Part shown: positions 1-19,870 of the stretch, piece after piece | Layout of the letters: every line of letters begins with the position of its first letter | Position numbering within the stretch: position 1 is the stretch's first letter | UHGV virus genome: UHGV-0196841 | Strand: one strand, 5' to 3' | Length of the DNA: 19,870 bases | Origin: a virus | Notes under the pieces: generated by a model | Told to the model about the DNA's origin: nothing | Database searches by the model: none | What the model saw: the letters and a program-made list of their open reading frames with translations, nothing else | Program-made: the position numbers and the translations under genes

Positions 1-876
1 GTGACCTGACTGGATTGGGAAAGAAACGCCATCGTTCCAGCGTGTGGAGGAACAGGCGTTATAGGTGGTAGGCCCTTTGCAGCCCATTTTGTACAGGCAG
101 TAACCTTTGCGGGCAGCGTCATCGTCCCAACTCTGCACGAACTCTCCGGCGTCAAAGTGAGCGCGGCGATAACATTTATCGTGGATTCGCTGACCATAGA
201 ACATCAATGGACGGCCCATTCTGTCGACATCCGGCAGACGATCAAAGGTCACCATGTAAGTAATGATGGCGCTCATCACATCCGGGATTGGCGGGCAGCC
301 TGGCACTTTAATGATCGGTTTGTCGGTAATGACTTTATCGATAGGCGTTGCCTGCGTCGGGTTAGGTCGCGCGGCTTGTACACAGCCCCAGGACGCACAG
401 GTGCCCCAGGCAATAATTGCACTGGCTCCGGCAGCGGCACGTTTGAGTTTCTCAATAAACGGTCGACCGCTGCTGATACAAAACATCCCCTGCTCGCCCA
501 GCGGCGGATTACCTTCTACTGCGAGGATATATTTGCCATTGTATTGCGTGATGATGTCTTCAAAGACTTCTTCCGCCTGGGTTCCGGCGGCAGCCATCAA
601 AGTATCGTCGTAATCGAGGGAAATCAGGGAAAGGATGACGTCCTTCGCCAGTGGGTGAGCGGAGCGGATAAAAGATTCGGTACAGCAGGTGCATTCCAGA
701 CCGTGGATCCACACCACCGGAATGCGGGGTTTGTTCTCCAGCGCCCAGGCAATCTTTGGTGCCATCCCCGCGCCTAATCCCAGCGACGTTGCAGCCAGAC
801 TGCAATATTTGAGAAAGCTGCGCCGGGTAACGCCCTGACGCCGCATGGCCTGGTAAAATGTTTCCTCGTTATTCAT
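1..876 (-). CDS. hyaA: [NiFe] hydrogenase-1 small subunit, N-terminal 292 codons (3' end lies beyond window start)
   Basis: Reverse-complement translation from ATG at 876 reads [65 protein letters not shown]..., with a twin-arginine (Tat) signal motif (TRRSFLK) and Cys-rich FeS-cluster motifs typical of hydrogenase small subunits. Frame stays open to position 1. AAGGAG lies upstream of the ATG. Absent from the ORF track because no stop codon falls inside the window. Confidence 0.9.
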
Positions 877-1260
877 ATCGCACGTCTCTTCTCCTTGCGA
901 CACCGGCAGGACACCGGGCGCTTATGGTCGGCAAGCGACGTCCCTGTAGCAAGGCAAACCATCGCTTCACGTGAGATGCTGAAAACGAAAGCTCATCCTT
1001 CTGCACTGGCGCACGTCGCCAGAAAGTAATGTTAATAAAGCGTAGTGAAACTTTTGCACAAAACAATACAAACTGTGTGGATTTATCTTTTAGCGATAAA
1101 AATGGACCTATTTTTCTTTGGCCGGGCGGTGGGGATGTTTAGCCGGTTGCTAAACGAGTAAAAGAGAAGGAATTCATGGTGATGAAATGATCAATCTGCT
1201 GTTATTTCACGCTATCAATGCACTTTTGGCTGTTTTTCAGGCAAACAAACAAATTAGGGG

Positions 1261-1289
1261 TTTACACGCCGCATCGGGATGTTTATAGT
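1261..1289 (+). promoter_or_regulatory. Candidate sigma70 promoter of serT: -35 TTTACA (1261-1266), 17-bp spacer, -10 TATAGT (1284-1289), GC-rich discriminator GCGCGTC before the tRNA 5' end
   Basis: Near-consensus hexamers with 17-bp spacing placed 12 nt upstream of the mature tRNA start. A GC-rich discriminator is typical of stringently controlled stable-RNA promoters. Sequence reading only. Confidence 0.5.
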
Positions 1290-1301
1290 GCGCGTCATTC
1301 C

Positions 1302-1389
1302 GGAAGTGTGGCCGAGCGGTTGAAGGCACCGGTCTTGAAAACCGGCGACCCGAAAGGGTTCCAGAGTTCGAATCTCTGCGCTTCCGCCA
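1302..1389 (+). tRNA. serT: tRNA-Ser, anticodon UGA
   Basis: 88-nt sequence GGAAGTGTGGCCGAGCGGTTGAAGGCACCGGTCTTGAAAACCGGCGACCCGAAAGGGTTCCAGAGTTCGAATCTCTGCGCTTCCGCCA. It has a 7-bp acceptor stem (GGAAGTG/CGCTTCC), an anticodon stem CCGGT/ACCGG with loop CUUGAAA (anticodon UGA), a long variable arm typical of class II Ser tRNAs, a TTCGAAT T-loop and encoded CCA. Confidence 0.95.
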
Positions 1390-1396
1390 AATAATC

Positions 1397-1430
1397 AAGG
1401 GGTTACCAAACGGTAGCCCCTTTGCTTTTT
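1397..1430 (+). terminator. Hairpin AAGGGGTTACC-AAAC-GGTAGCCCCTT followed by TGCTTTTT; likely intrinsic terminator for serT, possibly bidirectional
   Basis: 11-bp stem (one G-U pair) with 4-nt loop at 1397-1422, then a T-run at 1426-1430 on the plus strand. On the minus strand the same stem is followed by GATTATTT, so it may also terminate the prophage late transcript after tfa. Confidence 0.5.
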
Positions 1431-1435
1431 GGGTT

Positions 1436-1469
1436 CTTGGTATAAACTTGGTATACCAATTGGTATATT
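1436..1469. repeat. Three direct copies of TTGGTATA (1437-1444, 1448-1455, 1460-1467; spacing 11 and 12 bp) forming overlapping perfect palindromes TTGGTATACCAA (1448-1459) and TATACCAATTGGTATA (1452-1467)
   Basis: Directly visible in the sequence. Located 47-78 bp 3' of serT, in the intergenic region between the tRNA and the last prophage gene. Confidence 0.6.
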
Positions 1470-1713
1470 TTCAGTCTTTAATATCTGCGATATTTTTCCC
1501 GCGAGCGCCTCTTTTGATGTCTTTGTGGCCTCAAGGTTTTTCTGAGCTAACGACCAGTTTCCTGATTGAATGCAAATCCCCCAGACTGCTCAGTTCTTCC
1601 TTCATCTCCCTCCGACGGCGATAAATCTCGTCATTGCGATCGACCTGCGCCTGCGCCATCTGTCAGCGCACCTGATATCACTACAGACATAGTTTTTCTC
1701 GCGATAAATTAAA

Positions 1714-2244
1714 TCAGGAAGAGGCTTCCGGAGAGACGGGCCATTCAATGGCGTTATATGAGGTTTTATCAGTGATGGTGCTGAAATCCATCGCCTGCAG
1801 CGATTTCGCGTAAATGCGCCAGACTGTCAGCTTTTCTTTTTCTTCATCACCGATGATTCCCAAAAGTAAATCCGTCTTCTTATCGGATATTTCCCGTTCG
1901 GCAATCGCAGTAAGACGTGCACGCTCCGACTCTGCCTGCTGCCTGTAGTCAACAGGGACCGGTAGTACTTCACCGTCTTTATAATACCAGCGCGCCTCTA
2001 TACAAAAGCCATCCGGTAGTTCATCCACTTCCACAATGGTAAAACCAACGGGATAAAGACGGGATACATCTTCCGCCACGGAATAAATAACGCCGGTTTC
2101 AGGATGCGTGCACAGCTTGTATTTCTTCGTGAATTTATCCAGTGATTCATAAAAATCCTGCCCGTCTTCACTACGGAAATACTGAATGCCGTCACCATAA
2201 GGCATGTCTTCAGGGTAGTAACGCGTAATGTTTGAGAGTTCCAT
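1714..2244 (-). CDS. Tail fibre assembly protein (Tfa / Mu U-like chaperone)
   Basis: 177 aa from ATG at 2244 (MELSNITRYY...), preceded by AAGGAG 6 nt upstream. The C-terminal region (QQAESERARL...LLLGIIGDEEKEKLTVWRIYAKSLQAMDFS...WPVSPE) matches the conserved Tfa pattern. Sits immediately downstream of a fibre gene. The ORF-track start at 2280 would overlap the fibre gene and lacks an RBS. Confidence 0.85.
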   Translation of the reverse strand: MELSNITRYYPEDMPYGDGIQYFRSEDGQDFYESLDKFTKKYKLCTHPETGVIYSVAEDVSRLYPVGFTIVEVDELPDGFCIEARWYYKDGEVLPVPVDYRQQAESERARLTAIAEREISDKKTDLLLGIIGDEEKEKLTVWRIYAKSLQAMDFSTITDKTSYNAIEWPVSPEASS

Positions 2245-2258
2245 TATTTTCTCCTTAA

Positions 2259-3368
2259 TTAACCTGATACAGATCGCCATGCACCATTAATATAAATCTG
2301 AGCCTGTTTGTAATACACGCCACCGATATTGTCTGCAGAGTTACGGCCAGTATCCTGAACATTAATGCCTGACAAAACACAACCAGAAGGTGCTCGAAAC
2401 GTCCAGCTGTGCTCGTTCCCGCCCGGGTTGTAAAACACCTCACTGGTATACTGAAAATTCTGTACGCCACCTGTTTTGGTCTGGTAGCGGGCATCGAAGT
2501 TTCCGTAGTCTGACGGTATAACCTGACGCCCGCATCGCCAGTTTCCCGCATCATCCATATACGCCTGACCGTCCGTACCATTATCCGTACGGCTATTATT
2601 TATCATGTAAATGCCAAACTGCTTATTCCCAAGACCAGCCAGGAAATACTTTCTGTCTGCATGATCCTGACGCAGAAGCGCCTGAGCAGCATCAGTATTT
2701 ATCCTGTTTTTCCCGAAAATAACGTTGTTGTCACGCATCTGAATCCACGTTCCGTTACTGCTGTTAATCGCAAAACGGCCTGCAAATACATCTTCTGTAA
2801 CATCCAGACCGTGTCCCATAGTTATGCGACCGGTCCTGAGATTAAGCGTAAAGGGGCGTAGCGGCCCAATATCACCACTCTCGCCCTGATTTTCCCGGGT
2901 AGGAATGAGGTGCAGACACTCTTCCGAACGACGAAAAATCAGACCAAAGGCTTCGTTGAAAATCCTCAGTGCATTAACACCACGGATTTTCAGCTCCCCG
3001 GTCATGGTGTCTCCATCACGCTGAACGGCATTTTTTGCCTTATCCACCGTGGGTTTTAATCCGAGGTTTTCAACAGCCTCATCACTGTCTTCGACATCCG
3101 AAAGATTATTTTTTATCAGCAATGCCTCTTCGTTAATTGCACCGCCCACCAGTAATAATATGGCTTTATATAACTGGTCGTGTTCCTCTTTATTCAGTTC
3201 TATCCCGGCCTTCTCAATGACACCACAGATTTCCTCCTGAAGGGCATCCCACATGGCACTGTTCAGCCAGGTGGCATGACGCCCTGTACGAATATTCCCG
3301 TCAGTAAATCCGTTCTTGCCCGGGCCAAATTTATCTTTAACTGCTGTCGGAGTGTCAATTCTGTGCAT
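2259..3368 (-). CDS. Tail fibre protein, distal/receptor-binding part (P2 gpH C-terminal-like)
   Basis: 369 aa. ATG at 3368 with GGGAGG 6 nt upstream. Segments AVQRDGDTMTGEL, SDYGNFDARY and the C-terminal AQIYINGAWRSV resemble the corresponding parts of P2 gpH-type fibres as I recall them. Followed directly by tfa. Confidence 0.8.
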   Translation of the reverse strand: MHRIDTPTAVKDKFGPGKNGFTDGNIRTGRHATWLNSAMWDALQEEICGVIEKAGIELNKEEHDQLYKAILLLVGGAINEEALLIKNNLSDVEDSDEAVENLGLKPTVDKAKNAVQRDGDTMTGELKIRGVNALRIFNEAFGLIFRRSEECLHLIPTRENQGESGDIGPLRPFTLNLRTGRITMGHGLDVTEDVFAGRFAINSSNGTWIQMRDNNVIFGKNRINTDAAQALLRQDHADRKYFLAGLGNKQFGIYMINNSRTDNGTDGQAYMDDAGNWRCGRQVIPSDYGNFDARYQTKTGGVQNFQYTSEVFYNPGGNEHSWTFRAPSGCVLSGINVQDTGRNSADNIGGVYYKQAQIYINGAWRSVSG

Positions 3369-3398
3369 ATTAAACCTCCCGTGAATGAAATATCAGAA

Positions 3399-4448
3399 TT
3401 ATGTCCTTGCCTGATTAAACAATTCCGCTGTGAAAGTCAGTTCACCCTTTGTGAAAGGCGTTTCTCCGCCTGGCTGGGCCATAAAACTCTGTGAGACAGT
3501 CGTCCAGCTGTTTGTGTCGCTTTGTACGCCATTCTCTGTAATCGTTGCACCTGCATGGCTGCCATTTTTCACTTTCCAGGCCAGGCAGTTATTGGGGGCA
3601 TCAGCACCGCGGTAAGTGACCGAGGCCATAACAGCCACAACATCACTGTTGCTGTTATCCACCGCATCAAACGTGGCCTGTGCTGCATTCAGGGACGGCG
3701 AGAGCATCAGATATCCGGCCTCGCTGTCAGAGGTGTTCAGCCCCGTGACAATATCTTTATTCAGTGAGTTTTTGGCGCTTCCACCGGTAAATGCCGTTAC
3801 CGGGCTGTATCTGACCTCAATGCTTCCGAGCAGGGCGGGTTCCGCGCTGTTATTTTTTCCGTATGCCACTGTTCCACAGTACATATCACCCAGCATTAAC
3901 GTGCCGGATGCACCCGATGAAAAAATATTGTCACCACTACCAATACTCACCTGAATTTTGTCAGTCCGGTCATCTGATACATAAAACGATGCATTTCCAA
4001 CTAATGAGCGGTTGCAGTACAGACTGGCTGAGACATAGCCGTTTTCGTTTCGCGTTGCGAAAATTTCATAGTAATAACTGGCTGCTTCATCAGGATACGG
4101 GGTTGTAAATGAATAGCCATTAATCCTGATGTGGGATGGCGAAGATGAATATTTCTTTCCCGCACTTAATGTCAGACGAAATCCCAGCTGTACAGCTGAG
4201 GATTTTAAGTCCGGAAGTGTGCTGTACAGTGTGACATATGAGGGTGTCGTAAAAATCAGCCCCGTTCTTTCTACAGTATTTACGGCCTGAGTGCCACGAC
4301 AGACGGATGTTACAGAACCGGACATATCATTGATAAGCGTGACACCGTTTTCGTTCAGTGCTGAAATAATATTTGTTGAATAATAGTTCTCGCACAATCC
4401 CTCATTCGCCGGAATTTGTCGAAAACTTTCGAGTTTAATAATATTCAA
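3399..4448 (-). CDS. Hypothetical protein, no recognisable family; possible tail fibre proximal part or accessory receptor-binding protein
   Basis: 349-aa ORF with apparent TTG start at 4448 and strong AAGGAG about 7 nt upstream; first in-frame ATG is far inside. Ser/Thr/Asn/Gly/Tyr-rich, no signal peptide or TM segment, five Cys. DNA is visibly more AT-rich than the flanking baseplate genes. Lies between the gp48-like gene and the fibre gene. Confidence 0.6.
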   Translation of the reverse strand: MNIIKLESFRQIPANEGLCENYYSTNIISALNENGVTLINDMSGSVTSVCRGTQAVNTVERTGLIFTTPSYVTLYSTLPDLKSSAVQLGFRLTLSAGKKYSSSPSHIRINGYSFTTPYPDEAASYYYEIFATRNENGYVSASLYCNRSLVGNASFYVSDDRTDKIQVSIGSGDNIFSSGASGTLMLGDMYCGTVAYGKNNSAEPALLGSIEVRYSPVTAFTGGSAKNSLNKDIVTGLNTSDSEAGYLMLSPSLNAAQATFDAVDNSNSDVVAVMASVTYRGADAPNNCLAWKVKNGSHAGATITENGVQSDTNSWTTVSQSFMAQPGGETPFTKGELTFTAELFNQART

Positions 4449-4471
4449 AGCGGCTCTCCTTTTATTTTATG

Positions 4472-5431
4472 TCATTCGGACGTGACCACAGCAAAATGCA
4501 GTCCCGGGTGATTAATCAATAACGGATCACGGGTTCTGCTGGCTGTCTGCAACTGCATACTGTTAACCGGTACGGGGGAGCGGGTCCTGTATCCCGTCTG
4601 CAACTGTGCGCAGTTCATGGTCATGGGGTCCGTTGTCGGCAGACCTGAGTGCAATTGCGCCCTGCTGAGTACCAGTGGTTCTGCCATCGGACGGGCGGCA
4701 TAAAAGTTAATCCGGTTAATTGTCAGCGGCTTACCTGTCAGTGCCGGAACAACCGCAAAATGAACACCTGTATGATTAATCGCTAATGGCTCAGTCGTCT
4801 TGTGTCCGGCCTGAAAGGAGAGGCTGTTTATAGTCAGGGCGGCTTGTTGCCCTTCACCAGACTCATCCGGATATGCAAAAAGGACAACAGTATGCGACGG
4901 ACATAATTTATTAATCACGCACTCCGCAACCGTATCACCCCACGTCCGGATCGGTGTGTTACAGGTGTCCGAACATGTCTGCCACTGAGCACCGGCATCC
5001 ACCGGCAACGTCACACGCCAGAAATAACGCCAGCGATCACCCCATTCCGGATCGGGGCTTGCATCCAGGTGCTGGAACTGTTCGATCGTCACGCCGGTAT
5101 ATCCCAGCGCCTCAAGCTGCTCCAGGAAGAACTGCTCATTTATGCCACCAGCCACATTGGCTTTTGCTTCCAGCCGTTGCTGACGCTGGCGTAATGTCTG
5201 GGCTCCAACAGGAGAGCAGGTGTCAGGTAAACCATACAATTCTTCATAACGTTCAATCAGCTCTGTTGACTGACCAGGATCGATTTCAGCCATCAGTTCA
5301 TCAGTCCGCTGATGAACACGTACAAGCGATGGTGCCAGACCATCAAGCACGCCGTCGGTATCGCTCCATGCAGGCCCCGGCGGCATCAGTCCGTACAGCA
5401 GCTTTGTATAATCATCCTGTAACGAATCCAT
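4472..5431 (-). CDS. Baseplate protein, Mu gp48 / DUF2313-like, with about 130-aa C-terminal repeat-containing extension
   Basis: 319 aa. ATG at 5431 overlaps the stop of the upstream gene (TAATG) and has AAGGAG upstream. Position directly after the Baseplate_J-like gene, and an N-terminus MDSLQDDYTKLLYGLMPPGPAW, fit the gp48/YmfQ family. The C-terminal third contains duplicated motifs (INHTGVHFAVV / INHPGLHFAVV; QLQTGYRTRSP / QLQTASRTRDP). Confidence 0.7.
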   Translation of the reverse strand: MDSLQDDYTKLLYGLMPPGPAWSDTDGVLDGLAPSLVRVHQRTDELMAEIDPGQSTELIERYEELYGLPDTCSPVGAQTLRQRQQRLEAKANVAGGINEQFFLEQLEALGYTGVTIEQFQHLDASPDPEWGDRWRYFWRVTLPVDAGAQWQTCSDTCNTPIRTWGDTVAECVINKLCPSHTVVLFAYPDESGEGQQAALTINSLSFQAGHKTTEPLAINHTGVHFAVVPALTGKPLTINRINFYAARPMAEPLVLSRAQLHSGLPTTDPMTMNCAQLQTGYRTRSPVPVNSMQLQTASRTRDPLLINHPGLHFAVVTSE

Positions 5432-6513
5432 TATTTACTCCTTGCCGGGTCATAAGCCTGCCAGGTGATCTCGCCGAGCACCGGAAGCTCGGTCTCCCCC
5501 AGGTCAATATCCGATGAAGGGACGATTAACCGGTGGGCCACTTCACCAGCAGACAAACTGATGGCCTCACTGATTCTGGACAGATACATACGCCCCTCTG
5601 GCACACCATCCCGTAACATCAGTGCATTCAGCTCTGCTTTTATTGCAGTCCTGATCTGCGGTGTGTCTTTCGATAATGCAATCGTCATCGGGATGACTTT
5701 TTCTGTGGCACCGAATACATACAATCCACTTCCGGCAACCGGTGTCAGAGGAAGAATGTGCTCTCTGACTGCATTAATGACGCTTTCATCCGGAGCCGGA
5801 TGTTCCGGATCGTTTGTCGCCACCATCACGCCAACCGTTCCAATGCCTTTCCAGTGTCTGAAAGTCCATGCACGGTTAATACCCTGAACTTCTTTCGCCC
5901 AGATAACATAATCAGGGTCTGCGCCCCCCTGTGGAATGTAGTAATAACGTTCCATAACGCGGGCACGCCATATTTCCAGATTTTCAATATCTTCACCGTC
6001 TGTAATGGTGTCCGCGTACCCTGTGGACGGCAGACCACTGACGGGTGTTCCCAGTTGCATGGCAATACCATCATCCGTATTCCCCGCCGCCCCCGGTTCA
6101 TCTGCCACAACAGGCACCCGGAGAAGACCATCGGCTGCGGTCACCGTCGCCGTCGTGGTGAAGGTCACCTGATCATCACGCTGGATCTGCGTTCCCGCTG
6201 GCAATACAGGTGTTCCCTCTACGCCATCCCAGCGCACAAATCCCCGGGCTGTCACCGCATCTTTTCGCAGGCAGCGTTTGATTCTGGCGTGCCGGTACAA
6301 CCAGTCTTCATCACACATGTCCGGCAACAGATTTCTGGCAAGATAATCGATATACCCGTACAACGTGTGTACGGCTGCAGCCTGTACACGGGCATACACT
6401 TCCGCATCCATACGACGAAGCAGCGTATCCTGCTCAAAGCGGGTTAATAAATCGCTCCGGATCATAGAAATAAGTTGCGGAAGGCCGGGGCGATAAAACT
6501 GACTGTCAGCCAT
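5431..6513 (-). CDS. Baseplate J-like protein (Mu gp47 / P2 gpJ family)
   Basis: 360 aa, ATG at 6513. Size and position match; assignment from recalled family similarity. Overlaps the upstream gene by 8 nt. Confidence 0.8.
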   Translation of the reverse strand: MADSQFYRPGLPQLISMIRSDLLTRFEQDTLLRRMDAEVYARVQAAAVHTLYGYIDYLARNLLPDMCDEDWLYRHARIKRCLRKDAVTARGFVRWDGVEGTPVLPAGTQIQRDDQVTFTTTATVTAADGLLRVPVVADEPGAAGNTDDGIAMQLGTPVSGLPSTGYADTITDGEDIENLEIWRARVMERYYYIPQGGADPDYVIWAKEVQGINRAWTFRHWKGIGTVGVMVATNDPEHPAPDESVINAVREHILPLTPVAGSGLYVFGATEKVIPMTIALSKDTPQIRTAIKAELNALMLRDGVPEGRMYLSRISEAISLSAGEVAHRLIVPSSDIDLGETELPVLGEITWQAYDPARSK

Positions 6514-6919
6514 TCAGTTCACTCCAGATATCATCAAAAATAATGTTGTGAATATTGCCGTCACGCTGGTAAATGGTAATGGCAAGTGCCAGCGAGTCTG
6601 TCCCGGTCCGGACAGCGTTAATATCAAGACGGGAAGCAACACCATCCTCCACCATCCACGCCAGCGCCTCACGGGCATAATCTCTGGCAAGCTGCGGGGT
6701 TTTATTTGTCAGCTTGCTGCGTCGCAGCAGATACAGACGCGACCCCGTGCGATCATTCTGAACAGCAGGCCAGGTATCCCCCCACCATCCAAATATCTGC
6801 GGTGCATCATCATCCCGCCCGGCACGCCGCCAGGTAAAAAGCGAAATAATCACAGCACGCGTCAGAAGGTCGAGCAAAGCCCCGGTCGACACGGGTCGCC
6901 CGTTAACATTAATCATCAT
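6506..6919 (-). CDS. Baseplate protein, Mu gp46 / P2 gpW-like
   Basis: 137 aa, ATG at 6919. Small protein between the gpV-like and gpJ-like genes, as in Mu and P2 baseplate clusters. Confidence 0.7.
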   Translation of the reverse strand: MMINVNGRPVSTGALLDLLTRAVIISLFTWRRAGRDDDAPQIFGWWGDTWPAVQNDRTGSRLYLLRRSKLTNKTPQLARDYAREALAWMVEDGVASRLDINAVRTGTDSLALAITIYQRDGNIHNIIFDDIWSELNG

Positions 6920-6924
6920 GATTT

Positions 6925-7458
6925 TCAGCCCATCGGTTGATCCGGCGTGTCAGTGATCCCGCCACCATCACCATTTTCGGTGTGTTTGTGGGCATTGTAG
7001 GTCTGCCGCATTTGCTGCATGCTGAGTCCGCCACTGTCGCAATTGTCAGTAATATCGGCGGTGGATTCGACTGGCATTTCAAAGCGCGCTTTAGGCGCGT
7101 TTTGAAAAATAATGGGCTTCCCGGCCCCGTTCACCACAATACCGGAACGGGTCAGGACAACGGACTGTCCCAGATCGTCATAAAGCGCCACTTCCCCACG
7201 TTTCAGTCCTTTCAGCCGGTAACGTCTGTCAGCCACGACCACAACCACACCATGAGAACGATCGCCCGCCGGAAATAAAGCAACGCCCTCAGCACCGTTC
7301 TGTGCGGCAGATGTAAAACCATAAGGTTCAAGGTGCTCAACGTGTTGTTTCTGATCTCCGGCTATCATTTTCAACCCTACAGACTGACACTTTCTGGCGG
7401 AATCCACCGCCGTGATGACAGCCCGGGAAATCAGATTGCGAAGAGAAAACCCGTTCAT
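6925..7458 (-). CDS. Baseplate assembly protein V / central spike (Mu gp45-like)
   Basis: 177 aa. ATG at 7458 overlaps the stop of the upstream gene (ATGA). Gly-rich C-terminus and conserved position. Confidence 0.75.
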   Translation of the reverse strand: MNGFSLRNLISRAVITAVDSARKCQSVGLKMIAGDQKQHVEHLEPYGFTSAAQNGAEGVALFPAGDRSHGVVVVVADRRYRLKGLKRGEVALYDDLGQSVVLTRSGIVVNGAGKPIIFQNAPKARFEMPVESTADITDNCDSGGLSMQQMRQTYNAHKHTENGDGGGITDTPDQPMG

Positions 7459-8513
7459 CAGAAATCCTCCTCAACATTTTTTTTCTTCCTGGCGGTAACA
7501 GGCTCGGGGAGATAAGCATCTGCCGGGCCAACCCGTAATTCAGTCGTCGTGCCCCGGTCGTCCTGGTTATAGGTAACTTCTGCAATCACCAGTTCATCAT
7601 TATCAAAATTATTCAGCGGGTCGAAAACGATGACAGATAACCCCGGACGCCATAACGCGCCACTGCCCTGCCGCCAGCCCTGAACCGTATATGTTGTCTC
7701 ACGGGTAAGCGCAGCCCGTTGGCGCGCTTCAAATTCACAACGGGCCTTACAGGTTGCTGTCGTTGCTGTGCCTGACTGCTGAATCAACAAAGGGCGATAA
7801 CGGGTCACGCCATTGTCCTGAATGGTCTGACGTATTGCGGCAATGGTGGCCTCACCAAAATCATCGTCGTTGCCCGGGCGCTGCCCACTGACCTGATATT
7901 CAGAAAACCGCTCTCTGATGCTTCTTTCCGTGTCACAGGAAAGAATATTCTCTCCCAGCACCAGTGCCGTCGCCGCTTTGCCTGTTCCGGGTTTCCCAAG
8001 AACCAGTCGCCCACATTCATCGTCATAAGCCAGCGTCTGAACCTGCCCCAGCAACCGGTTAAGACAATCGGCAACAGTTTCGCCGTGTTCCGGCTGTGCA
8101 TCAATCACCGCAGTCTGAGGCACGCCAGCATCAACAACAGTGATGCCAAATGGCGCAGCCAGTTCAGTGACTATTCTGAGCAGGTTTTTTCCGCTCTGCT
8201 GGAGTGGCAAAGCAGAGCAATCAACCAGATCGGCTGTTTTGCTTCGCCCGACAATCCCCATACTGACGCTGCTGGCGTCATAACGAAGCGGTAGTGCCTC
8301 CACATATCCGGTGAGCACGGGCTCATCCCCGATAAGCACTTCAACCAGCTCACCATTTTTTATCCGGGGCTGATAATCCCGGCTGCCGGGCCAGCGGGTG
8401 GTAATGGCAACATTAAAATCCCGGGCAATACGGTTAATGCCCGCACTGATACGGACGGATGTCCAGCCGCCCCATTCGCGACCGGAAACCCGAAGTAAAA
8501 CGGTATTATTCAT
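7458..8513 (-). CDS. Tail/baseplate hub protein, Mu gp44 / P2 gpD-like
   Basis: 351 aa. ATG at 8513 overlaps the upstream stop (ATGA). Position between the DNA-circulation-like and gpV-like genes. Confidence 0.75.
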   Translation of the reverse strand: MNNTVLLRVSGREWGGWTSVRISAGINRIARDFNVAITTRWPGSRDYQPRIKNGELVEVLIGDEPVLTGYVEALPLRYDASSVSMGIVGRSKTADLVDCSALPLQQSGKNLLRIVTELAAPFGITVVDAGVPQTAVIDAQPEHGETVADCLNRLLGQVQTLAYDDECGRLVLGKPGTGKAATALVLGENILSCDTERSIRERFSEYQVSGQRPGNDDDFGEATIAAIRQTIQDNGVTRYRPLLIQQSGTATTATCKARCEFEARQRAALTRETTYTVQGWRQGSGALWRPGLSVIVFDPLNNFDNDELVIAEVTYNQDDRGTTTELRVGPADAYLPEPVTARKKKNVEEDF

Positions 8514-9901
8514 CTGACGGGTACCCTTAATGTCCTGACCGGAACAAAGCCCGGGTGGGAGATGGCATTTCGATCCAGGATATCTGTTTCACGGGACGCA
8601 TCGTCGTACCATGACGCAGCCAGAACAAGTGCAGGCAGCACCTCCGCTGGCGTTCGCTCTGCGGTTTCCTCCGTCTGAACCAGACGCGCCTGAATATCCC
8701 GGTTCAGCTCTGTACGTAATGACGTCAGCTGAAAAAACAGCCCGTCGTCCATCGTGCGTCTGAGCTCCTGTTCAATCGCCGCATTCAGCGATTCGCGTAT
8801 GATGGTAAGTTTTTCCCGCGTGGGTGGTTGCGCTGTTTCATTCTGTTCTGTGCTGGCTGCCACGCTGCCAAGCGCCGGATGAGAAACATGAATAATATCG
8901 GACTGACGTTCAGTGGAACCACCAACAGCCACAACCGCCTGCTGATTTTTCACCAGACTTCCGGGTTGCGGCAGTGAAGATACCGCCCTTACAGCCTCGC
9001 TGATTGCCGTCGTCCGGATGACGGCTGCCACCAGATTTGTCTGCTGTTTTTGCCTCACAACCGATGCGGAATCTGTGGGCCACACCGCACGCGGTGCCAG
9101 TCCTGGATCCAGCGTAATACCGGACATTGTTGTTATGGACTGCACCAGATCCTGTGTGTTATCCACCAGTCTGGTTCCGGCCCGCCAGGTATCCTGCAAC
9201 ATATGCACAAAATCACTGGCAACCGACGGAGGCATCAGAATGACGGATAAATCGCCCTGCAGTAGTCTCGCTCCGGCAGAAACAGCCGAATTAACCATTT
9301 TGAAAGCTGTCTGAACGGTTCCCAGCATATCGGTCGTCCGGGCAATCACATCGTTCTGAATAAAGTCCGGCATTCCCGCGAGATCAAAATCGCCGAACAT
9401 GTCTTCAATCAACTCATCCAGGAATACGGACGACTCCTCCAGTTTTCTGGCGGTTGCAGCTCCGGCGACCGGAAATGACAGTTCCCCGCTCTCAACAAAC
9501 TGAAATGAAACCCGGCACATACGGCCTTCAGTGCCGGAGTGAGAAACGGTCACCTGCCCATCAATACAGCCCTGCATTTCACCGAACTGCGGATGGATCA
9601 GCGTCCCCGGCCCGGCGGTTTCAATCGCTGTAATCAGCCTGTCGCGCTGCTCTGCGTAATCATCACCAACGAGATACGCATTAATCGTCAGCCGTCGCGT
9701 GGCACGCCCGAGATCCTCCGTGTACGGTTTGTCACGGTTTGGATATTCATGAACCTGAACGCGGCGTCCGAACGAACCCTCGTCGCTCTCCACCGAAAAC
9801 GGAACGCCGCGAAATGAAGCATCGTAAAGATTATCGCGCCAGGTCGTTCCGGAAGATGAAGAAAACAAAGAGGACAAAGAAGGTAAGGAAGGAAAATCCA
9901 T
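8510..9901 (-). CDS. Mu gp43-like DNA circulation protein (tail protein)
   Basis: 463 aa, ATG at 9901. N-terminal region (WRDNLYDASFRGVPFSVESDEGSFGRRVQVHEYPNRD) matches the DNA-circulation N-terminal domain family as recalled. Immediately follows the tape measure gene. Confidence 0.8.
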   Translation of the reverse strand: MDFPSLPSLSSLFSSSSGTTWRDNLYDASFRGVPFSVESDEGSFGRRVQVHEYPNRDKPYTEDLGRATRRLTINAYLVGDDYAEQRDRLITAIETAGPGTLIHPQFGEMQGCIDGQVTVSHSGTEGRMCRVSFQFVESGELSFPVAGAATARKLEESSVFLDELIEDMFGDFDLAGMPDFIQNDVIARTTDMLGTVQTAFKMVNSAVSAGARLLQGDLSVILMPPSVASDFVHMLQDTWRAGTRLVDNTQDLVQSITTMSGITLDPGLAPRAVWPTDSASVVRQKQQTNLVAAVIRTTAISEAVRAVSSLPQPGSLVKNQQAVVAVGGSTERQSDIIHVSHPALGSVAASTEQNETAQPPTREKLTIIRESLNAAIEQELRRTMDDGLFFQLTSLRTELNRDIQARLVQTEETAERTPAEVLPALVLAASWYDDASRETDILDRNAISHPGFVPVRTLRVPVR

Positions 9902-9916
9902 TCTGATACCCCATTA

Positions 9917-11830
9917 TTAACGCCTGAAAGGTGAATACCCAACGTCATGGGTTATTTTCATAAAGGGATCGCCTGTTTTCGGCAAATCGATAACGCGCAT
10001 TCCCTGTGGCGCATTGTCAAACGTGACTTTGATTTCACCACGTGCTGCCACAGACGATATCGCCGGATTAAGCAAAGGAACATTCGGTTTGTACTGACGC
10101 GGCTGATTAAGGGATGCCTGGTATTCCTCATAATTTTTTCGATTAAAAAACGGGGTCCAGTCAGAGGCCAGATATATGCCATGATCCCTGGCCCAGTTAA
10201 CATCGCCCTCAGGCAGAATTGATTCAAGTGCATTTTCGACGGGCTCCCACATCATAGAAGCCAGCACCCCATATACACCGGCTTTTCCGATAACGCCCCC
10301 GCCTTTACCAAACAATCCGGTAGCGGCAGTGACCTTGCCGAGTGTGCGCATATCCTTCGTCACAATGCTGATTGATTTAGTGACATCGGTGACCCACTTT
10401 GTCGCCATAAAAATGGCGATTGCTTTAAGGATCGTTTCCCATCCCCCCATAGCCTGGGCGGTGCTATCAATGACTTCCCAGACATTTTTAATAACCGGTC
10501 CAACGGTTTCCCAGTTATCAATTATGAGATATGCACCACCGACGAGAAGCGCAATTAATCCCTTTGCCGGCGTCATATTCATCACGCTACCCATGATTTT
10601 TGTTATGCGTGTCAATGTGCCAATCGCCACGCCCATCGTCAGTAATGCCGCACCAGTTTTCGCGATGGTTTTTACGACCTCAGGATTTTCTCTGACAAAC
10701 GTGCGCACTTCTTCCAGAAAAGGCTTCATCTCTTTTATGCCTTCATTGATTGAAGGCAGGAAGGTTTCCCCCAGCGTGGAAGAAATCGCATTGATCTGGT
10801 TCTGCAGCAGCAACAACTGATTTTCCGTCGTCGCGGCACGGGCGGCATATTCTTTCTGCATTGAGCCGCCATACTGCTGCGCATCCGCCACACGATTAAA
10901 GTTGGTTCGCAACAAATCCAGATTCGTGAGTAGAGGCGCGATGGATCCAGAAGATTCCTTGCCGAACAGCTCATTAAGCGCGGCGGCCTGTTTTTCTTTC
11001 GGCACTTTCGCCAGAGAATCCAGTACGTGCAGCATGGCCCCACGGGCGTCTTTCTGCATATCCGCCGCCAGTTTTTTCGGGCTAATGCGCAACGAGCGGA
11101 GCACTTTTTTCTGCGATTTGGTGGCAGAATCCCCCGCTGTCAGCGACAACATAAAATTCTTTATCCCCGTCGCCGCAATTTCTGATTCCACCCCCATTCC
11201 GGCAATGGTTGCCCCCATTGCGGCAATCTCTCCGGAGGCCACACCCGCAACACTGCCTAAAGGGCCAATACGGGTCACAATATCAGAAATCTTTTTCGCA
11301 CTTGCAGGACCGGTATTACCAAGATAGTTAATCTTGTCCGCAAGTCCTGCCACCTCTCCCTGTGTCAGTTTAAAGGCAGTGCGCCACTGTGCCATCATCT
11401 GACCGGATTCTTCTGCCGTGGTGTCAAAAGCCACGCCCATCTTCACGGCATCGTCAGTAAACTGCATCAGCTCGTCACGGGCGATACCAGCCTGACCACC
11501 CGCCGCCACAATTTCGGCGATACCTTCCGCCGACATGGGCAGTTCTGTTGACAGGTCGCGCACCTGCTCCGTCATTGCCTTAAACGCTTCCGGCGTATCC
11601 AGACCATCCACCACTTTCCGGACATCCGCCATTTTTGATTCAAGGGCAATGGCAGATTTGACCGGGAGCGCCAGCGCCCCCAGTACTGCGGTTCCGGCAC
11701 CCGCTGCGCCCAGAGACAGGCTGGCAAACTCCTTTTTAAAGCCTTTCAGCTGGCGCTGCATCCCTTTCAGCGGTGCCGACACCTTATCCACGGCAGTGAT
11801 GATCGCCTTCAGCTGAAAACTGTCAGCCAT
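9917..11830 (-). CDS. Tail tape measure protein
   Basis: 637 aa, ATG at 11830. Largest tail gene, with Ala/Gly-rich hydrophobic central segments, directly downstream of the chaperone and frameshift region. Confidence 0.85.
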   Translation of the reverse strand: MADSFQLKAIITAVDKVSAPLKGMQRQLKGFKKEFASLSLGAAGAGTAVLGALALPVKSAIALESKMADVRKVVDGLDTPEAFKAMTEQVRDLSTELPMSAEGIAEIVAAGGQAGIARDELMQFTDDAVKMGVAFDTTAEESGQMMAQWRTAFKLTQGEVAGLADKINYLGNTGPASAKKISDIVTRIGPLGSVAGVASGEIAAMGATIAGMGVESEIAATGIKNFMLSLTAGDSATKSQKKVLRSLRISPKKLAADMQKDARGAMLHVLDSLAKVPKEKQAAALNELFGKESSGSIAPLLTNLDLLRTNFNRVADAQQYGGSMQKEYAARAATTENQLLLLQNQINAISSTLGETFLPSINEGIKEMKPFLEEVRTFVRENPEVVKTIAKTGAALLTMGVAIGTLTRITKIMGSVMNMTPAKGLIALLVGGAYLIIDNWETVGPVIKNVWEVIDSTAQAMGGWETILKAIAIFMATKWVTDVTKSISIVTKDMRTLGKVTAATGLFGKGGGVIGKAGVYGVLASMMWEPVENALESILPEGDVNWARDHGIYLASDWTPFFNRKNYEEYQASLNQPRQYKPNVPLLNPAISSVAARGEIKVTFDNAPQGMRVIDLPKTGDPFMKITHDVGYSPFRR

Positions 11831-12244
11831 GCTTCATCTCCTCGTTAATGCGGACGGCCTCGGCTTCCAGTTCTGTAAACTGCGAAATAGCCACCCGTCG
11901 CAGCTCCAGTGGATTCAGTTTCCAGAACCAGGCAACATTGTAGAGTCGTTTCCGGAGGTGCTTCCCGTCTCCGACTGGGTAAAAAAACGCAGGATCTGCA
12001 TGCTGGTCTTAAAAATATCCAGTTTTGCCATCTGCGCCGCCGATGAACGCGGGATCCCCGCCAGCAACGGGATATATTTCAGTGCCACCTGGCTGTCCAG
12101 TTTAATACTGCCTTCACCGGAAATAATGAAAGGAAAACCCAGCGCCTCGATTTCGTCATACGTGGGCTCGCGCAACTCCAGCACATGCAGCATTTCGTTA
12201 TGCGCTGTCACCGGTTTTTTTAAAACAATTTCTGTAACGTTCAT
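11823..12244 (-). CDS. Predicted -1 frameshift fusion product of the tail assembly chaperone (about 142 aa: first 88 codons in frame 0, then a 54-codon -1 frame extension ending at a TGA that overlaps the tape measure start)
   Basis: A slippery heptamer U_UUU_UUU lies on the minus strand (plus-strand A7 at 11981-11987) in the correct phase (codons CGU-UUU-UUU). The -1 frame is open from the slip site to a stop at 11823-11825 (extension YPVGDGKHLRKRLYNVAWFWKLNPLELRRVAISQFTELEAEAVRINEEMKHG), which I translated by hand. Confidence 0.6.
11915..12244 (-). CDS. Tail assembly chaperone (Mu gp41-like), zero-frame product
   Basis: 109 aa. ATG at 12244 overlaps the tube gene stop. Lies between the tube and tape measure genes, the conserved position of the chaperone pair. 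Confidence 0.75.
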   Translation of the reverse strand: MNVTEIVLKKPVTAHNEMLHVLELREPTYDEIEALGFPFIISGEGSIKLDSQVALKYIPLLAGIPRSSAAQMAKLDIFKTSMQILRFFTQSETGSTSGNDSTMLPGSGN

Positions 12245-12600
12245 TACTGATATCCTCCCTCTTCGCCGTGGAATTCAAGATCTGCCGTGCCTTCTTCGGC
12301 ATTATGGTTAGCCTCTCCGTGCAGCCATGCAGCCGAAAGCACATACACCATGCCGTTTGCCAGTTCAGCGGTAATCGTCATCTGGTCTGATGTGGTAATT
12401 TTGTCGACCGGAAAGTTTTTGGGCACTTTAAACGTGCCTTTAACGTAAGGTGACCGCCAGGTCTCCTTGTAATCCACATCCCCTGCCATGCCGACAACAT
12501 CATCCCGGACATTGGTGTTCATCGGCACTTCAATGCCACCTGTCAGCGATAACTGCTGACCATCCACTTTAAAAAAACAGGTTCCGGCGATCTTTGCCAT
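12244..12600 (-). CDS. Tail tube protein (contractile tail)
   Basis: 118 aa. ATG at 12600 overlaps the sheath gene stop (TAATG). Small protein immediately after the sheath gene. Confidence 0.85.
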   Translation of the reverse strand: MAKIAGTCFFKVDGQQLSLTGGIEVPMNTNVRDDVVGMAGDVDYKETWRSPYVKGTFKVPKNFPVDKITTSDQMTITAELANGMVYVLSAAWLHGEANHNAEEGTADLEFHGEEGGYQ

Positions 12601-14096
12601 TATGCTGACTCCTCTGAATACTGAAGACGGAACTGGTTAACCACCGCAAAGACACGTAACTGATTAACATAATCCGGCGGGAACAGCGTATTCAGTCGGT
12701 TCGGGTTATCCGCATCACGCTCAACTATCAGATACTGTTTAAACAGATCGTAATTTTCCACAATACCGGCACGCTCCATCTGACGATATGTCGCCAGAAG
12801 TTCCCCTTTGATAACGGCAGGAGTGACAATCGCCTGCCCCGGACCAAAACGGGTACCATCATTTGCCAGCTTGTGACGTCCGTACTTGCTTGTGATGACC
12901 GATTTCAGTTTGCGAAGAACATATGCACTGGTATGCAGAGTTTCACTGTCCAGATAGCTGTTGTCTGCCACGCCATACGCATTCTTTTTGTAGGTGGTTA
13001 CAGAACGCTGGATCCGCAACGTGCCGCCTTCCACATAAGCCGTCGCCACGCCGTGAGATAAAAGGGTCTGCTGCTCTGTCATGATGAATCGCTTACCTTT
13101 CGGTGCCGGAAGCATCCCCACCAGCTCCCCCGTCTGTGTCGGACGGGCAGGATCATTCCGGATAAATACCGCTTCACGGGCAAGGCGACTGGCAACCAGT
13201 TCATCGACAGGCGACTGGGTTTCTTTTTCGTAACCGGCAAGCGTGATATGTTGCTGATTATGCATATCTCCGGCACCAACCAGCTCTGACAGCGTTCCCA
13301 GTTTTGCGGTATAGACATGCCCGTATAACTGGCGCGCATAACTCCAGCGACCGCTGCTGTCATTCATTTCGGTCATCATCATATTAATGGAGGCGGCATC
13401 GTTGAACGGCAGACCGATAAAATCGAATACCTCATCGCCCATAGCGGCAACAGCGGCGGTAAGATCAGGCGCTCCACTACCTGCAGTTCCGGCTTCCGTC
13501 ACGACCTGAAGTCCCGCAGGCAGAATTTCACCACCACCAGAACCATAATAATTCAGGCAGACAGGTAGCTCGTTACCATACAGCCCCTTATGACGGGCAG
13601 TCAGTGTCACCACACCTGCATCAGATGACGCCGTAAACGGCAGGGTGATAACCCCATTTACCGCTTCCTTAATCGCGGTGGCAACCGCAGTGGCATTATC
13701 GCCATTCACCACAGGCACCTGTACACGGGAGCGTCCGACATACAGACTCAGGGTGCCGCTTTCCTCTGCTTCTCCGGTAACCGTCACCCTGACCGTTGCC
13801 GCCGCCCCTTTGGCTTCCGGTACCGCAATAACATACAGTTCACCGAAAGGATCTGTCTGACGGTATACTTCGACCATACGCGCCAGCTGGCTCCCCGCTC
13901 CACAAATCTGACGGGCATAATCTGCCGACGGCATCAGCACCAGGCTGTTAACCTCAATGGCAGCATCGTTGCCTGCATGCCCAATCAGTAATGCAGGCGC
14001 GCTGGTCACCGCTGTATTTGCCGCAGAATTGTCCATCTCGGCGTAGAACAACGGCACCAGCGTATTCGACGGAACAGCACTAAAACTTATTGTCAT
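12600..14096 (-). CDS. Tail sheath protein
   Basis: 498 aa, ATG at 14096. Size, position before the tube gene and overall sequence character fit myovirus sheath proteins. Confidence 0.9.
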   Translation of the reverse strand: MTISFSAVPSNTLVPLFYAEMDNSAANTAVTSAPALLIGHAGNDAAIEVNSLVLMPSADYARQICGAGSQLARMVEVYRQTDPFGELYVIAVPEAKGAAATVRVTVTGEAEESGTLSLYVGRSRVQVPVVNGDNATAVATAIKEAVNGVITLPFTASSDAGVVTLTARHKGLYGNELPVCLNYYGSGGGEILPAGLQVVTEAGTAGSGAPDLTAAVAAMGDEVFDFIGLPFNDAASINMMMTEMNDSSGRWSYARQLYGHVYTAKLGTLSELVGAGDMHNQQHITLAGYEKETQSPVDELVASRLAREAVFIRNDPARPTQTGELVGMLPAPKGKRFIMTEQQTLLSHGVATAYVEGGTLRIQRSVTTYKKNAYGVADNSYLDSETLHTSAYVLRKLKSVITSKYGRHKLANDGTRFGPGQAIVTPAVIKGELLATYRQMERAGIVENYDLFKQYLIVERDADNPNRLNTLFPPDYVNQLRVFAVVNQFRLQYSEESA

Positions 14097-14254
14097 GATT
14101 CTTTAGCCTTATCCTGTTTAACACGTACCACATCACCCGCCGCTATACGGCGGAACCAGTAGCTGTTTTCTTCCACATTTCGCCCGTCAGAAGGCAAAAG
14201 GTCTCCACGGGCAGGGTCAGGAACTGACCGCCCTTTCAGGGGTTTCACAAACAT
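14093..14254 (-). CDS. Small protein, Mu gp38 / DUF2635-like
   Basis: 53-aa ORF found by hand (MFVKPLKGRSVPDPARGDLLPSDGRNVEENSYWFRRIAAGDVVRVKQDKAKES); below the ORF-track length cut-off. ATG at 14254; stop overlaps the sheath ATG (ATGA). Position upstream of sheath matches Mu-like tails. Confidence 0.6.
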   Translation of the reverse strand: MFVKPLKGRSVPDPARGDLLPSDGRNVEENSYWFRRIAAGDVVRVKQDKAKES

Positions 14255-14263
14255 GCGGGACTC

Positions 14264-14827
14264 TTATTTCTGAGGGAAACGCATTTCCAGATGGTGCTCA
14301 ATGTCACCATCCGGGCCAGTACCAGGATCGATGTAATCCACATCAATACTCAGCAGGGATAAATCCGGCAGGGCATTCACGTCCTCTGCCTGTCGCGTGT
14401 CTTCTTCCGTGATTTCATACTTCGCCGTAAAATCAAACTGGTAATACAGTTCGTAACGGTTCAGATCCAGCAGGGTGCCACCGGCATAAACAATCTCGCC
14501 CCCCTGCGGATCCGGCATCCATCCAAGCAGGGCTTTCCAGAGTTCTCTCCGGACATCATGAACGGCGTCATAGGCTGCCCACTGCCCTTTTTCATCACGC
14601 TCATTGCTGAGCACAACAATCACGGAGAAGCCTTCTGTCAAATCCTGCCAGTAATCGGTCTGTGATTTTTGTTCCCCCGGTGCATCGTCAGAGGGAACCA
14701 CATAGGCAGCAGGCAGTCGCAGTTTTCCGGCATCAGGGATCGCCTTAAACTGCGCCGCGCCACCAACACGATCCTCAAAACGCGGGCATCGCTCACGCAG
14801 CGCCGCAATTATCGTTGTCAGTTTCAT
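14264..14827 (-). CDS. Mu gp37-like protein (DUF1834), tail/neck component
   Basis: 187 aa. ATG at 14827 overlaps the upstream stop (ATGA). Position between neck genes and sheath. Confidence 0.65.
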   Translation of the reverse strand: MKLTTIIAALRERCPRFEDRVGGAAQFKAIPDAGKLRLPAAYVVPSDDAPGEQKSQTDYWQDLTEGFSVIVVLSNERDEKGQWAAYDAVHDVRRELWKALLGWMPDPQGGEIVYAGGTLLDLNRYELYYQFDFTAKYEITEEDTRQAEDVNALPDLSLLSIDVDYIDPGTGPDGDIEHHLEMRFPQK

Positions 14828-15348
14828 TTATGCTTCCTTTTTACCGGACGTAACGAACGCTGCAGTTCACGGGACAACAGTTCCTGCGTCCAGTGACGCC
14901 GCCGCTCAATAACGTCAGCCATAAAGTTATTACGCGGGGCCAGCCGGAAAGTCGAAGAATGGTGCTTCTTCCGTCGCTTATCCTTTTTATCCATTCCATA
15001 CGCTGAATGGCGAACGCCGTAATACAGAAATGCCGGATAATAGGATGCGCCTTCATGGAAACGGCGATTCCCCTGCCCGTTTTTCTGGTTAGGAGAAATT
15101 TTCACCATCAGTCCGGGGCGACGCGTCGTTTTTTTGGGAACGTAATAACCGATGGAGCGGGCCAGACGCCCGGTCTGATATCCCGGATTCTCTCCCGGAC
15201 CGGAACGCCCGCGTTTAATCACCAGACGTCTGGCGTCGCGCATATAGACGCGCCCGATCTGCACAAATGCCCGCCGCAGACGGGCACGATTAAACTCCAG
15301 CGCCTTTGGTTGTTTAAAGTCGACGTGTAAAAATGCTGTCTGATTCAT
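14824..15348 (-). CDS. HK97 gp10-like neck / tail-completion protein
   Basis: 174 aa from ATG at 15348 (MNQTAFLHVDFKQ...), with GGGGTG upstream. Motifs TGRLARSI and YYPAFLYYG resemble the HK97 gp10 family. The ORF-track start at 15387 is a GTG and overlaps the upstream gene further. Start choice is uncertain. Confidence 0.55.
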   Translation of the reverse strand: MNQTAFLHVDFKQPKALEFNRARLRRAFVQIGRVYMRDARRLVIKRGRSGPGENPGYQTGRLARSIGYYVPKKTTRRPGLMVKISPNQKNGQGNRRFHEGASYYPAFLYYGVRHSAYGMDKKDKRRKKHHSSTFRLAPRNNFMADVIERRRHWTQELLSRELQRSLRPVKRKHK

Positions 15349-15730
15349 GGCATTCACCCCATCGTCGCGCTGTACGCAGTTCCTCACATTCCAGTAATAA
15401 AAAACGTCGCTGACCGTTCAGGTCGCGTATTCGCCGGATCCGGTACTCCTGACCGTAATAAACCACCTCATGATCTGCCGTGATGCCGTGACGGAAACGG
15501 ATTGTAAAATAATGCGTAACGACATTTTCTGTCTGCACTGAGCCCTGATAAGCGGCAGCGCCTGGCTGAGCCACCTTTGCCCAGACATCAAACGACTCCG
15601 GATACGTTGGCTCCGTACCAAAATCAGCGGTGGGTTCATCCACCCGAAGGCGGATCTTTATCCGGCGATTCAGCTCTCCGGGATCCGGTAAAAGGTAAGT
15701 GGCACTGGTCTGACTTTGCCTGATTTTCAT
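15314..15730 (-). CDS. Head closure / head-tail adaptor protein
   Basis: 139 aa from ATG at 15730 (MKIRQSQTSATYLLPDPGELNRRIKIRL...); start overlaps the connector stop (ATGA). The ORF-track start at 15763 is further upstream and less likely. Confidence 0.7.
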   Translation of the reverse strand: MKIRQSQTSATYLLPDPGELNRRIKIRLRVDEPTADFGTEPTYPESFDVWAKVAQPGAAAYQGSVQTENVVTHYFTIRFRHGITADHEVVYYGQEYRIRRIRDLNGQRRFLLLECEELRTARRWGECHESDSIFTRRL

Positions 15731-16050
15731 AGCGGGACAATCCTGTAAGGGCCAGCAAGCCATCTGAAACTCATTGGCGTTTCCAGTTTCTCCACATCGG
15801 TGATCGTTGAGCGATTTTCATAAAAATGACTGACCAGCATCAGCATTGCCAGACGAACGTCATCAGTCAGATGCATCCCGTCAGGATCGTCTTCCGGAAT
15901 CGTCTCTTCCGGTGCATACAACTTCCTGTTCAGGTATGTCTCTGTTCTTTTCTGTACCGCCTGTGCCAGCAATTTCAGAAAATCGCCGTCACTGTACAAA
16001 CCATCATCGAGCCGGAGGTGAGATTTAATTTCCTCTTCTTTCAGGAGCAT
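15727..16050 (-). CDS. Head-tail connector protein (HK97 gp6-like)
   Basis: 107 aa. ATG at 16050 preceded by AGGAGG. Acidic small protein (EEIKSHLRLDDGLYSDGDFLKLLAQAV...) directly after the capsid gene. Confidence 0.75.
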   Translation of the reverse strand: MLLKEEEIKSHLRLDDGLYSDGDFLKLLAQAVQKRTETYLNRKLYAPEETIPEDDPDGMHLTDDVRLAMLMLVSHFYENRSTITDVEKLETPMSFRWLAGPYRIVPL

Positions 16051-16061
16051 ATTTTCCTCCT

Positions 16062-16091
16062 GTGCCCGCCATTACGCGGGCACAAAAAAAA
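16062..16091 (-). other. Perfect 8-bp stem-loop (GTGCCCGC-cattac-GCGGGCAC) with adjacent A8/T8 run, between capsid stop and connector RBS
   Basis: Directly visible inverted repeat at 16062-16069 and 16076-16083, followed by A8 at 16084-16091 on the plus strand. On the coding (minus) strand the U-run precedes the stem. Confidence 0.5.
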
Positions 16092-16096
16092 CCGCA

Positions 16097-17323
16097 TTAC
16101 GCAGTGGCTTTCTGGCGGGTTGCAGCCCCAATTTTCATCAGCTTAATCGCCTGAGAATCCACCAGCATACCGCCGGTTCGCTTGGTGGTATAAAAACCCA
16201 CAAACGGTTTGTTGGTGTACGGATCGCGCAGGATACGGGTACCGATGCGATCAACGATGGTATAGCCACGTTTGAAGTTACCAAACGCAATGGCTTTTGC
16301 ATCGGCAGCAATATCCGGCATCTGCTCATTCTCAACGATGCCATACCCTGCCAGAGAAGAAGGCTGACCCAGCTCAATACCCGGACGCCACAGATAATTT
16401 CCGTCGTTATCCTTCAGCAGACGAATGGCAAACAGGCTGCTGTTGTTCATCATGAACTTCGCGCCGCTGCGGTGCGCCTTACGCAGGGTGTAAATCAGTT
16501 TAATGATCGCATCAGCGGTCACGCCGGAAGCCGCACCGGAAGCGATATGCTGAAGTTTGCCAAACTTACGGGTTTTGTCATCTTCATCGGTGGACTCATA
16601 AGCCAGAAAACCTTTTGGTTTTTTGCTGCCGTCGCCACTGGTAAAGGCCATTTCTTCCTGTTCGGCAAATTCCAGCGCCAGCTCACTGTTGATCCAGTCT
16701 TCCACATTGAAGAAAGCGTCATCGAGCATTTTCTGGGTGGCCTGCGGGTTGCCGTAGATTTCCCCCATAAAGGGTTCAATCAGCCCCAGTTTTGAGGTGG
16801 CGGTTTCCGGACGCGTATCCGTTTCCCCCACCCATCCGGACTTAGTGCCGCCCAGATTCACCAGTTTTTTATAATCCGAGCCACCGAGGGTGATCACGGT
16901 GGCTTCCTGGCGCATCACCACCTCATCTTTCAACAGCGTCAGGATGGTACGATCCAGTTCTTCCGGAATGGCATAACCACCATCTTCATCATTGCCCACC
17001 TGAAGCGCCTTACGTTCAAGTTCACGCAGACCGTCTTCACGCCCCTTGCGCATAAATCCGATAAACGCTTCTTTGTGTTCACCGGCAACTTTATTTTTCG
17101 TGCCGCCTGCCGGACGCTTAACTTCAGCCAGCTCAGCCTCAAGATCGCTTTTCAGGTTTTCCAGCTCGCTGATTTGCCCGTTCAGGCTTTCCACCTGTTC
17201 GGCCAGCTTGCTTTTTTCCTGTTCGATCGCGTCAATGCGCTTGTCGTTTTTTGCCTTAAAATCGTCAAACTTCTGCTGCAAATCCTGCGCGACCTGTTCA
17301 ACGTCTTTAATATCAACAGCCAT
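16097..17323 (-). CDS. Major capsid protein, HK97 fold, with N-terminal coiled-coil delta (scaffold) domain
   Basis: 408 aa. ATG at 17323 preceded by AGGAG. The N-terminal 70 aa are a highly charged heptad-like region (DLQQKFDDFKAKNDKRIDAIEQEKSKLAEQVESLNGQISELENLKSDLEAELAEVK) followed by a capsid-like body. A prohead protease gene lies immediately upstream. Confidence 0.9.
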   Translation of the reverse strand: MAVDIKDVEQVAQDLQQKFDDFKAKNDKRIDAIEQEKSKLAEQVESLNGQISELENLKSDLEAELAEVKRPAGGTKNKVAGEHKEAFIGFMRKGREDGLRELERKALQVGNDEDGGYAIPEELDRTILTLLKDEVVMRQEATVITLGGSDYKKLVNLGGTKSGWVGETDTRPETATSKLGLIEPFMGEIYGNPQATQKMLDDAFFNVEDWINSELALEFAEQEEMAFTSGDGSKKPKGFLAYESTDEDDKTRKFGKLQHIASGAASGVTADAIIKLIYTLRKAHRSGAKFMMNNSSLFAIRLLKDNDGNYLWRPGIELGQPSSLAGYGIVENEQMPDIAADAKAIAFGNFKRGYTIVDRIGTRILRDPYTNKPFVGFYTTKRTGGMLVDSQAIKLMKIGAATRQKATA

Positions 17324-17336
17324 TATTTACTCCTGG

Positions 17337-17987
17337 TTAAAATTTAAGATTTTTCAGTGCATTCAGTGCGACATCCACATCCTCAGCATCACGCAGGGAT
17401 AAAGCGCCATATCCCCCGGCCATGAATGCTTTGGCCTGGGTTCGCGAGAGTCCAACATCGCGCAGGACTCGCTCAATAATTTTCTGATCAGGGATCTCCC
17501 CACGCGCCAGCGCATTTTTCACATCGCTGATGCGTGCTTCATCATTGGAAGGAAACGTCACCAGACTGACCTCCCACAGGTCGATCTCTTTCAGCAGGAA
17601 TACCCCTTTTTCCCGGTCGTACTCCCAGTCTTTCAGGATGTAGCCAACAGAAAGGCCGGTTAAAGAACCGGCCTTCATATGGGCGTGTGCACGTTTTGCC
17701 AGGGGATCATCATCAACGAGTAATCGCCCCCTGACATAAAGCCCGACATCATCTTCTTTCATTTCGGTGTACACACCGATGGGCTCATCCATGCGGTGCT
17801 GCCAGAGCAACGCAGGCAGCGCCTTTTTTTCGCTCCATTTCTCGAGTGTTGTGGTAAAGGCACCGGGGACCACCACATCATCGTGGCTGTCCTTTACACC
17901 AAAGACGGAGCCATACCCTTCAAACTCACCGGAGTCACTGACAGATTTCAGACTCAGCGGTACATCAAGACGTTGTTTCGTCTGCAT
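17337..17987 (-). CDS. Prohead maturation protease (HK97 gp4-like)
   Basis: 216 aa from ATG at 17987 (MQTKQRLDVPL...), with AAGGA upstream. The ORF-track start at 18023 overlaps the portal gene and has no RBS. Motif EFEGYGSVFGVKDSHDDVVVPGAF is characteristic of this protease family as recalled. Confidence 0.85.
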   Translation of the reverse strand: MQTKQRLDVPLSLKSVSDSGEFEGYGSVFGVKDSHDDVVVPGAFTTTLEKWSEKKALPALLWQHRMDEPIGVYTEMKEDDVGLYVRGRLLVDDDPLAKRAHAHMKAGSLTGLSVGYILKDWEYDREKGVFLLKEIDLWEVSLVTFPSNDEARISDVKNALARGEIPDQKIIERVLRDVGLSRTQAKAFMAGGYGALSLRDAEDVDVALNALKNLKF

Positions 17988-19206
17988 TGGCGTTATCCTT
18001 CTGCTTACCGGCTTTACTGCCATCGGAGGGTTTCGTGGTCATGTTCATCGGTGTGAGATAGACATCCCCACCGGGACGCGGATTCATATCTTCCAGGTCG
18101 CGGCAGTCATTGGGAGAGTAAATTCCCCAGTTAATCCCGGTGGCGTAGGCTTCAAAACGGGATTTCATATCCCCGCGCAGTAACGCCCCGGCGTTAAATT
18201 TGGCGTAAAACTTCCCCTGTTTGCTCTCCCTGACCAGCCCTGTATTGATCCGTTGTTCAATACGGGTCAGATACGGCACAAGGGAATAGTTGATAAATCC
18301 GAGCCCCAGCTCTTCAATATTGTTGAAAGTGGCGCGATCGGTGTTCTGCACCATGTGCAGCGGCACGCGGAAAAGACGACAGATTTCTTCCAGCTGAAAC
18401 TTGCGGGTTTCCAGGAACTGGCTGTCCTCGGCGTTCAGTGCCACCGGCTTCCAGTCCAGCCCCATTTCCAGAATCATCGGACGGTGCGCATTACCCAGCC
18501 CAAGATGCCGCTCCTCAAAATCCCTCTTCATGCGCTCATAAGCATCCGGCGTGAGCTTTTGTTCCGTACGCAACACACCGGATGTCACAGCACCGTTACC
18601 AAACAGCCTGGCGCCGTGCTCCTCGGTTGCCGCTGCCAGTGAAATGGCCTCGCGCGCATATGCAATGGGATTCAGACCGACAAGTCCATCCAGCGTCAGG
18701 GTGCGCACATGCCAGATTTCATCCTGGGTCAACACATCCACGGAGCCATCCGGAAACGTCACCTGATAAACCGGCTGCCACTGGCTGTTCAGCTTCGGTT
18801 CCACACAGCCCGGATCTATCGGAAGAAGCTCCACCACTTCCCCCAGCGCCTTCACCTTGTAGGCGTAAAAATTCCCCCGCAGACACAGGCAGACAATAAC
18901 CAGCTCCCAGAATTCCTGCGGCGTCATGTAGCCATTGGGTTTTGCTGAAATCAGCTTATGCAGCCGTTCATCCACCGCCCGTGTTTTAAGGGTGCCGCTG
19001 ATTTTGTAGAGACTGCAGGGCAGCATACCAACAGACTCAGCCAGCACCCTGACGCAGGAATACACCGCCGTCAGCCGCATGGCCCGCTGGCTGCTGATCC
19101 GCTTTCCGGTATAGGTGTCGTATGACAACCCCAGCTCTTCCGCAAGCATCCCGGGCGTTGTGACGGGGGTGTTATTTTTGCGTTGAAAAAGCCCCTGGAA
19201 AAACAT
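17965..19206 (-). CDS. Portal protein (HK97 family)
   Basis: 413 aa. ATG at 19206 preceded by GGAGGTG. Size and position between terminase and protease. Confidence 0.9.
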   Translation of the reverse strand: MFFQGLFQRKNNTPVTTPGMLAEELGLSYDTYTGKRISSQRAMRLTAVYSCVRVLAESVGMLPCSLYKISGTLKTRAVDERLHKLISAKPNGYMTPQEFWELVIVCLCLRGNFYAYKVKALGEVVELLPIDPGCVEPKLNSQWQPVYQVTFPDGSVDVLTQDEIWHVRTLTLDGLVGLNPIAYAREAISLAAATEEHGARLFGNGAVTSGVLRTEQKLTPDAYERMKRDFEERHLGLGNAHRPMILEMGLDWKPVALNAEDSQFLETRKFQLEEICRLFRVPLHMVQNTDRATFNNIEELGLGFINYSLVPYLTRIEQRINTGLVRESKQGKFYAKFNAGALLRGDMKSRFEAYATGINWGIYSPNDCRDLEDMNPRPGGDVYLTPMNMTTKPSDGSKAGKQKDNANADETTS

Positions 19207-19388
19207 TACTCACCTCCGGAGGCGACCCGGTGACCGCGATCGAGATAACGCGCAACCAGCCACGACCAGCACAGACACAGCGCCCCGGCAACAACAAAAC
19301 CCGCCGGGGGATAAATCAGCCAGGCGCCATACGCCAGCAAAAGCACACCCAGCACGCCCACCAGAGGCGTGAGAATTATCAGAAACAT
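19206..19388 (-). CDS. Small hypothetical membrane protein (60 aa, two predicted TM helices)
   Basis: ATG at 19388 with GAGGT 4-5 nt upstream. Its stop overlaps the portal ATG (TAATG), which suggests translational coupling. Hydrophobic segments [23 protein letters not shown] and [16 protein letters not shown]. Confidence 0.5.
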
Positions 19389-19399
19389 AATGACCTCGG

Positions 19400-19870
19400 T
19401 TAAAGCGAGCGAATACCAACGCTGACCAGATGCTCAGACAGATCCGGCTCCGGTTCACCGCCATTGACCAGCATCCGGCTCATTGCTGTAAACATCGCAA
19501 CAGGGCCGTCGATTTTGGCTTCCGGCGTGGATTTATTCGGGAAGATATTGTCGTTTTTGTCCGGTTTTACCGTAACGTTAGACATCATCCAGTTCATGAC
19601 CGGATGATTGCTGTGATGGAAACGCCCGGCGTAGACCAGTGATTCCGTTTCCTTCATGGCCTCTGACAGATTGCGGACCGTCTGCGGAACTTCCACCAGC
19701 GGTATGCCTTCTTCAGCCAGCGCCAGACTGAACTGCATTGCGCTCCACGGGTCAAATCCCAGTTCCCTGAGGTTTTCACCGCCAATCCATTCCAGTAAGT
19801 CACTTTTTATCTGAGCATGATCGATAACATCACCATCCGTCAGGATGAGCTTATCCATCTCCGCCCACTT
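19400..19870 (-). CDS. Terminase large subunit, C-terminal part (5' end beyond window end)
   Basis: Reading frame is open from the window edge ([14 protein letters not shown]...) to a stop at 19400. Motifs such as [16 protein letters not shown] and NWMMSNVTV fit the C-terminal nuclease region of large terminases. Position upstream of portal. Confidence 0.85.

Follow-up and report, generated by a model that had tools for sequence, protein, structure and literature searches.

The Repeat Array Downstream of serT

Just downstream of the tRNA gene serT, at the edge of a prophage, a short array of phased repeats raises the question of whether these repeats are sites at which the phage integrase (Int) holds its attachment DNA, an operator for a dimeric DNA-binding protein, or a host element unrelated to integration. 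A first inspection of the DNA letters (hereafter, the sequence-only reading) had put forward the first two possibilities. In the window, i.e., the whole stretch of 19,870 bp under analysis, the 8-mer TTGGTATA is found as exact matches at positions 1437-1444, 1448-1455, and 1460-1467 on the plus strand and 1452-1459 on the minus strand, and none of its four copies lies outside the array. The chance expectation is 0.39 copies, and four were reached in 0 of 200 dinucleotide shuffles of the window. As delimited by the repeat finder, the direct copies take the 9-mer forms CTTGGTATA, CTTGGTATA, and ATTGGTATA, starting at 1436, 1447, and 1459 (spacing of 11 and 12 nt), and the whole reads ...GGGTT CTTGGTATA AA CTTGGTATA CCA ATTGGTATA TTTT.... 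The three phased copies described in the sequence-only reading were confirmed, and both of its perfect palindromes (12 and 16 bp) are exact, namely TTGGTATACCAA at 1448-1459 and TATACCAATTGGTATA at 1452-1467, the latter a perfect dyad of 8 + 8. Its distance from the tRNA also stands, since the array lies 48-78 nt 3' of tRNA-Ser(UGA) (1302-1389), directly past the T tract of the terminator. The features of the array are the following:

1436-1444, plus strand: candidate P'1 arm-type site, CTTGGTATA, at +100 from the centre of the anticodon loop (position 1337)
1447-1455, plus strand: candidate P'2 arm-type site, CTTGGTATA, at +111
1452-1459, minus strand: inverted copy of TTGGTATA arising from the CCAA spacer, in the E. 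coli lineage only
1459-1467, plus strand: candidate P'3 arm-type site, ATTGGTATA, at +123
1468-1471, plus strand: TTTT, the final conserved bases of the P' arm, beyond which different prophages show at least four unrelated continuations

A structured RNA at the array was considered and rejected, the Rfam search (E <= 1) having returned the tRNA, a chance-level match to MicX, and no other RNA family.

The Boundary between Host and Phage DNA

The serT region was matched in all 5426 complete E. coli genomes. K-12-like genomes align only to window positions 1250-1429 (query 1-180), with ~94% identity; the identity is perfect up to 1394, past this point their sequence is unrelated or homeologous, with a different terminator, no array, and then yccA. 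The junction at serT proposed from the sequence therefore holds, with the refinement that the host/phage switch sits at 1394/1395. It follows from this position that not only the array but also the terminator belongs to the phage; prophage-free K-12-like strains, with unoccupied serT loci, have no array, ruling out its host origin. The features of the tRNA locus are listed below:

1261-1289, plus strand: serT promoter-like site, TTTACA-17-TATAGT, host DNA
1302-1389, plus strand: serT, tRNA-Ser(UGA), identified by Rfam; host-derived to 1329, with the att identity block starting at 1330
1329-1333 and 1341-1345: putative core-type Int sites, corresponding to the arms of the anticodon stem (CCGGT/ACCGG) and unlike TTGGTATA
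1330-1394, plus strand: att identity block ("core") of 65 bp, CGGTCTTGAAAACC...CCAAATAA, present as an exact direct repeat at the other prophage end and also in the attP of phage Evi
1334-1340, plus strand: anticodon loop CTTGAAA, the putative strand-exchange (overlap) region
1393-1405, plus strand: candidate H' bending site, AATCAAGGGGTTA, between the core and the arm sites, by consensus match only
1397-1430, plus strand: phage-borne replacement serT terminator, with an 11-pair hairpin (1397-1422) and a T tract

The two terminators, K-12-like AAGGGGTTAGCTAAATGCTAACCCCTT and phage AAGGGGTTACCAAACGGTAGCCCCTT, differ by compensatory stem changes: the host TTAGC/GCTAA corresponds to TTACC/GGTAG in the phage (window 1397-1430 compared with L001 748-780), which suggests selection for proper termination of serT after integration.

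The array was retrieved from 703 of the 5426 complete E. coli genomes (~13%; 781 places) with a probe of 71 nt that covers the array and the last part of the terminator, and nearly all the matches end at window position 1471-1475. All the copies sampled in alignments (O157, O26, O103, ETEC, and others) lie between serT and prophage genes. The alignment of ten junctions revealed that positions 1395-1471 are common to ten prophages/phages and are followed, past 1471, by at least four unrelated continuations; just 1 variable column is found in the 36 nt at 1436-1471, and ~10 in the preceding 41 nt. Since the array is maintained while the continuations differ, it represents the conserved outer end of a mobile module common to differing prophages, whose right-hand attP limit, judging from these alignments, is position 1471.

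The first phage cargo past the att arm, outside the att site, is the following:

1532-1660, minus strand: truncated DUF4376/tail-fibre-assembly pseudogene

According to the annotated genomes matching the window, a gene of the YmfQ family at 4472-5431 (minus strand) is devoid of its C-terminus, and a matching prophage harbors an IS66-family insertion in its early region (L007 10809-13397). In the light of these truncated or pseudogenised genes and of the IS66 insertion, this copy of the prophage may be defective. In E. coli O166:H15 JNE21-009, the serT prophage agrees with the window except that its baseplate gene is interrupted by a Mu-like transposable prophage (L004 27246-40501), which carries a repressor, Mu transposase, GemA, Mor, and other Mu-type genes. 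The same tail/head module occurs with 99.5% identity at a different chromosomal locus of NZ_CP157093, and its homology begins at window position 1559, which points to a second mosaic joint in addition to the one that bounds the att arm at 1471.

The Other Prophage End and the Organization of attP

The whole window is present, with 99.8% identity, inside a 43.7-kb prophage of NZ_CP159170. The far end of this prophage consists of a DUF4224 (Xis-like) gene, the integrase gene, a P arm, a copy of the 65-bp core, a host-type terminator, and yccA. The duplication of the tRNA 3' segment anticipated at the other end was found: the two copies of the 65-bp block (one being window 1330-1394) are exact repeats 43,654 bp apart, beginning in the anticodon stem of serT and ending 5 nt beyond CCA. 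In all the lineages examined, the left edge of the identity between phage and host falls at tRNA positions 28-30, i.e., in the 5' strand of the anticodon stem; from this edge, and from the established classification of tRNA integration sites, we infer a crossover in the anticodon loop.

The motif also recurs at the far end, where the sequence-only reading had proposed to look for it, the P arm carrying, beside the lambda-type integrase gene, a perfect CTTGGTATA (P1) at a distance of 118 bp (-118) from the anticodon-loop centre, the presumed crossover. The same arm contains an IHF consensus, perfect and read on the complementary strand, as well as a degenerate direct CTTGGTGTTA. Overall, exact TTGGTATA occurs six times in the 43.7-kb prophage, five of the copies being within 130 bp of the two cores; thus, copies are found in both arms of attP, flanking the core and unrelated to the putative core-type sites. 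In Escherichia phage Evi, where attP is contiguous, the order is int, P1 CTTGGTATA, IHF consensus, core, terminator, and triplet. P1 (TTGGTATAT) is invariant and in register across five otherwise diverged P arms. A clear inverted P2 was not found in the P arm of the E. coli lineage, where the degenerate direct CTTGGTGTTA is the only further copy; the inverted candidate TATTATACTG was rejected, because it aligns with the IHF-like block (H2-like) of the relatives and not with their inverted copy.

Concerning IHF, the perfect consensus WATCAANNNNTTR occurs in the window at 1393-1405 (AATCAAGGGGTTA) only, as a consensus match alone, and in the 8.1-kb Evi locus solely at L005 3907-3919 and 4054-4066, both in att and one per arm. 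Sister lineages show 1-2 mismatches to the consensus at the P'-side position. This P'-side match spans the point of divergence between host and phage, the host reading AGATAAGGGGTTA and the phage AATCAAGGGGTTA.

The orientation of int is peculiar to the E. coli serT-Int lineage, in which int runs toward the P arm, with P1 situated 30 nt past its stop codon (L005 2962-4130, the Evi attP, and L007 6560-7997, compared with L009 2990-4147 and L223). Since the att segment is inverted relative to int, it is the tail-fibre end of the prophage, not int, that adjoins the intact tRNA.

A decayed relic of a serT-type attP was also observed among T3SS effector genes of Stx2/PPompW prophages integrated at ompW (LC567818; L008 ~2920-3140). 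It comprises a mutated tRNA half, a terminator, and GTTGGTACA on one side and CTTGGTATA/ATTGGTACA on the other, and is evidence of past module shuffling.

The Integrase Family and the Variation of the Repeats

The integrase (339 aa) aligns from its first residue with residues 1-339 of lambda Int (E = 6e-18), and the alignment takes in the motifs of the N-terminal arm-binding domain (MGRxR…LPP…NGY.Y…GLGR.R). In Pfam, Int matched Phage_integrase and gave no match to the Arm-DNA-bind model at E <= 0.01.

Most IMG/VR contigs encoding relatives of Int end 3 nt past int, thus without att DNA, and no att was found next to int in two relatives sharing 76-78% identity (L086 and L088). For this reason, IMG/VR was scanned with the 3'-terminal 33-mer of serT, the sequence downstream of which was read, and an Int scan was performed on genome contigs. 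In nearly every phage-type arm of IMG/VR, a terminator hairpin is followed by three direct 8-mers with 11-13-bp spacing. The 8-mer is TTGGTATA in the window lineage, in a Salmonella junction, and in L094, L115-L117, L129, and L140; TTAGAATA in L009 (phage BUCT708), L091, L096, L106, and L134; and GAAGAATA in L092 and L142. Further lineage-specific 8-mers are GTTAGCGT and TCGTAGAA, and the TTCACTAT(AT) of Xenorhabdus, Providencia, and Arsenophonus is close to the lambda GTCACTAT.

In the relatives, the P arm harbors a direct copy ~118 bp out, an IHF-like YAANNNNTTGATW, and an inverted copy ~50 bp out. The P-arm copies change in step with the 8-mer of the P' arm, as in L115 (TTGGTATA ... TATACCA): they read TTGGTATAT…ATATACCA in L115 and L110, AAGAATA…TATTCTAT in L009, and GAGGAATA…TTATTCTTC in L092. 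Some IMG/VR loci mix the P arm of one type with the P' arm of another; the two motif types sometimes disagree because many of these loci are hybrid att sites of tandem prophages.

An alignment of seven Int sequences was then used to scan one genome per species. A triplet starting within ~45 nt of the int stop codon was found in 35 of the 74 gammaproteobacterial homologues, almost always with a spacing of 13/11, the controls giving 2/65 windows and 0/74 shuffles; the remaining 39/74 homologues showed no triplet under the thresholds used. The triplet-bearing genera include Buttiauxella, Citrobacter, Raoultella, Gilliamella, Sodalis, Xenorhabdus, Aeromonas, Photobacterium, and others. Hence, the position and the spacing of the triplet are kept across the Int family, and the sequence of the repeat varies with the Int lineage; the E. 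coli lineage has a spacing of 11/12 versus the family norm of 11/13.

The comparison of the window Int with those of TTAGAATA type (L109 and L134) gave 76% identity outside the N-domain and 48-56% inside it; with Ints of TTGGTATA type (L129 and L094), the N-domain shares 63% and the rest 62-66%. The motif is therefore tracked better by the N-domain than by the rest of Int, in a descriptive comparison of a small number of independent lineages, made without phylogenetic correction.

As to Stenotrophomonas phage vB_SmeS_BUCT708 (OM816834), the 33 nt of serT to CCA in its attP are identical to the enterobacterial serT and its Int shares 54% identity with that of E. coli; the Stenotrophomonas host under which it was deposited may deserve a check.

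A Model for the serT Attachment Site

It is highly probable that the junction in the window is the attL (B-O-P') of a serT prophage and that the three TTGGTATA copies are P'1-P'3 arm-type sites for the N-terminal domain of Int. The arm-type reading finds support, at the sequence level, in the fact that the array is phage-borne, that the core is duplicated, and that the motif occurs in both arms; on the comparative side, it is backed by a triplet placed at the same position family-wide, with a sequence varying with the integrase lineage.

In this model, the phage attP carries the 3'-terminal 60 nt of serT, starting from the anticodon stem, then 5 more nt, its own copy of the terminator, and the three putative arm sites; the other arm carries P1 (CTTGGTATA at -118) and an IHF-like site. 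Int would be heterobivalent, its C-terminal domains binding and cutting at the anticodon stem-loop and its N-terminal domain holding the distant arm sites, and IHF-type bends (candidate H' at 1393-1405) might join core and arm into an intasome. After integration, serT and its terminator would be restored by the phage half, and the P' triplet would remain at the left junction, to be needed again for excision. We infer in this way the binding of Int to the repeats, the role of IHF, and the role of each site in integration versus excision. The candidate arm sites lie at +100 to +130 from the presumed crossover, whereas those of lambda lie at +55 to +85; the greater distance is explained, although the model is not proven, by the tRNA 3' half and the terminator that attP carries first.

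Arm-type sites belong to the textbook picture of lambda-type integrases. The literature search disclosed no paper describing arm sites or att anatomy for the serT integrase family, serT being merely listed as a locus of STEC prophage integration (PMC8767318). Most likely, the repeats are an ordinary and expected component of a phage attachment site, so far undescribed, to judge from this search, for the serT-targeting phage family.

Alternative Explanations

The palindromes are due to the spacer between P'2 and P'3, which in the E. coli lineage is CCAA, with a 12-nt spacing, and in sister arms is TTCAC, with a 13-nt spacing. They overlap a stretch resembling an operator:

1445-1462, no strand assigned: UxuR operator-like AACTTGGTATACCAATTG, overlapping P'2-P'3, identical to AAATTGGTATACCAATTT at 16 of 18 positions, including the central 14

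The latter sequence is the published UxuR site of the E. coli uxuR promoter (PMC8092373), and no other site of the window resembles it with 5 mismatches or fewer. By way of this att arm, the operator-like stretch occurs in ~13% of the complete E. coli genomes. UxuR recognises very few K-12 sites in vitro (PMC5934670), hence a perfect core box is uncommon. Moreover, the dyad owes its existence to a change of the spacer (from TTCAC to CCAA, and from 13 to 12) that represents a derived state, fixed among the E. coli copies. It might accordingly be imagined that TTGGTATACCAA(TT) works as an operator bound by the host hexuronate repressors UxuR/ExuR, dimers of the GntR/FadR family, which would occupy P'2-P'3 and render integration, excision, or local transcription responsive to glucuronate/galacturonate, possibly in coexistence with the arm-site function. 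This appears unlikely. The match to the UxuR core is largely automatic, because any dyad built on TTGGTATA yields that sequence, and it is thus not independent of the dyad. The dyad itself is missing from the sister att arms of TTGGTATA type (Salmonella, Citrobacter, Buttiauxella, and others), where the spacers are TTCAC or CTCAG, and lies, therefore, outside the general mechanism; yet the hosts of these sister lineages, as Enterobacteriaceae, presumably also encode UxuR/ExuR. The scan of the region gave the serT promoter and terminator only, with no promoter-like (sigma-70-like) site overlapping the array; no intact plus-strand gene is located downstream in the window, just remnants of minus-strand tail-fibre genes, and no hexuronate gene is nearby. 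In addition, all the E. coli copies may stem from one attP module, so that their conservation is not independent evidence. The literature search found no report of ExuR/UxuR binding at the serT att locus. Thus, the operator for a dimeric protein envisaged in the sequence-only reading is unsupported as a conserved feature, the dyad being confined to the E. coli lineage, and the promoter/operator reading of the array was discarded. A combined scenario, quite unlikely in our opinion, is that, in the E. coli lineage, a one-base deletion and substitutions turned the P'2-P'3 spacer into a UxuR/ExuR core, the repressors competing with Int; if so, excision or re-integration of the prophage at serT would be gated by gut glucuronate or galacturonate.

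Another explanation is that the triplet binds the recombination directionality factor (RDF), i.e., the DUF4224 Xis-like protein, rather than Int, setting the direction of recombination instead of scaffolding Int. RDFs commonly bind tandem direct repeats about one helical turn apart, as in the case of lambda and P22 Xis and of TorI, and the array has this form; moreover, a DUF4224 gene is located directly upstream of int in every lineage. Nonetheless, RDF sites normally lie in one arm, between arm site and core, whereas the motif is found here in both arms (P1 and P'); the position of the triplet matches that of lambda P'1-P'3, which abut the int stop codon, and the repeats of some lineages are near the lambda Int arm consensus. 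Furthermore, the similarity of Xis does not follow the repeat type, the window Xis sharing 59% identity with those of TTGGTATA-type relatives and 61-65% with those of TTAGAATA type. The RDF explanation is, therefore, very improbable.

The idea that the array belongs to the host, e.g., as a regulatory site for yccA or serT, or is a low-complexity repeat that arose by chance without relation to integration, to which its AT-rich, intergenic position downstream of a host tRNA and its -10-like hexamers might lend some color, is practically untenable, given the unoccupied serT loci devoid of the array, its presence in the contiguous attP of Evi, the shuffles (none of 200 with four copies), its maintenance while the flanks vary, and the lack of any promoter over it in the region scanned.

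Relevance of the serT Attachment Module

The interpretation of the repeats as arm-type sites defines the attachment-site anatomy of widespread serT prophages, i.e., core, likely crossover, terminator, P1 and P'1-P'3, and the limit at 1471. The module is present in ~13% of the complete E. coli genomes, including O157, O26, O103, O111, and O145 strains, and its carriers include effector-carrying lambdoid prophages of O157, O26, and O103 strains. It may be used for the correct delimitation of prophages and for the explanation of hybrid junctions in tandem arrays; in addition, the natural pairs of Int N-domain and arm motif (TTGGTATA, TTAGAATA, GAAGAATA, TTCACTAT, and others) are available for the study or the engineering of specificity, the family-wide allelic series of arm motifs being a modestly useful by-product. 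Since lambda biology predicts such arm sites, the result is useful rather than surprising.

Comparison with Known Systems

The closest parallel considered here is the attP of lambda, in which P1 is direct, P2 is inverted, and P'1-P'3 are direct, with P'3 overlapping the int stop codon. The two systems share a homologous Int, including the arm-binding N-domain, three direct repeats about one helical turn apart in the P' arm, and one more direct copy, in the P arm at ~120 bp, adjacent to an IHF consensus; the relatives of the window lineage also possess an inverted P2-like copy, and in most of them the int stop codon is directly adjoined by the triplet, as in lambda. They differ in the motif (TTGGTATA here and (C/A)AGTCACTAT in lambda), in the target (the anticodon loop of serT and the gal-bio attB, respectively), and in the P' arm, which is ~50 bp longer because the tRNA 3' half and the terminator precede the arm sites. 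Unlike lambda and most relatives, the E. coli lineage has int beside the P arm and not beside the triplet, and no clear inverted P2.

Integrases that use the anticodon loop of a tRNA gene and possess arm sites are known from P22 (thrW), HP1 (tRNA-Leu), and mycobacteriophage L5 (tRNA-Gly). As in these phages, the portion of the tRNA gene present in attP begins in the anticodon stem and reaches the 3' end, which allows the gene to be restored; Int would likewise be heterobivalent, its arm-type repeats lying beyond this portion. The systems differ in tRNA target, Int lineage, and arm motif, and the phage described here brings a terminator with compensatory stem changes. The IntS-TorI module of KplE1/CPS-53 at argW, also from an E. 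coli prophage, is similar in its make-up, combining a tRNA att site with Int arm-type sites and a small RDF; integrase, RDF family, and target differ.

Finally, the UxuR/ExuR operator AAATTGGTATACCAATTT (GntR/FadR family) shares with the array 16 of 18 positions and a perfect 12-bp dyad; however, the stretch found here is outside a promoter, has no adjoining hexuronate gene, and is not kept in sister att sites, and the resemblance probably results from the close packing of two arm sites.

Follow-up and report, generated by a model that had tools for sequence, protein, structure and literature searches.

The gene ORF349 (3399..4448, minus strand) of virus genome UHGV-0196841, analyzed here as a single stretch of 19,870 nt (the window), is one half of an inserted two-part cassette, the other half being a 125-residue in-frame C-terminal extension of the adjacent gp48-like baseplate gene. 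This extension is made of tandem 17-residue repeats, and the co-occurrence of the ORF349 family with the repeat module was strict across at least five anchor contexts. The 349-aa product of ORF349 belongs to phrog_8291 and is predicted to adopt an all-beta, ConA-like (LamG/lectin/glucanase) jelly-roll fold. These results suggest that ORF349 is an accessory carbohydrate-binding receptor-binding protein, or head, docked on the repeat array beside the normal tail fiber, a reading that we hold to be probable, if not strongly so.

An inserted cassette between gp48 and the tail fiber

The window covers the tail and head region of a prophage of the phiP27/ST64B/SfV type, with its morphogenesis genes on the minus strand, and this region adjoins a tRNA-Ser(TGA) gene (1302..1389). 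The gp48-like gene (4472..5431, minus strand) encodes a protein of 319 aa that matched Pfam Phage_Mu_Gp48 (PF10076; E = 1.7e-24) over residues 13-187. Its core (residues 1-194; 4850..5431, minus strand) is a Mu gp48/YmfQ baseplate wedge domain, the proposed virion anchor of the repeat module, and the protein is 92% identical to L53 of phiP27 over residues 1-195. The conventional tail fiber gene (2259..3368, minus strand) lies outside the cassette and possesses its own baseplate-attachment N-terminus. Its product was assigned to phrog_6859 (tail fiber; E = 4e-171), matched 23 PHROG families that are mostly annotated as tail fiber or tail protein, and shares 61% identity with L54 of phiP27 overall and ~95% over the first 180 residues. 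This fiber is served by a tail fiber assembly protein (Caudo_TAP; 1714..2280, minus strand; Pfam PF02413, E = 1.9e-21; phrog_136).

Alignment of the window to phiP27 with blastn yielded matches at 10049..4862 (95.4% identity) and 3378..2829 (90.7%) and nothing between them. The cassette absent from phiP27 measures 1,483 bp (3379..4861, minus strand) and consists of the end of the gp48 core with its in-frame repeat extension, a 23-nt spacer containing an AAGGAG site, ORF349, and a 30-nt spacer that carries a new ribosome-binding site (GGGAGG) for the fiber gene. In phiP27 and ST64B, the closest cultured relatives, gp48 is 196 aa long and its end is directly overlapped by the fiber gene. An initial annotation of this DNA had described ORF349 as an extra cistron at the gp48/fiber junction. 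The comparison with these two phages bears this out, as a discrete insertion relative to phiP27, but the annotation had overlooked the other half of the insertion, the C-terminal extension of gp48. The conventional fiber retains its own attachment N-terminus, which shows that ORF349 is an addition to this fiber and not a replacement of it. Of the three functions that had been put forward for ORF349, a proximal fiber segment can be ruled out: the attachment N-terminus of the window fiber is complete (~95% identity to phiP27 over residues 1-180), and ORF349 matched no fiber family in the Pfam and PHROG scans (phage_tail_N, Phage_tail_fib, Phage_fiber_2, collar and tail-fiber PHROGs).

ORF349 begins with a TTG codon (4448..4446), 7 nt downstream of a Shine-Dalgarno motif AAGGAG read from the sequence (4456..4461, minus strand). 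This start is supported by the N-terminus MNII.LEGFRQIP, which is kept in all homologs. The open reading frame, its AAGGAG site and its start codon were confirmed as first annotated, and the strand, which had not been given, is minus. Across homologs, pairwise dN/dS ranged from 0.16 to 0.27, showing that ORF349 is a genuine, constrained coding gene. Conservation is fairly even along the protein, with no strongly conserved N-terminus followed by a hypervariable C-terminus, and this is weaker than the textbook pattern of receptor-binding proteins. Several of the properties first noted were also recovered: S, T, N, G and Y account for 43.6% of its residues, compared with 25-33% for four other tail proteins, the Kyte-Doolittle maximum (19-residue window) is 0.67, in line with the lack of a transmembrane segment, and the N-terminus is unlike a signal peptide. 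The described AT-richness holds relative to the baseplate genes (GC-content of 0.469 for ORF349 and 0.419 for its 5' half, against 0.53-0.54), but the downstream fiber gene (0.475) and the assembly gene (0.462) are equally low, and the drop in GC-content is therefore common to the whole distal cassette.

The repeat module occupies residues 198-319 of gp48 (4475..4840, minus strand) and is the proposed docking site of ORF349. It is composed of seven tandem units of 17 residues, except unit 2, which has 20 (4840-4790, 4789-4730, 4729-4679, 4678-4628, 4627-4577, 4576-4526 and 4525-4475, minus strand), with the consensus P-L-[VT]-I-N-R-A-Q-L-Q-S-[AG]-x-x-T-x-E. Units 2 and 7 are of a terminal type (PLxINHxGxHFAVV); a unit of this type closes the array and, in gp48-type arrays, is also found as unit 2. 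The extension presented an autocorrelation at lag 17 (z = 8.4 relative to shuffles) and six matches to the core repeat motif, with 0.08 expected. Tandem Repeats Finder detected no DNA-level repeat in the window, and the array is visible at the protein level only. The dN/dS of the extension (0.27-0.49) indicates purifying selection. An AlphaFold2 model of full-length gp48, built from a shallow alignment, reached a pLDDT of 35.7, which is too low to judge the folding of the repeats.

With its anchor half, the window gp48 is a bona fide member (PF10076) of the wedge proteins that include Mu gp48, P2 gpI and YmfQ, but it differs from the gp48-type proteins of phages by 125 additional repeat residues. 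The phage gp48 proteins that we examined end at ~190-200 aa, and the extension was covered by none of 77 phage matches, all of which ended around residue 195 of 319. Protein searches retrieved a single protein with the repeat module alone and seven proteins with a profile of ten modules. This poor yield probably reflects, in part, the annotation of the extended gp48 in RefSeq, where it is often labeled as a pseudogene "missing C-terminus".

Family, fold and structural relatives of ORF349

ORF349 matched the HMM of phrog_8291 over 349/349 positions (E = 5.5e-242; 802.8 bits), a family annotated in PHROGs v4 as having an unknown function and no described partner; the only other PHROG match was marginal and also of unknown function. 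The protein had been called unrecognized, which holds insofar as no match has an annotated function, but its full-length match makes it catalogued and uncharacterized. Searches of Pfam, NCBIfam and PADLOC yielded no match, a Pfam scan with E-values of up to 5 returned nothing (GP38 included), and sequence searches of the PDB with the single protein and with a profile gave no usable match. An exhaustive profile search of 1.84 billion representative proteins retrieved only 17 proteins, which indicates that the family is narrow and without annotated relative. Among 5.8 billion proteins, the family forms 27 clusters, nearly all from E. coli and one from Raoultella. It was found in 64 of 5,426 complete E. 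coli genomes (1.2%), in each case annotated as a "hypothetical protein", with some genomes holding more than one copy and a few copies lying on large plasmids, and many of these carriers look like ETEC strains. An identical cassette is present in E. coli strains such as AST262 and TD225-C4. ORF349 was absent from the 50,697 phage records of INPHARED searched by tblastn: no cultured phage carries the gene, and members of phrog_8291 therefore seem to come from prophages only. This rarity and mobility fit the horizontal acquisition that had been suggested for ORF349. A distant P2-associated member, P0030, also falls within phrog_8291.

AlphaFold2 produced a confident all-beta model of ORF349 from an alignment of 25 sequences (pLDDT of 91.7; pTM of 0.90). 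The model is a ConA-like lectin/glucanase beta-sandwich jelly roll, and this prediction agrees with the beta-rich, lectin-like character first deduced from the composition. Foldseek comparison of the model with the PDB recovered the same fold class, without a match to the full two-lobed architecture (TMq ≤ 0.34). The modeled fold is shared with the ConA-like superfamily (LamG, legume lectins, CBMs and PL7/PL14/PL36 lyases) at an identity of at most 13%. Weak matches to Laminin_G_3 were obtained for three of the 25 homologs (best E = 1.6e-4), and ORF349 itself had none at the Pfam gathering threshold. Of the three functions initially put forward, that of a second receptor-binding or carbohydrate-binding protein has the best support.

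Enzymes and purely structural domains may also adopt a ConA-like fold. ORF349 could be a virion-attached enzyme, namely a jelly-roll polysaccharide lyase or hydrolase (depolymerase) acting on capsule, O-antigen or exopolysaccharide. Its likeness to the jelly-roll lyases (PL7/PL14/PL36) is at the level of the fold only, and the invariant residues of the family alignment are Q, R, K, Y, E and D, with no invariant His. We consider an enzymatic role quite unlikely.

The whole two-lobed architecture was recovered in BFVD, in orphan proteins of several siphoviruses (TM of 0.61-0.67). The top match is a 352-aa "virion structural protein" of Achromobacter phage AchV4, which is AchV4_0026 by its length and name. 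This gene is located just after a short putative tail fiber gene, AchV4_0024, with AchV4_0025 and AchV4_0027, of similar size, on either side; AchV4_0025 and AchV4_0026 were detected by LC-MS/MS in CsCl-purified virions (PMC7996906). We found no significant sequence similarity between ORF349 and AchV4_0025 or AchV4_0026 with hhalign (probability <25%, and <1% for AchV4_0026). The most distant member of the family, P0041, matched both the profile of the window family (E = 1.4e-6) and phrog_2448 (E = 5.4e-5), the family of AchV4_0025-27, and may represent a weak transitive sequence link between the two groups.

Linkage of the repeat array and the head gene across loci

Assemblies, IMG/VR and GTDB genomes supplied loci for a diverse set of family members, and 38 loci containing a member were scanned with a script. 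In 34 of them, the ORF ending 6-58 nt 5' of the member terminates in 3-8 repeat units. L004 and L005 present a 64-aa ORF with two or three recognizable units directly 5' of the member, and L009 and L026 were without upstream sequence. In L019, L020 and a plasmid copy, the order is gp48 with repeats, fiber, assembly protein and member, and the pair stays within one tail cluster even when its two parts are separated. The array was found in the same tail cluster for every related locus with a readable upstream region. This is the genetic linkage, between a head gene and a docking module on a virion anchor, that is expected of a two-part receptor-binding system.

The array is fused to virion-attachment domains of four Pfam families, or forms a stand-alone protein. 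Phage_Mu_Gp48 carries it in the window, L012, L020, L028 and L029 (the latter with an added Ig-like domain), Tail_P2_I in L043, phage_tail_N (the lambda Stf N-terminus) in L006, L008, L010, L022 and L037, and Phage_tail_fib (a gpH-type N-terminus) in L023 and L041. The array also occurs on free small proteins, the stand-alone carriers of L004 and L046. The pairing also holds for distant members, whose repeats have diverged correspondingly. In the P2-like tail of one of them, gpI bears about four 17-residue units of 'PVKAINGTTINAGNVLS', its gene stopping one base short of the start of the member gene; the 90-aa protein of L046, made of ~18-residue beta-strand repeats, likewise stops one base short of the member. 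Overall, the gaps between the repeat-bearing gene and the member range from 1 to 58 nt.

Recombination joints were located between the anchor and the array and not between the array and the head. Unit number and head vary independently: arrays of five or seven units accompany members with ≥89% identity to ORF349. The two seven-unit arrays paired with such heads are only ~46% identical to each other, so that any recognition would have to depend on the consensus positions.

The surroundings of the pair differ between tail types. In the myovirus loci (window, L006, L010, L020, L041 and L043), it is accompanied by a conventional fiber and its chaperone. In the lambdoid loci, the pair replaces stf-tfa, with an Stf N-terminal stub followed by the member and no Caudo_TAP gene after it. 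The Stf-N and gpH-N stubs that carry the array have no distal domain of their own.

The position of the member after stf in the lambdoid loci is that of tfa, and its short distance from the repeat-bearing gene suggests coupled expression. Both observations would fit an assembly chaperone or tip-stabilizing factor for the array, analogous to Tfa/gpU/gpG, in which case the array itself would be the functional tip and ORF349 would be absent from the virion or uninvolved in receptor binding. However, the repeat consensus is conserved across unrelated phages, unlike a receptor-binding tip, the closest structural relative of ORF349 is a virion component, and a lectin-type jelly roll of 349 aa resembles no known fiber chaperone. 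A chaperone of a known family can be rejected, as ORF349 matched neither Caudo_TAP (PF02413) nor the related assembly-chaperone PHROGs (Tfa/gpG/gpU) in the Pfam and PHROG scans, and these proteins measure only ~175-200 aa. A chaperone role of any kind appears improbable.

A purely structural accessory of the baseplate or fiber, such as a brace for the conventional fiber with no receptor role, would be consistent with the presumed anchoring of ORF349 beside the fiber docking site on the wedge and with its fairly even conservation. This is difficult to reconcile with the pairing of the same head with Stf-N and gpH-N stubs devoid of any other distal domain, and with its presence in lambdoid siphovirus tails, which lack a gp48-type wedge: a brace for one baseplate would not be portable. 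We regard such a role as having little probability. A non-structural moron or cargo gene at the fiber hot spot (lysogenic conversion, superinfection exclusion or defense), the last of the functions first put forward, is highly unlikely: the GC-content below that of the baseplate genes, the patchy distribution (1.2% of E. coli genomes, with many ETEC-like carriers) and the frequent location of the family near prophage ends, where cargo genes accumulate, would agree with it, but the fiber and assembly genes are equally AT-rich, ORF349 is one of the same-strand genes of the late tail operon, with spacers of 23 and 30 nt, it has no signal peptide or transmembrane segment, its fold resembles that of a virion protein proven by mass spectrometry, and the strict co-occurrence with virion-fused repeats would be left unexplained. 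Two specific versions of this idea were rejected outright, a moron with its own promoter or terminator, since none was found flanking ORF349, and a member of a catalogued defense family, since PADLOC yielded no match.

A proposed two-part receptor-binding device

An accessory receptor-binding protein docked on the repeat array is the reading that we favor for several reasons. Every anchor identified with Pfam is a virion-attachment domain, and the pair is co-transcribed with tail genes, the gaps being very short and no separate promoter or terminator being found. The fold of ORF349 is typical of carbohydrate recognition and its nearest structural relative is a tail-module virion protein. Finally, the Stf-N and gpH-N stubs lack a distal domain of their own, and the pair is found next to a fiber and chaperone in myovirus loci and in place of stf-tfa in lambdoid ones.

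We infer from this the physical docking of the head and its stoichiometry, its presence in this virion, its ligand and its effect on host range. Both proteins of the cassette would be made from the late tail operon. The gp48 core would join the baseplate wedge and leave the repeat array protruding at the baseplate rim, where ORF349 would bind it non-covalently through its most conserved surfaces and expose a carbohydrate-binding site of the ConA-like type toward the host surface (O-antigen, capsule or LPS). This would confer a second adsorption specificity on the phage, beside that of the normal fiber encoded downstream. The array and the head would together form a portable cassette that recombination can graft onto any virion-attachment domain.

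The array is found on gp48 and gpI, which we take to be monomeric per wedge, and on Stf and gpH, presumably trimeric, as expected from P2/Mu/pyocin-type baseplates and lambda Stf. Because monomeric and trimeric anchors are both expected, a single simple docking geometry is not obvious. The array may be a beta-solenoid rod that ends in a docking unit, or its units may each bind independently and form a multivalent brush. Under a bolder version of the latter, which we judge possible but rather unlikely, the array would be a hitherto undescribed universal "socket" independent of the oligomeric state of its carrier, with one lectin-like head per unit or pair of units. Each chain would then display 3-8 heads, as a multivalent brush, on tails of the Mu-like, P2-like and lambdoid types. 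A receptor-binding module could then be transplanted between myovirus and siphovirus tails by fusing ~50-125 repeat residues to any exposed tail protein.

In temperate coliphages, the fiber and its chaperone are the usual explanation of host range. We propose that the repeat array and the lectin-fold head constitute a second, self-contained recognition device, present in Mu-like, P2-like/HP1-like and lambdoid tails and grafted there onto virion-attachment domains of four classes. This device has gone unnoticed because the head is labeled "hypothetical" and annotation routinely treats the extended gp48 as a broken gene. If docking takes place as proposed, phrog_8291 would gain a function, as would, probably, the orphan virion proteins of the larger group phrog_2448. 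Docking would also yield a small transferable tag with which additional receptor-binding proteins could be engineered onto the baseplates of phages or tailocins, and a way to mark prophages of dual specificity in E. coli strains, many of them ETEC-like.

The concept of an adaptor bearing a head, or of branched receptor-binding structures, is already known. The fiber-tip adhesin gp38 of phages T2, T6 and S16 is encoded separately and caps the tip of trimeric gp37 with a polyglycine-II sandwich fold. As proposed for ORF349, this head is a separate cistron just 3' of the carrier gene, non-covalently attached and exchangeable, but ORF349 differs from it by its ConA-like fold and by its proposed socket, the array of 17-residue repeats. 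Anchor-branch or adaptor systems also include BppU-BppL/BppA of TP901-1 and Tuc2009, gp66-gp63.1 of G7C, TSP1-4 of CBA120, K1-5 and the dual-RBP phages of Klebsiella. BppA is an accessory carbohydrate-binding baseplate protein, and the known docking modules are globular, such as the T4 gp10-like/XD domains and the C-terminal domain of BppU. We know of no system in which docking relies on short tandem peptide repeats, or which moves between Mu-like, P2-like and lambdoid tails. Receptor-binding systems of this kind are also treated in PMC13579863. Their likeness to our cassette lies in a virion-anchored docking module with one or several separately encoded receptor-binding proteins, which allows a second specificity and modular exchange. 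In a literature search by accession, PHROG identifier, repeat peptide and broader terms, we found no account of this head/array system, nor any description of the tandem 17-residue array as a conserved partner, of the head family, or of the movement of the cassette across Mu-like, P2-like and lambdoid tails.

The AchV4_0025/0026/0027-type proteins (phrog_2448), found in Casjensviridae and other siphoviruses, share with ORF349 a similar size (333-377 aa), the two-lobed all-beta architecture over their full length, and a position directly after a short tail fiber gene. They differ in forming runs of paralogs. The adjacent AchV4_0024 contains no comparable 17-residue repeats, so the mode of attachment in AchV4 must differ from the one proposed here.

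Annotation and possible turnover of the repeat module

The gp48 gene of the window (4472..5431) ends in a repeat module of seven units of about 17 residues. In PGAP/RefSeq, the extended gp48 (YmfQ family) is labelled as a pseudogene ("incomplete; missing C-terminus") for this gene and in NZ_AP041814.1 and NZ_OZ547049.1, and the annotation spans only the first 195 codons. Because the extension of 125 codons continues the reading frame and shows both conservation and purifying selection, the pseudogene call looks like an annotation artefact, one by which the repeat module is hidden from protein databases.

In some of the collected loci, adjacent units share exactly the same amino acid sequence: for example, PLSINRLYLQSGAKTQE occurs three times in L008 (5700..5979), and PLVINRVMLQSGRMTQE twice in the upstream ORF of L031. 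Comparing the upstream ORFs of L029, L030 and L031, we found that these loci differ by one unit or in the sequence of the units. The identical neighboring units and the differences among these three loci suggest that repeat units were recently duplicated and lost through unequal recombination.

Proposed second host-recognition modules

In phiP27, the first fibre and its assembly protein are followed by another, second fibre set (L56/L57). When the window (1559..1862) was compared to this phage (L002, 6979..9170), just two short matching pieces were found, and the L56/L57 set is therefore absent from the window. Judging from these sequences, the window phage and phiP27 seem to bear different kinds of "second" host-recognition module.

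Two tandem fibre sets were observed within a single P2/HP1-like tail of Escherichia albertii (L041, 2858..7059). The first is composed of a 566-aa gpH-type fibre and a tail fibre assembly protein (Caudo_TAP), and the second of a 285-aa stub of the gpH N-terminus with five repeats at its end, followed by a member of the ORF349 family.

In siphoviruses, the structural relatives of ORF349 come as two or three consecutive paralogues: phage AchV4 (L042, 16050..19264) encodes AchV4_0025/26/27, each of which belongs to phrog_2448, and Serratia phage JS26 has three proteins that were matched in the structure search. Proteins of the AchV4/JS26 type form a large group of orphan tail-module proteins.

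Plasmids, carrier strains and a nested prophage

Among complete E. coli genomes, four matches to ORF349 in total are borne by plasmids. One copy lies inside a phage tail cluster (L048, 6970..10421) of a 249-kb plasmid (NZ_OZ547049.1), with the gene order gp48 with repeats, fibre, assembly protein and ORF349 homolog. This plasmid is of a large, conjugative type, with psiB, ssb and parB close by.

Many carrier genomes have names in the style of enterotoxigenic E. coli (ETEC) collections (B7A, ETEC6, TD225-C4, E2528-C1 and E-numbered strains), as judged by strain name. Finally, in one E. coli O166:H15 genome (L001, NZ_AP041814.1), a Mu-like transposable prophage is nested within the phiP27-like prophage (locus positions ~26.6-43 kb), inserted a short distance upstream of the gene for the gp44-like baseplate protein. 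It appears complete, with a repressor-like HTH protein, Mu transposase, AAA ATPase, GemA, Mor, and lysis and head genes.

Follow-up and report, generated by a model that had tools for sequence, protein, structure and literature searches.

The λ G/GT arrangement and the conserved frameshift of tail chaperone genes are reportedly the subject of Levin 1993 and of Xu, Hendrix & Duda 2004, 2013 and 2014, and the −1 frameshift of phage P2 is said to have been tested experimentally by Christie et al. in 2002. The P2 RefSeq record carries a joined CDS together with a 'site of -1 translational frameshift' at GG[T TTT TTG]. Frameshifts of the G/GT type are conserved across a wide range of long-tailed dsDNA phages, P2 and, with a −2 shift, Mu among them (PMC5009743, PMC2628397). 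In λ-type systems the longer product arises from a low level of −1 slippage at a heptamer that does not need a strong stimulatory structure, and the arrangement presumably serves to keep the chaperone that binds the tape measure in a fixed ratio to a fusion able to bind the tube subunit too (PMC5009743). In Mu the extension is reportedly read through the −2 (+1 frame) shift (PMC5009743, PMC2628397), and our check of the Mu sequence placed the extension in the +1 frame relative to Mup41.

Against this background we evaluated a window of 19,870 nucleotides (the whole stretch of UHGV-0196841 that was analysed), which is a phiP27-like E. coli prophage. Its tail module is of the Mu/SfV type, lies on the minus strand throughout and runs sheath, tube, chaperone, tape measure, with the presence of a sheath gene making it a contractile-tail (myovirus-type) module. 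The features that matter here are as follows.

12600..14096, minus strand: tail sheath gene, 498 aa (Pfam Phage_sheath_1, Phage_sheath_1C and Phage_sheath_domII)
12244..12600, minus strand: tail tube gene, 118 aa (Pfam PF10618 Tail_tube, E 7.6e-34)
11915..12244, minus strand: tail assembly chaperone ORF, 109 aa, ATG at 12244 (ORF list and translation)
11981..11987, minus strand: slippery heptamer U_UUU_UUU, in phase (cgU UUU UUU acc), the proposed −1 slip site
11823..11981, minus strand: −1 frame extension, 52 codons (YPVGDGK...EEMKHG) plus TGA (translation)
11838..11843, minus strand: GAGGAG, likely Shine-Dalgarno for the tape measure gene (read from sequence, function predicted)
9917..11830, minus strand: tape measure gene, 637 aa (Pfam PF10145 PhageMin_Tail, E 3e-44)

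A sequence-only reading of this DNA had proposed a G/GT-type arrangement, and the locus bears this out through its gene order, its PF10109 chaperone, an invariant heptamer, a conserved extension that lacks a start of its own, and an overlap of 8 or 11 nt with the tape measure gene. By coordinates and Pfam assignments the chaperone sits between tube and tape measure, with the tube stop and chaperone start overlapping as TAATG, and the tape measure start in the window is the one given by PGAP and RefSeq in relatives. The likeness to λ lies in a pair of overlapping ORFs that separate the major tail/tube gene from the tape measure gene; λ, however, is a siphovirus with the slip site G_GGA_AAG, whereas the window tube is surrounded by a sheath, and λ proteins have no detectable sequence similarity to those of the window. 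Likeness to P2 goes further, as both have a contractile tail, the order sheath, tube, chaperone, tape measure, an N-terminal PF10109 domain in the chaperone (E in P2), and a slip site (GG[T TTT TTG] in P2, CG[T TTT TTT] here) in phase on two Phe/Leu codons after a wobble T. P2 E+E' also overlaps gene T by 8 nt, just as the window fusion overlaps its tape measure gene. The two differ in the last base of the heptamer (G in P2, T here), in extension length (57 versus 52 codons) and in the zero-frame tail after the site (6 versus 21 codons), and the P2 frameshift is annotated as −1 translational whereas ours is read from sequence. Alignment of the fusion profile with P2 E+E' (hhalign) was colinear with the slip sites in register, at a probability of 3%, so homology between the two extensions is not established.

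Two further phages complete the comparison. The remaining tail and baseplate genes of the window are Mu-like (sheath, tube, DNA circularisation protein N and gp44/45/47-like baseplate proteins), and Mu gp41 (Mup41) scores 24.7 bits on PF10109, just under the cutoff of 25, while belonging primarily to PF23746 Gp41_Mu; the window site is nonetheless a classical −1 heptamer like that of P2 and unlike that of Mu. The closest sequenced phage outgroup with the same module is SfV, whose orf13 (with its SfI/SfII equivalents) lies in a module with a tube gene of about 79% nucleotide identity. Its predicted fusion aligns with ours over the full length at 38% identity and has an in-phase GG[T TTT TTC] and a −1 extension that ends ACACATGGCTGA, 8 nt into the tape measure gene; the SfV heptamer differs in ending in C and is followed by a zero-frame tail of only 3 codons, and its frameshift likewise goes unannotated in its record.

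The zero-frame ORF is the equivalent of λ gpG and P2 gpE. Its protein matched Pfam PF10109 Phage_TAC_7 (the P2 gpE / Mu gp41 family) at 29.9 bits against a curated gathering threshold of 25 bits, the fusion scored 29.3 bits, and all 10 members of a chaperone fusion alignment matched the family (best E 2.5e-15). The same protein matched phrog_166 'tail protein' (E 1.5e-27), and for identical E. coli prophages PGAP gives it the name 'phage tail assembly protein'. An AlphaFold model reached a pLDDT of about 75-93 over residues 1-88, and Foldseek against BFVD returned predicted tape-measure/tail assembly chaperones as modest best matches (best E 4.7e-4), a predicted-structure comparison that supports the fold of the N domain only. 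Foldseek of the model against PDB gave no significant match, a PDB sequence search with the fusion profile gave none at E <= 1, and NCBIfam assigned no family to either the fusion or P2 E+E'. An antisense ORF of 160 aa at 11829-12311 on the plus strand is spurious, its open length dropping to 38-132 codons in other lineages.

Turning to the slip site, the plus-strand A7 is a minus-strand T7, and position 11987 is a third codon position, so that the zero frame reads CG[T TTT TTT] ACC and the run is a true X_XXY_YYZ heptamer, as the sequence-only reading had stated from sequence and phase. Runs of this kind are not rare: the window has 9 T7/A7 where 4.75 +/- 3.06 are expected, a count reached in 26 of 200 shuffles. 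By itself the heptamer is no more than chance, and its significance comes from its phase, its position and its conservation in relatives. The tail tube gene has an in-phase T7 of its own, which exemplifies how an unselected heptamer behaves, as it is replaced by TAT TTC in other lineages. Three other in-phase heptamers within the chaperone ORF (T_TTA_AAA, A_AAA_AAA and G_GGT_TTT) were discarded; after each the −1 frame closes within 5-6 codons, and none is conserved.

Going 5' from the slip site, the −1 frame is closed after 27 nt. In the other direction it stays open, as had been noted earlier, for 54 sense codons counted from the re-paired TTT at 11987 (two Phe and 52 new ones) up to a TGA at 11825-11823, giving by translation the junction ...LRFF-YPVGDGK... 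proposed at the outset and a fusion of 140 aa made of residues 1-88 and the extension, which is the equivalent of λ T and P2 E'. The tape measure ATG lies at 11830-11828 and the TGA 2 nt past it (ATGGCTGA), so the fusion and tape measure ORFs overlap by 8 nt. This slightly corrects the earlier claim that the TGA overlaps the tape measure ATG, a triplet of which it is clear.

To place the site among relatives, we compared 100 related loci that comprised 43 unique sequence contexts from at least 8 genera and came from E. coli, Shigella, Pantoea, Mixta, Buttiauxella, Mangrovibacter, Leclercia, Erwinia and IMG/VR contigs. The in-phase T7 was invariant (100/100 loci) and, where the zero-frame stop was intact, preceded it by 31-70 nt, the sole exception being a locus with a downstream indel (L048) where the distance was 163 nt. 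The codon before the heptamer was CGT, AAT, GGT or AGT (R, N, G or S), its wobble base being T throughout, and every sequence of the protein alignment has FF. Loss of the open −1 frame in close relatives, which the sequence-only reading had named as evidence that would count against it, is not what these loci display: the frame was open for 51-57 codons in 99 of the 100, and the claim survives. Across unique loci its overlap with the tape measure gene was 8 nt, except in two lineages with 11 nt.

Selection on the extension is visible in the same alignments. Between the zero-frame stop and the tape measure ATG, none of 35 unique sequences had a stop in the −1 frame, whereas the other two frames always did, and peptide identity was 0.81 in the −1 frame versus 0.50 and 0.48 in the others. 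This 84-nt stretch, annotated as intergenic or non-coding, had entropies of 0.29/0.18/0.99 by −1-frame codon position, a pattern that resembles the flanking bona fide genes. The GAGGAG motif sits 7 nt 5' of the tape measure ATG within the extension codons ..NEEM.. and may raise nucleotide conservation there, and we therefore repeated the measurement without the last 8 codons of the extension, which gave 0.38/0.23/1.09. These data show purifying selection on the −1 peptide.

Taken with gene order and the comparison with known systems, the sequences make it highly probable that a programmed −1 ribosomal frameshift yields a fusion of chaperone and extension. Most ribosomes would stay in the zero frame and make the 109-aa chaperone, while a minority would slip with the Phe codons UUU UUU in the P and A sites, where both tRNA-Phe could shift back one base onto U_UUU_UU with perfect re-pairing. 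Slipped ribosomes would then read the 52 −1 codons and finish the 140-aa fusion 8 nt inside the tape measure gene. If λ G/GT and P2 E/E+E' are a guide, the N-terminal domain common to both products would coat the tape measure protein, the C-terminal domain encoded in the −1 frame would bring in the tail tube protein, and the frequency of slipping would fix the short:long ratio required for tail assembly. On the same precedent, tail assembly would need both forms, and virions would contain neither.

A downstream stimulatory RNA structure had been raised by the sequence-only reading as a point for inspection, and none emerged from folds, alignment consensus, a hairpin test or Rfam. Single-sequence folds downstream gave z of -0.95 and -1.5, the RNAalifold consensus reached -2.07 kcal/mol with just 4 trivial pairs, and Rfam had no match. 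A candidate 5-bp CGGAG/CUCCG hairpin 7 nt downstream had no covariation and one pair broken in 12 of 18 sequences, and the 15 nt upstream of the heptamer held no Shine-Dalgarno-like motif. The site is thus unlike stimulated −1 cassettes of the dnaX or IS type, in which a conserved, stable hairpin or pseudoknot stands 5-9 nt downstream, an SD-like element lies upstream, or both. In synthetic constructs in E. coli, U_UUU_UUU is less shift-prone than A_AAA_AAG (PMC5009743). Slippage here, with no stimulatory structure, is probably a few per cent efficient.

The same 140-aa fusion could come from transcriptional slippage, in which RNA polymerase adds one U at T7, alone or alongside the ribosome; we regard this as unlikely. 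An inserted U gives exactly R-F-F-Y-P-V, so sequence and mass spectrometry cannot separate the two mechanisms, and the site is a pure homopolymer kept as T7 in every locus, with alleles that differ in tract length present in databases (T5, in L105-L108). Bacterial RNA polymerase, however, is described as slipping efficiently on runs of ~9 A or T, which match the 9-10 bp hybrid (PMC5009743), whereas this run is 7; programmed transcriptional slippage (T. thermophilus dnaX, Shigella mxiE/spa) calls for ~9 A/T, or fewer with a stimulatory context, and the window site falls outside that description. The homologous runs in SfV (T6C) and P2 (T6G) have just 6 T, and even so the in-phase X_XXY_YYZ and the ORF geometry are both kept; the P2 site is annotated as translational, and the seventh T is also accounted for by the invariant −1-frame Tyr codon TAC.

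Translation of the −1 region from its own start as a separate protein of ~50 aa, with no frameshift at all, would also explain why the region is clearly under protein-coding selection. It matches phrog_32181 and phrog_11318, both PHROG families of unknown function, which suggests that the region is sometimes called as its own ORF, and the window does hold a −1-frame GTG at ..RR[V]AIS.... We nevertheless judge such a gene very improbable: between the upstream −1 stop and the slip site no lineage has an ATG, GTG or TTG in this frame, other lineages have T, A, S, G, I or E codons in place of the internal GTG, conservation of the peptide begins right at the heptamer (an invariant Y, then G.G..LR.R), and natural contiguous ORFs that match the whole fusion (P0006, P0010) link the N domain to the −1 peptide. 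Chance or decay, meaning a coincidental heptamer and open frame or else one long ORF turned into a frameshifted pseudogene or misread in sequencing, is scarcely credible and already contradicted by the comparative data, for although T7/A7 runs are unenriched in the window, the tube gene has an in-phase T7 of no apparent function, 54-codon open stretches are not rare and some database alleles are single fused ORFs, the two-frame layout with T7 is retained across all the loci, genera and contexts compared, the zero-frame stop and the −1 frame with its coding periodicity are both maintained, the tube-gene T7 is not kept, and the fused alleles (the T5 tracts and a second, a downstream indel in S. 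flexneri on 661 contigs) are rare, lineage-restricted indels.

With the programmed −1 frameshift as the preferred reading, the site is a real, unannotated member of the known G/GT (P2 E/E') frameshift class, and its arrangement is ordinary and well known. The extension is E'/T-like by position, yet it is outside the PF06528 family: it matched no Pfam family, PF06528 Phage_P2_GpE gave no match to it even at E <= 10 or to 10 fusions at E <= 1, and in the same library this model scored P2's own E' at 76.3 bits. The AlphaFold model draws helices in the C-terminal extension at a pLDDT of 46-54, which is too low for interpretation. It is unlikely that the −1 extension in this lineage of Enterobacterales forms a distinct tube-recruiting domain family, with no detectable relation to the P2 E' or λ T domains, behind a stimulator-free T7, possibly serving as a mutational or transcriptional switch, with the fused alleles a tolerated or selected change in ratio; if so, the T5 and S. 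flexneri indel alleles would represent an altered short:long ratio rather than decay or sequencing error.

Searches of the open-access literature turned up no description of this frameshift in phiP27, in SfV or at Mu-like T7 sites, and accessions of this phage lineage are absent from the PRFect supplement. The site leaves the understanding of the mechanism unchanged, but adds to the tail-chaperone frameshifts a clean, well-conserved U_UUU_UUU case that lacks a stimulatory structure and could help in training frameshift predictors, and it indicates that Mu-like tail modules can use a P2-type −1 site instead of the −2 shift reported for Mu. Its main value is an annotation fix, in that the 84-nt 'intergenic' stretch of phiP27, related phages and the E. 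coli/Shigella prophage records examined is coding, so that protein catalogues lack a predicted tail assembly protein of 140 aa; PGAP and phage RefSeq list only the 109-aa form. As had been anticipated of gene callers, the fusion is unannotated in phiP27, vB_EcoM-720R4, SfV and the RefSeq/PGAP E. coli records examined. At the peptide level the two predicted products are distinct, the tryptic peptide FFTQSETGSTSGNDSTMLPGSGN being the zero-frame C-terminus and FFYPVGDGK the fusion junction.

The slip site under study, a minus-strand T_TTT_TTT (T7), lies in the tail assembly chaperone ORF of a contractile-tail module arranged as follows, according to the ORF list and Pfam scans.

12600-14096, minus strand: tail sheath (Pfam Phage_sheath domains)
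12244-12600, minus strand: tail tube (PF10618)
11915-12244, minus strand: 109-aa chaperone ORF (PF10109 Phage_TAC_7, 'tail assembly chaperone proteins E, or 41 or 14')
9917-11830, minus strand: tape measure protein, 637 aa (PF10145)
8510-9901, minus strand: Mu-N-like DNA circularisation protein

Mu-like baseplate genes follow beyond the circularisation gene, and a portal, an S78 prohead protease and an HK97-type capsid gene lie upstream of the tail genes. The window is thus a phiP27-like E. coli prophage whose contractile tail is of Mu/SfV type, since its DNA shares 97% identity with Stx2e phage phiP27 and matches prophages of several ETEC genomes at 100%.

Read from the ATG at 12244, the T7 at 11987-11981 (minus strand) falls as CG[T TTT TTT] ACC, an in-phase X_XXY_YYZ heptamer, so that both the sequence and the phase proposed by the sequence-only reading agree. 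Past it the zero frame continues as ...LRFFTQSETGSTSGNDSTMLPGSGN to its stop, while a -1 slip would make TAC the next codon and open YPVGDGKHLRKRLYNVAWFWKLNPLELRRVAISQFTELEAEAVRINEEMKHG, followed by a stop, which amounts to 52 new codons, or the 54 claimed earlier when both re-read Phe codons are included. The -1 frame ends at a TGA (11825-11823) close to the tape measure ATG (11830-11828; ATGGCTGA); the two ORFs do overlap, by 8 nt, but the TGA and ATG triplets themselves, previously described as overlapping, do not. Taken alone the site is unremarkable, as T7/A7 runs show no enrichment across the window (9 observed against 4.75 +/- 3.06 expected, with 26 of 200 shuffles reaching 9).

Comparison across 101 loci (phiP27, vB_EcoM-720R4, SfV, 4 RefSeq E. 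coli prophages, 14 GTDB genomes and 80 IMG/VR contigs) revealed an in-phase TTTTTTT in 100, the exception being the more distant SfV. Dropping duplicates left 41-43 unique sequence contexts from Escherichia, Shigella, Pantoea, Mixta, Buttiauxella, Mangrovibacter, Leclercia, Erwinia and an unclassified Enterobacteriaceae genome. Loss of the open -1 frame in relatives had been named as evidence against the site; the frame is instead open for 51-57 codons in 99 of the 100 loci with T7, and wherever the tape measure gene is intact it ends 8 nt inside that gene (11 nt in two lineages). The distance from T7 to the zero-frame stop is 31-70 nt in relatives, and 163 nt in one locus (L048) owing to a downstream indel. 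Among the chaperone proteins the FF pair is kept without exception, to as low as 53% identity. Since the codon preceding the heptamer varies among CGT, AAT, GGT and AGT (R/N/G/S) while its wobble T stays constant, selection acts here at the nucleotide level, as a slip site would need.

We next consider the stretch from the zero-frame stop to the tape measure ATG, which is intergenic in all records, using mean positional entropy per codon position in 35-51 unique ungapped sequences.

Mean positional entropy at codon positions 1, 2 and 3
Post-stop stretch, -1 frame: 0.29, 0.18, 0.99
Post-stop stretch without its last 8 codons (tape measure RBS overlap), -1 frame: 0.38, 0.23, 1.09
Upstream chaperone coding region: 0.43, 0.19, 0.89
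Tape measure gene start: 0.24, 0.16, 0.86

Stops occur in this stretch in 0 of 35 sequences for the -1 frame and in all 35 for each other frame, and pairwise amino-acid identity averages 0.81 in the -1 frame versus 0.50 and 0.48 in the other two (nucleotide identity, 0.77). These patterns argue that the -1 frame past the zero-frame stop is coding. Between its upstream stop (in the window, 27 nt before the slip site) and the slip site, the -1 frame holds no ATG, GTG or TTG in any lineage, and the sole internal GTG of the window's -1 frame is unconserved among lineages; because of this, the conserved peptide can be expressed only if the frame changes at the heptamer or close to it. We therefore regard a frameshift-dependent fusion as almost certainly encoded and selected for.

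As to how that fusion is made, ribosomal -1 slippage at the chaperone heptamer is very probable, if a step less secure than the fusion itself. On U_UUU_UUU, the P- and A-site tRNA-Phe would both step back one base and re-pair perfectly. The main mechanistic rival, RNA polymerase slipping on the T7 tract, would yield an identical protein, but we rate its likelihood as low because efficient bacterial polymerase slippage is reported at runs of about 9 (PMC5009743), because the homologous SfV (GG[T TTT TTC]) and P2 (GG[T TTT TTG]) sites, with only six T's, preserve both the in-phase heptamer and the geometry, and because the seventh T has an independent reason in an invariant Tyr codon of the -1 frame.

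Ribosomal slippage here seems to come without stimulators. The look for a downstream RNA structure that the sequence-only reading had called for found none: single-sequence folds were ordinary (z -0.95 and -1.5), RNAalifold on 18 diverse sequences returned just a 4-pair element at -2 kcal/mol, and Rfam left the slip region unmatched. A candidate CGGAG/CUCCG hairpin 7 nt downstream was rejected, with 0 compensatory changes and one pair broken in 12 of 18 sequences. No SD-like motif was found before the slip site. For the lambda slip, the slippery sequence alone reportedly suffices (Levin et al. 1993). The absence of stimulators fits a G/GT-type frameshift (named for the lambda tail chaperone pair), which is low-level; in E. 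coli constructs U_UUU_UUU shifted less than A_AAA_AAG, and shifting at P2-type sites is said to exceed that of lambda 2-3 fold (PMC5009743).

The closest annotated precedent is P2, whose RefSeq record gives E (19430-19705), a joined CDS for E+E' marked with a 'site of -1 translational frameshift', and gene T, whose start precedes the E+E' end by 8 nt. This is the architecture of the window's chaperone, fusion and tape measure, and it bears out the G/GT-type arrangement claimed earlier. A PF10109 match is common to P2 gpE, SfV orf13 and the window chaperone, whose N domain thus belongs to that family. P2 E' matches PF06528, whereas the window's extension has no Pfam family match and falls outside PF06528; it is the equivalent of E'/T by position and presumably in function. 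Profile alignment of the window fusion with P2 E+E' was colinear with the slip sites in register, though statistically weak. In an AlphaFold model residues 1-88 are confident, with a helix terminating exactly at FF, and the extension is helical at low confidence; the best matches in a viral structure library were predicted tape-measure/tail assembly chaperones. By analogy, the two domains of the fusion may divide labour. In Mu the extension is accessed through a -2 shift (PMC5009743, PMC2628397), in agreement with our finding that it lies in the +1 frame; this Mu-like tail module therefore uses the P2-type solution rather than Mu's own.

Natural fused alleles point to the same product. Searching protein databases with the predicted fusion returned contiguous ORFs matching along its full length. 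One (P0006, 137 aa, 78% identity) derives from a T5 tract, found at about position 1750 of four loci (L105-L108) where a vB_EcoM-720R4-type chaperone has T5 for T7 (cgTTTTTac) and the fusion is hard-wired; its carriers are one NCBI genome with intact neighbour genes and 3 SRA assemblies with fragmented ones, and it is either a genuine tract-length mutation or a homopolymer sequencing error. In others (P0001-P0005, the S. flexneri allele, also carried by the IMG/VR locus L048 of S. flexneri VA-6 type), P0004 alone covering 661 contigs, the frames are joined by an indel of 1 nt some 35 nt past T7, and ordinary translation would give only a fusion-like 140-142-aa protein (...FFTQSETGSTSGKRLYNVAWF...) without the short form. 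Because such a loss should, on the lambda precedent, upset tail assembly, the host element is probably a decaying prophage. These fused ORFs are rare, lineage-restricted variants, in part from noisy assemblies, and by accident they unite the same two pieces, confirming the predicted -1 reading frame.

Other in-phase heptamers behave differently. A second T7 in tail tube codons 8-10 (12577-12571, minus strand; TGT TTT TTT AAA) would on a -1 slip run straight into TAA, cutting the tube protein short at 10 residues. It is probably incidental, being confined to phiP27-type sequences (TAT TTC takes its place in other lineages), and serves as a negative control, an unselected heptamer in the same genomes. 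Overlapping T_TTA_AAA and A_AAA_AAA heptamers in chaperone codons 7-10 (12215-12224, minus strand; GTT TTA AAA AAA CCG) might allow slight abortive frameshifting, with the -1 frame shut after 5-6 codons; they occur in close relatives only, and comparison among relatives gave no evident selection.

The feature class is textbook, and the window's site is an unannotated but very well supported member. As the sequence-only reading had anticipated of gene callers, a joined CDS or slippage note is absent from the records of phiP27 (NC_003356), vB_EcoM-720R4, SfV and 4 PGAP-annotated E. coli genomes, and we found no description of a slip site in the phiP27-type lineage in the open-access literature. 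The main value here is corrective annotation. Among PHROGs the extension (11823-11981, minus strand) hits only phrog_32181 (E 3.8e-6) and phrog_11318 (E 1.5e-3), each labelled 'unknown function'. Evidently the -1 frame is predicted in some phage annotations as a small orphan gene of its own, and the two families could be renamed as frameshift extensions of the chaperone.

An antisense 160-aa ATG ORF (11829-12311, plus strand) spans the whole chaperone gene; since other lineages keep it open for just 38-132 codons, it is a side effect of sense-strand coding and no gene. At the tail-fibre end, three sizeable ORFs (369, 349 and 206 aa; 2259-4448, minus strand, and 157-777, plus strand) lack any Pfam hit at E <= 0.001 and are probably tail fibre or host-range proteins plus a plus-strand accessory gene. 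The tape measure protein is 637 aa in the window and 649 aa in phiP27 and strain ETEC6, the latter identical to the window over the chaperone region, and this would be a 12-residue in-frame difference that could slightly change tail length.
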